From the NCBI GenBank assembly GCA_045630455.1, contig JAZQTD010000048.1, forward strand, positions 67,828-131,180: DNA of 63,353 nt. Reading direction: 5' to 3'. This stretch comes from Candidatus Enterousia sp. Its GTDB lineage: Bacteria > Pseudomonadota > Alphaproteobacteria > Rs-D84. A program made the position numbers and the translations under genes. Below are positions 1-63,353 of this stretch, piece after piece; position 1 is the first letter of the stretch; the number at the start of each line of letters is the position of its first letter. Below the pieces are notes generated by a model, which saw nothing but the letters and a program-made list of their open reading frames with translations, made no database searches and was not told the DNA's origin.

Positions 1-1052
1 TTTGGAACAAATGTTTCTGGATCTTCGGCGTTAACACGAAATTCGATTGCGTGACCGTTTGGAATAACGTTTGATTGGTTGTATCCCAGCTTTTCACCGG
101 CTGCAACGCGAATTTGTTCACGAACCAAGTCAACACCATACACCATTTCTGTGACGGGGTGTTCAACCTGTAATCTGGTATTCATTTCCAGGAAATAGAA
201 TTTGCCATCTTCGAACATAAATTCAAAAGTCCCCGCATTCGTATAACCCATTTTTTTCGCAGCAGACTTGCAAATTTCAATCATATCGTCACGCTGTTTC
301 TGGGATAAAATTGCGGCGGGACATTCTTCCATAATCTTTTGATTACGGCGTTGTAGCGAACAATCACGTTCACCAAAGATTACAACGTTGCCATGTTTGT
401 CGCCCAAGACCTGAAATTCGATATGACGCGGATGTGTTAATAACTTTTCCATATAAAGCGTGTCATCACCGAATGCAGATTGCGCTTCGTTTCGGGTCAG
501 GTTATATGCCTCAACCAGTTCGTCTGGATTTGCGACCGCACGCATACCGCGTCCACCACCCCCTGCGGCGGCTTTTAGCATAACTGGATATCCAATTTTT
601 TCTGCGCATTCTTTGGCGTGTTCCAGACTGGTTATCGCACCATCAGACCCCGGCACCACCGGCAGACCGCATTCAATAGCAGTGCGTTTTGCATTAACCT
701 TGTCCCCCATTTTTTCAATCATATCAGGTGACGGGCCAACCCAAATCATTTTGTGTTGTTCAACCTTGCGCGCAAAGTCTGCACGTTCAGATAAAAATCC
801 ATAGCCTGGATGAATAGCGTCTGCATTTGTTAATAATGCCGCCGTTAAAATCGCAGATTCATTCAGATAAGATTCACGCACCGACGCCGGTCCTATACAT
901 ACAGATTCGTCCGCCAGTTGTACGTGCATTGCATCTCTGTCTGCGGTTGAATATACCGCAACTGTGCGTATACCCATATCGCGGCATGCACGAATAATGC
1001 GCAATGCGATTTCCCCACGATTGGCAATTAAAACTTTTTTTATTTGTGACAT
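1..1052 (-). CDS. accC: Acetyl-CoA carboxylase biotin carboxylase subunit (partial, runs off window start)
   Basis: Manual translation MSQIKKVLIANRGEIALRIIRACRDMG...AIHPGYGFLSE...KAAAGGGGRGM; directly downstream of accB; not in the ORF track. Confidence 0.95.
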   Translation of the reverse strand, partial: MSQIKKVLIANRGEIALRIIRACRDMGIRTVAVYSTADRDAMHVQLADESVCIGPASVRESYLNESAILTAALLTNADAIHPGYGFLSERADFARKVEQHKMIWVGPSPDMIEKMGDKVNAKRTAIECGLPVVPGSDGAITSLEHAKECAEKIGYPVMLKAAAGGGGRGMRAVANPDELVEAYNLTRNEAQSAFGDDTLYMEKLLTHPRHIEFQVLGDKHGNVVIFGERDCSLQRRNQKIMEECPAAILSQKQRDDMIEICKSAAKKMGYTNAGTFEFMFEDGKFYFLEMNTRLQVEHPVTEMVYGVDLVREQIRVAAGEKLGYNQSNVIPNGHAIEFRVNAEDPETFVP

Positions 1053-1053
1053 T

Positions 1054-1491
1054 TTATTCGATAATAATTAAAGGTTGGTCAAATTCAACCGCCGCGCCGT
1101 CTGCGACCAAGATTTCTTTGACGATGCCATCTTTGTCAGATTTAATAGGGTTAAACGTTTTCATAGCCTCAACCAGTGCGACTGTATCCCCTGCCTTGAC
1201 TGATGCGCCAACGGTGACGAATGGTTTTGCGTCGGGTTCCGGTGCCAAGTATACGACACCAACCATTGGCGATTTTAATGCGCATCCATTGATTTTATCT
1301 TCACAGGTTAGACCAACTTTTTTTTCTGTTAACCCTGGTGCAGATACTGCAACAGTCGCCGCCTGTTGCTTAGATAAATGAATATGTTTGCGATACAAAC
1401 CAAACAAAAATTGGCGTTCCAAATTTAATTCTGTAATCCCCATTTCATCCATGATTTTAGACATAGATTCAACGGTTGCACGAAATGACAT
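1054..1491 (-). CDS. accB: Biotin carboxyl carrier protein
   Basis: KSPMVG and EAMKTFN biotinylation motif; adjacent to accC. Confidence 0.93.
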   Translation of the reverse strand: MSFRATVESMSKIMDEMGITELNLERQFLFGLYRKHIHLSKQQAATVAVSAPGLTEKKVGLTCEDKINGCALKSPMVGVVYLAPEPDAKPFVTVGASVKAGDTVALVEAMKTFNPIKSDKDGIVKEILVADGAAVEFDQPLIIIE

Positions 1492-1531
1492 TTTATATAT
1501 CCTTTTATATTTTTCATACCGTATCTATTAA

Positions 1532-1559
1532 ATTCTATCACAATGTGCTACATTGTCAA
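1532..1559 (-). promoter_or_regulatory. Sigma70-type promoter for accBC
   Basis: TTGACA-16 nt-TAGAAT with an extended -10 TG on the minus strand. Confidence 0.6.
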
Positions 1560-1564
1560 GTCTA

Positions 1565-1810
1565 TCACGGTACGGGATCATATCCGAAATCACCCCCGGG
1601 TCGGCATCGTGAAATGCGCCGAATCCCAAGTATTGTTCCACGAATTGCGCCATATTTTTCGATTGCCTGCTTGGTATATTCGCTGCATGTTGGGGTAAAT
1701 CGACATGCTGCCCGCCCGCCAATAAACGGCGAAATACACATCTGGTACATACGCACCAGACCAATCGCGACGCGTTTTGTAAAACAGAGATTATTTTTCT
1801 GGTTTCCCAT
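1565..1810 (-). CDS. yidD: Membrane protein insertion efficiency factor YidD
   Basis: YQ..ISP...[10 protein letters not shown]...RCRP..G.DPVP signature; follows rnpA. Confidence 0.95.
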
Positions 1811-2144
1811 TTTTATATGTTTTTTTTATCCAGTGCAATGCTTTACGCATAGCGGTGCGCCCCTCTTCCCTGGTGGCGTTAAGTATTGGTGCGCGTGCAA
1901 CAAAAACATAGTCCATATCTGGCAACATCATATCAGTATGAAAGCGAATCCATTCACGCAACAAACGTTTTGCACGATTGCGGTCAACGGCATGCTTAAA
2001 TGTTCGCTTTGTCACAACCAAACCATATCGCGCATCATTTGGATACTTTGCATACTTAGCGCGCACGATAAAGTATGACGACAGCCCTGATAAATCATCA
2101 GGGGTCATGGCAAAGTCGGCATGATTTTTAATCGTCTTACGCAT
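1791..2144 (-). CDS. rnpA: Ribonuclease P protein component
   Basis: [24 protein letters not shown] (RNR motif). Confidence 0.93.
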
Positions 2145-2258
2145 AGCCTTTATAATATCACATAAAATAAATAGTCAAACTTTTTTTGTTGCGTCACCTT
2201 GATTTTTGACAATCCCCGTTTTATAGTGACGTGAACGTATTTATAAATCTTATTTTAG

Positions 2259-3317
<1,059 letters not shown>

Positions 3318-3318
3318 G

Positions 3319-3346
3319 AAAAAAGCCGGTATTTGCCGGCTTTTTT
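3319..3346. terminator. Bidirectional intrinsic terminator containing the CCGG palindrome (copy 1)
   Basis: AAAAAAGCCGGTATTTGCCGGCTTTTTT between convergent genes. Confidence 0.8.
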
Positions 3347-3357
3347 AATATGTTTTT

Positions 3358-4575
3358 TTATTCGTATCTTAGACTGTCAATCGGGTTCAGTTTTGCTGCC
3401 TTCATCGCTGGCATAACCCCAGAAGATAAACCAACAATAATCGCGACCGATACTGATAACACCACCGGCCAAATACTGAATGGAACATTGTAGCCTAATA
3501 TTCCGCGCCCCACTCCCTGGGATAATCCGACACCGATTATCAGCCCAATCATCGAGCCTAAGAAAGAAATCATAATAGATTCTGCCAAGAATTGGATAAT
3601 AATGTGTCTTTCACGTGCGCCGATTGCCTTGCGTATGCCGATTTCACGGGTGCGCTCTGCCACCGATACTAGCATCATATTCATAATTCCAATTGCTCCA
3701 ACCAGCAGGGATACCGCTGCAATCGCAATTAACAACAATTTCAAATATCCAGTCACGGTGTTCATTGTTTCCATAACCTGTTTCATATCCATAATCTGAA
3801 AGTCATCTGCGACATCGTCTTTTAATTTGTGGCGTTGGCGCAATAGTGTTGTGATTTGTTCGATTGCCAGTGCATTATCAGATTCTGGATACAATTTTAA
3901 TGTAATCATATTAACCGAATTCGGAAAGCGTGAGCCCTGTAAACGTTTTTTTAGGGTCGTAATTGGCACAATAACCATATCGTCTTGGCTACCCATTGCA
4001 GAATCACCTTTGGCCTTGGTTACCCCAATAATTGTCATAGGTGTATTCTGAATACGAATAACTTCGCCTACTGGATTTTCCGGCAGCCCCAGTTCTTCGG
4101 CAGTCTCAGGCCCTATAACCGCGTATGTCGAAGAATTGCGCACCGCAGACATATCAAAGAATGTCCCGTATTCCATTTCAATGTTTTGAACAGTTGTATA
4201 GTCTGGGTATACACCAACCATCGATGTGCCCCAGTTTTTATTGCCGTATATCGCCTGGGCCGAGCCCTGTTGAATCGGTGAAACAGCCATAACATCCGGC
4301 AATTTTGCAATAAACTGAGAATCATCGATTGTTAGTGTCTGACGATTCCCGGTACGTACGCCGGCACTTTGCGCCGCGCCTGCACGTATCATAATTGTAT
4401 TTGTCCCCAGTGACGAAAACTGATCTGTGATTTGATGCTGAACCGTTTCGCCGACCGCCACCATAATAACCACCGCCATAACGCCGATAATAATCCCCAA
4501 AACGGTCAAAAAAGAACGGATTTTGTTGCCACTAATAGACAGCCAAGATTCTTTAAAAATATCATTAATACTCAT
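3358..4575 (-). CDS. MacB/FtsX-type ABC transporter permease
   Basis: RSFLTVLGIIIGV, GIMNMMLVSVAERTREIGIRKAIGA and KAAKLNPIDSLRYE motifs; start could be 4632. Confidence 0.92.
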   Translation of the reverse strand: MSINDIFKESWLSISGNKIRSFLTVLGIIIGVMAVVIMVAVGETVQHQITDQFSSLGTNTIMIRAGAAQSAGVRTGNRQTLTIDDSQFIAKLPDVMAVSPIQQGSAQAIYGNKNWGTSMVGVYPDYTTVQNIEMEYGTFFDMSAVRNSSTYAVIGPETAEELGLPENPVGEVIRIQNTPMTIIGVTKAKGDSAMGSQDDMVIVPITTLKKRLQGSRFPNSVNMITLKLYPESDNALAIEQITTLLRQRHKLKDDVADDFQIMDMKQVMETMNTVTGYLKLLLIAIAAVSLLVGAIGIMNMMLVSVAERTREIGIRKAIGARERHIIIQFLAESIMISFLGSMIGLIIGVGLSQGVGRGILGYNVPFSIWPVVLSVSVAIIVGLSSGVMPAMKAAKLNPIDSLRYE

Positions 4576-4594
4576 TTTTATGCCCTGCCCTTGT

Positions 4595-5317
4595 TTATAA
4601 GTTGTGGTCGTTCTTTGGAATTTTTCCGTCATAGTTTATTTTACCGTCACGAATGTGAATCAGTCGATTGGCATATTTTGCGATATCAAATTCGTGAGTA
4701 ATCATAACGATTGTAATACCCATATCTTTGTTCAGTTCCTTAAAAAACTTTAAAATATCATTTCCCATTTTACTGTCCAACGCGCCGGTCGGTTCGTCCG
4801 CCAGAATCAGTTTAGGCTCGCCCGCTAACGCACGTGCAATCGCAACGCGTTGTTTCATACCGCCGGATAATTGTGTGGGTAAATAAGTTTCAAAATTTTC
4901 AAGTCCAACCCGCTTTAACATTTCACGTGCGCGATGTTCGCGTTCTTCGTGTGTCATACCACGATACATCAGTGGCAACATTACATTGTCCAGAACACTG
5001 CGCTTTGGCAACAGATTGAACTGCTGAAAAACAAAGCCGATATATTCGTTTCGCACCATGGCCAATTCATCCGCGGTCATCCCGGTGATATCACGACCAT
5101 ACAGTTCGTACACGCCACTGGTTGGTGTGTCCAGCGCGCCAATAATATTCATACAGGTTGATTTTCCAGACCCCGATGGCCCCATAATTGCTACGAATTC
5201 ACCGGATTTTACCGTAAAAGTCACGTCAAACAAAACCTGTTGTTCACCGCCAATTTCCAGCGGAAAACTTTTATTTATCTCTTTTAGTGAAATAATAATA
5301 TCAGACGATTCTTTCAT
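4595..5317 (-). CDS. MacB/LolD-type ABC transporter ATP-binding protein
   Basis: Walker A GPSGSGKST, LSGG signature, ILADEPTGALD, ITHE. Confidence 0.95.
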   Translation of the reverse strand: MKESSDIIISLKEINKSFPLEIGGEQQVLFDVTFTVKSGEFVAIMGPSGSGKSTCMNIIGALDTPTSGVYELYGRDITGMTADELAMVRNEYIGFVFQQFNLLPKRSVLDNVMLPLMYRGMTHEEREHRAREMLKRVGLENFETYLPTQLSGGMKQRVAIARALAGEPKLILADEPTGALDSKMGNDILKFFKELNKDMGITIVMITHEFDIAKYANRLIHIRDGKINYDGKIPKNDHNL

Positions 5318-5390
5318 ATTTGTTCCCTGCTACATACACAAAATATTATACCACAAAAAATCCACATAAAAAACGGATTTATTTTTGTTT

Positions 5391-5420
5391 AAAAAAAGGC
5401 CGGCATTTGCCGGCCTTTTT
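5391..5420 (-). terminator. Intrinsic terminator after parB containing the CCGG palindrome (copy 2)
   Basis: AAAAAAAGGCCGGCATTTGCCGGCCTTTTT. Confidence 0.75.
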
Positions 5421-6297
5421 ATGATATTTTTTCTATTAATTCGTTTAATTGTATTCGCGATGCAAAAGATATAACAATTTGTCCCGCGCCACCCCGTTTT
5501 TCAAGGATTTTAACCGGCGCACCAATCGATTTTTCGATTTGTTTTTCCATATCACGTACAATTTTTGGGTCAATTGTTCGTGATATTTTTTCCCGGTATT
5601 TGCCGGTCTTTTTGGCATTGTTTACCATACGTTGTGTGTCGGCAACAGACATTTTTTTGCCGATGATTTTATATGCTATTTCTTCTGGGTTTTTAGCAAC
5701 TGCAATTGTACGTGCGTGCGATGCAGATATTTGCCCCTGCTCTACCATTTCTTTGACGCTGTCGGGCAATGCGGTTATTCGCATACAGTTGCGAATATAA
5801 CTTTCAGATTTGCCGATTAAACGCACGACATCGCTGATTTCATAACCGCATTCTGTCATCAGATTTTGATATGCGTTTGCTTCTTCGATTGGATTCAGGT
5901 TTTCGCGCTGAACATTTTCAATCAGCGCGATTTCCATCGCATTTTCATTGCTTAATGTTTTTACCAGTGCTGGAATCTCGTTCAGGCCTGCTAATTTGCT
6001 TGCGCGGTATCTTCGTTCGCCTGCGACGATTTCATACATATATGGACGACCTGTAACGGTGCGTAATAATATTGGCTGTAATACGCCTTTTTCACGAATG
6101 GACGCCGCCAAATCGTTTAATTCATCTTCGTTAAATACTTTGCGTGGCTGGTCTGGGTTTGCGCCAATTTGTGCCAGTGGTATTTGTTTAACAACAACGC
6201 GTTCTGCGCCGGTTAATACAGATATGTCTGGTATTGCACCCTTGGCCATTTGCAGGTCGGCCAATCCACGACCCAGTCCAAATTTATTCGATGACAT
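5419..6297 (-). CDS. parB: Chromosome partitioning protein ParB
   Basis: GLGRGL N-terminus, NPDQPRK, GVLQPI, AGERRYRA, ENVQRENLNPIEEA, HTH. Confidence 0.96.
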   Translation of the reverse strand: MSSNKFGLGRGLADLQMAKGAIPDISVLTGAERVVVKQIPLAQIGANPDQPRKVFNEDELNDLAASIREKGVLQPILLRTVTGRPYMYEIVAGERRYRASKLAGLNEIPALVKTLSNENAMEIALIENVQRENLNPIEEANAYQNLMTECGYEISDVVRLIGKSESYIRNCMRITALPDSVKEMVEQGQISASHARTIAVAKNPEEIAYKIIGKKMSVADTQRMVNNAKKTGKYREKISRTIDPKIVRDMEKQIEKSIGAPVKILEKRGGAGQIVISFASRIQLNELIEKIS

Positions 6298-7069
6298 TTT
6301 CGATTCCTTCGGTTTTTTGAATTACTTCGGTTGCAACACGCAGATATGCCTGGGCGCCAGGTGATTTGAAATCATAGAATAAGGCAGGTTTGCCGTGGCT
6401 TGGTGCTTCTGATACACGGACATTGCGTGGTACAACTGTTTTGAACACAGTTTCGCCAAATGCGTTACGTACATCGTCTTCGACTGCGCGTGTCAAACCA
6501 TATTGCTTAGCGTACATTGTTAATAGCACACCTAAGATTTCTAAATTTGGATTCCATTTTTGACGTACGGCGGCGATTGTGTCTGTTAATTGGGTCAGAC
6601 CCTCCAAAGCGTAAAATTCGCATTGTAGGGGGATTATAACCGCATTGGAAGCGGTTAGTGCGTTAACGGTCAAATACCCTAGTGCTGGTGGACAATCAAT
6701 AAGAATATAATCATAGTGTTCTGCGATTGTATTTAGTGCGTCGCGCAGGCGAAATTCTGGATTTTCCATCCCTAGTAAATCTATTTCCAATCCTGCCAAA
6801 GCCTGAGAAGAGGGTAGTAAATGCAACCCCGGCACAGCGGTTGATAAAATGTTATCTGCGATGTTTGCAGTGCCCATAATAACGCCATATGCACTTTGCC
6901 GGTGATCGGCGCGCACAAAACCTAGTCCTGTGCCGGCATTACCCTGAGGGTCTAGATCAATTAACAAAACCCGACGTTTAATTGCCGCTAGTGATGCGCC
7001 GATATTAATGGCTGTTGTTGTTTTGCCAACACCGCCCTTTTGATTCGCAAATGCGATAATTTGTGTCAT
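6284..7069 (-). CDS. parA: Chromosome partitioning ATPase ParA/Soj
   Basis: NQKGGVGKTT, DLDPQGN, IDCPPALG, PRNVRVSEAPSHG. Confidence 0.97.
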   Translation of the reverse strand: MTQIIAFANQKGGVGKTTTAINIGASLAAIKRRVLLIDLDPQGNAGTGLGFVRADHRQSAYGVIMGTANIADNILSTAVPGLHLLPSSQALAGLEIDLLGMENPEFRLRDALNTIAEHYDYILIDCPPALGYLTVNALTASNAVIIPLQCEFYALEGLTQLTDTIAAVRQKWNPNLEILGVLLTMYAKQYGLTRAVEDDVRNAFGETVFKTVVPRNVRVSEAPSHGKPALFYDFKSPGAQAYLRVATEVIQKTEGIENVIE

Positions 7070-7107
7070 ATTCTCTTTCCTAAGAACTTAATTTAACTTC
7101 GTGTCTA

Positions 7108-7136
7108 AGTTTATAAAAATCTGCCGATTCAGTCAA
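7108..7136 (-). promoter_or_regulatory. Sigma70-type promoter for parAB
   Basis: TTGACT-17 nt-TAAACT on the minus strand. Confidence 0.5.
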
Positions 7137-7185
7137 GGTGTTAAATATGTTGATAAAAATATAGTAAAAACAAAAAAATATTTTT

Positions 7186-7201
7186 GATTTCATGTGAAAT
7201 T
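7186..7201. promoter_or_regulatory. Canonical-like parS candidate 1
   Basis: GATTTCATGTGAAATT versus consensus TGTTTCACGTGAAACA (11 of 12 core bases match); upstream of parA. Confidence 0.4.
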
Positions 7202-7234
7202 TGCGTAAATTTTTTGTTTTGTAAAAAAATGTGC

Positions 7235-7257
7235 AAAAAAAGCCGGTAAATGCCGGC
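7235..7257 (-). terminator. Terminator after rsmG containing the CCGG palindrome (copy 4)
   Basis: GCCGGTAAATGCCGGC with a U-tract on the minus strand. Confidence 0.6.
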
Positions 7258-7295
7258 GAAAAGTTAAAAATAAACTAAAAACAATAAAATATTAA

Positions 7296-7313
7296 TAATT
7301 TCATATGAAATTA
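7296..7313. promoter_or_regulatory. Perfect 18-bp palindrome, canonical-like parS candidate 2
   Basis: TAATTTCATATGAAATTA. Confidence 0.4.
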
Positions 7314-7871
7314 CCGGTCAAAACGCACGGAAATGATAAAGCCGTCGCCTGTTTTTGATGGTGTAAGTTCATAATTAAATTTGTATTTACGTTTTGCTTC
7401 GTTGATTTCGGTTTCGATTTCCCGGCCTTTTAATAAAAAAAGCCGGTATTTTGTATGTGCAACATAGTCCATGATCTTGGTTAGTGATGCAAAAGCGCGT
7501 GCGGTGAATACAAAATCATGCGAATTTGCCGGTAAATGCCGGACAAAATCTTCCAATCTGCCGTGGTAAATTTCCAGGTTTTTTAGCCCCAGTTCTTCTT
7601 TGACAGCGCGCAAGAAAGAAACTTTTTTTCCAATCGATTCTACACATGTTACGTGCCAACCCAAAATGGCCAGTACAACGGCTGGAAATCCGGCTCCGCT
7701 GCCCATATCGATTATTTTAATGTCTGTCGGCAAAATATCCGCCAGTTGCGCAGAATCGGCAATATGGCGCGTTTGTATGTCGTTTAGCGTGCTGGGTGCG
7801 ACAAGATTCATACGTGTCGACCATTCACGCAGTAGTTTTTCGTATTGTTCAAATTTGACTTTATTGTTCAT
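7311..7871 (-). CDS. rsmG: 16S rRNA m7G527 methyltransferase RsmG (GidB)
   Basis: MNLV..RHIADS, DMGSGAGFPAV, TARAF; classic position upstream of parAB. Confidence 0.95.
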   Translation of the reverse strand: MNNKVKFEQYEKLLREWSTRMNLVAPSTLNDIQTRHIADSAQLADILPTDIKIIDMGSGAGFPAVVLAILGWHVTCVESIGKKVSFLRAVKEELGLKNLEIYHGRLEDFVRHLPANSHDFVFTARAFASLTKIMDYVAHTKYRLFLLKGREIETEINEAKRKYKFNYELTPSKTGDGFIISVRFDR

Positions 7872-7892
7872 AAGCGGTATTCTAACACAATT

Positions 7893-9506
7893 ATGAGGAA
7901 AGTCGAAAAAATATTTACAGGTATCGCATTAATTGCAGTTGTGGCGGTTATTAGTGGTGCAATGTTTTTGCATACTTCTAATCGTGCTGCGACCAATAGT
8001 GTGTCATTTCCAACAACGCAGTATGGCGCATTTTTAGCGGCCCAGCACGCAATTTATGTTAATGATTTTAAAAGCGCGGCCGAATTTTCGGACGTTTTGA
8101 CCAAGACTGAATACACAACGGTTCAAAATACCAAGTTTATGTCTGAATTTTTAAGTGGCACAATGCCGGTGGATGCAAAACTTTTAAAATCTGAAAAGGG
8201 TGCTGCTGCTAAAATAATTTATGATGCGTATCTGGTCACACAAGACGAATGGAAGGCATTTCACAATCGTCATAAAACAGATGAGTCTGCATTATCTGCG
8301 CCGTTTCGTATTTGGTCCGCGATTCCAAACGATTGGCGCACTAATACATTTAAATTCATTGATAGATTATCGACCAATGATTCCTGGAAGGCTTTTGCTC
8401 GTGGGCAAATTTATGCTGAACTGGGCGATATAGACAAGGCTAATATAGAATTTGCTAAGGTTCATCCAGATTTTATGAATTTGAATGATTATATGTATTT
8501 AATGTCGTTTTATAATCATTTTGGTTTGTATGAAGATGCGCGTATTCTGCGCGAAGATTTTATTGCGCGTCCTGGCGGAATATTTATGGCGTATTTTGAT
8601 GAATTCCCAGCGTGGGAAACATTTGCTGGATACAAAAATCAACTGGCATTCAGTTTGATTCAGTCTGTATCGCACACGCAAATAATGATGTATTCTGATT
8701 TGGCGATGTTGTTTTTGCGTTTTGCAGAAATAACCGCCCCAGATGCTAAAAATAGTGATGCGGTAAATTATTATCTGGGGCAGTATTTTTATACAAACAA
8801 GGGTGATTATCAAGCGTATTTTGATAAAATTTCACCATCGTCACCGTTTAAATTGTTTGCAGATTTGCGCGTGGCAGAACGCACAGACGATGTAAAGCAA
8901 ATGATGTCTATATTAGATAGAAACCCGTTATTTGTGCCGGCGATAAATTCTGTTGTTTCGCGGTCAATCCAGTCGGGAAAACGCAGTGATGCATTGCGTG
9001 CTGTAAATCGTGCGCTGGAAGCAGACGGCTTGGGTGAAATAGGGCGATCCTTTCTGTATAAAACTCGTGCCAAAATCCATTATGCTTTTGGTAATCTGGA
9101 TAAGGCACAGTCTGATTTGCACGCTGCATCAAGTGTGCTTGGGGCAGATGTAGACATTTTATCATTACAGGCAAAAATTTGGGCGGCCCAGAACCGTGAG
9201 ATTGAAAATGCATACGATTATGCAATGGGGCTGGTACGTCAAAATCCATCGGACGTTTTTGCGTGGGATACATTGGGGCGCGTTGTCGCCACTCGTGAGG
9301 GCGCCGATGCCGCTTTGGAATTATTGTCCAGGGTAGGCGAGGTATCAAACACCTGTTCATCATTATTTGAAATTATGGGTGATTTATATGAACAGAACGG
9401 GGAATGCGACCGTGCGCGCGATGCATATACACGCGCGATAGAGTTATCAGATGATGGTATGGTCGTCGTCCCTAAAATCGAAAGAAAACTAAGGAAGTTA
9501 AAATGA
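7893..9506 (+). CDS. Membrane-anchored tetratricopeptide repeat protein
   Basis: N-terminal hydrophobic helix, YGAFLAAQHA, C-terminal TPR-like helices (WDTLGRV, IMGDLYEQNG..ARDAYTRAIEL); start moved to ATG 7893 to avoid overlap with rsmG. Confidence 0.75.
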   Translation: MRKVEKIFTGIALIAVVAVISGAMFLHTSNRAATNSVSFPTTQYGAFLAAQHAIYVNDFKSAAEFSDVLTKTEYTTVQNTKFMSEFLSGTMPVDAKLLKSEKGAAAKIIYDAYLVTQDEWKAFHNRHKTDESALSAPFRIWSAIPNDWRTNTFKFIDRLSTNDSWKAFARGQIYAELGDIDKANIEFAKVHPDFMNLNDYMYLMSFYNHFGLYEDARILREDFIARPGGIFMAYFDEFPAWETFAGYKNQLAFSLIQSVSHTQIMMYSDLAMLFLRFAEITAPDAKNSDAVNYYLGQYFYTNKGDYQAYFDKISPSSPFKLFADLRVAERTDDVKQMMSILDRNPLFVPAINSVVSRSIQSGKRSDALRAVNRALEADGLGEIGRSFLYKTRAKIHYAFGNLDKAQSDLHAASSVLGADVDILSLQAKIWAAQNREIENAYDYAMGLVRQNPSDVFAWDTLGRVVATREGADAALELLSRVGEVSNTCSSLFEIMGDLYEQNGECDRARDAYTRAIELSDDGMVVVPKIERKLRKLK

Positions 9507-10366
9507 AAGTATCTGTAATAGGGGCGGGTGCATGGGGCACTGCATTGGCAATTGCGTCTGCACGTGGTGGCGCAGATGTTATTTTGTGGTCGTATGACCA
9601 AGAATACAAGCATTTCGATGGTGTTGAAATGCCAAACAATATAACTGTGACACCAGATATGGAAAAAATGCGTGATAGTGATGCGTGGCTGATTGTAACA
9701 CCGGCTGCATTTTTTCGTGAAACACTGCGTAAAGCGCGTGCAGTATATGCGGGGCAACCAATAATCATATGTACCAAAGGCGCGGAAAGTTCAACCGGTG
9801 CATTTACGTCTGAAATGTTGCGTGATGAATTGCCCGAATGTAAATCTTTTGGTGTGCTGTCTGGGCCACAATTCGCCGCCGAGGTTGCACAAGGTATTCC
9901 AACGGGGTCGACACTGGCGGGAAATGCAGATGTTGTTAGTATTGGCAAACAAATACTGAATCAATTGTATATTGAGCCCAGCGACGACATCATCGGCACA
10001 GAATTATGTGGTATGGGAAAAAACGCGGTTGCGTTAATCAGTGGTTATAATTCTGTTGCGTGCCGTGGCGAAAATGATAGCGCAATGTTGTTTACACGCG
10101 CTTGGAACGAAGTTGTAGATTTAGGCATCGCGTCGGGTGCAGATGTGCGTACGTTTTTGCGTTTGTGCGGAATAGGGGACTTGTTCTTGTCTGCGACATC
10201 CGTGACCAGCCGTAATTATTCTGGTGGTGTGGCAATTGCACGTGGCGAAGAACCAGCCGGCACAGTCGAAGGTTTGTTTGCGCTGGGGGGCTTGATTGCG
10301 CGTGCACGTGCATTAAATGTTCCAACACCAGTGTTATGTGAAATGTGCGACAAGATGGGATTGTAA
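9503..10366 (+). CDS. gpsA: NAD(P)H-dependent glycerol-3-phosphate dehydrogenase
   Basis: GAGAWGTALA, TKG, LSGPQFAAEV, KN, GIGDL..TSRN, VEG. Confidence 0.92.
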   Translation: MKVSVIGAGAWGTALAIASARGGADVILWSYDQEYKHFDGVEMPNNITVTPDMEKMRDSDAWLIVTPAAFFRETLRKARAVYAGQPIIICTKGAESSTGAFTSEMLRDELPECKSFGVLSGPQFAAEVAQGIPTGSTLAGNADVVSIGKQILNQLYIEPSDDIIGTELCGMGKNAVALISGYNSVACRGENDSAMLFTRAWNEVVDLGIASGADVRTFLRLCGIGDLFLSATSVTSRNYSGGVAIARGEEPAGTVEGLFALGGLIARARALNVPTPVLCEMCDKMGL

Positions 10367-10367
10367 T

Positions 10368-10396
10368 AAAAAAAAACCGGCATTTGCCGGTTTTTT
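10368..10396. terminator. Bidirectional terminator containing the CCGG palindrome (copy 6)
   Basis: A-tract-CCGGCATTTGCCGG-T-tract between gpsA and der. Confidence 0.8.
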
Positions 10397-10403
10397 ATTT
10401 ATG

Positions 10404-11738
10404 TCAGTCAAATGGATTATCAGACTTTTCATACTCAATTACAATCGGTAAATGTTCCCATTTTAATGCCGTTGCAATACCTCGACGCAGATATCGTGTA
10501 TACGATTCTGGGATATCAGATGCACCGCCAACGTTAATCGTTATGCGCATCGGATGGCGCCCCGTTTGACGTGCAAATTTAATCTTCATCGGACGTTTCA
10601 AGCGCGACATAGGTGGCTGACGTTCTGCGACCAATTTTTCAACGATTCTGTTAATCAAACTGGTTGGTGCCTGGGCGGATGAAATATCCCACTGTTCATA
10701 AACGCGTTTGAATAAATTCTGGACGCCGGTGCCCGTTTCTGCAGAAATTGCTAAAATCAGTGGCTTGATAATCTGGTGGAAAGAATTTGAAAATTGGTGC
10801 TTTAATTTCAGCAGTTTTTCATCACGTTCAGATGGGTCAATCAAATCCCATTTATTTAGTGCGACACATAAAATCTTGCCCGCGTCATATACACGACCGG
10901 CGATTCCCAACGCCTGGTTTTCAATGTTTTTTGTCGCATCTACAACCAGTATTACAACATCTGATTTGCCAATCGCATCCAAAGATTTTAGCGCAGACAA
11001 CGTTTCTACATCGTCTTTGACCCCCGCCTTGCGACGCAGCCCCGCTGTATCCATCAAAACAATATCGCGACCATAAAATTTAGTTGGTATTTTAACCGTG
11101 TCACGTGTAATACCCGGCGCATCCATAACAATCTGACGTGTTGTGCCCAGTACACGATTAACCAATGTAGATTTACCAACATTAGGCTGACCCATAATAG
11201 CGATTTTAACGCGTGTGTCGGCTTTTTTTTCGGGTATTGGGGCATCGGCTTCGTCGCCGGCAATTTTGTCCAAGAATTCATAGATTGCATCAAAGCCGCG
11301 TTTGTGTTCAGCAGAAATCATTTGCGGTTCGCCAAAGCCCAATTTATAAAAATCATGAACATCGGCCATACGTTTGCCAGATTCAGACTTATTAACCAGC
11401 AATAATACCGGCGCTTTGGTCTTGCGACGAACCAAGCGCGCCCAATCCAGGTCCGAGTTGGTTAATCCTACACGCCCATCAACAACAAATAATACAGCAT
11501 CCGCTGCAACAATGGCATCAATTGCCATATTGGTTGAATCCAGCGCAATACCGTCTTTGGCGTTTTCCAGACCCGCTGTATCCATTAGTTTATACGGGCG
11601 GTCGGAAAATGTTCCATCAATACAATCACGCGTCACCCCAGGGCGATCGTGCACCAGTGCGTCACGCGTTCCCGTCAGGGCATTAAATAATGTGGACTTG
11701 CCTGTATTTGGGCGTCCGGCTATGGTTACTTTTATCAT
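10404..11738 (-). CDS. der: Ribosome biogenesis GTPase Der (EngA)
   Basis: Two tandem G domains (GRPNTGKSTL/DTAG/NKSE and GQPNVGKSTL/DTAG/NKWD) plus a KH-like tail. Confidence 0.96.
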   Translation of the reverse strand: MIKVTIAGRPNTGKSTLFNALTGTRDALVHDRPGVTRDCIDGTFSDRPYKLMDTAGLENAKDGIALDSTNMAIDAIVAADAVLFVVDGRVGLTNSDLDWARLVRRKTKAPVLLLVNKSESGKRMADVHDFYKLGFGEPQMISAEHKRGFDAIYEFLDKIAGDEADAPIPEKKADTRVKIAIMGQPNVGKSTLVNRVLGTTRQIVMDAPGITRDTVKIPTKFYGRDIVLMDTAGLRRKAGVKDDVETLSALKSLDAIGKSDVVILVVDATKNIENQALGIAGRVYDAGKILCVALNKWDLIDPSERDEKLLKLKHQFSNSFHQIIKPLILAISAETGTGVQNLFKRVYEQWDISSAQAPTSLINRIVEKLVAERQPPMSRLKRPMKIKFARQTGRHPMRITINVGGASDIPESYTRYLRRGIATALKWEHLPIVIEYEKSDNPFD

Positions 11739-11805
11739 AACTTTTTCCATTGATTTTTTGTAATTATAAAGCAAAAATATAAATAATCAAATCTGGGGGT
11801 AAAAA

Positions 11806-12399
11806 ATGATTAAAAAGTTCAAGCGCGCAATAAAACACGTTCGTGATGTTATTATCAATCCACGGCGCTTTTTTACCAAGATTGTTGCAGACGGCAATAT
11901 GGAAGAAGCGATGTTCAAAGCATTCCTGTGGGGATTGCTGGGTGGGTTATTGGTTTTTGGTATTAATATGCTAACTGGTGCATCATTCACATTTGGCGCG
12001 TTATTTAGCGCATTAATTATCGCTCCTGTTATGGCTGTTGGTGTTTTGTTTGTTATGGGCGGTTTATTGATGCTGGTATCTGAAATTACAGGTGGCGAAC
12101 GCGACTGGGAAATCGCGATTAAGGCATTGGCATCTGTGTTTTTTATGTACCCTGTGATATTGGGCGTAAATGCGTTGGCATTTAATTGTACATCGATTTG
12201 GGTAATCAGTATGTTGGTCGATTTGTATATATTGTTCTTGTTCTATAATATCGCACTGTATGCTATGCGTGGGAATCGCAGTAATGTTGTACTGGTTATT
12301 GCAATGATTGCTTTATTCTTAGTAACGGTATATGCAACAGATTATCGAATGGGGTGGTTTGTACTGAAAAATAACAGTGCCGCATTCGCTTGTTTATAA
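11806..12399 (+). CDS. Yip1-family-like membrane protein
   Basis: VIINPRRFF N-terminal motif followed by about 5 transmembrane helices. Confidence 0.65.
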   Translation: MIKKFKRAIKHVRDVIINPRRFFTKIVADGNMEEAMFKAFLWGLLGGLLVFGINMLTGASFTFGALFSALIIAPVMAVGVLFVMGGLLMLVSEITGGERDWEIAIKALASVFFMYPVILGVNALAFNCTSIWVISMLVDLYILFLFYNIALYAMRGNRSNVVLVIAMIALFLVTVYATDYRMGWFVLKNNSAAFACL

Positions 12400-12425
12400 A
12401 AAAAACCGGCATTTGCCGGTTTTTT
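12398..12425. terminator. Bidirectional terminator containing the CCGG palindrome (copy 7)
   Basis: A-tract-CCGGCATTTGCCGG-T-tract between convergent genes. Confidence 0.8.
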
Positions 12426-13524
12426 ATTTAGCATTGTTTAATCGCAACTGACCACAGGCTGAACCAATATCCGTCCCACGTTCACGGCGGATACGTGTAT
12501 GAATACCGTTTTTAATTAAAATATCTTGGAAACGATGTACGGCATTACCAGATGGTGATGCAAAGTCGCGTTCATCAACCGCATTCCACGGTATCAGATT
12601 TACCATACAATTTTTCCCACGCAATAATTCAGACAGTTTTTCGGCATATTCAGGCGTCGCATTATACAAGACAGTTTCGCCATTTTCATCTTTTTTGCCC
12701 AGCAATATATATTCTATCATCAGTTGGCGGTTATGCGTGTCTGTGAAACGCCATGCGGCATCTAATACTTCACTCAACTTGTATTTATTATTAATCGGCA
12801 TAATTTGTGAACGCAATTCATCGGTTGGTGCATGCAAAGAAATTGCCAAATTAATCGGACGACCCCATTCAATTAAGCGTTCAATCCCCGGCACAATACC
12901 GCACGTAGATACCGTTATCCGCCGCCAACCAATACCCATATCGCTGTTTGCGCGTTCTATAAAGTTGATTACGTTTTCTGAGTTCAGTAGCGGTTCGCCC
13001 GTGCCCATAATAACAATATGCGATACATCATTGTTGTTTGCATCACCATTTGGACGAATCGGTTTATCACTAAACTTATCATTTCGTAATTCCCACTGTG
13101 CAACCAGAATCTGGGCAAAGATTTCATTTGCGGTCAAATTACGTTTTAAACCCAACAGTGTACTGGCACAGAAACGACAGCCCATTGCACAGCCGGCCTG
13201 GGAACTGACACAAACACTGTTGCCGTATGTTGTGCGCATTAAAACGCATTCGATTGTTTCGCCGTCGTTTAGTTCCAATAAAAACTTAGTCGTTTCTCCG
13301 TCACCAGATTCCAGTTTTTGTATAATTTTTACCGGCAATGTTTGCGCCACACCGTCTAAATCACGGCGCAAATTCTCTGGGATATTTTTCATAGATGCAA
13401 AATCAGGAGCACCACGCAATAACCATTCACGAATTTGCTTGGCACGAAATTTTGGCTGGCCCATATCTTCGATAAATTTAGCCAATTGGGCATCTGTTAA
13501 ATTAAAAAGTATTTGCTTGCTCAT
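12424..13524 (-). CDS. rlmN: 23S rRNA/tRNA m2A methyltransferase RlmN (radical SAM)
   Basis: SSQAGCAMGCRFC, MGTGEPLLN, AISLHAP, ACGQL. Confidence 0.96.
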   Translation of the reverse strand: MSKQILFNLTDAQLAKFIEDMGQPKFRAKQIREWLLRGAPDFASMKNIPENLRRDLDGVAQTLPVKIIQKLESGDGETTKFLLELNDGETIECVLMRTTYGNSVCVSSQAGCAMGCRFCASTLLGLKRNLTANEIFAQILVAQWELRNDKFSDKPIRPNGDANNNDVSHIVIMGTGEPLLNSENVINFIERANSDMGIGWRRITVSTCGIVPGIERLIEWGRPINLAISLHAPTDELRSQIMPINNKYKLSEVLDAAWRFTDTHNRQLMIEYILLGKKDENGETVLYNATPEYAEKLSELLRGKNCMVNLIPWNAVDERDFASPSGNAVHRFQDILIKNGIHTRIRRERGTDIGSACGQLRLNNAK

Positions 13525-13526
13525 AT

Positions 13527-14345
13527 TTATAACTTGTATCTGTCGTCGTTGATAACAATGACCGCTTTGCGACGTAATTGTTTAAGTTGCTGGTCTGCCT
13601 GAAATATTGCGGATTTATAAATCGCATTTTGTTTTATGATATTATCCAAGTCACCATATTCTTTGGTCTTTTTCGCATCACAGACCAATAAAACATTTCC
13701 ATCTACGCGCGATGACCAGGTAAGTTTTTTTAAGTCTGCCACGCGTTCACGCACGTCTGATGCCAATTCATACTGCATAGCAGTAAACTTTTGTGGTGCA
13801 CCACCTAAGTCTTCGGCGATTTTTATTGCATCATCACACGATTTTGGCTTGGTCAGTTTTTTTGCAATTTCTTCGGGAATATTAACCAAGCGAACAATCG
13901 TCATTTCGATCGGCAATCCGTGCTCTGATGCCAAGGATTGTTTTTCTGCCTCAATCTCGTCTTTGGTCACTTCTATTTTTGGAACGATTGTATGGGAAAT
14001 TAAAACCTGCCATGCGATTTCAGATTTTAATGCGCTGCGTGCCATATCGCGTTCAGCCGCCGTCAAATCGCCCAGATTCATTTTCTTTAATTCTTTGTCT
14101 ATGTCGTCATCTGTTGGGGTAACACCAAAATTTGATGCGTGTGCCAACTTTACCGCATCATCAATAATCGCATTCAACGCAACACGACGATTATCAGATG
14201 ATGTTGTTCCTTGTTTCGCCATCAAAGTTGTTCGCGAAGTAATATCTGTATCTGTGATGGCTTTGCCATTAACCGTTGCCACAACAGACGCACCGTACGC
14301 CGGCAGCGCAACAATCATAGACAACAAGATTAAGATTTTTTTCAT
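13527..14345 (-). CDS. surA: SurA-like periplasmic chaperone
   Basis: Signal peptide, VVATVNGKAITDTDI, LKQLRRKAVI; follows lptD. Confidence 0.75.
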   Translation of the reverse strand: MKKILILLSMIVALPAYGASVVATVNGKAITDTDITSRTTLMAKQGTTSSDNRRVALNAIIDDAVKLAHASNFGVTPTDDDIDKELKKMNLGDLTAAERDMARSALKSEIAWQVLISHTIVPKIEVTKDEIEAEKQSLASEHGLPIEMTIVRLVNIPEEIAKKLTKPKSCDDAIKIAEDLGGAPQKFTAMQYELASDVRERVADLKKLTWSSRVDGNVLLVCDAKKTKEYGDLDNIIKQNAIYKSAIFQADQQLKQLRRKAVIVINDDRYKL

Positions 14346-14363
14346 TTTTTCCTTCCTTTTCCA

Positions 14364-16388
14364 TTAATATCTTTGCCCGTCAATACTCATTCCAAAACGG
14401 AATTGAAATGTCGTTGTGCCGACATAGTCTTCTTTGACCGCATAATCACGACGATATTGAACAGATAAATAATAGCAAGGATGTTCATAGAATAAACCAC
14501 CTGTGTGACGCTGAAACTCGTCAATAGTCATATTGTATATCCCATTCCAACGTACCGCCCAACGATTGGTTAACTGAATACCTGCTCCGACAACCAATTC
14601 ATTCACATCATTCAGTCGTGCCATAGTTTCTTCAAATTGTTGGGAATAGATGTGGCCAATGTTCAAAAAATTCTTGGCTGTACCGATATGAGCAGATGTT
14701 TCAATGTGACGCAATGCAAAATCTGATCTGTCAAAGCGGAAACGTGTCGCAATATCCAGCCATTGGTTATTATTGTACCCAATGCGCCCCACATAGTCAG
14801 ATGCACCATGATGGTAGCCACTATTTTTATCAGTTGCTGCACGATCTGTAAAATCGTATGCCTGACCGATAAAGATTTCAGCATTTGTACCATCTTGATT
14901 ATTAAATGCGGAATAGCGCACGCCATAGTCTGCAAAAGTTCCGTTTTCCCATAAATCATAGCCAGAAAAACGATTGTCTGAAAATAGTGTTGAATCCGAT
15001 AAAAATGTTCCAGCAGAATCTGTAAATTCGCTAAATTGTTTTTCTTCTGTTTGGCGCATAAATGTCAAGCGTGCGCGTGGCTCTATAACTTGGGTCCAGG
15101 TATCGGATGGTTTGAACATAGGTAATCCCCATTCAATATATCCACTGGGCAAGAAACGATTTTTGTATCCAGAAAAATTAGCCTGGTTTATTAAATCTGT
15201 GTTATCAAAATGATACAGGTCGTATCGCGCATCCAAACTTAACGTTACGCGATTGCCACCCCACAGTGTCCAAGGCGAAGTAATACGTGCATCACCAGTC
15301 ACGCGTTGTGATGACATATCGTCACCCGACACACCCAAGACATCCGTTATAAATGTCATATATGTTTCAGCAAACAATGGCTGAGTTTGATATACACCAC
15401 GAATATTTGGTAAAATATTACCGCTGGCAATGGTTGTGTTGCCACGGTATTCGCTACGCAGTTCTTGGTATATGTGCATATCTGCAACAGCATATGCCGA
15501 TTGACCAAATAATTCCAGTTTTGCCCCAGAATCTAAATATGGTTGGTCGCTGTAAAATCCATATTTTTGCAGATATGTTTTATCTGATGCGCGTTCCAAG
15601 AAAATTGTAGCACGTGCATTATCGCCCAATTCGATTACGTCATCATTAAAGATATGCCAACGACTTTCGCCTTCTCTGTTATATGTATACGAAGCCTGAG
15701 TTTCGTATTCAGCATGCATTGCGTTTAATCTATGTTCTATTTGAAAAAGAGGATTCTCCTTGGTCAGATAAGACGTTGTTATTGTCATATCGTGCGTATC
15801 TGAAAAATTAATATACAACGGTAGATTTATCTGAGTTCCCATATTATTAGTAGAACCAAAATCAGGCGTTAAAAAACCTGTTTTGTATTTTATCCCCGGG
15901 TCTGGCATTTCAAAATAGGGCAACCATAATACTGGAATCTCATAGGCCCATAAAACAGGACTATAAAAACGCAACTGACGTTCGTCCATTTTATAGACAA
16001 TCTTGTAAGTCGATATTTTCCACGCATCCCCAAAACTGTCACAATTATCACAGGCTGTAAATAAAGCATCGCGAGCAACCGTTGTGTCGCCTGTGCGTTC
16101 TATGTTTGCGGATTCGATATACACATGTTCCCCAATCCATAGTTTTATGTCATCACCGGTTAAATTTGTTCCATCTTGGGAAATATAAGAATCTATTAAT
16201 GTCATACGCTGACCAGAGTTGTTTACAATCTCTGTTTTTCCAGATGTTTTTATAGTGGCATTTTTTATATCATATTCTATTTTATCTGCGGTAATAGTCT
16301 TTGGGGTGTCGACGCCAACCGACAGACCTGCATTTGCAAGTCCCATCATTACACTATACGCTGTTAAAAATAACGATATTTTTTTCAT
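14364..16388 (-). CDS. lptD: LPS assembly protein LptD
   Basis: Signal peptide, FTAC..C, P.PGIKYKTGFLTP, SDKTYLQKY, LFSDNRFSGYD; barrel-type C-terminus. Confidence 0.9.
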   Translation of the reverse strand: MKKISLFLTAYSVMMGLANAGLSVGVDTPKTITADKIEYDIKNATIKTSGKTEIVNNSGQRMTLIDSYISQDGTNLTGDDIKLWIGEHVYIESANIERTGDTTVARDALFTACDNCDSFGDAWKISTYKIVYKMDERQLRFYSPVLWAYEIPVLWLPYFEMPDPGIKYKTGFLTPDFGSTNNMGTQINLPLYINFSDTHDMTITTSYLTKENPLFQIEHRLNAMHAEYETQASYTYNREGESRWHIFNDDVIELGDNARATIFLERASDKTYLQKYGFYSDQPYLDSGAKLELFGQSAYAVADMHIYQELRSEYRGNTTIASGNILPNIRGVYQTQPLFAETYMTFITDVLGVSGDDMSSQRVTGDARITSPWTLWGGNRVTLSLDARYDLYHFDNTDLINQANFSGYKNRFLPSGYIEWGLPMFKPSDTWTQVIEPRARLTFMRQTEEKQFSEFTDSAGTFLSDSTLFSDNRFSGYDLWENGTFADYGVRYSAFNNQDGTNAEIFIGQAYDFTDRAATDKNSGYHHGASDYVGRIGYNNNQWLDIATRFRFDRSDFALRHIETSAHIGTAKNFLNIGHIYSQQFEETMARLNDVNELVVGAGIQLTNRWAVRWNGIYNMTIDEFQRHTGGLFYEHPCYYLSVQYRRDYAVKEDYVGTTTFQFRFGMSIDGQRY

Positions 16389-17443
16389 TTTCTGACCAGT
16401 ATAAATATTATTCCTATTAACAGCAACGCTTCCAGTCCAGCCAAAATAAATAAACCAGTTAGGCTAGAAATCATATTGGCACCTGACATAAATAACGCCA
16501 TAATGCATGCCATCAGTCCAACCGCCATAGCTGGTGCGGCACTGGCGCGACGACGCAACAGTGACGAACGTAATAACACGCACAGACACAGTGCTGCTAA
16601 AACCAAATTCATAAATGGCATCAATATACGATTAGCCAGTTCTGTTAATACGGTTTTATGGCGTTTAACATCCGGAGAATCCAATACGGATTTAATCAAT
16701 GTTGATGTTGGAACACGACGTACACGAAAAGATGCATTGCCACCCTTATCTACTACATTTAAATCCATATCAAATGTATCAAATGTACCTGTTATCACCG
16801 TATTACCAGTTGCCTGCAGTGAACCGTTCGTCATAACAATAGACAAACCACGTGGTGTAGATATTAATTTGCCTTTTTCAGCAAAAATTGTCTGCCATGT
16901 ATTGTTATCACGTTGGTCAGATAACATAACTTGGGCCAAATCGTATCCAGAAACTTTGTCTACATAGACAACCAACCCATCGTTTAGTTCTGTAAACGCC
17001 CCTTCCTGTAGTTTCATATGTGCCATACCATATCGCAGATTCCATTGGGTGTCATAAAACTTTGACTGGCTAATAGGTACAATCCATACGTTCAGCACTA
17101 AATGCAAAATCGTTAACACACCTGCCATCCATAATGCAGGCTTTGCAATTTGTTTTGGCGAAAATCCTGATGCGGCCATAACCGTAACCTCGTTATCAGA
17201 AATCATCTTATTATATATGAATATAACCGCAATAAACGTCACAAATGGCACAACGATTGACATAATAAACGGTATCATCATCGCAGTTAAGCCCAAAAAA
17301 CTGCCCAAATTCACGCCATAGTTCAACAAGAACTTCATCATAGACATAATCTGCACCATCCAAGCCAGCCCAGTCAGCACCAGCAACAGCATAACAAAGA
17401 TAGCGATTAATTGTCGCAAAAAGTATTTATTGATTATCTTCAT
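16385..17443 (-). CDS. lptF: LPS export permease LptF (LptF/G family)
   Basis: YFLRQL, SDNEVTVMAASG, EGAFTE..GLVVYV; 3+3 transmembrane helices. Confidence 0.85.
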   Translation of the reverse strand: MKIINKYFLRQLIAIFVMLLLVLTGLAWMVQIMSMMKFLLNYGVNLGSFLGLTAMMIPFIMSIVVPFVTFIAVIFIYNKMISDNEVTVMAASGFSPKQIAKPALWMAGVLTILHLVLNVWIVPISQSKFYDTQWNLRYGMAHMKLQEGAFTELNDGLVVYVDKVSGYDLAQVMLSDQRDNNTWQTIFAEKGKLISTPRGLSIVMTNGSLQATGNTVITGTFDTFDMDLNVVDKGGNASFRVRRVPTSTLIKSVLDSPDVKRHKTVLTELANRILMPFMNLVLAALCLCVLLRSSLLRRRASAAPAMAVGLMACIMALFMSGANMISSLTGLFILAGLEALLLIGIIFILVRK

Positions 17444-17450
17444 AAGTCAC

Positions 17451-17479
17451 AGTATAAAACCCAAAAGCCCAACCGTCAA
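17451..17479 (-). promoter_or_regulatory. Promoter for lptF-lptD-surA (leaderless geometry)
   Basis: TTGACG-17 nt-TATACT-7 nt-ATG. Confidence 0.65.
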
Positions 17480-17498
17480 ATAATATTCTACTTTTTCC

Positions 17499-17580
17499 TT
17501 GCAATTGTTCGATTCGGTGCTAGAATAGGCTTGTTCTTAAAACAGTTTTTAAGGGCGGGGTTGAAAGAACCCCGCCTTTT
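17499..17580 (+). promoter_or_regulatory. nusA promoter with a terminator-like leader hairpin
   Basis: TTGCAA-16 nt-TAGAAT, then GGCGGGGTT-GAAAG-AACCCCGCC-TTTT before the nusA RBS. Confidence 0.6.
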
Positions 17581-17618
17581 AATAAGACAGATAAAATAAA
17601 CAGCAAGGAGTAAAACAG

Positions 17619-19157
17619 ATGTCTTTTGTTTCTATGCCACGTCAAGATTTGCTTTTGGCAATTGAATCTTTGGCCCAGGAAAAAATGATTGAACGTGATA
17701 TTGTTATTGAATCACTGGAAGCGGCGATTGCAAAAATCGCAAAACATAAATATGGCGAAGAATTTAATATCGTTGCGAATATCGACCGCAAAAATGGTGC
17801 AATTTATGTAAAGCGTTTGTTTGCTGTTATCGAATCTCCAGAATCTATGGGCGAAGAATATGATCCAAACACAATGCTGACCGTGGCCCAGGCTAAAAAA
17901 TACGCCAAAGACCCTGTTGTTGGCGACGTTGTTGAAGATTCTCTGCCAGAACCTGAATTTGGGCGTATGGCATTCCAGACTGCAAAACAGATTATGACGA
18001 CGCGCGTCCGTGATGCTGAAAAAGGTCGTCAGTTCGAAGAATTCAAAGACAATATTGGCGATATCGTCAGTGGTGTTGTTAAACGTATCGAATTTGGCAA
18101 TATCTTTGTTGATATCAACGGCAAAGCAGAAGGTTATATCAAAGGCTCTGAATTAATCCCAGGCGAACGCTTAACGGTTGGTGACCGCGTACGTGCTTTG
18201 ATTATGGACGTTGCACGTTCTAATTCGGGTCCTCAGATTTTCTTGACCCGTACACATCCAATGTTTATGGAAAAACTGTTTGTCCAAGAAGTGCCTGAAA
18301 TCTATGAAGGTGTTATCAAAATTAAATCTGTGGCACGTGCACCGGGCTCACACGCTAAAATTGCAGTGGAAACCGCAGACCCATCTATTGATGCGGTTGG
18401 TATGACAGTTGGTATCAAGGGTACACGTATTCAGCCAGTTATCAACGAATGTCACGGTGAAAAAATTGACGTTATTCTGTATTCCGAAGACCCAGCAGTA
18501 TTTATCGTTAACGCAATGCAGCCAGCCAAGGTCGCAAAAATCATCGTTGACGAAGATACACGTACAGCCGCCGTTGTTGTCACCGAAGATCAGCAATCTT
18601 TGGCAATCGGTCGCCGTGGTCAAAACGTTCGCTTGGCTTCTCAATTAACAGGTTGGAACATTGACGTTATGAACGAAGCCGAAGAGCAAGAAAAACGTGC
18701 AAAAGAATTCAAAGAAAAGACAGAATTGTTTATCCGTGGTCTGGACGTTGATGAAATGATTGCGCACTTACTGATTACAGAAGGTTTCCGTACAATCGAA
18801 GAAATTGCATTTGTTGATATCGCTGAACTGGAATCAATCGAAGGCTTTAACGCAGAATTGGCGGCCGAATTACAGAAACGTGCAAAAGACTATCTGAACA
18901 AAGTAGAACAAGACTATCTGGACGAAGGGCATAAATTGGGGATGAGTGATGATTTGTTAACATTTACATTTATCAAACGTCCAACAATTATGAAACTGGG
19001 CGAAGCCGGTATCAAATCACTGGATGACTTGGCAGACTTAGCATCTGATGAATTGGTTGAAATTTTGGGTGAAGACAATATGTCAAATCGCTTGGCGGGT
19101 CGTATTATTATGAAGGCTCGCGAGGTTGCATACGGCATAACCCAGGACGAAGAATAA
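17619..19157 (+). CDS. nusA: Transcription termination/antitermination factor NusA
   Basis: FGRMAFQTAKQ, S1 domain, EVPEIYEG, SLAIGRRGQNVRLASQLTGW, AR repeats. Confidence 0.97.
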   Translation: MSFVSMPRQDLLLAIESLAQEKMIERDIVIESLEAAIAKIAKHKYGEEFNIVANIDRKNGAIYVKRLFAVIESPESMGEEYDPNTMLTVAQAKKYAKDPVVGDVVEDSLPEPEFGRMAFQTAKQIMTTRVRDAEKGRQFEEFKDNIGDIVSGVVKRIEFGNIFVDINGKAEGYIKGSELIPGERLTVGDRVRALIMDVARSNSGPQIFLTRTHPMFMEKLFVQEVPEIYEGVIKIKSVARAPGSHAKIAVETADPSIDAVGMTVGIKGTRIQPVINECHGEKIDVILYSEDPAVFIVNAMQPAKVAKIIVDEDTRTAAVVVTEDQQSLAIGRRGQNVRLASQLTGWNIDVMNEAEEQEKRAKEFKEKTELFIRGLDVDEMIAHLLITEGFRTIEEIAFVDIAELESIEGFNAELAAELQKRAKDYLNKVEQDYLDEGHKLGMSDDLLTFTFIKRPTIMKLGEAGIKSLDDLADLASDELVEILGEDNMSNRLAGRIIMKAREVAYGITQDEE

Positions 19158-19178
19158 ATAAAAGCGGAGTGAATTTAT

Positions 19179-21578
19179 ATGGCAACACTGACACTTGGAA
19201 AATCTGTGACAATTGACGCAGTGCAAAGCAAAAAGGGCGATGCTGTTTTTGTAGAGCGCCGTCGTCGTGTTGTTGCACCAAACAGCAATGAATTGCGTGA
19301 CGAGCCAACAGCACCATCGGCAACACCTAAAAATGCCGCAGATGAAAAGTTGCGTGCAGTTTTGGCCGCGGCTAAGGCTCGCGAAGAAGAACGTAAAGCA
19401 CGCGAAGCAGCAGAGGCAGAAGCCGCTGCAAAACGTGCTGCGGAAATCGAACGCGAAGAACGTGAATATGAACAGGTTCGTGAACAGTTGGCGGCACGTG
19501 AAAACGCGGCCGTCGTGTCAGATGCCGAAGAAGAATCAAAGCAACACGCAAAACAAGCACCTGCCACACCAAAAACATTTACAAATAATGCTGTGGCGGG
19601 TGCGCGTCGTGGTTGCAATCATTCCGAAGACGAAGACACTCGTCCGAACAAGCACTCTAAGAAAGATTTCAAAAAATCTGGCAAGATTTCAATCCACGAT
19701 ATTGTTATGGGTGGTGACGAAGATGATGATGAAATTGGTTTGCGTGGCGCAAATCGCCGCCGGTCCGAGGCTTCATTAAAACGTTTCCGTGAAAAAGCAC
19801 GCGCGGTATTTTCTGCCCCACAAAAGGTTGAACGTGTTGTATCCCTGGGTGATACGATTACCGTCAAAGATTTAGCAAACGCAATGGCTGAAAAGGTCGG
19901 CAACGTTGTAAAAAAATTGATGGAAATGGGTATGATGGTATCTATGAATCAGTCTATTGATGCTGATACCGCTGAATTAATCGCATCTGAATTTGGCGCA
20001 ACGGTTAAGCGTGTCGTGGTTAAACCATACGCCGACCAATTGGAACGCGAACCAAATCCAGAACACTTGTCCCCACGCGCACCGGTTGTGACAGTTGTGG
20101 GTCACGTTGACCACGGAAAAACATCTTTGCTGGACGCATTCCGTAATGCAAATGTTGTTGCCGGCGAAGCTGGTGGTATTACTCAGCATATTTCTTCGTA
20201 CGAGGTTAAGACAAAATCTGGTGCGATGATTACATTCTTGGATACGCCGGGACACGAAACATTTACTGCTATGCGTGCACGTGGTGCGCAAATGGCAGAT
20301 ATCGTAGTACTGGTTGTGGCAGCAAATGATTCTATTATGCCACAGACAATCGAAGCGATTAATCATATTCGTGCAGCGGGCGTTCCATTTATCGTTGCGA
20401 TTAATAAAATCGACCTGCCCCAGGCAAATGCACAACGCGTTAAAATGGACTTGTTACAACAGGAAGTTCAGGTCGAAGAAATGGGTGGCGATGTTCAATG
20501 TGTTGAAATTTCTGCAACGAAAAAAATCGGTCTGGATAAATTGGAAGAGGCTATTTTATTACAGGCTGAAATGATGGAATTAAAAGCGGATGCTCAAATG
20601 CCAGCCGTCGCATACGTTGTCGAAGCAAAAATGGAAAAAGGATTGGGTGCGGTCGCAACTGTATTAATGCGCCATGGTACATTGAAAATCGGCGACGTTT
20701 TCGTTGCTGGTGAAACTTTTGGTCGTGTTCGTGGCTTGATTGGCTCAGACGGGTCACGCGTTAAATCTGTACGCCCTGGACAGCCAACGGTTGTATTAGG
20801 ATTAAATTCTGTTCCAAATGCAGGTGATGAATTGCGCGTTATGGAAACCGAAGCGCAAACACGTGAAGTTGCTGCATACCGCATACAACAGGCAAAAGAC
20901 AAGGCAAATGCAGTCAAGCGTTCTTCTTTGGAAGAATTGTTTGCAAAACGTGACGAATCTAAGAAACTTATCCTGCCAATTATTTTGCGTGCGGACGTTC
21001 AAGGTTCTGTCGAGGCGATTGCAGATATGCTAAAAGATATTAACACAGACAAAGTTGGTGTTGACATCTTGTCTTCTGGTGTTGGTCAGATTACAGAAGG
21101 CGACGTTCGTTTGGCAACTGCATCAGGTGCGGTTGTGATTGCGTTTAATGTTCGTGCAGATTCTGTTGTTCGTGACATGGCACGCAATAACAACGTTGAT
21201 ATTCGCTATCACAGTGTTGTTTACCGTATCACAGATGAAATCAAAGAAATCTTGTCTGGGAAATTGGCGCCAGAACGCAAAGAAAACTTTATCGGATACG
21301 CAGACGTTATTGCACTGTTTACCGTTGGCAAGGGTACGCGTGTTGCCGGTTGCCGTATGAGTGAAGGCACAATCAAAAAAGACGCTTTTGTTCGTTTGCT
21401 GCGCAACAATGTTGTTATCTATGATGGCAAGATTGGCGAACTACGCCGTGAAAAGAACGAAGTAAAAGAAGTATCAGGTGGTGTTGAATTCGGTATGTCT
21501 TTTGATAAGTATAATGACTTGAAAGAAGGCGATCGCGTCGAATGTTACGAAGTTGAAGAAGTTCGCGCCAAGATTTAA
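19179..21578 (+). CDS. infB: Translation initiation factor IF-2
   Basis: [33 protein letters not shown]. Confidence 0.98.
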
Positions 21579-21583
21579 GTAAT

Positions 21584-21611
21584 AAAAAAACCGCCAATTG
21601 GCGGTTTTTTT
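21584..21611. terminator. Bidirectional intrinsic terminator
   Basis: AAAAAAACCGCCAATTGGCGGTTTTTTT. Confidence 0.8.
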
Positions 21612-22935
21612 ATTTAGTTCTTTGAATCTGTCCACAGGTCAACCACCATAATTGTTGCAGAAAACCAGTGTTTTGACCGATTTTACGTTTCTGGTCTTGG
21701 TCGCCGTTGATGAAAAACACTTTTGGCATTAAATCACGTGCGGGCTTGATAATCTGTTTTGGTGTACCGTTAATCTCATCAATAGTTTCTCGGATACTTT
21801 TGCGAACATTTTTAAGATTTTGTTTTTGTGTAACACCCGAACATATATCCTCTATTTCGTGTTGGATTTGGTGTTTTATTTTTTTTGATGGTTTGATAAC
21901 TGCATCTGGATTGGATGTCTGCACCGAAGTTATTTTTACGGGCTGTAAATCGACCAATGCCGCCATTTGACGGTGCAAAGATATTGTTTCTTCGCGTGTT
22001 TCTGCAATTGCCTGGGGCAGGGTATAGTGGATTAATTTATCTAAACGTTGTTCTAATTCTTGGTGTTTTGGATTAATTTGCGTATTTGTTTCTAATCCAA
22101 ATTTTTTCCCTGGTACAACGGCTTTGCTTGCTAAATGGTTACGATATGTTTTTCGCAGGTGTTGTAATCTTGATAATTTTAGTTCCAACATTATGCGACG
22201 AAAAGCCCACCATACTGTTTCATTTGCAATTCTGTGCATACGTTCGCTAAGGTATTTTGGTGGCACCTGTCCTGCATCCATAGTGCCCTGAACCAATATA
22301 GCATTTTTAGTTAAAAAGGGCTTTGTTGGGGCGTGTTTGAATGCAAAAGGTGGTAGCATACCAAAATCCAAGGCGCGAATGTTTTTTATTATTTGCATAT
22401 ATTGAGTGTGTTTTTCCTGTGACACACCGTATGGTTTTTCGTACTGAAAAAACTTAATCCGTTCATAAAGATTCTCGTCTGGTCCGGCTATTTTTCCATT
22501 CAACAATTCACCATAAAGACCGAAAATCAAATCAAAAGAAATATCGGATACAAACGCGCCACGTGGTGACTGGTTTCCCATAATTTGTTCAGATTTTAAT
22601 GCGATACGATTGTCGTTGCCAACGGTTACAAATTTATAACCGCGTGGTGCATATTGATTCATACGTGCCAATATAAAGCGCGCATCAAATATATCCATCT
22701 GCTTTTTTATTTCTTTTTGTGCTTCTGCTTTTTGCTCTTTTGTGCGTTCACCGGCGGTACGTTTGGCATCGCGCTTAGCATTATGCATAGGATCGCGAGA
22801 TTGTGTTGGCTTTTCTACATACGTCATACGATATACGTACTTTTTACCTTCTTTAAAGCGCTTGCGCAACATCATCCCGCCAATAGCAGTTTGTGTAACT
22901 GTATTTTCTATTTTATTTTCAATTTGTTCAGCCAT
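21610..22935 (-). CDS. Hypothetical basic (K/Q/R-rich) protein
   Basis: 441-aa ORF with an AAGG RBS; no motif recognised. Confidence 0.7.
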   Translation of the reverse strand: MAEQIENKIENTVTQTAIGGMMLRKRFKEGKKYVYRMTYVEKPTQSRDPMHNAKRDAKRTAGERTKEQKAEAQKEIKKQMDIFDARFILARMNQYAPRGYKFVTVGNDNRIALKSEQIMGNQSPRGAFVSDISFDLIFGLYGELLNGKIAGPDENLYERIKFFQYEKPYGVSQEKHTQYMQIIKNIRALDFGMLPPFAFKHAPTKPFLTKNAILVQGTMDAGQVPPKYLSERMHRIANETVWWAFRRIMLELKLSRLQHLRKTYRNHLASKAVVPGKKFGLETNTQINPKHQELEQRLDKLIHYTLPQAIAETREETISLHRQMAALVDLQPVKITSVQTSNPDAVIKPSKKIKHQIQHEIEDICSGVTQKQNLKNVRKSIRETIDEINGTPKQIIKPARDLMPKVFFINGDQDQKRKIGQNTGFLQQLWWLTCGQIQRTK

Positions 22936-22970
22936 AAATAAATACCTTAACTAATTTCGCACTAGATTAA

Positions 22971-22990
22971 AAAATCCGCATTACGCGGAT
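22971..22990 (-). terminator. Terminator after tRNA-Val
   Basis: ATCCGC-GTAAT-GCGGAT-TTTTT on the minus strand. Confidence 0.6.
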
Positions 22991-22996
22991 AGAAAC

Positions 22997-23073
22997 TGGT
23001 GGGTGTTGAGGGACTCAAACCCCCGACCCTCTCGGTGTAAACGAGATGCTCTAATCAACTGAGCTAAACACCC
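22997..23073 (-). tRNA. tRNA-Val(TAC)
   Basis: GGGTGTTTAGCTCAGTTGATTAGAGCATCTCGTTTACACCGAGAGGGTCGGGGGTTTGAGTCCCTCAACACCCACCA; cloverleaf with TAC anticodon and encoded CCA. Confidence 0.95.
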
Positions 23074-23190
23074 AAAGCCCAGCAATATTAACTTAAAAAT
23101 ACCGATTCGTCAAATATTTTTTATATTTCGTAAAATCTCAGGTAAATATTATTATTTGCAAACCGCTAAATATGCTTTATAATTCCGTGA

Positions 23191-23256
23191 GCGAAGATGG
23201 AATTGTTCCTTTTTATGCTTATGTGCAGAGTATAAAAAAGAATGATTTGTCTTCGC
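23191..23256 (+). promoter_or_regulatory. Long stem-loop in the pnp 5' leader (putative RNase III site)
   Basis: GCGAAGA/TCTTCGC, AATTGTTC/GAATGATT and TTTTATGCT/AGTATAAAA pair; lies just after TTGCAA-16 nt-TATAAT. Confidence 0.55.
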
Positions 23257-23296
23257 AGGTAACAAGAAGAAACAAATATAAAAAATGGAGTAAAAA

Positions 23297-25459
23297 ATGG
23301 TATTTGGTTTATTCAAAAAAGATGCCAAATTAAACAATCCAATCGCGGTTGAAATCCCATACGGTGACGCGACACTGCGCTTGGAAACGGGTCGTATGGC
23401 GAAACAGGCAAACGGTTCTGTATTGGCGACAATGGGTGGCACAATGGTGCTGGCAACAGTATGCGCGGAAAAATCCGCAGTCGAAGGGCAAGACTTCTTT
23501 CCTTTGACCGTTGATTATCAAGAAAAGTTTGCGTCCGCTGGTCGTATTCCGGGCTCTCGTGATAGACGCGAAGGCAAAGCATCAACAAGCGAAACATTAA
23601 CTGCACGTTTGATTGACCGTCCAATTCGTCCATTGTTCCCTGAAACATTCAAGAACAAAGTTCAAATCATTGCCCAGGTATTTTCTTATGACAAAGTGAA
23701 CCAACCTGACATTTTGGCTATGATTGCGTCATCTGCGGCGCTGGCATTAAGCGGTGTTCCATTCCAAGGGCCAATTGGTGCGGCACGCGTTGGCTATGCA
23801 GACGGCAAATATATCTTGAACCCATCACGCAAAGCGACCGAAGAATCTGAAATGGATTTGGTTGTTGCTGCGACAAAAGATGGTGTTTTGATGGTTGAAT
23901 CTGAAATTGGCGAATTGGACGAACCAACTGTGTTGGGTGCGGTTAAATTCGGTTTCGATGCACAACAGACTGTTATCAACGCAATCAATGAATTGGCAGA
24001 AAAAGCAGGCAAAGAACGTTGGGCAACACCTGAAAAAACCGAAGAACAATTGACAATGGAATCAAACTTTGAATCATTTGCACCTGCAATCGAAGAAGCA
24101 TTGCAAATCAAAGAAAAATTGGTTCGCTTGGAAACATTGGCGGATATTAACGCCCAGGCAAAAGCGCGTATTCCAGAATTGTTCCCAGAATCCGTACGTG
24201 CGACATCTACGCTGGAATCGTGGGCAGACGAAGTTATCGAAAACCTGACCGCACGCATTATGCGTGGCAATATCTTGGCTGGTAAGCCACGTATTGACGG
24301 TCGTGATAACAAGACTGTTCGTCCGATTGAAATCGAATTGGGAGTATTACCACGCGCACACGGTTCTGCACTGTTTACACGTGGAGAAACGCAAGCCTTG
24401 GTGTCGTTGACGCTGGGTGGTGGCAAAGATGCACTGCCAATTGAATCTTTGGACGGTGCCGAAGAACGCGACTTTATCTTGAACTATAATTTCCCTGGCT
24501 ATTCTGTTGGCGAATGCAAAGGCTTAAAAGCCCCAGGTCGTCGTGAAATTGGGCACGGTAATTTGGCGTGGCGTGCGGTTCATCCAATGGTACCAACACG
24601 TGCCGAATTTGATTATGTAATTCGCGTTGTATCTGATATTTTGGAATCCAACGGTTCATCATCAATGGCGACAACATGTGGTGCGACATTGGCAATGATG
24701 GACGGTGGTGTTCCGATGAAACGTCCAGTGGCCGGTATCGCAATGGGTCTGATTAAAGAAGGCGATGATTACGCAATTCTGACAGATATCTTGGGTGACG
24801 AAGATCACTTGGGCGATATGGACTTTAAGGTAACTGGTACAGATCATGGTATCACAGCATTACAGATGGATATTAAAATCACATCTATTACGTTCGAAAT
24901 TATGGAACGTGCGTTGGCTCAGGCAAAAGATGGCCGCATGCATATCTTAGGCAAGATTGAAAAAGCAATCAAAAAGCCACGCAGCACCGTATCTGAATAC
25001 GCTCCTCAGGCATATACAATGAAAATCAACCCAGACAAGGTTCGTGAAGTAATTGGTAAGGGTGGTTCTGTTATCCAAGCATTGGTACGTGAAACAAACA
25101 CGATTATCGATTTGGAAGATGACGGTACAGTAAAAATCATGGCAACGACCAAAGAAGAGGCTGATGATGCAATCCGTCGCATCAAAGATATCGTTGCAGA
25201 ACCAGAAGTAGGTCAGATTTACAAAGGGACCGTATCTGGGATGAAAGATTTCGGTCTGTTTGTAAAAATTATGAACGGGTTCGAAGCAATGGTTCATATT
25301 TCTGAAATCACAGGTGAACGTATCGCAAAAATCGAAGATACAAAAATCAAAGAAGGCGATACAGTTTATGTTCGTTTCTTAGGTGCTGACAAACGTGGCA
25401 AAACACGTATGTCTATGGTTGGCATCGACCAGAAAACAGGTGAAGAAATTAAGAAATAA
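23297..25459 (+). CDS. pnp: Polyribonucleotide nucleotidyltransferase (PNPase)
   Basis: FFPLTVDYQE, RREIGHG, ESNGSSSMA, DHLGDMDFKV, KH and S1 domains. Confidence 0.98.
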   Translation: MVFGLFKKDAKLNNPIAVEIPYGDATLRLETGRMAKQANGSVLATMGGTMVLATVCAEKSAVEGQDFFPLTVDYQEKFASAGRIPGSRDRREGKASTSETLTARLIDRPIRPLFPETFKNKVQIIAQVFSYDKVNQPDILAMIASSAALALSGVPFQGPIGAARVGYADGKYILNPSRKATEESEMDLVVAATKDGVLMVESEIGELDEPTVLGAVKFGFDAQQTVINAINELAEKAGKERWATPEKTEEQLTMESNFESFAPAIEEALQIKEKLVRLETLADINAQAKARIPELFPESVRATSTLESWADEVIENLTARIMRGNILAGKPRIDGRDNKTVRPIEIELGVLPRAHGSALFTRGETQALVSLTLGGGKDALPIESLDGAEERDFILNYNFPGYSVGECKGLKAPGRREIGHGNLAWRAVHPMVPTRAEFDYVIRVVSDILESNGSSSMATTCGATLAMMDGGVPMKRPVAGIAMGLIKEGDDYAILTDILGDEDHLGDMDFKVTGTDHGITALQMDIKITSITFEIMERALAQAKDGRMHILGKIEKAIKKPRSTVSEYAPQAYTMKINPDKVREVIGKGGSVIQALVRETNTIIDLEDDGTVKIMATTKEEADDAIRRIKDIVAEPEVGQIYKGTVSGMKDFGLFVKIMNGFEAMVHISEITGERIAKIEDTKIKEGDTVYVRFLGADKRGKTRMSMVGIDQKTGEEIKK

Positions 25460-25468
25460 AGTTGATTT

Positions 25469-25828
25469 ATGAGACCAGAACAACTGAAATGGACAGACAA
25501 AGAATGGGCATTACATCTGGAATGTGATGCCCAACGCGTCCCAGAAATAAGAAACATTATAACAAAAAAATATATTCCAGGCATTGCCCAGCATTCTAAA
25601 ACGGGCAAGTATATGTTTTATATGTCAAAAATGGATATCGCGCCAAGTGGTGCTGAACGTGTTTTATCTGTTGTTTCTTCGGACAAAGAATTTGAGTTTG
25701 AAGACAAGGCGATAAAATATGCTAATGAAGAAATTTTGCCACGTTTGGAACTTAAGTCTTTTCACGCAGAAATGCTTGGTGTTCCAACACGTGCATTGCA
25801 AATGTTGCACATTGGAAAACAAAAATAG
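25469..25828 (+). CDS. Hypothetical protein
   Basis: 119-aa ORF filling the gap between pnp and the YbaB gene on the same strand. Confidence 0.65.
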   Translation: MRPEQLKWTDKEWALHLECDAQRVPEIRNIITKKYIPGIAQHSKTGKYMFYMSKMDIAPSGAERVLSVVSSDKEFEFEDKAIKYANEEILPRLELKSFHAEMLGVPTRALQMLHIGKQK

Positions 25829-25845
25829 AGCAGGGGAGATAAACA

Positions 25846-26145
25846 ATGGATATGGAATCTTTAATGGCACAGGCCGCAGAACTGCAGAACAAAGTGGCGG
25901 CTGCGCAAGACAAATTGGCAAAAACCGTGGTCAAAGGTATCGCGGAAAATGGTGCGTGCATTGTTGATATGACTGGCAAATATGATTTGGTTAAGTTAAC
26001 AATCAAACCAGAATTGTTGGCACATGGTGCAGAAGTTGTCACAAATGTTATATCTGCGGCATATCGTGACGCGAAACAAAAGGCTGATGACCTGATTGAT
26101 CAGGTTATGGGTGCAGCCACCGATGGTGTCAATTTACCAATGTAA
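25846..26145 (+). CDS. ybaB: YbaB/EbfC nucleoid-associated protein
   Basis: LMAQAAELQ..V..AQ..L...V.G.A.NG...V.M.G; ISAAYRDA. Confidence 0.85.
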   Translation: MDMESLMAQAAELQNKVAAAQDKLAKTVVKGIAENGACIVDMTGKYDLVKLTIKPELLAHGAEVVTNVISAAYRDAKQKADDLIDQVMGAATDGVNLPM

Positions 26146-26168
26146 AAATCCGCCAATGGCGGATTTTT
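26144..26168. terminator. Bidirectional intrinsic terminator
   Basis: AAAAATCCGCCAATGGCGGATTTTT. Confidence 0.75.
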
Positions 26169-27489
26169 ATTTTCCCAGACACAGTTGTCCAAATGTCATA
26201 TCCAGAATCTCGTTAGCGGTAATCATCCCAAGAATCTTGCCAATGTTGTCAGCGGCGCGGCGTGTATGCTCTGCAAAAATATCATAGTTGTCACCAGATG
26301 CAATCGCACCTTCTAATTCCGCATAAGCATTTTCTAACAATGCCTTGGTACGTGCATTAATCGATAAATCTGATTCGCGTCCATCAAACATATCGTGAAT
26401 TTTTTTACGCAGCGCATCCATTAACTTATCCATACCATCGCCGGTATGTGCGGAAACACACATACAAAGTTCAGAGTTCAAAGTGCAAAGTTCAGATTCG
26501 GATAATGTATCTGATTTATTTATAATGATTATTTCATTACCCCCCCTGGCACTATCGTGCCACCCCACAAATGTGGGGGAATACACACGAACAACAATGT
26601 CTGCGTTTTCAATTTCGTTTTTTGTGCGCTCGATACCGATTGATTCAATTAGATCGTCTGTTTCACGAATACCCGCCGTATCAGACAGATTTACCATATA
26701 CCCATCAATATCAATTGTTGCCGACACTACGTCACGGGTCGTTCCTGCGATATCAGATACAATTGCGCGATTTGACCCAACCAGATAATTAAATATTGAT
26801 GATTTTCCAACATTTGTTTCACCAACCAGCGCAACGTTTACACCGCCACGAATTGCGCGTGCCCTGTGATATCCACGTAACGCCGCACCGATTTCATCAT
26901 ACAGTTTTTTTGTGCGCATCAATATCGTTTCGCCAATGTTCGCCGGCAGGTCATCTGGGCTATAATCCAGCATAGCCGCCGCAAAGGCAGAAATTTCAAC
27001 CATAGATTTACGCCAAGTATTGTAAATCTCACTGTCGCGTCCCAGCATAGATTGTAGTGCATGTTTGCGTTGTTTTTCTGTCTGGGCATCTAACAATGCT
27101 GCCAAACCATCAACGTCCGCCAAATCCATTTTGTTGTTATAGAATGCACGTCTTGAAAATTCGCCAGGGGTTGCTATACGCATACCCAAAGACGACAAAA
27201 ATTCAAACACTGCATTAATAACCGCCGGCGCACCATGTGTGTGTAATTCAATAACATCTTGGCCGGTGAAACTGTGTGGTGTGGGGAAATATATCGCCAA
27301 ACACTGGTCAATTAATTCGCCCGCGTTATCGCACAGGTTTGTAAAATATGCGTGGCGTGGTCTAATGTCCGTTTTATTCACAAATCGTGCAAATATATCC
27401 CCCAGGTTTTCGCCCGATATGCGTATAACCGCAACACCAGATTTCCCATGCCCACTTGATAATGCAAAAATAGTGTCGTTATTATTCAT
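26167..27489 (-). CDS. mnmE: tRNA modification GTPase MnmE (TrmE)
   Basis: DTIFALSSG..GVAVIRISG, PGEFSRRAF, GETNVGKSS, GTTRD, DTAG, NKSD, C-terminal LCLGK. Confidence 0.96.
   Translation of the reverse strand: MNNNDTIFALSSGHGKSGVAVIRISGENLGDIFARFVNKTDIRPRHAYFTNLCDNAGELIDQCLAIYFPTPHSFTGQDVIELHTHGAPAVINAVFEFLSSLGMRIATPGEFSRRAFYNNKMDLADVDGLAALLDAQTEKQRKHALQSMLGRDSEIYNTWRKSMVEISAFAAAMLDYSPDDLPANIGETILMRTKKLYDEIGAALRGYHRARAIRGGVNVALVGETNVGKSSIFNYLVGSNRAIVSDIAGTTRDVVSATIDIDGYMVNLSDTAGIRETDDLIESIGIERTKNEIENADIVVRVYSPTFVGWHDSARGGNEIIIINKSDTLSESELCTLNSELCMCVSAHTGDGMDKLMDALRKKIHDMFDGRESDLSINARTKALLENAYAELEGAIASGDNYDIFAEHTRRAADNIGKILGMITANEILDMTFGQLCLGK
26466..26500. repeat. Degenerate heptamer tandem repeat inside mnmE
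   Basis: AAAGTTC-AGAGTTC-AAAGTGC-AAAGTTC-AGATTCG, encoding ESELCTLNSELC. Confidence 0.6.
26539..26582. repeat. REP-like double-hairpin element inside mnmE
   Basis: C-run, then TGGCAC-TATC-GTGCCA and CCCCAC-AAAT-GTGGGG. Confidence 0.5.
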
Positions 27490-28654
27490 GTTGTGATACC
27501 TGTTGTTTTATCAAATCCATTTCCATTTTACGAGCAATTTGGGATACCCGTTCGACGATGCCAGTGGGGTTGATAATTTTGCCACCCATTGGATGTTCTG
27601 TTGCTGTCTGTTTCATAATATCAGTTAGTTCATCCTGCCAATTTTGACGGGTGCAGAATATAGTGTTGCCTTGCAGTGCGCACGCAAATACACCGGCCAG
27701 GTATGGGAAAGTGGAACTGGAACCTCCTAGTCTGGTGTAATAATAACCACCTTGCCAAAATGGGGTTGTTTTTCCATTTGTTGGAATTCCAACTTTTGCT
27801 GGATCCAGTGAGGGATACCTTTTGTCAATTGGTGTGGTTGCCGTTGGTTTATATGCGCCACCGATAATCATTATTCCATTGCGTTCACATTCTTCAAAAA
27901 TCTGTCTGCATTCGGGTTCGTATAAATCGTCTTTGGATCCCCAGCTACATGAAATAAATCGTATCTTGTTGGTTTCTGGTAATGTTTTATTTATTTCCAG
28001 AATTCGTTTTAATGCATTTATTTTGTATTTTCTGGACAATGTACGTTTGCCGTCTTTTGTAATTTCTGATGCAGATGCAGAAAAGTAGTATAGATTTGCA
28101 TCAGGGGCGGTACCAGTTGTTTTGCCAACTGCACAACCTGCGACCAAACTGCCATGATAATCGGTGCCATTGGCGGGAATATGAGAGTTTATATGTTCAT
28201 AATGTTTTATTCGGTCCGCATATTCGGGGTGGTCGCGATAAAGACGTTGGTCGATTATTGCAATGCCAATACCCGCACCCGTTTTTCCCATGTTATGAAC
28301 ATTGTGCATTTCAACAGGGTATTTCGCAGCTTCTAGGATTTGTTTTGGATCAAACCCATTTGGTATTTTGTCTGACTGGGGCCATATGACATCGTCGGTC
28401 CAGTTAAGGATAATTTTATTTTTGATGGCTTCTGATGTGGGCATATAGTTATCGTATAATTCACCAACAAGCATATCATGATAGTCTGATAAATCCAGTT
28501 CAGATAAATCGACATGGTGAACTTTGCGCACGTGTGGACCGTTTTGATTTGGTAAATCAAGCAATTCATCAATTGTTTTTATTTTTTTGCGTGTGCCAAA
28601 TTTTTTAATGAATTTATCGCGCGCATCCATGAATTTGTTTTTTAGGTGTGCCAT
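27482..28654 (-). CDS. S8 (subtilisin-like) serine peptidase
   Basis: Triad motifs GIAIID, YHGSLVAG, GTAPDA and GGSSSTFPYLAG; no signal peptide. Confidence 0.85.
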   Translation of the reverse strand: MAHLKNKFMDARDKFIKKFGTRKKIKTIDELLDLPNQNGPHVRKVHHVDLSELDLSDYHDMLVGELYDNYMPTSEAIKNKIILNWTDDVIWPQSDKIPNGFDPKQILEAAKYPVEMHNVHNMGKTGAGIGIAIIDQRLYRDHPEYADRIKHYEHINSHIPANGTDYHGSLVAGCAVGKTTGTAPDANLYYFSASASEITKDGKRTLSRKYKINALKRILEINKTLPETNKIRFISCSWGSKDDLYEPECRQIFEECERNGIMIIGGAYKPTATTPIDKRYPSLDPAKVGIPTNGKTTPFWQGGYYYTRLGGSSSTFPYLAGVFACALQGNTIFCTRQNWQDELTDIMKQTATEHPMGGKIINPTGIVERVSQIARKMEMDLIKQQVSQHE

Positions 28655-28657
28655 TTA

Positions 28658-29248
28658 TCATTTCCCTTTGCTAATTTCTTTTAACGCCATCGGAACCAAG
28701 GCGGATACATCCGCAGATGGATTTTTCGCAACCAGCGTTTGTGCCATTTCCAAGATATCCAACCGGCGATAGCCCAGTGCCTCAAGCGCCATTAACAAAT
28801 CAGGCAACGCAGAACCCGCCCTAGTCGCCGCTGTATCCGACGCAAACAATGTAGCTGACACACCACCGATTTTGTTCTTTAATTCAACGATAATCTTTTC
28901 GGCGACTTTTTTACCGACCCCCGGCGCAGTCGCAATTGTTTTTGCATCACCTGTTGCAATTGCAGACATCAATGTATCACTGCTAATTGTGCCCAGTATT
29001 GCCATTGCAACCTTGGGGCCGACCCCCGATACACCTGTCAACATATTAAATAAATTCTGGGCATTCAGGGTTGTAAATCCGAATAAACGAATTGAATCTT
29101 CACGTACAACCGTTTCAATCCACAGTTCTACCGTGGATTTATGAGTCAGGTATTCAGCCGTATAAACCTTGTACCCAACGCCGTGAACCAATAAAATTAC
29201 ATATCCATCACCGATATAGTCAACTATGCCTTGCAATTTGCCAATCAT
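28658..29248 (-). CDS. ruvA: Holliday junction branch migration protein RuvA
   Basis: MIGKLQG, GVGY, VREDSIRLFGF, VSGVGPK, PGVGKKVAEKIIVELK. Confidence 0.96.
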   Translation of the reverse strand: MIGKLQGIVDYIGDGYVILLVHGVGYKVYTAEYLTHKSTVELWIETVVREDSIRLFGFTTLNAQNLFNMLTGVSGVGPKVAMAILGTISSDTLMSAIATGDAKTIATAPGVGKKVAEKIIVELKNKIGGVSATLFASDTAATRAGSALPDLLMALEALGYRRLDILEMAQTLVAKNPSADVSALVPMALKEISKGK

Positions 29249-29299
29249 CTGTTATCCTTTTGGGGTAATTTTAATCTAATTAAATCAAAAGGTCAAATT

Positions 29300-30016
29300 A
29301 TGAGTGGACACAGTAAATGGCATAACATCCAACATAAAAAAGGCGCAGCGGACGCTGCACGCAGTGGATTATTTACAAAATTGGCACGTGAAATTACAAT
29401 GGCGGCAAAACTGGGGGATAAAAATCCAGATAATAACCCACGTTTGCGCTTGGCTATTTTAACAGCACGCAAGAACTCTATGCCGAACGACAATATTAAA
29501 CGCGCAATTGAAAAAGCATCTGGCGCAAACACAGAAAGTTATGAAGCCGTTCGCTATGAAGGATATGGCCCGGGTGCAGTGCCTGTTATCGTGGAAGCCT
29601 TGACCGACAATCCACGCCGTACAGTGCCAGAAATCCGCAATATCTTTGGTAAAAACGGTGGCAATATGGGCGAAGAAGGTTCTGTTGTATTTATGTTCAC
29701 ACGCGCAGGTCAGATTATGTACCCTGCCTCTATCGGCAAAACCGAAGATGAAATGATGGAAATCATTATGGATGCAAATGCGGACAATCTGGAAACAAGC
29801 GAAGAAGGCTTTATTATCACAACAAAACCAGAAGATTTTATCAACGCACAGAAGTTCTTGGCGGATAAACTGGGTGAGCCAGAACAGGCAGAATTAACCT
29901 GGATTCCAAATATGCCAATGGATTTAGATGACGAAGCATATGCAAAACTGGAAAAATTGGTTGATGCGTTGGATGCAAATGACGACGTTCAGAAAGTATT
30001 CACCGCCGCCGCATAA
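29300..30016 (+). CDS. yebC: YebC/PmpR family protein
   Basis: MSGHSKWHNIQHKK, NPRLR, YEGYGPG, DDVQKV; start corrected to ATG 29300. Confidence 0.95.
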   Translation: MSGHSKWHNIQHKKGAADAARSGLFTKLAREITMAAKLGDKNPDNNPRLRLAILTARKNSMPNDNIKRAIEKASGANTESYEAVRYEGYGPGAVPVIVEALTDNPRRTVPEIRNIFGKNGGNMGEEGSVVFMFTRAGQIMYPASIGKTEDEMMEIIMDANADNLETSEEGFIITTKPEDFINAQKFLADKLGEPEQAELTWIPNMPMDLDDEAYAKLEKLVDALDANDDVQKVFTAAA

Positions 30017-30038
30017 AATTTAAATACAATAAGTTAAT

Positions 30039-30063
30039 AAAAAATCCCGCTATCAGCGGGATT
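30039..30063. terminator. Intrinsic terminator
   Basis: AATCCCGCT-ATC-AGCGGGATT between convergent genes. Confidence 0.7.
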
Positions 30064-30071
30064 ATTATTTT

Positions 30072-30746
30072 TTAGAAGCCTTTTGGCTTTTCCATTTTTA
30101 CTTTGGATACTTTTTTATCCAATGCTTTTACAACTTCGTCTGTGATATCCAGGTTTTTTGCATCTGCACCAATACGTGCAAAACGACCATCAACAACTAA
30201 AGACAATTTCTTTTTTGCGATTATGCCTTCGATAATTGGATCCAAGTGTTTTGTTTGAACTTCGTTTAATGCTTTCTGGAAAGACATTTCGATGCTTTGT
30301 GCACGTTCTGTCAAATCGCGTTGTAATTCATTTACGCGACCTTGGTAATCAACAACGCGACGTTGTAACGCTTCGCGTGAAAGAACGTCTTGGGATTTTT
30401 CGATTTCAGTTTTTTCTTTTTCCAGTTCTTTCTGACGTTTTGTTAGTTCATCGCGCAGTTTTGATTCATAGTTTTCTTTCTGTTTGCGCAAATCCTGTAA
30501 GGCTGCTGCGTCTGTCTGTATTGCATCCATACGGATAACCGCCATACGTAAGTCAGCCGCATTTGCTGCATCATTCGATACCAGTTCCATTGATTCTTCG
30601 ACGCTTGCGCCAGAATTTCCGTTCAGTGCAGATACCAACCATGCACCACCAGCTGCAACTGCAATAACAATTGCAGCAATAATACCAATTTTAGCATAGT
30701 TCTTGGTTGCTGGATTTGAATTTGTTTTTGTAGTCATTTTTTCCAT
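30072..30746 (-). CDS. OmpH/Skp family chaperone
   Basis: N-terminal hydrophobic helix, long coiled coil, LSREA, LDITDEVVKALD. Confidence 0.85.
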   Translation of the reverse strand: MEKMTTKTNSNPATKNYAKIGIIAAIVIAVAAGGAWLVSALNGNSGASVEESMELVSNDAANAADLRMAVIRMDAIQTDAAALQDLRKQKENYESKLRDELTKRQKELEKEKTEIEKSQDVLSREALQRRVVDYQGRVNELQRDLTERAQSIEMSFQKALNEVQTKHLDPIIEGIIAKKKLSLVVDGRFARIGADAKNLDITDEVVKALDKKVSKVKMEKPKGF

Positions 30747-30812
30747 CCTTTTGTTTTTTTATGTTTTAGCAATTCAACTATAACAATAAAAAATATAAAT
30801 GGAAAGGGAAAG

Positions 30813-31490
30813 TTATCTTGCGGGTGCAATACGTAATTCAACGCGACGATTGGTCAGGCGACCGATATCATCTTGGGCGGCGATTGGGCGTGTTGAGCCA
30901 CGACCAACAATAAATATACGTGTGGTATTTATTCCTTGTTGGCTAAAATACACGCCGACACGTTGCGCCATATCCGTCGACAGTGCATTTGACGCGGTTG
31001 TATTTTGCATTGCATCGGTATAGCCCGCGATTTCGATAAATGTCGCATCGTATTTTTTCAGAATTTTACTGATTGTTTTCAGTGTGTCATCACCAGTTTC
31101 AGATATTTGCGCCACATTTAATTCCATAATCGCATCACGAACCAAGATAACCACAACCTCGGATCCGGCGCGCTGTACAGAAATGCCTGGCTTACGCAAA
31201 GCGTCATAAAGTGCAAATTCCAGTTCGGACATATATTGCAGAATGCGTGCGTTGTCGTTTGTTAATTTGTCGCCATATTCAGATGTCGGTTTTGTAACAT
31301 CGTCGCTAAGAATCAGTCGCCCGCCCGCACCCATATAAACAGGACGTTTAGCAACGCGTGCAGTATCTGTCATATCTGTAAAACTGGCCCCGTTCAGGTA
31401 TTGCATCCACGTAGTGCGTTCGGGGCTGACGTACGGTGCGCATGCCCCCAGAAAAAACACTAAAATCCAAGACGCAATTTGTTTACACAT
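30813..31490 (-). CDS. OmpA-family peptidoglycan-binding lipoprotein
   Basis: Lipobox LGAC; IAGYTD, N.ALS, GRGSTRPIA, NRRVELRI. Confidence 0.85.
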   Translation of the reverse strand: MCKQIASWILVFFLGACAPYVSPERTTWMQYLNGASFTDMTDTARVAKRPVYMGAGGRLILSDDVTKPTSEYGDKLTNDNARILQYMSELEFALYDALRKPGISVQRAGSEVVVILVRDAIMELNVAQISETGDDTLKTISKILKKYDATFIEIAGYTDAMQNTTASNALSTDMAQRVGVYFSQQGINTTRIFIVGRGSTRPIAAQDDIGRLTNRRVELRIAPAR

Positions 31491-31952
31491 TTATTCCACA
31501 ATAAATGATATTTGATTTGTTGGTGTTGAAAAGCATGGGTCTGAACTGTTCATAACTTCGTATCCATTGACCAGAATGTTTTTAGCCCAGGTTGGTTTCG
31601 CTGTTACAAAATAAGAACATTCGCCTTGGGTTAAATCTGTTAAATTAATTGAAAAAGATTCGCCATCTGTACTGGCGGTAACAGACCAGTTGTCGCCCCC
31701 CAGTGGTGCTTTGTCAGACTTTAATGCGCCGGCTTTGATTAAATAGTCGACCGATATTCCCGAATAGTCACCACGCATTTCCAGTAATAATTTTACATCA
31801 CCTGCAATTTGCTCCAGTTGCGATGTTGCAATCGTGCGCGCATTGTTTTCGCGCATCATACGATACATACCAATTGCTGCCGCCGTCATTACTGTGCCGA
31901 TTGCAATAACGCCAACAATTTCAATCAAAGAACGCCCAGATTCATATCTCAT
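31491..31952 (-). CDS. Type IV pilin, PilS/type IVb-like
   Basis: Class III signal peptide ESG|RSLIEIVGVIAIG; P.GG..SV...SFSI.L..L...EC region with a C-terminal Cys pair. Confidence 0.8.
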   Translation of the reverse strand: MRYESGRSLIEIVGVIAIGTVMTAAAIGMYRMMRENNARTIATSQLEQIAGDVKLLLEMRGDYSGISVDYLIKAGALKSDKAPLGGDNWSVTASTDGESFSINLTDLTQGECSYFVTAKPTWAKNILVNGYEVMNSSDPCFSTPTNQISFIVE

Positions 31953-33502
31953 TATTTCACTCCTACTATTTCTGCGTTTTCAAATAAGCTCATTGCGCTG
32001 GCAATCATTGGGTCTGCCGCTAATTCTTCTTGTTTTTGTTCTGTGACGGTATGTGCGTGCACAGATTCGACCGCGCGTTCCAGTTGCCATTGCTTGCCCG
32101 TTTTGTCCATTAACCACACGCCCAAACGTACCGCGAAGTCTGCATCACCTTTGCGATCAAAATATTTGATTTTTCCGTCTGTGATTTCTGCAACTTCGAT
32201 ATTGCTTGAATAGTATGAATACAATAATATCTCTTTGGATTCTTGCAGCATTTGCGCCAATTCCATAGCGTTTGTGATTTTTGGTTTTTCTGGTGTTGCG
32301 GGTGCTTCTGGGCGATTGTTCAGTGCCTCTTTAATCGCACCAACATTTGGACGTAGTGTGTCGTTATGTTTCATCAGTTCTGCAACAGTTGGCATATCTG
32401 CAACATGCATCATACGAACAATCAGCATATCAAAGCACTGTTTTTGATTGCTGCTGGCCTGCATTTCTGGGACGGCGGCAACCATAACCTGCCATATACG
32501 GGACAGGGTATTCAGTGTCGCTGTCTTATTAATTTCACGAATCTGATTGCGCTGGTCTGCGGTGTATGGTGAATTAGTCACGTCGCCTGCGTGCAAACTT
32601 GGGTGCATGCGTGTTGCCCAGTGTGTCCATTCCATCATATCCAGCAACAACATCGATAAATCTGCGCCGTTGTTATAAATCTGGTCAACCTTGTCCAGTG
32701 CCGCCGCCGTATTTCCGGATAAAACAGTTTTCATAAAGTCAACGACAACACCGCGGTCGGCGCGCTTTAACATATCCAGCACCGCTGCTTCATCAACGTG
32801 ACCGCCGGTTTGTGCAATTGCCTGGTCTAGCAAAGATAATCCGTCACGTACAGAACCGTCTGCCGCACGTGCCAATAATTCATTTGCGCTGTCTGATAAT
32901 TCGACCTGTTCCTGGGCGGCGACCCATGCAAAATGCTTTTTCAGTGTATCAACCGGTACGCGCATTAAATCAAAACGCTGACAACGAGATAAAATAGTAA
33001 CCGGTACTTTTCTGATTTCTGTTGTAGCCAAGATGAATATAACGTGTGCAGGAGGTTCTTCTAGTGTTTTCAGCAGTGCGTTAAATGCACTGGTTGATAA
33101 CATATGAACTTCGTCAATAATGTAAACCTTGTATCGACCATTTGTTGGACGATATTGCGCCGCGTCCAAAATGTCGCGCATATTATCCACGCCTGTGTGT
33201 GAAGCTGCGTCAATTTCCATAACGTCGATATGTTGCCCCGCTGCAATAGATTTGCAGTTTTCACACATACCACACGGCGAAGGTGTTGCAGTATCAGATG
33301 ATAAACAGTTCAAAGCCTTGGCCAGAATACGTGCCGTACTGGTTTTACCAGTTCCACGAATGCCGGTAAAAATATATGCGTGTGCAATACGCCCAGTGTT
33401 AATCGCTGTGGTTAATGTTTTGACCAAAACATCCTGACCGATAAGGGTTTGAAAATCTTGACTGCGGTATTTGCGCGCTAAAACGGTATAGTTGCTATCC
33501 AT
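31952..33502 (-). CDS. dnaX: DNA polymerase III subunit gamma/tau
   Basis: YTVLARKYR, GIRGTGKTS, zinc Cys cluster, IDEVHML, SRCQRF; start at MDSNY. Confidence 0.97.
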   Translation of the reverse strand: MDSNYTVLARKYRSQDFQTLIGQDVLVKTLTTAINTGRIAHAYIFTGIRGTGKTSTARILAKALNCLSSDTATPSPCGMCENCKSIAAGQHIDVMEIDAASHTGVDNMRDILDAAQYRPTNGRYKVYIIDEVHMLSTSAFNALLKTLEEPPAHVIFILATTEIRKVPVTILSRCQRFDLMRVPVDTLKKHFAWVAAQEQVELSDSANELLARAADGSVRDGLSLLDQAIAQTGGHVDEAAVLDMLKRADRGVVVDFMKTVLSGNTAAALDKVDQIYNNGADLSMLLLDMMEWTHWATRMHPSLHAGDVTNSPYTADQRNQIREINKTATLNTLSRIWQVMVAAVPEMQASSNQKQCFDMLIVRMMHVADMPTVAELMKHNDTLRPNVGAIKEALNNRPEAPATPEKPKITNAMELAQMLQESKEILLYSYYSSNIEVAEITDGKIKYFDRKGDADFAVRLGVWLMDKTGKQWQLERAVESVHAHTVTEQKQEELAADPMIASAMSLFENAEIVGVK

Positions 33503-33582
33503 ACTAAAACTTCCTTTTGGTATACAATAGCAAACCAGCATCAAATTTCAACAAATAAAGTACGAAAAAAGTACGATTTTTA

Positions 33583-33897
33583 TTAAGTTAGGTTCGTAAT
33601 AAAATCAGGAAACGGATTTTCTTCTTCGTCTTCTTTGTCGGCGGTGTTGTTTGCCTCAGCCTCAGCAATAGCTTTTTCAGCGGCAGCTTTTTCTTTGCTG
33701 TCACGGCTGGAATCGATTTTACCTTGTTCGCTGTTTACCATACGGCCATAGTGTTCTGCGGCCTGTAACAAGCGTTCGCGTTCGATTTCATCAGCGGTCT
33801 GACGTGCTTGGTCAATATATTGTTTTCTTTTTTGACGCCATTTATGACAACGTTGAATCATTTGTCCGACATTGGATTGATTTTTTTTATTTTGCAT
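33583..33897 (-). CDS. DUF4167-like protein
   Basis: YIDQAR...E..LQAAEHYGRMV resembles the alphaproteobacterial DUF4167 motif; acidic tail ending PDF. Confidence 0.6.
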   Translation of the reverse strand: MQNKKNQSNVGQMIQRCHKWRQKRKQYIDQARQTADEIERERLLQAAEHYGRMVNSEQGKIDSSRDSKEKAAAEKAIAEAEANNTADKEDEEENPFPDFITNLT

Positions 33898-34052
33898 ATT
33901 TTTTTCTTTGTTATTTGGAAAGTTTTTTCTCTATCAGTTTCACATAAAAACTGAAATCAACGAATTAGATGTTAGTTCATCTGAAAACTGATTGCAATAT
34001 TTTTTTTCAATTGCTATTCTTGAGTATAAGTAGGAGGGGGTAGTTTTTAAAA

Positions 34053-35408
34053 TTGCGTAAACAATCTGGTAATTTTTTAGTCCAAGCATTATTAGCGTTA
34101 ACGCTGATATTCGCGTTTATACCATTTGTAGCATCCCAGTTGGCAGCGCGCAATGTTGATGCGCAAATGTTTGCCACCACCCGCCAGATTAATAATGCCA
34201 CCACAGCAGCGCGTATATTTATTCGTGAAAATGCGCGTCATATTTCGTACGGTCAGACAATTGTTGCAAGCGATGATTTTGCGGATATGTTGGAACCATA
34301 TGGGTTGCCATTGGGGTTTGTACCGCGTACCGCCCTAGGCCAGGATATAATTCTGGTCATCAATAAAAATTCAACAGATATTTCGGCGTATCTGGATGTA
34401 ACAGGGGGTAATTTGTCAGAGTTAAGTCTGGCCGAATTAGTACGCCGAATCGGATTTTATGCGTCTGCGATTGATGGTGGTGTGCGTGTTGGGGTTGTGT
34501 TAACGGATGATTATTCTGATATTGTTCGTCGTAATGAGACGAATTTGGATAACAGTGGCTTTTTAACTAATATTGACGTTGGTGGATTTGCGTTTACAGG
34601 TGCGGGTGATGTATTTGCATCACGTGGCGAATTTGTGTCTGGTCAGTTTACGACGCTAACGATTGTTGGTACAGAGTCTGGGCGTAAATTACAAAATGAC
34701 ATAAAAAATATTACTGCGAACAAAACTGTTTTTCAAAGTCGTACGGGCGAAGCGGCATTTGCGTTGTCGCGTGGCACATTAAAATTGGGGTCGCTGGATG
34801 CGCGTACGGTTTCTAAGTTCGGAGACACCGGTAATTTTGAGGCTAATTCTGCTGCGATTTATGATTTTTCGATGACAGCTGGGCGTACTGCATTTACAGG
34901 GCCTGCAAAATGGAATATTCATGGTAATGTAGTAACAAATAAAATTAACCTTAGTGTTGAACGTCTGGATATAGATTCATATCTGAATGTTACCCGTGGC
35001 CAGGATGTGTTTATAGACTCTAATACGCTGGAATATAATACTAAAAGTGGGATTGAGACATCGACTATTTATGCATCAAATATTACGGTGCGCGATCAAA
35101 CGTCCCATGGGCTTTCTGGTGGGGCTGGCGGTGCAACAATTCTTGATATTCGTCCAGCGGGGACTTCGCTGTTACCAGATGTTTTGGTTGATTCGATTAA
35201 TAATGATAGTTTTAAAATCCTTAAAGCCTCCAACGCAGATAATGGCGATACCGTAACCTGCAAAGATATTATTGTTGACTTTGGCGGTGTTTATAATTCT
35301 AAATCCTTGGCTCAGAATTTAATATGCCAATATGTTTTCTGGCAACGGTTGGAGCATAGAATAAAAATCAAAGAATGTTTAATGGCGGGTGGCAGTGACT
35401 GTATGTAA
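34053..35408 (+). CDS. Large prepilin, PilV/shufflon-N-like minor pilin (paralog 1)
   Basis: QSG|NFLVQALLAL; TAARIFIREN and YGLPLGF...LGQ resemble the PilV N-terminus; TTG start after a GGAGG-like RBS. Confidence 0.7.
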   Translation: MRKQSGNFLVQALLALTLIFAFIPFVASQLAARNVDAQMFATTRQINNATTAARIFIRENARHISYGQTIVASDDFADMLEPYGLPLGFVPRTALGQDIILVINKNSTDISAYLDVTGGNLSELSLAELVRRIGFYASAIDGGVRVGVVLTDDYSDIVRRNETNLDNSGFLTNIDVGGFAFTGAGDVFASRGEFVSGQFTTLTIVGTESGRKLQNDIKNITANKTVFQSRTGEAAFALSRGTLKLGSLDARTVSKFGDTGNFEANSAAIYDFSMTAGRTAFTGPAKWNIHGNVVTNKINLSVERLDIDSYLNVTRGQDVFIDSNTLEYNTKSGIETSTIYASNITVRDQTSHGLSGGAGGATILDIRPAGTSLLPDVLVDSINNDSFKILKASNADNGDTVTCKDIIVDFGGVYNSKSLAQNLICQYVFWQRLEHRIKIKECLMAGGSDCM

Positions 35409-36600
35409 GACGAAAATTTTTACTGATGAAAACCGTGGTGCTAGTGTACTGGAAGTGCTGCTGGCACTGGGGATTGTTGCGCTGGCGACCCCATTTGTGT
35501 ATAACCAGATTGCGCGTGGTACGCAATCGGTTCGCGATATTGCACACGCCCAGCAGATTATAAATGTTCGTGATGATGTTCTGAATTTTGTTCGTATGAA
35601 CCAAGATAACTGGCCAGATGTTGCGCAAATCAGATTGAATGAAGAGGAATTGCGTGCAATTTCTGATATGCCAGTTGCTGGATTGATTGATAAATATTCT
35701 GTTCGTGGCGCAACGATAACAGATGTTTATTTGGCGTATAAAATCGGTGATGATTTAATGGCTACATCCCGTATTGCGTCGCATATTGGGGCAGATGCAT
35801 CTGTTGTTGGCGAAGATGGGGTTGCGTATGGGGCTTCGTGGGCGGTTGCGGCTCCAGATTTTCATCCTGGTGATTTGATTTATCGTATTGCTCGTGATGT
35901 CGCAGGTAGCGATACATCGCGGTATTTGCATCGTGCAACCTCGGGCGAAGACGAACTGAATGTGATGTTTCGTGATTTTAATATGGGTGGATATAATGTT
36001 TATAACATAGCATCTGTGTTAGCGGATTCTGTACGCGCAAACAATGCGAATGCGTTTTTTGTAAATGCAAACGACATAACAGCCGAGAACGTATATTTTT
36101 CATCGGGCGCAAATATGGATGGCGGTGACGTTTTTATCAACAATATGCGTGTGTCTGGTGATATTACGGGGTTCAAGAATATTTATGCAGACAAAATGAA
36201 TGGTACGACATATACAACATCTGGGCGTATTATCGCAGACCGCGCCAAAGTATCAAAGTCCATAAATGTGTCACATGACTTGGTGTTAAAATCAGATTCA
36301 ACCAAGACAATCAGTGGTTTTACAGGTGTTTCAACTGGCTCGGTTTTTGCGCCGTTTTTATCCACCGAAGAAATTATTTTCTATGAAGATTTTGGGTTAA
36401 CTGTATCTGGTGAATTGTTAATGTCAACGTCTGCGCCATTACAGATTGGGCGTTGGGTGTTTCCATCAACGACTCCGCCAAAATTTAGCAAATTTAATAT
36501 AACACGTGCATCACTGCCAGATATGCCAAAGGTATCTGAATTTGATGCAATAATGAAATCAGGATGGATGCAAACAGAAACAATGGTGCCAACGGAATAA
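35389..36600 (+). CDS. Large prepilin, PilV/shufflon-N-like minor pilin (paralog 2)
   Basis: NRG|ASVLEVLLALG; YLHR...ELNVMFRDFNMGGYNVYNI. Confidence 0.72.
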   Translation: MAVTVCKTKIFTDENRGASVLEVLLALGIVALATPFVYNQIARGTQSVRDIAHAQQIINVRDDVLNFVRMNQDNWPDVAQIRLNEEELRAISDMPVAGLIDKYSVRGATITDVYLAYKIGDDLMATSRIASHIGADASVVGEDGVAYGASWAVAAPDFHPGDLIYRIARDVAGSDTSRYLHRATSGEDELNVMFRDFNMGGYNVYNIASVLADSVRANNANAFFVNANDITAENVYFSSGANMDGGDVFINNMRVSGDITGFKNIYADKMNGTTYTTSGRIIADRAKVSKSINVSHDLVLKSDSTKTISGFTGVSTGSVFAPFLSTEEIIFYEDFGLTVSGELLMSTSAPLQIGRWVFPSTTPPKFSKFNITRASLPDMPKVSEFDAIMKSGWMQTETMVPTE

Positions 36601-36601
36601 T

Positions 36602-37933
36602 ATGAAAAAACAAAACAGAATTTTCAAAGAATTTTTACACAATCCTATGCGTGGCAGTATGTTAGTTGAATTGCTGCTTAGTGTGGCGTTGGCTGCATTG
36701 GTTATACCGTTTATTTTTCAGTATCATCAAAACGCAGCAGTTCGCACTCAGAATATAGCAATCAGTGAAAATATGAAATCTGTTCAGAATGTTCTAGAAC
36801 GGTATATTGTTGAAAATCGTACTGAATTATTGCGCGCAGTTGGTAAAAATATAACGCGTGTGAATATAGAAGATTTGGCTGATTATGGTCTTTCGCCTGT
36901 GATTGTGCAAAATGCGGATAAATATCAGTTGCGTATATTAAAATCTACCGACACTACGGGCAGTGCAACTTTGCAAGGTGTCGTTGTTTACACTGCTCCA
37001 GATATTACACCAATTCGCACACGTGAAATCGTAAATATTGGTGGAAATAATATGGGATTTGTAGATGGTATGCGTGCCTATGGTGCGTATGGTGCGTGGC
37101 GCAACGATATGGTAGATATTGGAATCAGTGTCAGTGATGGGATAGTAGGAACAACGAATGTCAAACGTGATGCTGCATTATATATGTGGCGTATTCCGTC
37201 GGACGATACGAATGATGCCACAATGATGTCTCCATTGAATCTTGGTGGGCATGATATTATTAATGCTAAATTTTTTGATGCGTCCAGTCTGCAATTATCT
37301 GAAGATTTAACTGTAAAAACTGCGGTCGTGCGTGATTTGATTTTTCAAAATCGCACAGCGATTGATGCAGCATACACATCACAAAATGCAACGGTTGCAG
37401 GCGGTTTGTCTGCGGACGGTCGCACGATGGAAGTATCAGGTAAATTTTTATTAGGCGATGTTGGAAAGTTTTCGTCTTTCTCGGTCGGAGATTTATGGGT
37501 TGCAAATATGACACTGTCTGGTCTGTCGATTGAGGCGTATGATGATAATTATCGCGAACAGCCTGCGATATTAAAAGTTGCTGGTTCGTTGGATATGACG
37601 TCTGGGCGCATAGAATCTTTGTACACAACGGTTGGTTTTGCGGGTTCTATTACGCCGCGTTTAGTTGTGTACGATAGAATCGAAGATTCGCGCAATCCAG
37701 ATTATTACTGGGATATTGATTCTTTGTCTGCGAACTTTGCAGATGTTACATTGGCAGAATTAAATCGTCTGGCGGCATTAGCGGCGCATTTCGAAGGGGT
37801 GTCAGGTACAGACGCCAATGTGTTATTTGGTGGTGTGTCGGCAAATAAAAACGCAACAGCCGCAGATTTTATGAATGCACTGCGTGAAATTCAGACACGC
37901 GTGCGTACGAAATATCGCCTGTTGAAATTGTAA
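36602..37933 (+). CDS. Large prepilin, PilV/shufflon-N-like minor pilin (paralog 3)
   Basis: MRG|SMLVELLLSV; ERYIVEN, LQGVVV, GFVDG..AYGAYGAW, MMSPLNLGGHDI. Confidence 0.75.
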   Translation: MKKQNRIFKEFLHNPMRGSMLVELLLSVALAALVIPFIFQYHQNAAVRTQNIAISENMKSVQNVLERYIVENRTELLRAVGKNITRVNIEDLADYGLSPVIVQNADKYQLRILKSTDTTGSATLQGVVVYTAPDITPIRTREIVNIGGNNMGFVDGMRAYGAYGAWRNDMVDIGISVSDGIVGTTNVKRDAALYMWRIPSDDTNDATMMSPLNLGGHDIINAKFFDASSLQLSEDLTVKTAVVRDLIFQNRTAIDAAYTSQNATVAGGLSADGRTMEVSGKFLLGDVGKFSSFSVGDLWVANMTLSGLSIEAYDDNYREQPAILKVAGSLDMTSGRIESLYTTVGFAGSITPRLVVYDRIEDSRNPDYYWDIDSLSANFADVTLAELNRLAALAAHFEGVSGTDANVLFGGVSANKNATAADFMNALREIQTRVRTKYRLLKL

Positions 37934-37956
37934 TATTTTATGGTATAAATATCGAT

Positions 37957-38475
37957 ATGAAGATTATATGTGATTTTTGTAAAACAGAATATAATATGAC
38001 GGCACGTCCGGGCTCGGCGGTTCGTTGTGCAATTTGTGGTAATACTTGGACGGTTGCGGCGCCTGCGCGCAAGAATGCATTTTTAATGTTTTTTGCATCG
38101 CTTTGTGCATTGCTTTCTGTGATAATATTTGTGATTGCGGTGGTCGTCACGCATAAGCCAAACCCAGATCGTGATGCGCCATTGGTTGCCCGTGTGACGG
38201 GACATACGGTTGTAAAAAACGAAGACGGTGTGCGTCAATTGGTTGTGTCTGGGGTTGTTCAAAATCAGACTATGGATATTTATGGAATGCCGGATGTTAT
38301 GATTATTCTGCGTGATGCAGACGGACGCACTATTTCAGAGCAGAAATTTATGCCATCTGCGACCTTGATTGATGCGGGTGGTGTTTCGAATTTTAAATAT
38401 ACATTATCTGCGCCGGTAACATCGGATATTAAAAAGATTGATGTGCGATTGGTTGTTGATGGGGGGGCAAAATGA
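37957..38475 (+). CDS. Zinc-ribbon membrane protein (MJ0042-finger/DUF3426-like)
   Basis: CDFC..Y...VRCAICG..W, transmembrane helix, LVVSGVVQN...P.V.I.LRDADG. Confidence 0.8.
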   Translation: MKIICDFCKTEYNMTARPGSAVRCAICGNTWTVAAPARKNAFLMFFASLCALLSVIIFVIAVVVTHKPNPDRDAPLVARVTGHTVVKNEDGVRQLVVSGVVQNQTMDIYGMPDVMIILRDADGRTISEQKFMPSATLIDAGGVSNFKYTLSAPVTSDIKKIDVRLVVDGGAK

Positions 38476-38942
38476 TAAAGAAAATATCTGCGATATTGTT
38501 TGGTGTGTTTTTATTTGTACCTGCGTTTGCTGCGACAAGCGATGCGCCTACACAGCGCGTATCTATTTTTTCAACCAGCACCGATTGGCAGGCTGTCACC
38601 GGTCGCCTTTTGAACGAATATCACGGTACGTTTCGTGGTCGTTCGTCGTTAATTGGTCGTGGATTGATGTTGTATTATCTGGATGGTTTTCCATGCTATG
38701 GCTTAGGTGACAGTGTCCAGGCCTGGATTTCCCCAGACGGGACCAGTTCGCACCGCTTGCGCTTAGCTTGTATTGCGATGCCAAAAACGATAAGCTTTGC
38801 GTGGATTCATGCGTCACGTGATGCAGATGATACAACAACAACGGGGATTTTAACATGCGAAATAGACGGTGATGATGGGCGTGACTTTGAAATCGATTTG
38901 AATAAATGCGTTCGTGGCCCAGATTGGAAAGATTATAAATAA
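38472..38942 (+). CDS. Hypothetical secreted protein
   Basis: Signal peptide ending AFA; 4 Cys; ATGA overlap with the upstream gene. Confidence 0.65.
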   Translation: MIKKISAILFGVFLFVPAFAATSDAPTQRVSIFSTSTDWQAVTGRLLNEYHGTFRGRSSLIGRGLMLYYLDGFPCYGLGDSVQAWISPDGTSSHRLRLACIAMPKTISFAWIHASRDADDTTTTGILTCEIDGDDGRDFEIDLNKCVRGPDWKDYK

Positions 38943-38956
38943 GGGTTTTGTATTTT

Positions 38957-39916
38957 ATGTTAGATATTCGTGAATTTGTCGTTAGTGAAGAAAGTGTTGG
39001 TGTGCGCCTAGATAAATTTTTATCCGCCCAAATGCCCGAATTTTCGCGCAGTGAAATTCAAAAGTTTACAGTTATGCGCAATGGTGCACCGGTTAAGTTT
39101 TCAGAAAAAACACGTGTGGGCGACACTTTTTCTGTGGCGGTTCCTGCGCCCCAGACAGATGTCGCAACTGAAAATATTTCATCTGATTTTGATTTAGAAA
39201 TTTTATTCGAAGACGAAGATATTATCGTGATTAATAAACCGCGCGGTGTTGTGATGTATCCGTCTGCGGGCAACAAGACGGGGACACTGGTTCAAAATAT
39301 CTTGGCGCATACGCATTTGTCTGCGCTGGGGGGCGACGTGCGCCCAGGTGTTGTACACAGATTGGACAAAGATACCAGTGGGGTTATGGTTTTTGCTAAA
39401 TCAGATGCGGCATATCGCGCATTGATTAAAATGTTTTCAGAACACGATTTAACCCGTAAATACGTATGCTTTGCGTGGGGTGTGCCAAATTGGGAAAGTG
39501 CGACAATTACTGGCAACATTGCGCGTTCTTCCCGTAATCGCCAGAAAATGACAATGGTAAAAACCGGTGGTAAACCCGCTCATACCGAGGTGGCGGTTAT
39601 AAACGCATTTCCGCGTGCAGGCGTGACACAGTTTCGCTGTACGTTGATGACGGGTCGTACGCACCAGATACGCGTGCATTTGTCGGCGCATGGATTTCCG
39701 GTCTTGTGTGACCCGATTTATGGTCGCGGTGCGGCGCGTTTGGGGTCTGTCAAGAATCCAGAATTGCTAGACTTTTTGCGCGAACACAATGGTCAGATGT
39801 TGCACGCAGAATTACTTGAATTTGTGCATCCAATAACAGGCGAACCCATGCATTTCAAATCGCGTCTGCCCGATGATATGGAAGAGTTAAAGTATCTGTT
39901 GTCTGAAATTGGATAA
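38957..39916 (+). CDS. rluD: RluA/RluD family pseudouridine synthase
   Basis: S4-like RLDKFL, INKPRG, HRLDKDTSG, TGRTHQIRVH, GDP-like CDPIYG. Confidence 0.9.
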   Translation: MLDIREFVVSEESVGVRLDKFLSAQMPEFSRSEIQKFTVMRNGAPVKFSEKTRVGDTFSVAVPAPQTDVATENISSDFDLEILFEDEDIIVINKPRGVVMYPSAGNKTGTLVQNILAHTHLSALGGDVRPGVVHRLDKDTSGVMVFAKSDAAYRALIKMFSEHDLTRKYVCFAWGVPNWESATITGNIARSSRNRQKMTMVKTGGKPAHTEVAVINAFPRAGVTQFRCTLMTGRTHQIRVHLSAHGFPVLCDPIYGRGAARLGSVKNPELLDFLREHNGQMLHAELLEFVHPITGEPMHFKSRLPDDMEELKYLLSEIG

Positions 39917-39997
39917 ATGTCTTGTTTTTGATTATTTTTTTCTTTCCAAGATAATGATTTTATGTTAAAATAAAGCAAAAGTATATGGAGTTTGGGA

Positions 39998-42900
39998 ATG
40001 TCATTCTTGAAAAAATCGGTTAGTTTATTGGCTTTTTTTGCTGTAATTCCTGCGGCTTATGCTGTGACAGCGCGCCCCAGTGTGACAAATATAGCAAATG
40101 CGACATCGCGTCGTTTGCCAACGTTGACTGCGTATATTAATTCTGGAACAACAACTACTACGTCTTCATCAACTTCTATGTCGGATACGGAATGTGTTGA
40201 TGCCTACACAGAATGTATGAAGGCTGACGATGCCTGTGGTTCTGAATTCGAAGAATGTACAACTCGTAAATTATTCCACGGTCAAATGCCAAAGTGCTTG
40301 AATGTATTGGCTCAGTGTTCGGCATCTGGTATTTCTGATTTGTTTGGTACGTCTGCAATTTCGTCCTTGGGTAACATCAAGACCATGGATTCTGCAACGG
40401 GTGAGGTTTTAGATTATACATACCCAACCAACGGCAGTGCAATGGGTCAATGGATATCTGCAGCGGCCATCAATAATCAGTATGATACAACGGCTTGTGT
40501 TAAGCGTTATACATCTTGTTTGAATAAGGATAGTGTTTGTGGTGCAGATTTTGAATTATGTACATCTGCGCGTGACTTTAAAAAACAGGCATTGTTGTGT
40601 GATTCAACATTGGCGCGCTGTCAAAGTGCGGGTGTTATAGAAATGTTGGGTGTGTATCCATGGACACCGTCCAGTGCGACGGTTGGCGGTCGCGTTAGCA
40701 CAATGATAGAAGATGGTGCTCAATTGGCGGCGATGAACGCGGTTTCTACGTGTTACAAGGTTGTAGAACAGTGCTTCTTGGGTGCGTGTGCAACGAATCC
40801 ATACCGTTGTATCGAAGGGTCTACCCTAGAAACAGTGACAGCAGCGAATTTGGTGGCTGAAACACCTGAGAATACAACCGCTGTGTTGTCAACTGGCGAT
40901 GTTGTGTCTAAAAGAGATATTAATCGTTTCTTGAAGACGTCTTGTTTGGATACGATTGGTGCAAATAAATATTGTCATATGACATTCCGCGAAAAAACAC
41001 CGACCAAGGGCGAATTGTCTGATGTCGATGTCCAAGAAGAAGTATTCGAAGCGGCAGTTGACCAACGCAAAAAATACATAGATTCCAAGATTCAAGATGC
41101 AATGCAGAAATTCGACACTCGTGCCAAGGATAAATGTGTCGCGACAATTCGTTCGTGTGCGATGCGTACCTGTGGCGAAGGGGTTGGTTCTGTATGTTAT
41201 ACATCTGTATTTGATGGAACAAACGAAAGCATTAACAAAGATTCTGTTCGTGCTCAAATCAAACGTGGGTGCGAAGCGATTGTTGATACCGACACAAATT
41301 GTCAGTATGCATACGCATCGGTCAAGGATCAGGTATATTCATACTCTTATTTAACCAGCGGTGTGTTTGACACATTGTTCCCTGCGTATGACGAAACGCA
41401 AAAGGCGGATCCAATCGGTGTTGTTGCATCATTGAACGCAACATTGGCGAACAATTACAGTGCAGCTGCAATCGCAGAAATGAAAAAACAATGTCAATCT
41501 GTTGCGACAAGTTGTGTCAAGACAATGTGTGGTACGGATTATGTAAATTGCTATCGCAACCGTACAGATATCGTATCTGACTTGACTCAATCTGGCGAGA
41601 CATCATTTGATAAATCAATGAACAAGGTTGGTGGTGTTTTGGACTATACGATTGTATTGGGGCTGTGTATGAACACGGTTAAAAATGCGGACGTTTGTGA
41701 TGAACACTTGAAAATCACATTAGCGCGTCTGGACCAGGGTGCGAAACAGACCAGCAGTTGGGGGGATTCTGCATCTGTTCGTGATGGCTGGGTTGATGCG
41801 GGTGGTGCTAAATCTGTAACGGTTGATACCGAAACGGTTCAAAAGACCGATGCTAGCGGTAACAAGATTTGCGCAAACTCTAAGGGATATGAAGGTGTTT
41901 GTAACAATGTTGATATCGACGGTGACATCTATGATGAACCTGTTATGGAGTCTTACAAGACATATCTGACAAATCAGTCTGCGACTACATTGTTACGTGA
42001 ATTGATTACGGATATCGAATACGAAGCCCAGGCAAAATATAATGCTAAATTAACAAAGCAACAGAATATGTGTATGTCTGCAAATTCTGGTGGTGTTATG
42101 GGCAAAAACGATTTGGGTTCAACATTCTTGTGGGCTAAGTTAAAGAATAACAAAGTTCCAACCAACTATGCCACAGCGGGCTTAAAACCAAGTCAGATTA
42201 TGGCAAGTAATGAATTGTATGGTTCGTTCTGCCGTGTTCGCGTGAATATTCAGTCTGATGACAAAGATATCCAAGATGTGATTAACAAAGGCGCAGATTG
42301 GGCAACGGCATACTTTGCGGCGGGCGACGCGTTCACTTGTGGCAGCTGGATAAGCGGTAAAGATTTGGAAAAAATCGCCGAAATTGTTGGCAAGGATGCT
42401 CGTACAGATGCTGAAAAGTCCCAAGTCAAGAATCTGGAATGGTGGCTGGCACCAATTGCAGCAATTGGAACGGGTGTCGGCGGTGCATACTTGGGCGCGG
42501 ATATTGCAAACGGTGACGTATTTGGCAAATTATCCGGTTTGAATTCAAATAAAAAGGATACAGATTCAGTAGAAGCGAATCAGAAGAGTTGCAAAAATAA
42601 TGTTGATTCTGCGACAACCTTGCTTGGGAGCTCTGATGACACAGATGCGGGTATTGTCGAAATGCATGTAGATGCGGTGATTGCCAATGCAAAAAAACTG
42701 GATATACCAACTGGTACAGTAAAAGGTTATCTGAAAGCATATAAAGATGCTGTGAAAGCATATAAAGATGCTGATAGCGCCACAAAGAACGCTAAACAAA
42801 CAGAAGCTGCGACCGCTAATACACAACTACAAAATGCCTTAAATGCATTAAAGGGTCAATGTGAGGCAGGAATTGATGATGAAGATGACAAAGATGCCAA

Positions 42901-43123
42901 AAAGACCAAAATTGCGGCTGGTGTGACTGGTGCGATCACAGCTATTGCAGGTGGTGCGTTGACATATCACATTACCAAGGCCATTCGTGATCAGCAGCTG
43001 GATAAAGCAGAAAGAGAAGCATATGACAAATTTATGGAAGAAATCGGCAGTCATATCTATTGTTACATCGGTGGCGAAGAAGCGGGCCAATACGGCGACG
43101 TCATCACAACCAGTATGGAATAA
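39998..43123 (+). CDS. Large secreted cysteine-rich repeat protein
   Basis: Signal peptide ending AYA, repeated Cys modules, two Gly/Ala-rich hydrophobic segments near the C-terminus. Confidence 0.75.
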   Translation: MSFLKKSVSLLAFFAVIPAAYAVTARPSVTNIANATSRRLPTLTAYINSGTTTTTSSSTSMSDTECVDAYTECMKADDACGSEFEECTTRKLFHGQMPKCLNVLAQCSASGISDLFGTSAISSLGNIKTMDSATGEVLDYTYPTNGSAMGQWISAAAINNQYDTTACVKRYTSCLNKDSVCGADFELCTSARDFKKQALLCDSTLARCQSAGVIEMLGVYPWTPSSATVGGRVSTMIEDGAQLAAMNAVSTCYKVVEQCFLGACATNPYRCIEGSTLETVTAANLVAETPENTTAVLSTGDVVSKRDINRFLKTSCLDTIGANKYCHMTFREKTPTKGELSDVDVQEEVFEAAVDQRKKYIDSKIQDAMQKFDTRAKDKCVATIRSCAMRTCGEGVGSVCYTSVFDGTNESINKDSVRAQIKRGCEAIVDTDTNCQYAYASVKDQVYSYSYLTSGVFDTLFPAYDETQKADPIGVVASLNATLANNYSAAAIAEMKKQCQSVATSCVKTMCGTDYVNCYRNRTDIVSDLTQSGETSFDKSMNKVGGVLDYTIVLGLCMNTVKNADVCDEHLKITLARLDQGAKQTSSWGDSASVRDGWVDAGGAKSVTVDTETVQKTDASGNKICANSKGYEGVCNNVDIDGDIYDEPVMESYKTYLTNQSATTLLRELITDIEYEAQAKYNAKLTKQQNMCMSANSGGVMGKNDLGSTFLWAKLKNNKVPTNYATAGLKPSQIMASNELYGSFCRVRVNIQSDDKDIQDVINKGADWATAYFAAGDAFTCGSWISGKDLEKIAEIVGKDARTDAEKSQVKNLEWWLAPIAAIGTGVGGAYLGADIANGDVFGKLSGLNSNKKDTDSVEANQKSCKNNVDSATTLLGSSDDTDAGIVEMHVDAVIANAKKLDIPTGTVKGYLKAYKDAVKAYKDADSATKNAKQTEAATANTQLQNALNALKGQCEAGIDDEDDKDAKKTKIAAGVTGAITAIAGGALTYHITKAIRDQQLDKAEREAYDKFMEEIGSHIYCYIGGEEAGQYGDVITTSME

Positions 43124-43128
43124 ATGAT

Positions 43129-43155
43129 AAAAATCCCGCCACGGCGGGATTTTTT
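43129..43155 (+). terminator. Intrinsic terminator
   Basis: AAAAATCCCGCC-AC-GGCGGGATTTTTT. Confidence 0.75.
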
Positions 43156-43198
43156 GTTGCTTGCAAATCGTGTATCTTTGTCTTAGAATTTAATCACT

Positions 43199-45244
43199 AT
43201 GAAATTCAAAAAGATTCTGCGTATATTTTTGAACATTGTGTTTTGGTGCTTTACTGCAGGCATCGCTGCTGTGGCGGCATTGGTGCTGATATACGGTAAT
43301 GATTTGCCAGATTACAAGAATCTGGCAACATACGCGCCACCGGTCGCAACGCGCCTTTATGCAGCGGATGGATCGCTGCTTATCGAATATGCCGAAGAAC
43401 GCCGTGTATTCATTGACTATGATGATATGCCACCACAATTGGTAAATGCTTTTGTTGCTGCCGAAGATCAAAATTTCTGGACTCACCCCGGTATCGATGT
43501 TCAGGGGATAATTCGTGCTGCTACAAATAACGCAATGCGTATGATGGGGTATAACGCAAAATTCTCGGGTGCATCCACCATCACGCAACAGGTTGCAAAA
43601 AATTTCTTTTTATCGTCTGAACGTACGATTTCCCGTAAAATAAAAGAAGCGATTTTGGCACTGCGTCTGGAACGTGCTTTTTCAAAACAGCATATTTTGA
43701 CCCTGTACCTGAACCAGATATTCTTAGGCGCGCGTGCGTATGGTGTAGGGTCTGCGGCATTGATGTATTTTAACAAGCCTGTATCCGAATTATCATTGGC
43801 ACAATGTGCGTTTCTGGCATCCTTGCCCAAGGCACCAAACAATCGTGAAGATGCAATTGGACGCCGTAATTATGTTCTGCGCCGTATGGTAGAAGAAGGC
43901 TATATAACCCAATCTGATGCCGATATTGCCGCCGCTGAAGAATTAGATATCAACAGTGGCTTTACCGCTCAAATGTCCGAAGAATTTCAATACTTTGCCG
44001 AAGATGTGCGTCGCCAACTGTTGCGTACCCTTGGGCGAGAGGTTTTGTATAACCAAGGTCTGTATATCAAAACAACAATTAACCCTGAATTTCAGCGCGC
44101 AGCAACCGCCGCTCTGGCCAAAGAACTGGATTCTTATAACGCAAATCATCCAGACTCAGAACCATTACAGGGCGCATTAATTGCAATGAATCCACATACA
44201 GGGCGCATTGTTGCAATGGTTGGTGGTCGTTCTTTTCGTGACAGTTCTTTTAACCGTGCGACCCAGGCGTATCGTCAAATTGGCTCTACGATAAAGCCGT
44301 TTGTATATCTGGCGGCACTGGAACGTGGGTACAGTCCACAAAGCCTGTTGCTGGATGCACCAATCGTTGGCATTCGCGAAGATTTAAGTGAATGGAAGCC
44401 TGAAAACTATGATAAAAAGTTCTTGGGCGATGTGCCATTACGTTTGTCGCTGGAAACATCGCGCAATGTGCCGACTGTGCGTTTGGTGCAAAGTATCGGA
44501 GAAAAAAACGCGATTGAAGCCGCCCAGCGTTTCGGGGTCTATCCCGCGGATATGAATAATATCAATTTGTCTATGGCGTTGGGGTCGGGCGAAACAACAC
44601 TGGAAAAATTAGTCTTGGGTTATTCTGCATTTATTAATGGCGGTCGTGATATTGAACCAAAAATGGTCGACTATATCGCAGACAGATACGGTCGTGTTGT
44701 GGGTGGGGCGGAATCTGAAATAATCGAATGGTCGCCGGACTTGTTACCACCAACTGTGATAGATGAATCTGATCCGTTATCAGACCCACAAAGCCTGTAT
44801 CAAATGGTGTCTATTTTACAGGGTGCTGTTGAACGCGGTACTGGTAAACAGGCACGTGTCAAAGGGCACACAATCGCCGGCAAAACAGGCACAACCAACG
44901 AAGTTAAAGACGTATGGTTTATCGGATTTTCCAAGAACTTAATCGCGGGTGTCTATCTGGGATTTGATAACCCAAAACCGCTGGGTAAGGGGGCGGGGTC
45001 ACATATGGCGGCACGTGTGTTTGCAGACTTTATGAAAACGGCACTGGCGGATGAAAAAAATCAGCCTTTCTCGGTTCCAAATGGTTTGACCTTTATTCGT
45101 GTTAATCGTAATTCTGGTGTGGCGGCGTCAGCCGATCCAAATGGCACTATTATTAGCGAGGCTTTCAAGCCCGACCAAAAACCAAACCCTGCACCGGTTG
45201 TAAAACAATCTGCGACCAGTGCAGTTGTTGGCGGTATCTTTTAG
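43199..45244 (+). CDS. mrcA: Penicillin-binding protein 1A (class A PBP)
   Basis: AAEDQNF, GASTITQQVAKN, RKIKE; transpeptidase STIK, SRN and KTGT motifs. Confidence 0.93.
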   Translation: MKFKKILRIFLNIVFWCFTAGIAAVAALVLIYGNDLPDYKNLATYAPPVATRLYAADGSLLIEYAEERRVFIDYDDMPPQLVNAFVAAEDQNFWTHPGIDVQGIIRAATNNAMRMMGYNAKFSGASTITQQVAKNFFLSSERTISRKIKEAILALRLERAFSKQHILTLYLNQIFLGARAYGVGSAALMYFNKPVSELSLAQCAFLASLPKAPNNREDAIGRRNYVLRRMVEEGYITQSDADIAAAEELDINSGFTAQMSEEFQYFAEDVRRQLLRTLGREVLYNQGLYIKTTINPEFQRAATAALAKELDSYNANHPDSEPLQGALIAMNPHTGRIVAMVGGRSFRDSSFNRATQAYRQIGSTIKPFVYLAALERGYSPQSLLLDAPIVGIREDLSEWKPENYDKKFLGDVPLRLSLETSRNVPTVRLVQSIGEKNAIEAAQRFGVYPADMNNINLSMALGSGETTLEKLVLGYSAFINGGRDIEPKMVDYIADRYGRVVGGAESEIIEWSPDLLPPTVIDESDPLSDPQSLYQMVSILQGAVERGTGKQARVKGHTIAGKTGTTNEVKDVWFIGFSKNLIAGVYLGFDNPKPLGKGAGSHMAARVFADFMKTALADEKNQPFSVPNGLTFIRVNRNSGVAASADPNGTIISEAFKPDQKPNPAPVVKQSATSAVVGGIF

Positions 45245-45268
45245 TTGAAACAAAAAAAGGGGGCTGGT

Positions 45269-45583
45269 ATGAAAAAAATAATAATTCCAATGATTGCGCT
45301 GGGGTGTTTGTGTGCATGCGATGCGCCCCAAGATTCAGCACCGAAAAATCCAACGTATTTATGTGGAAATTACGAAGTTGAAATGACTTTCTCGGACGAT
45401 GGCAATACTATGCACGCAGTTATTGCAGGCGATGCGGTTGATTTGTCTTTGGCAGTCAGTGCATCTGGCGCAAGATATGCGGGCGTACTGAATGATACAC
45501 CGATTGTTTTATGGGGCAAAGGTGACACTTGGACCATGTATGTCGGCCCAGAAGAAACAATGGTTGGGTGCGCTGTTAAATAA
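45269..45583 (+). CDS. MliC-like lysozyme inhibitor lipoprotein
   Basis: Lipobox LCAC, YLC, SASGARY, LWGKG. Confidence 0.85.
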   Translation: MKKIIIPMIALGCLCACDAPQDSAPKNPTYLCGNYEVEMTFSDDGNTMHAVIAGDAVDLSLAVSASGARYAGVLNDTPIVLWGKGDTWTMYVGPEETMVGCAVK

Positions 45584-45644
45584 CGTTTGTATTCATATTT
45601 TATTGTGATAAAATGGTCAGTGTAATAAGGTTAAGGAGTGTGTT

Positions 45645-46736
45645 ATGCTGACCGATTATTTTTTATCCCATGGTTTATCGTTTTTTGCAAGTGGCTGGAT
45701 GCAGTTTGGTGCGGCATTTGGTACTGCGTTTACAATAATGCTGATGTTTGGGCGACCGTTTATTCGCGCAATGCACGCATGGCAGAAAAAGGGGCAACCA
45801 ATCAGTGAAAATGTCCCAGAATCTCATCGTAAAAAAGCTGGCACTCCGACAATGGGCGGTGTACTGGTTGTGTTTGCAATTCTGGTTGGTGCGGTCTTGT
45901 TTATGCCGATGCACAATAATTTGCCAGGGTGGATTGCACTGCTGTCGCTGGTGATGTTTGGCATGCTGGGATTTGCAGACGATTATAAAAAGGTCACGTC
46001 ACAATCTAAGAAAGCATCAAATGGTCTGTCGCCAAAAACGCGCTTGGTTATCGAAGGGATTTTTGTTGCGATATTGGCGTATTTAATTAACCAGACAATG
46101 CCACCATATATCCCAGAATATTCATTAGCGATTGGTTCAGGGATTATTTTACCACTGGGGTTGTTGTACTATGTTTTTGCGTACTTTGTAATCTGTGGTG
46201 GTGCAAATGCGACAAATATCACAGACGGCTTGGATGGTATGTTGGCAAAGCTTTATATGCCTGTATTGGTTGTGTTGGTGGTTGCATTGTATGGTGCTAC
46301 ACGTATTGGCTTTATGGATACTGTTATGTTCTTGCCATCGGCCAGTGGTCTGTACCCAGTTCTGGGGGCGGCATTTGGTGCGGTGCTGGGGTTCTTGTGG
46401 TTTAATGCCAAGCCTGCGTCGATCTTTATGGGTGATGCAGGGTCACTGGCGCTGGGCGGTTTTATGGGTACGGTTGCAATGCTGTTAAAGTCTGAAATTT
46501 TAATGGGTATTGCCGCCGGTATGATGGTTTTGATTTTGCTGTCTTCATTTAGTCAGACAATGTATTTCAAAATCACACGCCGTATGACTGGCACGGGCAA
46601 GCGTATATTCTTGCGCGCGCCATTGCATCATCATTTCGAAGAATTGGGCTGGGCTGAAACGAAAATCGTAGACAGATTCTTTATTATATCGATTTTGTTC
46701 TCTGGATTAGCCTTGGCATTATTGAAATTCGCATAA
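45645..46736 (+). CDS. mraY: Phospho-N-acetylmuramoyl-pentapeptide transferase
   Basis: KAGTPTMGG, DDYKK, NITDGLDG, FMGDAGSLALG, APLHHHFE. Confidence 0.97.
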   Translation: MLTDYFLSHGLSFFASGWMQFGAAFGTAFTIMLMFGRPFIRAMHAWQKKGQPISENVPESHRKKAGTPTMGGVLVVFAILVGAVLFMPMHNNLPGWIALLSLVMFGMLGFADDYKKVTSQSKKASNGLSPKTRLVIEGIFVAILAYLINQTMPPYIPEYSLAIGSGIILPLGLLYYVFAYFVICGGANATNITDGLDGMLAKLYMPVLVVLVVALYGATRIGFMDTVMFLPSASGLYPVLGAAFGAVLGFLWFNAKPASIFMGDAGSLALGGFMGTVAMLLKSEILMGIAAGMMVLILLSSFSQTMYFKITRRMTGTGKRIFLRAPLHHHFEELGWAETKIVDRFFIISILFSGLALALLKFA

Positions 46737-46750
46737 AGGAAACGTGACAA

Positions 46751-47899
46751 ATGTTCAAATTGCCACCCAGAACCGAAGACAGTAAATTTACCAGTTGGTA
46801 TTATGGCACAGACCGTAAATTGCTGGGGTGTATATTGGCACTGATTTTTATCGGTATGCTGTGTGTTGTGTCGGCTGGTTCGGTTCAGGCCCTGCGTAAG
46901 GGTTGGGAATGGTATTATTTTTTGCAAAAGATGTTGCCTTTTTATGTGGTTGGTATTGGTACGCTGTTTGTGGCCAGTATGCTTAACAAAAAATGGGTGC
47001 TGGGGATATCTGCGCTTAATGTGGCAGTGTGTTTTTTGTTGCTGATATGGACGGTTATTCACCCTGTGGCCAGTCACGGTTCAGAACGCTGGGCGGTAAT
47101 TGGCGGACTGCGATTAATGCCGTCTGATATTATGAAGCCTGGCTTGGTGATAATGACCGCGTGGTTTTTGACAAAGTTAAAAGAAAAATTTGGCAATGAT
47201 ATATTTTTAAATCCGGCCCCCTGGAAACCAGCGGGATTGTCTTGGTGGACGTATCTGGTGCCATTTGGTCTTGTTCTGTTGATTTTGTTTAAGCAGCCCG
47301 ATATTGGTACAACATTGCTATTTATGGCGGTGGTTGGAACAATGCTGTTTATTGCGGGATTGCCACGAAAAATTTGGCTGCCGTTGTTGGGGCTGTTTGG
47401 TGGTGTTGGATTTTTGGCTTTCTTGTTTGTCCCACACGTGCACCGCCGTGTTCTGGAATTTTTTAAGCCGCTGGACCCCACGACCCAAGTTGGTTATTCC
47501 GTGAACGCAATCCGCCAAGGTGGCTTGTTCGGAATGGGTGACGAAGCGTTTGCCAAAGAATCTTTGCCAGATGCGCATACAGACTTTATATTTGCCGCAT
47601 TGGCAGAAGACTGGGGGGCAATATTGGCGTGCGGGGTATTAGTGCTGTTGCTGGTTGTGGTGCGGCGTTTGACGGTGACGGCTATGTCTGCACGTGATAC
47701 ATTTGTGTTTTATGCGGTTGGTGGCACAACGGCACTGTTTGCAAGTCAGATTTGCATTAATCTGGCAACGACATTGGGCCTGATGCCACCTAAGGGGATG
47801 ACATTACCATTTATATCTTCGGGGGGTAGTTCGTTTTTAGGTTATTGCCTGTTGTTTGGAATGATACTGGCAATTGTTCGCGAAGATAAATGGAAATAG
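46751..47899 (+). CDS. ftsW: SEDS peptidoglycan glycosyltransferase FtsW
   Basis: GSERW, KQPDIGT, LPDAHTDFIFA, PKGMTLPFISSGGSS; lies between mraY and murG. Confidence 0.9.
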   Translation: MFKLPPRTEDSKFTSWYYGTDRKLLGCILALIFIGMLCVVSAGSVQALRKGWEWYYFLQKMLPFYVVGIGTLFVASMLNKKWVLGISALNVAVCFLLLIWTVIHPVASHGSERWAVIGGLRLMPSDIMKPGLVIMTAWFLTKLKEKFGNDIFLNPAPWKPAGLSWWTYLVPFGLVLLILFKQPDIGTTLLFMAVVGTMLFIAGLPRKIWLPLLGLFGGVGFLAFLFVPHVHRRVLEFFKPLDPTTQVGYSVNAIRQGGLFGMGDEAFAKESLPDAHTDFIFAALAEDWGAILACGVLVLLLVVVRRLTVTAMSARDTFVFYAVGGTTALFASQICINLATTLGLMPPKGMTLPFISSGGSSFLGYCLLFGMILAIVREDKWK

Positions 47900-47914
47900 G
47901 TAAAGGAACAGAAG

Positions 47915-48961
47915 ATGAAAGTATGGATTGCAACAGGTGGTACTGGTGGACACGTTTTTCCAGCTATGGCGGTGGCCGAAGAACTGGTATCACGTGGTGC
48001 GCATGTGACGATTTCTTGTGATGGTCGCGTGCGTGAAATGGTGCGCAAGTCTAAACCACGTGGCGTGCGTATGGCGCATGTATGGGCATCTGGGGTTGGT
48101 GCAAAAAGCAAATTAAAACAAATGTGGGCGTTGTTCAAGATTGGTATGTCTGCGGTCGCATTAACATTGCGTTTTATGATATTCAGACCAAATCGTGTTG
48201 TTGCATTTGGTGGTTATGCATCTGTGCCGGCGGTATTTGCTGCGCACGTTTGGGGTGTGCCAACATTTTTGCATGAACAAAATGCAGCAATCGGTCGCGC
48301 AAATAAATTTACAATGCGCTGGGTTAAAACACTGATGACCAGTTTTCCACAGGTTTCAGGAATTCCATCGAATTCATCTGCGCGCGTTATTTATACCGGT
48401 CTGCCGGTCCGACGCGAGATATTGGCATACGCCGGTGCGCCATTGAGTGGGGCAGGGCGTGTTCTGGTGACGGGTGGGTCACTGGGGGCGACAATTTTGG
48501 ATGATGTTGTGCCGGGTGCAATTGTTGCAATGAAAAACAAAAAGATTTTCATCACGCATCAAACAAGACCTGAAAATGTTGCGCGCCTGCAAAAATTCTA
48601 TGCAGACAATAAAATTCACGCAAACGTTTTGTCGTTCATTAATGATATGGCGGGCGCAATTGCGGGTGCAGATTTAGTTATTGGGCGCAGTGGCGCATCG
48701 ACCGTCATAGAATTGGAAACAATTGGTCGGCCTGCGATATTGGTGCCGTTAAATATTAATCCAGACCAGGCTGCGAACGCAGAATCTTTTGCACGCCTTG
48801 GTGGTGGCTTTGCGATTGAGCAATCTAAGTTTACACAAAAGTGGCTAACTGCGACATTAACAGAATTGTTTGATAATCCATCACGATTGAAAAAAATGGC
48901 ACAAAAATCCTGTATTGAAAACAAAGCCGTTTCATTAATTGCTGATGCAGTTTTGGCATAA
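47915..48961 (+). CDS. murG: Lipid II synthase MurG
   Basis: GGTGGHVFP, GGY, HEQN, GGSLGA, RSGAST, Q..NA. Confidence 0.96.
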   Translation: MKVWIATGGTGGHVFPAMAVAEELVSRGAHVTISCDGRVREMVRKSKPRGVRMAHVWASGVGAKSKLKQMWALFKIGMSAVALTLRFMIFRPNRVVAFGGYASVPAVFAAHVWGVPTFLHEQNAAIGRANKFTMRWVKTLMTSFPQVSGIPSNSSARVIYTGLPVRREILAYAGAPLSGAGRVLVTGGSLGATILDDVVPGAIVAMKNKKIFITHQTRPENVARLQKFYADNKIHANVLSFINDMAGAIAGADLVIGRSGASTVIELETIGRPAILVPLNINPDQAANAESFARLGGGFAIEQSKFTQKWLTATLTELFDNPSRLKKMAQKSCIENKAVSLIADAVLA

Positions 48962-49069
48962 AATTTTACCCGCGTAATGCGGGTAATTTTTTATTATGAA
49001 TTTAGTGTGTTTTTCCACTTGCGCCAAATTCCTTATTTGTTCTATGATAATAACGGAAGGAAAGGAATT

Positions 49070-50371
49070 ATGCGTCACATTACAGTATCGTTTTTTGCAT
49101 TTTTGCTGGTTTTGCCTGCGTTTGCGGATGCACGCCTGCCGGTTGTGAATCTGGCATCGGCGGGTGTTTCTGCGCGTGCCGCATTCGGAGAGAGTGCATC
49201 CACCACACAAAAACAGCAATTGCCTAAAAGAAATGTTGTTGCACGTCCGTCTGTTGTGCGTGCGTCTACGCCGGCAAAAGTTTCGGTGGATGTGGGTGAA
49301 AAAATTGCTGTTATTGATAATGATGTATTAATGCCAAATCGCCCCAGTAATGACCTGTGGGCGCATAGTTCCGCAAGTTTAAATACAGACGCGCCATTGC
49401 GTATGCCAAGCCCATCTGAATTTGCTGTTTATCGCAGTGATGAAGCGTTGCCCGAAGAAAGTTTAGATTCTTCGACAATGCCAAAAACCTACGCGTATAA
49501 TGATGCGCCTGTGGCTGTGTCACAAAAAAAAGCTGATAAAAAATCTGAACTGGATACACAAATCGATCGTTTGGTTGAATTGCAACGTCGTGCGGATGAG
49601 AGTGTTTATGTTGCTCACACTGATGTCGCACCGCGTGTAATCGCGCGCCCAGTTGCAGAAGAACCTGTTGCGCCAATTCTTGAACAAAAAGTTGCAGCGG
49701 CCCAGCCTGTTGAAACGGTGTCTGTACGTCGTATGGTTGTACCAATGGAAACGCATGATGTTGTTGTGCGCAGTGTTGAAAAAAATGAATCTCCACGTAT
49801 TGCGGCGGTTCGTGAAGATATGACAAAATTAAGTCCATCTGAATTACGTCGCGCATTCCGCAAAACATTCTTGTCGGAAAATAAACATTTATCTACGTAT
49901 ACAATGGATGATGCGTTTGATACGGTCAGTGATATGAGTGTGTCATCTGGCACATTTTCATCTGCGCGTGATTTAAGTGAAGATGCTGGTATTCGTCCGC
50001 TGGAAATCAAAATAAATTTCCGCAATGATGATTCAGCGTTGTCGCGTGATAATTATAATTTATTAAGTGAATATGCTGCGATTGTTGTACATAATCCAAC
50101 ACGTGCGATTCAGATTGCAATCCCAGCGCGCACGACAACAAATACAGAAGCGCGCAAATTGGCGGCACGTCGTCTGGCAATCGTAGAACAGGTTTTGCGC
50201 GACACAGGTGTTTCGCAACAGCGCATTGTGCCGGTTTTGTCCCAGCGTGACGAAGAAGGCTTTGTCTTGCGTGTGATTTCGAATGAACAGTTTGAAAGCT
50301 TGTCCCAGCAAAAACGTAATGTCTTTGGCGATACGGTATCAAATAAAAAATATAAAAGTTTGACGTGGTAA
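49070..50371 (+). CDS. Secreted protein with a degenerate C-terminal OmpA-like domain
   Basis: RBS AGGA, signal peptide, low-complexity linker, I.F..D.SALS and ARKLAARRLAIV.QVL...GV...RI. Confidence 0.65.
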   Translation: MRHITVSFFAFLLVLPAFADARLPVVNLASAGVSARAAFGESASTTQKQQLPKRNVVARPSVVRASTPAKVSVDVGEKIAVIDNDVLMPNRPSNDLWAHSSASLNTDAPLRMPSPSEFAVYRSDEALPEESLDSSTMPKTYAYNDAPVAVSQKKADKKSELDTQIDRLVELQRRADESVYVAHTDVAPRVIARPVAEEPVAPILEQKVAAAQPVETVSVRRMVVPMETHDVVVRSVEKNESPRIAAVREDMTKLSPSELRRAFRKTFLSENKHLSTYTMDDAFDTVSDMSVSSGTFSSARDLSEDAGIRPLEIKINFRNDDSALSRDNYNLLSEYAAIVVHNPTRAIQIAIPARTTTNTEARKLAARRLAIVEQVLRDTGVSQQRIVPVLSQRDEEGFVLRVISNEQFESLSQQKRNVFGDTVSNKKYKSLTW

Positions 50372-51084
50372 AAGGTTTAATAAAAACAATTGTTGAGTTT
50401 TTATTTCCGCCGGCGTGTCCATTATGTGGTGCGCCGGTGTCAATTCATGGTGAATTGTGTGCAGATTGCTGGACATCGTTTAATTGGATTGATGGCGCAA
50501 AATGTGTTCGCTGTGGGTATCCGTTTGCGCTTGATATGGATAATGCAATATGTCCGGTTTGTGCATCTGGCAAATGTGAGTTGGATTGGATACGCAGTGC
50601 CTGTGTCTATGATGATGCATCGCGTATGGCGATGTTGCCGTTCAAGCACAGTGGTCGTGTTTCATACGCACATTTTATGTCGCGTGCGATGATTTGGGTA
50701 CTGCGTGATATTGATACTTCTGATATAGATTTTGTTATGCCTGTGCCACTTGCAAATCGTAGGCTATTCAAACGCAGTTATAACCAAGCAACATTACTGG
50801 CGCGTCCAATTGCGCGCGTATTAAAATTAAAACTGGACTATGATTCTGTGCGGCGCAAACATCGTCCCAGTATGGGGCATTTAAATTCGCGCCAGCGCGC
50901 ACAAAATATTCACGGTGTGTTTAATGTTGTGCGACCTGAAAATATACGTGGTAAAAATATTTTGTTGGTTGATGATGTAATGACATCTGGCGCAACATTT
51001 TCAGAATTACGTCGTGTATTAATAAATGCGGGTGCTGCAAATGTTTACGGTGTGACATTCTGTCGCGTTGTGCACAGTGTCTAG
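50365..51084 (+). CDS. comF: ComF family protein (double zinc ribbon plus PRTase)
   Basis: FPPACPLC, CxxC pairs, PVPL..RRL..R.YNQA, LLVDDVMTSGAT. Confidence 0.92.
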   Translation: MVKGLIKTIVEFLFPPACPLCGAPVSIHGELCADCWTSFNWIDGAKCVRCGYPFALDMDNAICPVCASGKCELDWIRSACVYDDASRMAMLPFKHSGRVSYAHFMSRAMIWVLRDIDTSDIDFVMPVPLANRRLFKRSYNQATLLARPIARVLKLKLDYDSVRRKHRPSMGHLNSRQRAQNIHGVFNVVRPENIRGKNILLVDDVMTSGATFSELRRVLINAGAANVYGVTFCRVVHSV

Positions 51085-51443
51085 GAATAGGTTTTGTCTT
51101 GCTTGATTGTGTGAACCATATATTTAGAACGTGCCAAATGCGCTTCTTGCATCATGATTTTTGTGCTGCACATACGCATCAGGTCGATAATATCACGTGC
51201 AATTGTATCGATTGTTTTCTTGGAAGTATCAACAATGGCTTCTTCTAGTATTTCGTCACCCAAAGAAATGGTATAATATATGATTGCAAAATTAGCATCG
51301 AACGAAGTTATGTTTGCGCATATTGCCAGTGTTCGACCGTCTGGTATTGTTGTATGATACATAACGATATCATCTTGGGTTGATACAGACATTGGACAGC
51401 TGTTGATACATGCAATAAAAAAGTCTTTATTTTCTGGATGCAT
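51081..51443 (-). CDS. Hypothetical protein (paralog of 51446..51802)
   Basis: Shares DG, YY..S and CS.KI..QE.H motifs and a KT(Y/H)S ending with its neighbour. Confidence 0.7.
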   Translation of the reverse strand: MHPENKDFFIACINSCPMSVSTQDDIVMYHTTIPDGRTLAICANITSFDANFAIIYYTISLGDEILEEAIVDTSKKTIDTIARDIIDLMRMCSTKIMMQEAHLARSKYMVHTIKQDKTYS

Positions 51444-51445
51444 TT

Positions 51446-51802
51446 TTAACTGTGTGTCTTTTCTTTACTTGTTTGTGTCAGTATTCCAAACTGACGTGCA
51501 TGTATTTCCTGGGATAGTATTTTATTTGAACAATGTGTTATTAGGCTTATCAGTTTTTTTGTTATTTCTGTTGGTGCTTTTCCGTCCAAACAGAATCCGT
51601 CAGATAAAACTTGCATATTTACACTGACTGCATAATAGCGACCAGGGCGACCGTGATCGTCTGTTGTGTAAACGCACGAAAATTCAAAACTTGTTCCGTC
51701 ATCCAGCTCAATAGAATATTCAACGGTGTCAACATTATGTATAACGTTGATGTATGAGATTTGAATAAGGTGGTGCAAAAATTTTAATCTATCTTGATTC
51801 AT
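51446..51802 (-). CDS. Hypothetical protein (paralog of 51081..51443)
   Basis: Own promoter TTGACA-17 nt-CATTAT; similarity to its neighbour. Confidence 0.7.
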   Translation of the reverse strand: MNQDRLKFLHHLIQISYINVIHNVDTVEYSIELDDGTSFEFSCVYTTDDHGRPGRYYAVSVNMQVLSDGFCLDGKAPTEITKKLISLITHCSNKILSQEIHARQFGILTQTSKEKTHS

Positions 51803-51914
51803 ACTTGTATAATGCTGTCAAAAAAAACGTTTGTCAAATATTTTGTTGTTGTTGTGCGTATTTTTTCAATTTATACTAGTCTTGTACGATATATGATAAA
51901 CGAAAGGAAAAAGT

Positions 51915-52433
51915 ATGCTTAAAAAATTATTGTTAACATCTGCGGTGGCCATGTTGCCATTTGTATCAAATGCGGCGATGCCGTTTGTGGGTTTTTATCA
52001 GACGATTGATGATGAAACAAATCTACCTAAATCAATCGTTGCGCTTTATGAATATACCGATGGTGACGATATGGAATTAGCGGGTCGTATTGTTGCGTTG
52101 TATAACACAGACGGCACGATTTCTGAAACTTTAAGTAATCCAACCCGTGTCGCAGAAAAAGTTAAAGGTGCACCAAAAATGGTTGGCTTGGACATCATCT
52201 GGGGTATGGAATGGGATGACGATGAATACGAAGATGGTAAAATTATGGATCCAAAAACTGGTAAAATTTACTCATCTGTTATGTGGCAAGATATGCCGAC
52301 TGTTTTGAATGTTCGTGGTAAAATTGGGCCATTTGGCCGTACGCAACGTTGGAATCTGTTGGATGTGACTACGCTGCCGGCTGAATTACAGACATTGGAT
52401 ACCACGACATGGTCACCAAAAATTATTAAATAA
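51915..52433 (+). CDS. DUF2147 family secreted protein
   Basis: Signal peptide, TIDD, G.IMDPKTGKIY, LNVRG.IG..GRTQ.W. Confidence 0.85.
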   Translation: MLKKLLLTSAVAMLPFVSNAAMPFVGFYQTIDDETNLPKSIVALYEYTDGDDMELAGRIVALYNTDGTISETLSNPTRVAEKVKGAPKMVGLDIIWGMEWDDDEYEDGKIMDPKTGKIYSSVMWQDMPTVLNVRGKIGPFGRTQRWNLLDVTTLPAELQTLDTTTWSPKIIK

Positions 52434-52460
52434 AAAACCCGCCGTTTGGCGGGATTTTTT
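52432..52460. terminator. Bidirectional intrinsic terminator
   Basis: AAAAAACCCGCCGTTTGGCGGGATTTTTT. Confidence 0.75.
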
Positions 52461-52464
52461 ATTT

Positions 52465-52617
52465 TTAGTTAACTGCACTAACCGCAATACGTTTGCGACC
52501 TGCTGCGCGGCGACGATTCAGAACGTCACGACCGCCCTTTGTTTCCATACGTGCACGAAATCCGTGTGTGCGAACACGACGTGTCTTTGATGGTTGATAT
52601 GTACGTTTTGTTGCCAT
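52465..52617 (-). CDS. rpmH: 50S ribosomal protein L34
   Basis: Manual translation [50 protein letters not shown]; too short for the ORF track. Confidence 0.97.
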
Positions 52618-52736
52618 TTTATTTATCCTTCGGTTTTTCTTTTGTCATTTCATATTGGCCGAAGCAGTACAAGACCAACCTGAAATAAATCCGTTTGCGG
52701 GTATATTTAAGCATAAGTTTTTATAAAAAGCAAGTT

Positions 52737-52844
52737 TTATTTAGATTTTACCAAACCTAACTTTTTTAATCCTTCTTGTATCAGGTGGAATAGAAATATT
52801 GCCACGAATAAATTCCAAAAAGGCAGAAATAATTTGTCGTTCAT
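52737..52844 (-). CDS. Putative 35-aa small membrane peptide
   Basis: MNDKLFLPFWNLFVAIFLFHLIQEGLKKLGLVKSK; upstream AGGA and a TTGACA promoter-like sequence. Confidence 0.4.
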   Translation of the reverse strand: MNDKLFLPFWNLFVAIFLFHLIQEGLKKLGLVKSK

Positions 52845-52988
52845 TTTATGTAAATTCCTGTGTTTTTTTGTCCAGATTACATTATCACAAAACAAACGTT
52901 TGTCAATGTGTTTTTTGGGCTTTATTTCTTGACGTAAACCGCAAAAATTTGCTATGTTTTAACTGTTATAAACAAGGGAAAGTGAAGT

Positions 52989-55730
52989 ATGTCAGAAAAT
53001 ATTAACGAAGTTGTTGAAACCCGCGTTCCTCAGTCGTCTTTGGAACACGAAATGCGGACCAGTTTCTTGGACTATGCAATGTCGGTTATTGTTGATCGTG
53101 CGTTGCCTGATGTTCGTGACGGGTGCAAGCCTGTACATCGCAGAATTCTGTATGTTATGAACGATGTTGCGCCTGCGACAAAACCAACGGTAAAGTCTGC
53201 TCGTATTGTCGGTGATGTTATGGGTAAATATCACCCACACGGGGACTCTTCTATTTACGAAGCAATGGTTCGTATGGGGCAGGATTTTTCCATGGGTGAA
53301 ATGTTGGTCCAGGGTCAGGGTAACTTTGGTTCGCGTGACGGGGATAAGGCCGCTGCTATGCGTTATACAGAAGCGCGTCTTTCCAAACTGGGTGCGTCCT
53401 TAATGGATGATATGGACAAAGATACGGTTGATTGGATGCCGAACTTTGACGGCTCTTTACAAGAACCGGTTGTTTTGCCGACCAAGTTTCCAAACTTTTT
53501 GGTCAACGGTGGTTCGGGTATTGCGGTTGGTATGGCAACAAATGTGCCGACGTATAATCTGGGCGAAATTTGCAATGGTATCTTGGCGATATTAGATAAT
53601 CGTGAATTGACAGATGATGAATTGTTTACAATTATCCCAGGGCCTGACTTTCCAACAGGCGCAATGATTATGGGGCATGCCGGTGCGTATAAAGCACACA
53701 CAACCGGTCGTGGTTCAATTATCATTCGTGCAAAAACACATATCGAAGATTTTCGTGACCACCAGGCGATTATTGTTGATGAATTACCATACCAGGTTAA
53801 CAAAGCACAAATGATTATCAAAATTGCTGAGTTAATCAAAGACAAACGAATCGAAGGTATTTCAGAAATCCGTGACGAATCATCCAAAGAAGGTCTGCGT
53901 GTTGTTGTTGAATTAAAACGTGATGCGATTGCAGATGTTGTATTGAATCATTTGTTCCAATACACAGAAATGCAGACTAATTTCCCAGTCAATATGATGG
54001 CGTTAAATCGTGGCCGTCCAATGTTGTTTAATGTTCGTGGGGTTCTAGATGCTTTTATTGAGTTCAGAGCAGAGGTTATCCGCCGCCGCACAATTTTTGA
54101 TTTGAACAAGGCACGTAATCGTGCACATACATTGTTGGGCTTGTCTGTAGCGGTTGGAAATCTGGATGAAGTAATCGAGTTAATTAAATCCAGTGCTAAC
54201 CCCGAAGAAGCGCGCGCTGCTTTGATTGCGCGTGGCTGGCGTGCATCTGATATTGAATCTTATATTCAATTGATTGATGATCCAAATACTGAATACAAAG
54301 ACGGAATGTTTTATATGTCCGAAGACCAAGCGCGTGCGATTTTGGAATTGCAATTGCATCGCTTGACGGGTCTTGAACGTGACAAGATTCACGATGACTT
54401 AACAAACTTGGGTGCGGTTATCAAAGACTTGCTTGAAATCTTGGGCAGTTATGAACGCATTGTCCAGATTATTCGTGACGAAACAATTATGGTTCGTGAT
54501 AACTGGGCATCCCCACGTCGTACAGAAATTTCCGATGCAGAAATCGATATCGATATCGAAGATTTGATTGCGCGCGAAGATATGGTTGTGACTGTGTCTA
54601 ACACGGGCTATATCAAACGTGTTGCGCTGGATACATATCGTGCACAAAAACGTGGTGGCAAGGGGCGTAATGCAATGACAACCAAAGACGATGACTATGT
54701 TGTCCAAGTGTTTGTTGCAAATACGCATACGCCATTGCTGTTCTTTAGTTCCAAGGGGTTGTGCTATAAGCTAAAAACATATAAATTACCAGAAGCTGCC
54801 GCTGCAGCCAAGGGTCGCCCATTGGTAAATTTGTTGCCACTGGAAAATGGCGAAACAATCACTGCGATATTGCCAGTACCCGAAGAAGATGTTCAGCGTG
54901 TTGCAGAATCTGGCAAAGAACACTTCTTGATGTTTGCAACGGCATCTGGAACGGTTCGTCGCAATCGTATGAGTGACTTTGATTCAATTCGTGCAAACGG
55001 TAAAATCGCAATGAAATTGGACGAAGGTGACAGTTTGATTTCTGTACTGCCATGTAACGAAGATCAAGACGTATTTTTGGCAACATATCGTGGTCGCGCG
55101 ATTCGATTCCCTGTGCCTGAAATCCGTGTGTTCGCAGGACGTAATTCGACCGGTGTTCGCGGAATTACGCTGGGCAAAGACGACAAGATTATCGGTATGG
55201 CAATGTTAAATCGTGGCGAATCTGACTCATCGATTCGTGCGGCGTATATAAAGCAATCTCGTGCAGCACGTCGTGCCGCCACCGGTATCGAAGAAGAAAC
55301 GGACGCAGACGAAGAAGAAACAACAGTCGTCTTAAGCGATGAAAAGATGGCGGAAATGGCGGCGCGTGAAGAATTCATTTTGACTATTTCTGAAAATGGA
55401 TTTGGTAAACGTACCAGTTCGTATGAATATCGTCTGACGCATCGTGGTGGTGGTGGATTTACCAACATTAAACTGGGGGGTAAAAACACAGCAGTCGCGG
55501 GTTCATTCCCTGTTGCGGATAACCAAGATGTTATGATGGTGACAGACGGTGGTAAAATTATCCGCACACCTGTAAACGATGTTCGTATCGCAGGGCGTTC
55601 AACAGCGGGCGTGACATTGTTCCGCACGGCTGATAATGAAAAGGTTGTATCTGCAACGGTTATCGAACACGAAGAAGAAACAGCCGAAGAAGAACAGACA
55701 GATGTTGTTGCAGAAACAGTGTCTGAATAA
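52989..55730 (+). CDS. gyrA: DNA gyrase subunit A
   Basis: YHPHGDS, AAMRYTE, GyrA-box QKRGGKG. Confidence 0.98.
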
Positions 55731-55743
55731 TAGTGGGGCCGGC

Positions 55744-56130
55744 ATGGATAACGAATACTTTTTATCGATAAACGAAGTATCAAAACGCTTGTCTGTGCCG
55801 GCGCATACCTTGCGTTATTGGGAAAAGCAATTTCCGGTATTAATCCGTCCAACAACGGGTGCGGGTGGTCGCCGTTATTATCGCACAGAAACATTCGAAC
55901 GTTTGGTTGTGTTAAAAGATTTGTTATACAGTCGTGGCTTAACAATTGCGGGTGTGAAAAAGTTGATGCGTGACGGTGATTTGCCAAAAAATATAGACGA
56001 TTTATTGGCTGCGTCTGCACCATCTGTGGAAACTGTTACCGTGGCAACAATGCCGCGTACTCAAAATCACAGCGAAGAAATAAAATTCGCAATTGATTTA
56101 CTGCAAAGTGCATATGATTTATTGCAATAA
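55744..56130 (+). CDS. MerR family HTH regulator
   Basis: SINEVS..L.VPAHTLRYWEKQF, GGRRYY, LLY..G.TI.GV; start at MDNEY. Confidence 0.9.
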   Translation: MDNEYFLSINEVSKRLSVPAHTLRYWEKQFPVLIRPTTGAGGRRYYRTETFERLVVLKDLLYSRGLTIAGVKKLMRDGDLPKNIDDLLAASAPSVETVTVATMPRTQNHSEEIKFAIDLLQSAYDLLQ

Positions 56131-56158
56131 AAATCCCCGCCAAACGGCGGGATTTTTT
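56129..56158 (+). terminator. Intrinsic terminator
   Basis: CCCGCC-AAAC-GGCGGG followed by ATTTTTT. Confidence 0.75.
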
Positions 56159-56237
56159 ATTGTTTATTTAAATACTTAATAAATTGCAATTGGGATTTTT
56201 TGTGGTAAAATCTGCCTAACAATAGAAAAGGTATACT

Positions 56238-56780
56238 ATGACACTTGAAAACTTGTCAGCTGGCAAACTGCCACCGAAAAAGATGAACGCGATTATTGAA
56301 ATTCCTGAAAATGGTCACGTAAAATATGAAATTGACAAAGAAACGGGTTTGCTAAAGGTGGATAGAATTTTGCATGCTCCAATGGCATATCCTGCGAACT
56401 ATGGGTACTTTCCAGGGACGTTGGGCGATGATGGCGATCCTTTGGATTGTGTGGTTGTATGTAATGCGCCACTACGCCCGGGTGTTTTGATTGAGGTTCG
56501 TCCAATCGGCGCTCTGTTAATGGAAGACCAAGCCGGTGGCGATGAAAAAATTATATGTGTGCCACGTGATAAAATTGACCAATACTATGAAACAATTGAA
56601 TACATTGAACAGTTGCCTGAGATTTTGCGCTCTAAAATAGAATACTTTTTTGATCACTACAAAGATTTGCAGGGTGGTGCGTGGTCCAAAATTATCGGCT
56701 GGGCTGATCGGGAAACCGCAGATAAATTGATTATGGAAAGTATCGATAGATATTGGGCGCATAAACGTGAAGCGCAATAA
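56238..56780 (+). CDS. ppa: Inorganic pyrophosphatase (family I)
   Basis: KYEIDK, YPANYG, DGDPLD, DEKI, FF.HYKDL. Confidence 0.96.
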   Translation: MTLENLSAGKLPPKKMNAIIEIPENGHVKYEIDKETGLLKVDRILHAPMAYPANYGYFPGTLGDDGDPLDCVVVCNAPLRPGVLIEVRPIGALLMEDQAGGDEKIICVPRDKIDQYYETIEYIEQLPEILRSKIEYFFDHYKDLQGGAWSKIIGWADRETADKLIMESIDRYWAHKREAQ

Positions 56781-56844
56781 AAAAACTTGCGCGGCGGCAG
56801 AATATTTTTATAATCACAAAGTAAAAAAATAAAGAGGTATTAAA

Positions 56845-57414
56845 ATGGCATCTTATATTGCAAATGATATGCGTGTGGGTTGGGTTATTTCACACAATGG
56901 TAAACGTTATTCTGTGACATCTATTACCAAGGTTAAACCAGGTAAAGGTGGCGCATTTGTTCAGGCAGACTTGCGTGATATTGATTCTGGGAACAAGGGC
57001 GGCGATCGCTGGCGCGCAGAAGATAAAGTTGAAAAATTAATGGTCGAAGATTTTGAATGCCAGTATTTATATTCTGATGGTAATGATGCGTTCTTTATGA
57101 ATCTGTCTGATTATGAACAGTTTACAATGCCGGTTGATTCTTTGGGTGATATGATGAAGTTCTTGGCACCTGAAATGTCGGTCAAAGCAAACTTTGTCGA
57201 AGGCCAGCCTGTTTCAATTTCTTTGCCAAAGACTGTTATCGCAACAGTTGAAGAAACAGAACCTGCGTTAAAAGGTCAGACCGTGTCATCCAGTGGTGGT
57301 AAACCTGCGATTCTGGACAATGGTGTTCGTGTTCAAGTGCCACTGTTTATTGAACAGGGCGAACGTATTGTTGTTAATACTGAAACGTTAGAGTATGTAG
57401 AACGCGCAAAATAA
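56845..57414 (+). CDS. efp: Elongation factor P
   Basis: KPGKGGAFV, QYLY, KPA.L.NG..V.VPLFI, YVERA. Confidence 0.96.
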   Translation: MASYIANDMRVGWVISHNGKRYSVTSITKVKPGKGGAFVQADLRDIDSGNKGGDRWRAEDKVEKLMVEDFECQYLYSDGNDAFFMNLSDYEQFTMPVDSLGDMMKFLAPEMSVKANFVEGQPVSISLPKTVIATVEETEPALKGQTVSSSGGKPAILDNGVRVQVPLFIEQGERIVVNTETLEYVERAK

Positions 57415-57439
57415 AAAAATTAAATATAATAACTTATCT

Positions 57440-57497
57440 AAAAACAAATCGGGCATCTCATGTAGCATTTGTACACTAAGATGCCCGATTTGTTTTT
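57440..57497. repeat. 19-bp perfect inverted repeat (long terminator or REP-like element)
   Basis: AAAAACAAATCGGGCATCT-20 nt-AGATGCCCGATTTGTTTTT between convergent efp and fba. Confidence 0.75.
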
Positions 57498-57519
57498 GTC
57501 TAAATCATTCTATTTAACT

Positions 57520-58485
57520 TTATCCAGCACAAGGTGTGTGGGGTAGTTTATTATCACTGCCCATAATATTTTTGATTTCGTCAATGCAGGTTTTTGTCAT
57601 TTCCTTGATGCTGACCCCCAAATATTCGCGTGGGTTAAAGTTTGCAGGTTTTGTAGCCAAAGATTCACGAACTGCCGCCGTCATAGCAAGGCGCAGGTCG
57701 CTATCTACATTAATTTTGCAGACGTTCATTTTTGTTGCGTGGCGTAGTTGTGCGGGGGCGATGCCACGTGCGTTCGGCATATCACCGCCAAATGTGTTTA
57801 TTGTTTCAACCAAGTGCGCTGGAATTTGTGATGCGCCGTGCAAGACCAATGGAAAAGTTGGTAATTGTTTGGCAATCTGTTCTAATATATCAAAGCGCAG
57901 TTCTTCTTCATCGGATTTGCGTTTATATGCGCCGTGGCTGGTCCCAATTGCAATCGCCAGTGAGTCTATATTGGTTGCGTTTACGAATTTTACTACATCA
58001 TCTGGATTTGTATAACTGGATGTTTCGGATTGAGTATTTTCGTCTTCGATACCAGACAATGTCCCCAGTTCAGCTTCGACCGAAACATTGTGTTTGTGTG
58101 CGTATTCGACAACTGATTTTGTTAGTTCGATATTTTGTTCGAATGGCAATTTGCTGGCATCTATCATCACGGATGAAAATCCTAAATCAATGGCGTGGCG
58201 ACACGCCTCGACCGAGCCACCGTGGTCCAGATGTAATGCGATTTGTTCATCTGGCTTGATATTAGCACCGCGAATTAATCCCATCAGAATTTCGTCGCTC
58301 ATATATTTTATGGCAGATTCACTGGCTGCCAGTATAGCAGGGCTGTATGTTTCGCGTACCGCCGCCAGAATTGCCTGTAACGTTTCCATATTGTAAAAAT
58401 TAAACGCAGGTACAGCATATTGGTTGCATATTGCAGTTTGAAACATATCCTGTGTATTTACTAAACCAAATTCTGTGTATTTCAT
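57520..58485 (-). CDS. fba: Class II fructose-1,6-bisphosphate aldolase
   Basis: LHLDHG, SVMIDAS, VEAELG, IGTSHGAYK, LVLHGAS, KINVDSD. Confidence 0.95.
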   Translation of the reverse strand: MKYTEFGLVNTQDMFQTAICNQYAVPAFNFYNMETLQAILAAVRETYSPAILAASESAIKYMSDEILMGLIRGANIKPDEQIALHLDHGGSVEACRHAIDLGFSSVMIDASKLPFEQNIELTKSVVEYAHKHNVSVEAELGTLSGIEDENTQSETSSYTNPDDVVKFVNATNIDSLAIAIGTSHGAYKRKSDEEELRFDILEQIAKQLPTFPLVLHGASQIPAHLVETINTFGGDMPNARGIAPAQLRHATKMNVCKINVDSDLRLAMTAAVRESLATKPANFNPREYLGVSIKEMTKTCIDEIKNIMGSDNKLPHTPCAG

Positions 58486-58611
58486 ATTTTATATCCTTTT
58501 GCGATTATTATATCATAAATGTTACAAAAACTTGACATTTTTATATCTTTTGCAACAATAAAATAAAATCGGGGGCGCACAGAGAGTCTTAAAAACCAAA
58601 AGGTGTTTTAA

Positions 58612-58938
58612 ATGAAAAAAGTTTTAATGTCTGTTTTGGCTTTGGCTATGTTGTCGGGCTGTGCTACTTATTATGATTATTATAAAAGCGGTGTGCGCTA
58701 TACCCAAGATGGTGAAGATTGTGTTTTTTACAGCGCGGAACGTGGTCGTTATTTTAGTGATGAAATTCGTTCGCTGGATACAGATAAAAAAGTTGTATAC
58801 AAAGATATCAAATGTGAAAAACTGTATAAACGTGATATGGCGGCCAAGTTCCCACATTATGAGCCAAAAGTTGTAAAGCCTGTGGAAAAGAAATCTTGTC
58901 CGTGCAAAAAATCTTGCAAATATGTAAAGGTTAATTAA
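58612..58938 (+). CDS. Hypothetical lipoprotein
   Basis: Lipobox LSGC; Lys/Cys-rich tail. Confidence 0.75.
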   Translation: MKKVLMSVLALAMLSGCATYYDYYKSGVRYTQDGEDCVFYSAERGRYFSDEIRSLDTDKKVVYKDIKCEKLYKRDMAAKFPHYEPKVVKPVEKKSCPCKKSCKYVKVN

Positions 58939-58965
58939 AAAATCCCCCGGATGGGGGAATTTTTT
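58937..58965. terminator. Bidirectional intrinsic terminator
   Basis: TCCCCC-GGAT-GGGGGA flanked by A and T tracts. Confidence 0.7.
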
Positions 58966-59963
58966 TAGAAGCGATACATAAAGCCCATTTTGACCATTGG
59001 ATAGAATTTATAATCATCTAAATCCGACTGGGCATCTGCAATCGCCTTGTTTTTGAAGTTATTAACTTCGTCTTTTAATGCATCGCCTGATACAGGTGTC
59101 CAATCGTTGCCATCAAACTTTTGCAGATTTGTAACTGGTACATTCAAATCCAACTCTGCTGCGCGGTTTGTGAATACTAGCCCCGCATCAAGATAGATTT
59201 TGAAGCCGGCAAATAATCCGATGTCAAAACCAGTTCCCAAATATGGTCCGTGGTATTTCCAATCTAAATTTGCTGTTCCGTGTACAGTGTTTCCGGTATA
59301 GGCATATTTTTGTCCTGCTAATTCAAATTCATAGCGACCTGATGGCCCGTCAAATGTACCGCTAATATTTGCATCCATACTCATATCGCCAAATGCGTAA
59401 CCGCCTGTGATGCGCCATGCGCCCAGCAACCAAGTGTCGCCAAATGGGTAAAAGTCAACCAATGCGGCATAATGTGTAGCATCAAATGTACCGTCTGATA
59501 TTGTTAAATCATCGCCAATATCAATACCATCACCAACCGTGTTGTCTATTGTGTTATTGATTAGTGATTTGACTGGTTTTGTTGTTGCAAAATCAAAACG
59601 AATACCAAAGCGTTTGCCCCAGAATGATTCCGCATCTTTGTTTGCATATCCAATAAATCCATTCAAGCCAGAGGTTGCGGATAATCCGGCCCCGATTTGA
59701 AGACCATGAAAAAATCCATGTTCACTTTCAGCGGCTTGTTTTTCTAATTCTTGTTTTTTTGTTTCGCATTCGTGTTTTAATTCTGCCTTGATTTCTTCTT
59801 TTAATTCCAGGCGACGTTGTGCGCGCTCTTCGGCGGACAGTTTTGGTAATGTCACAGTTTCTACTGTTTTATTGGCAACCGCTTCGATCTGGGGCACGGC
59901 ATCTTCGGCAAATGTCGGTGTTACAATAATAGATAGTAATGCAATAATAGATAGTTTTTTCAT
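58965..59963 (-). CDS. Putative outer-membrane beta-barrel protein
   Basis: Signal peptide, short coiled coil, amphipathic strands (VDFYPF, PYLGTG), C-terminal YRF. Confidence 0.75.
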   Translation of the reverse strand: MKKLSIIALLSIIVTPTFAEDAVPQIEAVANKTVETVTLPKLSAEERAQRRLELKEEIKAELKHECETKKQELEKQAAESEHGFFHGLQIGAGLSATSGLNGFIGYANKDAESFWGKRFGIRFDFATTKPVKSLINNTIDNTVGDGIDIGDDLTISDGTFDATHYAALVDFYPFGDTWLLGAWRITGGYAFGDMSMDANISGTFDGPSGRYEFELAGQKYAYTGNTVHGTANLDWKYHGPYLGTGFDIGLFAGFKIYLDAGLVFTNRAAELDLNVPVTNLQKFDGNDWTPVSGDALKDEVNNFKNKAIADAQSDLDDYKFYPMVKMGFMYRF

Positions 59964-60094
59964 ACGTCCTTCCTTAGGTCTTGTTTAGTTAATGAATACA
60001 TTCCTATATTATAAATTATTTTATGCAATTAACCAACAAAAAACATTGTAAAAACCTGTTTTAAATAGGCGTTTTTTATGATATAATGATAGGC

Positions 60095-61297
60095 ATGAAA
60101 ACCAAGATTTTATTTTTATCGTCCCTAGTGTGTTTATGCGGGACGGGCATCGCCCGCGCATCTGATTGTGTGGATTGCGATATTGAACCAACGGTCACGG
60201 CGCCGACTGTATTAACAACAGATTCTTATGTTCCCTACATAGAAACTGGCTGGCTTGATTACGAGGTTGTATCAACTCGTCCTGTGCCTGCTAAGATGCT
60301 ACATATCAAGCCTGTGCCGACGGACAAGCGTACTCCGCTATGGGACGGGACGCATGGTGAAACTGTGCCTTTGGGTTTTGACAAGACTGTAGATTGGCGC
60401 AATGGTGTGCCGATTTGGGATGATTCTATATCTGATTACAGAAACAAAGACTTTTCGGATTGGTTTATCGAACCTGCACCAGAAATTTATGTAAGAGAGG
60501 TCGGTGCGTCACACTCTGTTACGCCCCAAGAAATGTATGAGCAAAATATGATGGATGCCGCGGCTACGCGTCAGCGTGTCGAAGAATTGTTGGCGCCAAA
60601 AAAGCCCAGTGCGAATTTATGGTTTACAAATATGCCACCGACGCCAAAGCCGGTCGTAGAAAATGTTTCGATTGAAATGACCGATACGTATGTTTTTGAT
60701 GATGGCTGTCCATTTGATACAGAAACAGAATGTGAAATATGGCGTCGTAAACCTATTGTGCGCGAAGCGGTCACGCCACGCAGCAAAACAATTCGTTCGT
60801 ACAATATGAATCCGTTGATTGATGCGTTACAGTGTAACAAAGGCATAACTGCAAATGACGTTGTTGCTGCACCATTGTTGGAACGTTACAAGATGCTAAT
60901 GAAATCCGCCCAAGCGTGCTGTACAGACGGTATGGCATACGCTCTAAAAGGCGCAGGTGCGTCAGATGGGTTGATTTATAAATTTATGGCAGATGACGCG
61001 AATTTTTATGGTTTGGGTGCACGTTGTTTGATGATGACGGATTATGATTTAGATACTAAATATCCAAATACGGCAACTGCGGCGGTGGCGGCGGATGTGC
61101 GTAACGGTTGTCTGTGTCGTAATCGTGGTTGGTTTGAATCTATGCTGGCCCCATTTAGTCAGGCATACGATGCAGTGCCAGAATTCAAAGACGCGCTGTT
61201 TAATTATACATATATAGATGGCTTGAAACGTGAAATCACTGTATCGGTTAATAACGATGTGCAAAATGTATTAAAACAGTTATCACAATGTCCATAA
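60095..61297 (+). CDS. Hypothetical secreted cysteine-containing protein
   Basis: Signal peptide ending ARA; CC and CxC motifs; start follows TATAAT by 7 nt. Confidence 0.7.
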   Translation: MKTKILFLSSLVCLCGTGIARASDCVDCDIEPTVTAPTVLTTDSYVPYIETGWLDYEVVSTRPVPAKMLHIKPVPTDKRTPLWDGTHGETVPLGFDKTVDWRNGVPIWDDSISDYRNKDFSDWFIEPAPEIYVREVGASHSVTPQEMYEQNMMDAAATRQRVEELLAPKKPSANLWFTNMPPTPKPVVENVSIEMTDTYVFDDGCPFDTETECEIWRRKPIVREAVTPRSKTIRSYNMNPLIDALQCNKGITANDVVAAPLLERYKMLMKSAQACCTDGMAYALKGAGASDGLIYKFMADDANFYGLGARCLMMTDYDLDTKYPNTATAAVAADVRNGCLCRNRGWFESMLAPFSQAYDAVPEFKDALFNYTYIDGLKREITVSVNNDVQNVLKQLSQCP

Positions 61298-61300
61298 AGG

Positions 61301-61323
61301 AACCGCCGTTTGGCGGTTTTTTT
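61301..61323 (+). terminator. Intrinsic terminator
   Basis: AACCGCCGTTTGGCGGTTTTTTT. Confidence 0.75.
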
Positions 61324-61390
61324 ATAAATATTTGCGTATATGTTTTTTCGTTGTTATAATTTGTTGCGAATAAAAGCCTAAGGGAAAAAT

Positions 61391-61993
61391 ATGTTAAAGA
61401 AAACAGAAGTTGTTGTATTTGATTTTGATGGTACCTTGTCTGCGCGTGATTCAAATGTCGAATTTGCGAAGTATTGCTTCAAACATTCGGCGCGTCCATG
61501 GTTGTTTTTGCCATTGATGATGGTGTGTGGTGTTATTCGTTGGATACGTCCGCATGGGTTGTGGTGGCGTGAAAATATTCGTCGTTTTTTAACACCGCAA
61601 ATGGTTAAAAAATTTGCGCCTGATTTTATTAAACAGCATAAACGTGAACGCTTTGGCTGGGCCAAAGAGCGTGTGCAAGCCGAACGCGATGCGGGTCGTA
61701 CGGTTGTATTGATTTCTGCCAGTACAGATTATTTAATTCCGCACTTGGTGCGTGATATAAAATTTGACGCTGTGCTTTGTTCGCGTATGGATAAAAAATG
61801 CCCGTGGAAATATGAAAGTATTTGCTGGGGTGTTAAAAAGGTGTATGCACTGGACGAATGGGCAAAACAGAACAAAATGATTCCGCATGTTGTGCGTTCT
61901 TATTCGGACAGTAAATCTGATATGCCAATGATGGAAATCGCAGACGAGCGTGTCTGGATTAACCGCAAAACAGGCATGCGAAAAGAAGCCTAG
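61391..61993 (+). CDS. HAD-IB family hydrolase
   Basis: FDFDGTL, ISAS, K, YSDSKSDMPM. Confidence 0.9.
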   Translation: MLKKTEVVVFDFDGTLSARDSNVEFAKYCFKHSARPWLFLPLMMVCGVIRWIRPHGLWWRENIRRFLTPQMVKKFAPDFIKQHKRERFGWAKERVQAERDAGRTVVLISASTDYLIPHLVRDIKFDAVLCSRMDKKCPWKYESICWGVKKVYALDEWAKQNKMIPHVVRSYSDSKSDMPMMEIADERVWINRKTGMRKEA

Positions 61994-62028
61994 TGATTTG
62001 ATATAGATAAAAATGTTAAAGTGTTTCT

Positions 62029-62325
62029 ATGGCTGTCCTAGAAACACTTTTTGATGTATTAAGCGCTTCAATCGGTGCGACGATTGGCGTGTTTGTTGGT
62101 TTTATACTTAATCGCAAAAGTCGCAAAAAAATGGCAAACCAGGTCGTGGTCAGTCGCCAAGCTTTAGATAAAATAAAGCTGGAAAATACAGAATTATTAA
62201 AGCGTATCCAAGACAAAGAGAATGTTATCTTAAAAATGCAGATGCAAATTCTGGGCGATGGCGCGGATAATCAAAAAGATAAAGTCAATAAAAAGAAAAA
62301 AAATAGTGGTGACGGTAAACAGTAG
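62029..62325 (+). CDS. Small membrane-anchored coiled-coil protein
   Basis: N-terminal transmembrane helix, basic patch, coiled coil. Confidence 0.6.
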   Translation: MAVLETLFDVLSASIGATIGVFVGFILNRKSRKKMANQVVVSRQALDKIKLENTELLKRIQDKENVILKMQMQILGDGADNQKDKVNKKKKNSGDGKQ

Positions 62326-62360
62326 ATTGTTGTCTTTTTATATTTGCTCTTTGCTTATTG

Positions 62361-62389
62361 AAAAAATCCCGATAAGACGGGATTTTTTT
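62361..62389 (+). terminator. Intrinsic terminator
   Basis: AAAAAATCCCG-ATAAGA-CGGGATTTTTTT. Confidence 0.75.
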
Positions 62390-62451
62390 ATTGTAAAAAA
62401 CTTATTTCAGTATAATATATAATCGTTTAAGAAAATAAGGGATTAAAAACA

Positions 62452-63353
62452 ATGCCAGCAAAAACAGTTAATGATATTGTCGCTTTATGCAAACGTCGTG
62501 GGTTTATTTTTACAGGCTCTGAAATTTATGGGGGCTTGGGTGGCGCATATGACTATGGTCCATACGGTGTAGAATTAATGAAGAATATTCGTAACGCGTG
62601 GTGGAATGCGATGATTTATTCCAGAAACGATGTCGAAGGTCTGGATGCTGCGCTGATTTCTAATCGCCTGATGTGGAAATACTCTGGACATGAAGCGGGC
62701 TTTTCCGACCCATTGGTTGAATGTAAAAAGTGCGGCACTCGTATGCGTCAAGATAAAATGAAAGACGTAACAAAATGCGACAACTGTGGCAGCACAGAAA
62801 TCACAGAACCACGCGCATATCAACTGATGATGGGGTTGTCTATTGGGGCGACTGCTGACGGTGCGATAAATGCATATTTGCGTCCTGAAACAGCGACAAC
62901 GACTTATATAAACTTTAAAAATGTTTTGGATGCACGTCCACATAAATTGCCATTTGGTATTGCACAAATCGGCAAGGCATTCCGTAATGAAATTTCCCCA
63001 CGCGGTTTTGTATTCCGTATGCGTGAATTTGAACAGGCAGAAATGCAGTACTTTGTAAATCCAGCTGACGATGAAAAATTCCATGAAATGTGGATGCAAG
63101 AACGCTTGGCATGGTGGATAAATGTATTAGGAATCCCCGCGGAAAAGTTGCGTTTTGCACCACACGATAAATTGGCGCACTATGCCAAGGCGGCCGTTGA
63201 CATTGAATACGAATTCCCAGATGGCTTTGACGAAGTCGAAGGTATCCACAATCGTCAAGACTTTGATTTAGGTTCACATACCAAGGCCCAGGGTGATTTT
63301 AAAATCAACGCAAATGTTTTGGAAAACAAAGACAGCACAACAAAATTGTCTTA
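62452..63353 (+). CDS. glyQS: Glycine--tRNA ligase, alpha2 (homodimeric) type (partial, runs off window end)
   Basis: Manual translation: LCKRRGFIF..SEIYGG...YDYGPYG, LRPETA, PFGIAQIGKAFRNEI.PR.F.FR.REFEQ.E, AHYAK. Confidence 0.93.
   Translation, partial: MPAKTVNDIVALCKRRGFIFTGSEIYGGLGGAYDYGPYGVELMKNIRNAWWNAMIYSRNDVEGLDAALISNRLMWKYSGHEAGFSDPLVECKKCGTRMRQDKMKDVTKCDNCGSTEITEPRAYQLMMGLSIGATADGAINAYLRPETATTTYINFKNVLDARPHKLPFGIAQIGKAFRNEISPRGFVFRMREFEQAEMQYFVNPADDEKFHEMWMQERLAWWINVLGIPAEKLRFAPHDKLAHYAKAAVDIEYEFPDGFDEVEGIHNRQDFDLGSHTKAQGDFKINANVLENKDSTTKLS

Follow-up and report, generated by a model that had tools for sequence, protein, structure and literature searches.

ParB and its centromere site parS are counted among the most conserved protein-DNA pairs of bacteria. 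In the stretch of DNA analysed here (the window, 63,353 nucleotides from an alphaproteobacterium, Candidatus Enterousia sp.), the chromosomal ParB lacks an arginine that normally reads guanine 1 of the parS half-site. This raises two questions: has the DNA specificity of this ParB changed, and which sites does it recognise? An earlier note, made from the letters of the window, had answered that the specificity had switched, and had pointed to a GC-rich CCGG palindrome as the new partner.

The protein itself belongs to the chromosomal ParB/Spo0J type. The parB gene (window 5419-6297, minus strand) encodes 292 amino acids with the domains ParB_N (PF02195, E 3.4e-34), HTH_ParB (PF17762, 1.7e-25) and ParB_C (PF23552, 3e-08), and the closest solved structure in a phmmer search is Caulobacter ParB (6t1f, E 2.9e-50). 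The CTP-binding GERR box of the N-terminal domain (residues 93-96, 6010-6021, minus strand) aligns to the Caulobacter GERR and is intact, as the earlier note had read it; the ENxQR motif and the C-terminal dimerisation domain are intact as well. With this CTP-clamp machinery in place, the protein is expected to load and slide, and ParA to drive segregation, in the manner of other ParABS systems. Open reading frames and Pfam domains place parA (261 amino acids, 6284-7069, minus strand) overlapping parB, with rsmG, also called gidB (7311-7871, minus strand), upstream of parA. RsmG is the usual upstream neighbour of chromosomal parAB, and the same gene order was found in all 30 relatives' loci that have parA.

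ParB was present in 91 of the 91 family genomes searched, which are reduced genomes of about 1 Mb. No second HTH-bearing ParB was found in the assembly, which has only two further ParB_N matches, both of nuclease or methylase type: a 441-amino-acid ParB-nuclease/methyltransferase fusion (G000:C41:44621-45946; L006 463-1788, minus strand) and a 160-amino-acid protein beside a methylase-like gene (G000:C18:192-674; L007), both in phage-like context and neither a parS binder. A second ParB serving canonical parS was ruled out on the ground that these two proteins lie in phage-like context and lack the ParB HTH.

The minus strand at 5707-5814 translates to GKSESYIRNCMRITALPDSVKEMVEQGQISASHART, so that the strings on which the earlier note had relied, the recognition helix GKSESYIRNCMRI (residues 162-174, 5776-5814, minus strand) and SASHART (5707-5727, minus strand), are real. 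A gap-free HMMER alignment to the Caulobacter ParB chain 6t1f_A pairs IGKSESYIRNCMRITALP with IGKSRSHVANTMRLLALP and SASHAR with TAGHAR. Published Caulobacter numbering, used below, equals the chain index plus 10 and the residue of this ParB plus 8, an offset set by the GERR arginine, which is R104 in the paper and R94 in the chain. Relative to Caulobacter, R173 is replaced by E165 (codon 5803-5805), A177 by R169 (codon 5791-5793), T179 by C171 and G201 by S193 (codon 5719-5721), all on the minus strand; A184 is unchanged as A176. The manual alignment in the earlier note, with R173E, T179C, G201S and a new helix arginine, was thus correct, and a further change absent from its list is Q162 to I154. 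K171, S172, N178 and R204 are retained.

The published work on these positions gives the substitutions very different weights. In the account of Jalal et al. 2020 (PMC7383237), the recognition helix, alpha-4, enters the major groove, where R173 hydrogen-bonds guanine 1 of the parS half-site, and a ParB in which Q, K, K and R stand in for R173, T179, A184 and G201 acquires the specificity of Noc; the four specificity positions listed in the earlier note agree with that study. The study found R173 indispensable for parS binding, and its deep mutational scan had R173 invariable among parS-specific variants and tolerated C, S or T at 201, everything except P, D and E at 179, and anything at 184. 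R173E is consequently the sole one of the three listed substitutions expected to matter, since T179C and G201S fall within the range that the scan found compatible with parS. Additional lysine or arginine at 179 and 184 was described as "permissive", acting through phosphate contacts, and position 177 was left unvaried in the accessible text of the study. From an alignment of about 1,800 extant ParB orthologs, the same paper describes R173 and G201 as "absolutely conserved"; here these positions hold E and S, and the protein is still filed as ParB because residues 173 and 201 are a specificity signature and not a fold criterion. A literature search combining ParB, parS and R173 returned on this topic only the Jalal study, its preprint and one re-analysis, and a search for "non-canonical parS" together with ParB and parS found no publication.

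The loss of R173 is rare and family-wide. Position 173 is non-arginine in all 35 family members examined, and position 177 is R or K in the same 35. Within the genus (n=25 loci), position 173 is E in 13, V in four, A in four, D in three and T in one, position 177 is R in 23 and K in two, and position 201 is S throughout; the 10 genomes from seven other genera of the family have E (six), V (two) or I (two) at 173 and R (eight) or K (two) at 177. Among 15 outgroup ParBs from other families of the order, R173 is kept in 13, and all 15 have A, S, T or G at 177, with no R or K. All 13 R173-keeping outgroups have S or T at 201, from which it follows that the change at 201 is older than the loss of R173 and occurs alongside canonical parS; neither G201S nor T179C is informative about specificity. 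We also drew a sample of the best 150 cluster representatives at 50% identity from 1.84 billion proteins. R173 is present in 143 of these best 150, and the seven exceptions are the six closest relatives, which belong to this family, and one protein with K; R or K at 177 occurs in only five, all of them among those closest relatives, while position 201 is G in 133 and S in 11. Judged from these alignments, non-arginine at 173 combined with arginine or lysine at 177 is a derived signature of this family that is very rare elsewhere. The counts within the family overstate the evidence, as relatives are not independent.

Two other lineages of the order, the remaining outgroups, appear from their sequences to have lost R173 independently. 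One (G029; L062, L067-L071) has Q173, as Noc does, and A1-type sites among its five core matches; the other (G025; L063) has L173, and core matches are absent from its genome.

The canonical parS (TGTTNCACGTGNAACA) that a chromosomal ParB would lead one to expect near the origin or parAB was not found: none lies in the window within three mismatches, and perfect copies occur on no contig of the assembly except a phage-like one considered below. A palindrome survey of the relatives' parAB loci, made without a prior motif, returned recurrent palindromes of 14-16 bp with the form nATTTCAYRTGAAATn. In the window there are two: a proximal site, AATTTCACATGAAATC on the parA strand, at 7186-7201, 132 bp before the parA start, and a distal site, AATTTCATATGAAATT, at 7297-7312, which overlaps the rsmG stop codon. 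A site was found 104-135 bp before the parA start in 24 of the 25 genus loci, the 25th having no upstream DNA, and a second site 210-347 bp upstream of parA in 15. The 12-nucleotide core TTTCAYRTGAAA has only one to four copies per genus genome; the reversed control had none in 23 of 24. In the sister family f3, which keeps R173, all six loci examined have a parS-type site with G1 in both half-sites at -170 to -204 before parA; five of the six have the full canonical sequence, and the sixth (L035) differs by a CA centre. Three genomes of another genus of the family (g14), with V or I at 173, yielded no site with this core in the syntenic place, and one-mismatch genome scans of the core in the deep genera of the family gave mostly noise, with controls at 2-16 matches per genome.

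A position weight matrix (PWM) was built from 36 sites of relatives, with the own genome left out, and used to scan that genome. The distal and proximal sites upstream of parA are the best chromosomal matches (scores 23.6 and 19.6) and the sole ones above 18, the next scoring 17.6. At a score of at least 16 the genome has 12 matches, against 0-2 in five shuffles, and nine of the 12 lie on the phage-like contig. These results suggest that the two AT-rich parS variants upstream of parA are likely the cognate centromere sites of this ParB. Canonical parS itself scores 22.4 on the matrix (maximum 25.8), close to the values of the genome's own sites, so that a change of preference stays a proposal. 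One further palindrome, TATTTTCATGAAAATA, found in 11 relatives' loci, was rejected as a ParB site: in one locus (L024) it spans the ribosome-binding site and ATG of a downstream gene, and its half-site spacing also differs.

On the parA strand the order of elements is the rsmG stop codon with the distal site, the rsmG terminator hairpin, the proximal site, a TTGAC-type promoter-like box and parA. The box, TTGACT-17-TAAACT (7108-7136, minus strand), was identified by consensus match, and its TTGAC block is kept in the upstream regions of relatives. The strongly kept block cTTGACcGAATCg occupies the same place, 7108-7136 on the minus strand, and recurs there in L009-L032. Lying downstream of the proximal site by about 60 bp, it probably represents the -35 region of the promoter of parA, in which case ParB loading would fall just upstream of the promoter of its own operon.

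How the sites differ from canonical parS was counted over 80 half-sites from the genus. Positions 2-6 were set by the search core (at most one mismatch), and only positions 0, 1 and 7 are informative. Position 0, canonically T, is T in 49, A in 25, C in four and G in two; position 1, canonically G, is A in 60, G in 18, and C and T in one each, both from a single doubtful one-mismatch match at -29 in L018; position 7, canonically C, is T in 54 and C in 26. The centre dinucleotide is TA in 16 sites, CA in 12, TG in 10 and CG in two. The restriction of position 1 to purines and of position 7 to pyrimidines argues that these bases are still read, by a relaxed code, and speaks against site decay. 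Drift to A or T at weakly selected positions is also expected from AT mutation pressure alone. The deepest genera of the family, with E or I at 173 and K177, have the near-canonical sites AGTTTCACGTGAAACT and TATTTCACGTGAAACC, which suggests that the change in the protein preceded the drift of the sites. Within the genus no pattern of covariation between residue and site is visible, in a comparison of little power; L027, for instance, combines E173 and K177 with a single G1/G1 site.

The reading that we favour, with reasonable but far from full confidence, is that recognition by this ParB was rewired and became more relaxed, without a switch to a new motif, and that its cognate sites are the parS variants in the spacer between rsmG and parA. 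In the sole chromosomal ParB, the helix has lost R173, normally the reader of guanine 1, leaving position 173 free to vary; an arginine or lysine one helical turn later, at 177, became fixed across the family and may replace the lost contact. The protein would bind one or two sites in the spacer with the consensus W-R-TTTCA-Y|R-TGAAA-Y-W, accepting A (preferred) or G at position 1 and T or C at position 7 and keeping the canonical inner TTTCA core. In the most likely history, which we infer from the distribution of residues and sites, the protein change came first, at the base of the family, and relaxed the reading of positions 1 and 7, after which the sites would have drifted towards A and T in AT-rich genomes. 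The claim that DNA specificity has switched is too strong in this light: the substitution of R173 is rare, family-wide and co-occurs with parS-like sites in which A1 is the majority, but G1 persists in 18 of the 80 half-sites and the deepest genera have near-canonical sites.

It is unlikely, though it deserves serious weight, that there has been no real change of specificity: ParB would still prefer canonical parS, the sites upstream of parA would be copies eroded in a reduced genome drifting towards AT, and R/K177 would add non-specific affinity only. Canonical-like sites do persist in the family (L055, L056, L048), the G1 half-sites just mentioned fit as well, as does the high score of canonical parS on the family-site matrix, the permissive effect of lysine and arginine in the published work acts through phosphate contacts (PMC7383237), and the genomes are rich in AT, with 41-45% GC in the window. 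Set against this, the published scan, as far as its text is accessible, has no parS-specific variant that lacks R173; position 173 varies freely among E, D, V, A, T and I, as expected if the base is no longer read; and the A1 majority (60 of 80) has been kept over more than 20 species with no decay to pyrimidines.

A phage-like contig of the assembly (C7 of G000, locus L038, 1-13081) bears on the same question. It measures 13,081 bp, has a GC content of 0.389 against about 0.42 for the genome, and holds all eight perfect canonical parS copies (TGTTTCACGTG[A/G]AACA) and one copy with one mismatch, spread along its length. It encodes a PolB of the protein-primed type (phrog_1907, E 1.2e-44), a terminase and an upper collar connector, and neither ParA nor ParB; the PolB is 25-27% identical to those of 11-12-kb podophages, and no near DNA match to the contig was found in the phage collection. 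The assembly has five PolB contigs, and such contigs occur in 6 of 151 genus genomes; the others have no parS cluster. The four further ones in this assembly (C34, C47, C40 and C36, 6-13 kb) carry PolBs 30-35% identical to that of C7 and have no parS sites, and similar sets of PolB contigs are also present in G119 and G155. Bacteriophage phi29 carries five host parS sites that are used with the host Spo0J for spore entrapment (PMC2731898). As a parS-bearing phage with PolB, terminase and collar genes, C7 is like phi29, and looks like a case of the same strategy of borrowing the host's ParB (Spo0J in phi29). Should this host really be the one that the phage infects, its ParB would be predicted to bind canonical parS, which counts against rewiring. 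The parS sites on C7 have the G1 and CG centre of canonical parS, in contrast to the parS-like sites of the chromosome, and the contig may be mis-binned in this assembly. We treat it as neutral evidence, because its sites suit a canonical ParB better than the chromosome's own sites do; its use as evidence that this ParB binds canonical parS was set aside, the contig being a phage contig and the other PolB contigs lacking parS.

A complete switch is less probable again. Under it, ParB would prefer the A1/T7 variant and would not load on canonical parS, an orthogonal centromere code like that produced by the change from ParB to Noc. R173 is lost, an acidic residue stands at 173 in 16 of the 25 genus loci, Q173 of Noc reads adenine 1 (PMC7383237), the sister lineage with Q173 has A1-type sites, and the perfect canonical TGTTTCACGTGAAACA is on no chromosome of the 25 genus genomes among the matches listed. 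G1 half-sites and CG centres nevertheless occur in the family beside E173 ParBs, and the family has not settled at 173 on a residue that could read adenine. A bolder proposal, which we hold tentatively and regard as possible, is that a family of gut bacteria with genomes of about 1 Mb evolved an orthogonal centromere code in which the base-reading arginine moved from 173 to 177, W-A-TTTCA-T|A-TGAAA-T-W is preferred over canonical parS, and canonical ParBs do not load at these sites. If true, the family would offer a counterpart in nature to the ParB-to-Noc switch, one that involves ParB alone and was achieved by way of a position unexplored by mutational scans.

It is very improbable that the AT-rich palindromes are operators of another regulator of parA or rsmG and that ParB has lost sequence-specific centromere binding altogether. 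Two conserved DNA-contact residues (Q162 and R173) are indeed lost and the sites adjoin a promoter-like element. The sites, however, share 12-14 of their 16 positions with canonical parS and stand where sister lineages have canonical parS; N178, R204, K171, S172 and all CTPase motifs are kept, and both ParA and ParB are retained in genomes reduced to 1 Mb.

The least credible reading is the partner first proposed, in which the altered helix recognises GC-rich CCGG palindromes near parAB: two such inverted repeats do flank the operon, and the genus has them in 24 of 25 loci, but both are a stem-loop and T-run placed just after the parB and rsmG stop codons, with loop-separated arms, a sequence that varies between species while pairing is kept, and no resemblance to parS architecture. 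The repeat GGCCGGC-N4-GCCGGCC (5393-5420, minus strand) overlaps the parB stop codon, and terminator scan and RNA folding identify it as the parAB operon's terminator. Its folding energy is -20.7 kcal/mol (z -5.5), matched by 0 of 200 shuffles, and seven U follow the stem. The hairpin GCCGGC-N4-ACCGGC with its T-run (7242-7257, minus strand), from the same terminator scan, is the rsmG terminator and lies between the two parS-like sites. Both palindromes thus have the GC-rich stem-loop, the U-run and the position after a stop codon of an intrinsic terminator, and in the relatives hairpins stand in the same places with different arm and loop letters. The own genome has 17 CCGG hairpins scattered over it, against 1-2 in shuffles, and five of them are within the window. 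The earlier note had expected the motif to covary with the helix and had itself named relatives with the same helix and no motif as evidence against its proposal; CCGG..CCGG hairpins with a T/A run, so frequent in the genus, are present in 1 of the 10 loci with the shared helix from other genera, and 1 of 13 outgroups with R173 has them. CCGG palindromes are the usual intrinsic terminator style of this genus, without covariation with the helix. As a style, [AG]CCGG[CT]-loop-[AG]CCGG[CT] with a T-run is common in the genus and rare in its sister genera.

If recognition has been rewired and relaxed as we propose, the clade, with more than 90 sampled genomes (non-arginine at 173 in 35 of the 35 examined), parAB kept and matching changes in the sites, amounts to a natural experiment. 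The family would show that an essential recognition code is able to shift even with no duplicate gene as a buffer, and would mark position 177 as an unexplored route for change of ParB specificity. Were the preference truly distinct, the pair could serve as a further orthogonal ParB/parS label for DNA imaging; were ParB still to prefer canonical parS, the result would nonetheless limit the claim that R173 is required.

Noc, which is not known outside Firmicutes, has a membrane-targeting helix. The Bacillus protein (7nfu, 7ol9, 6y93), to which this ParB aligns at E 1e-36, resembles it in being derived from ParB, in having lost R173 and in using a site with adenine 1 (PMC7383237). The likeness ends at the specificity residues: Noc has Q173, K179, K184 and R201 and reads cytosine 6 (PMC7383237), whereas this ParB has E, C, A and S at the four positions, and its presumed sites have adenine at position 6 (in 79 of 80 half-sites, where the search core required A). 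Dispersed Noc-binding sites also contrast with the two strong sites of this genome, both at parA, and Noc coexists with a canonical ParB while here there is a sole ParB. The engineered PtoN variants of Jalal et al. 2020 are like this protein in that single residues of the recognition helix alter or loosen the preference at positions 1 and 6 of parS and basic additions are permissive (PMC7383237); they differ in that 177 was unvaried, and the accessible text of that paper reports no natural ParB lacking R173. With Caulobacter ParB (6t1f/6s6h) and Thermus Spo0J (1vz0) the protein shares the three-domain architecture, the GERR CTP box and the gene order rsmG-parA-parB, and with canonical systems generally a 16-bp palindromic site with a TTTCA/TGAAA core upstream of parA. 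It departs from canonical ParB in R173 to E, Q162 to I and the arginine gained at 177, and its sites depart from canonical parS in parallel, with A and not G at position 1 and T or C and not C alone at position 7.
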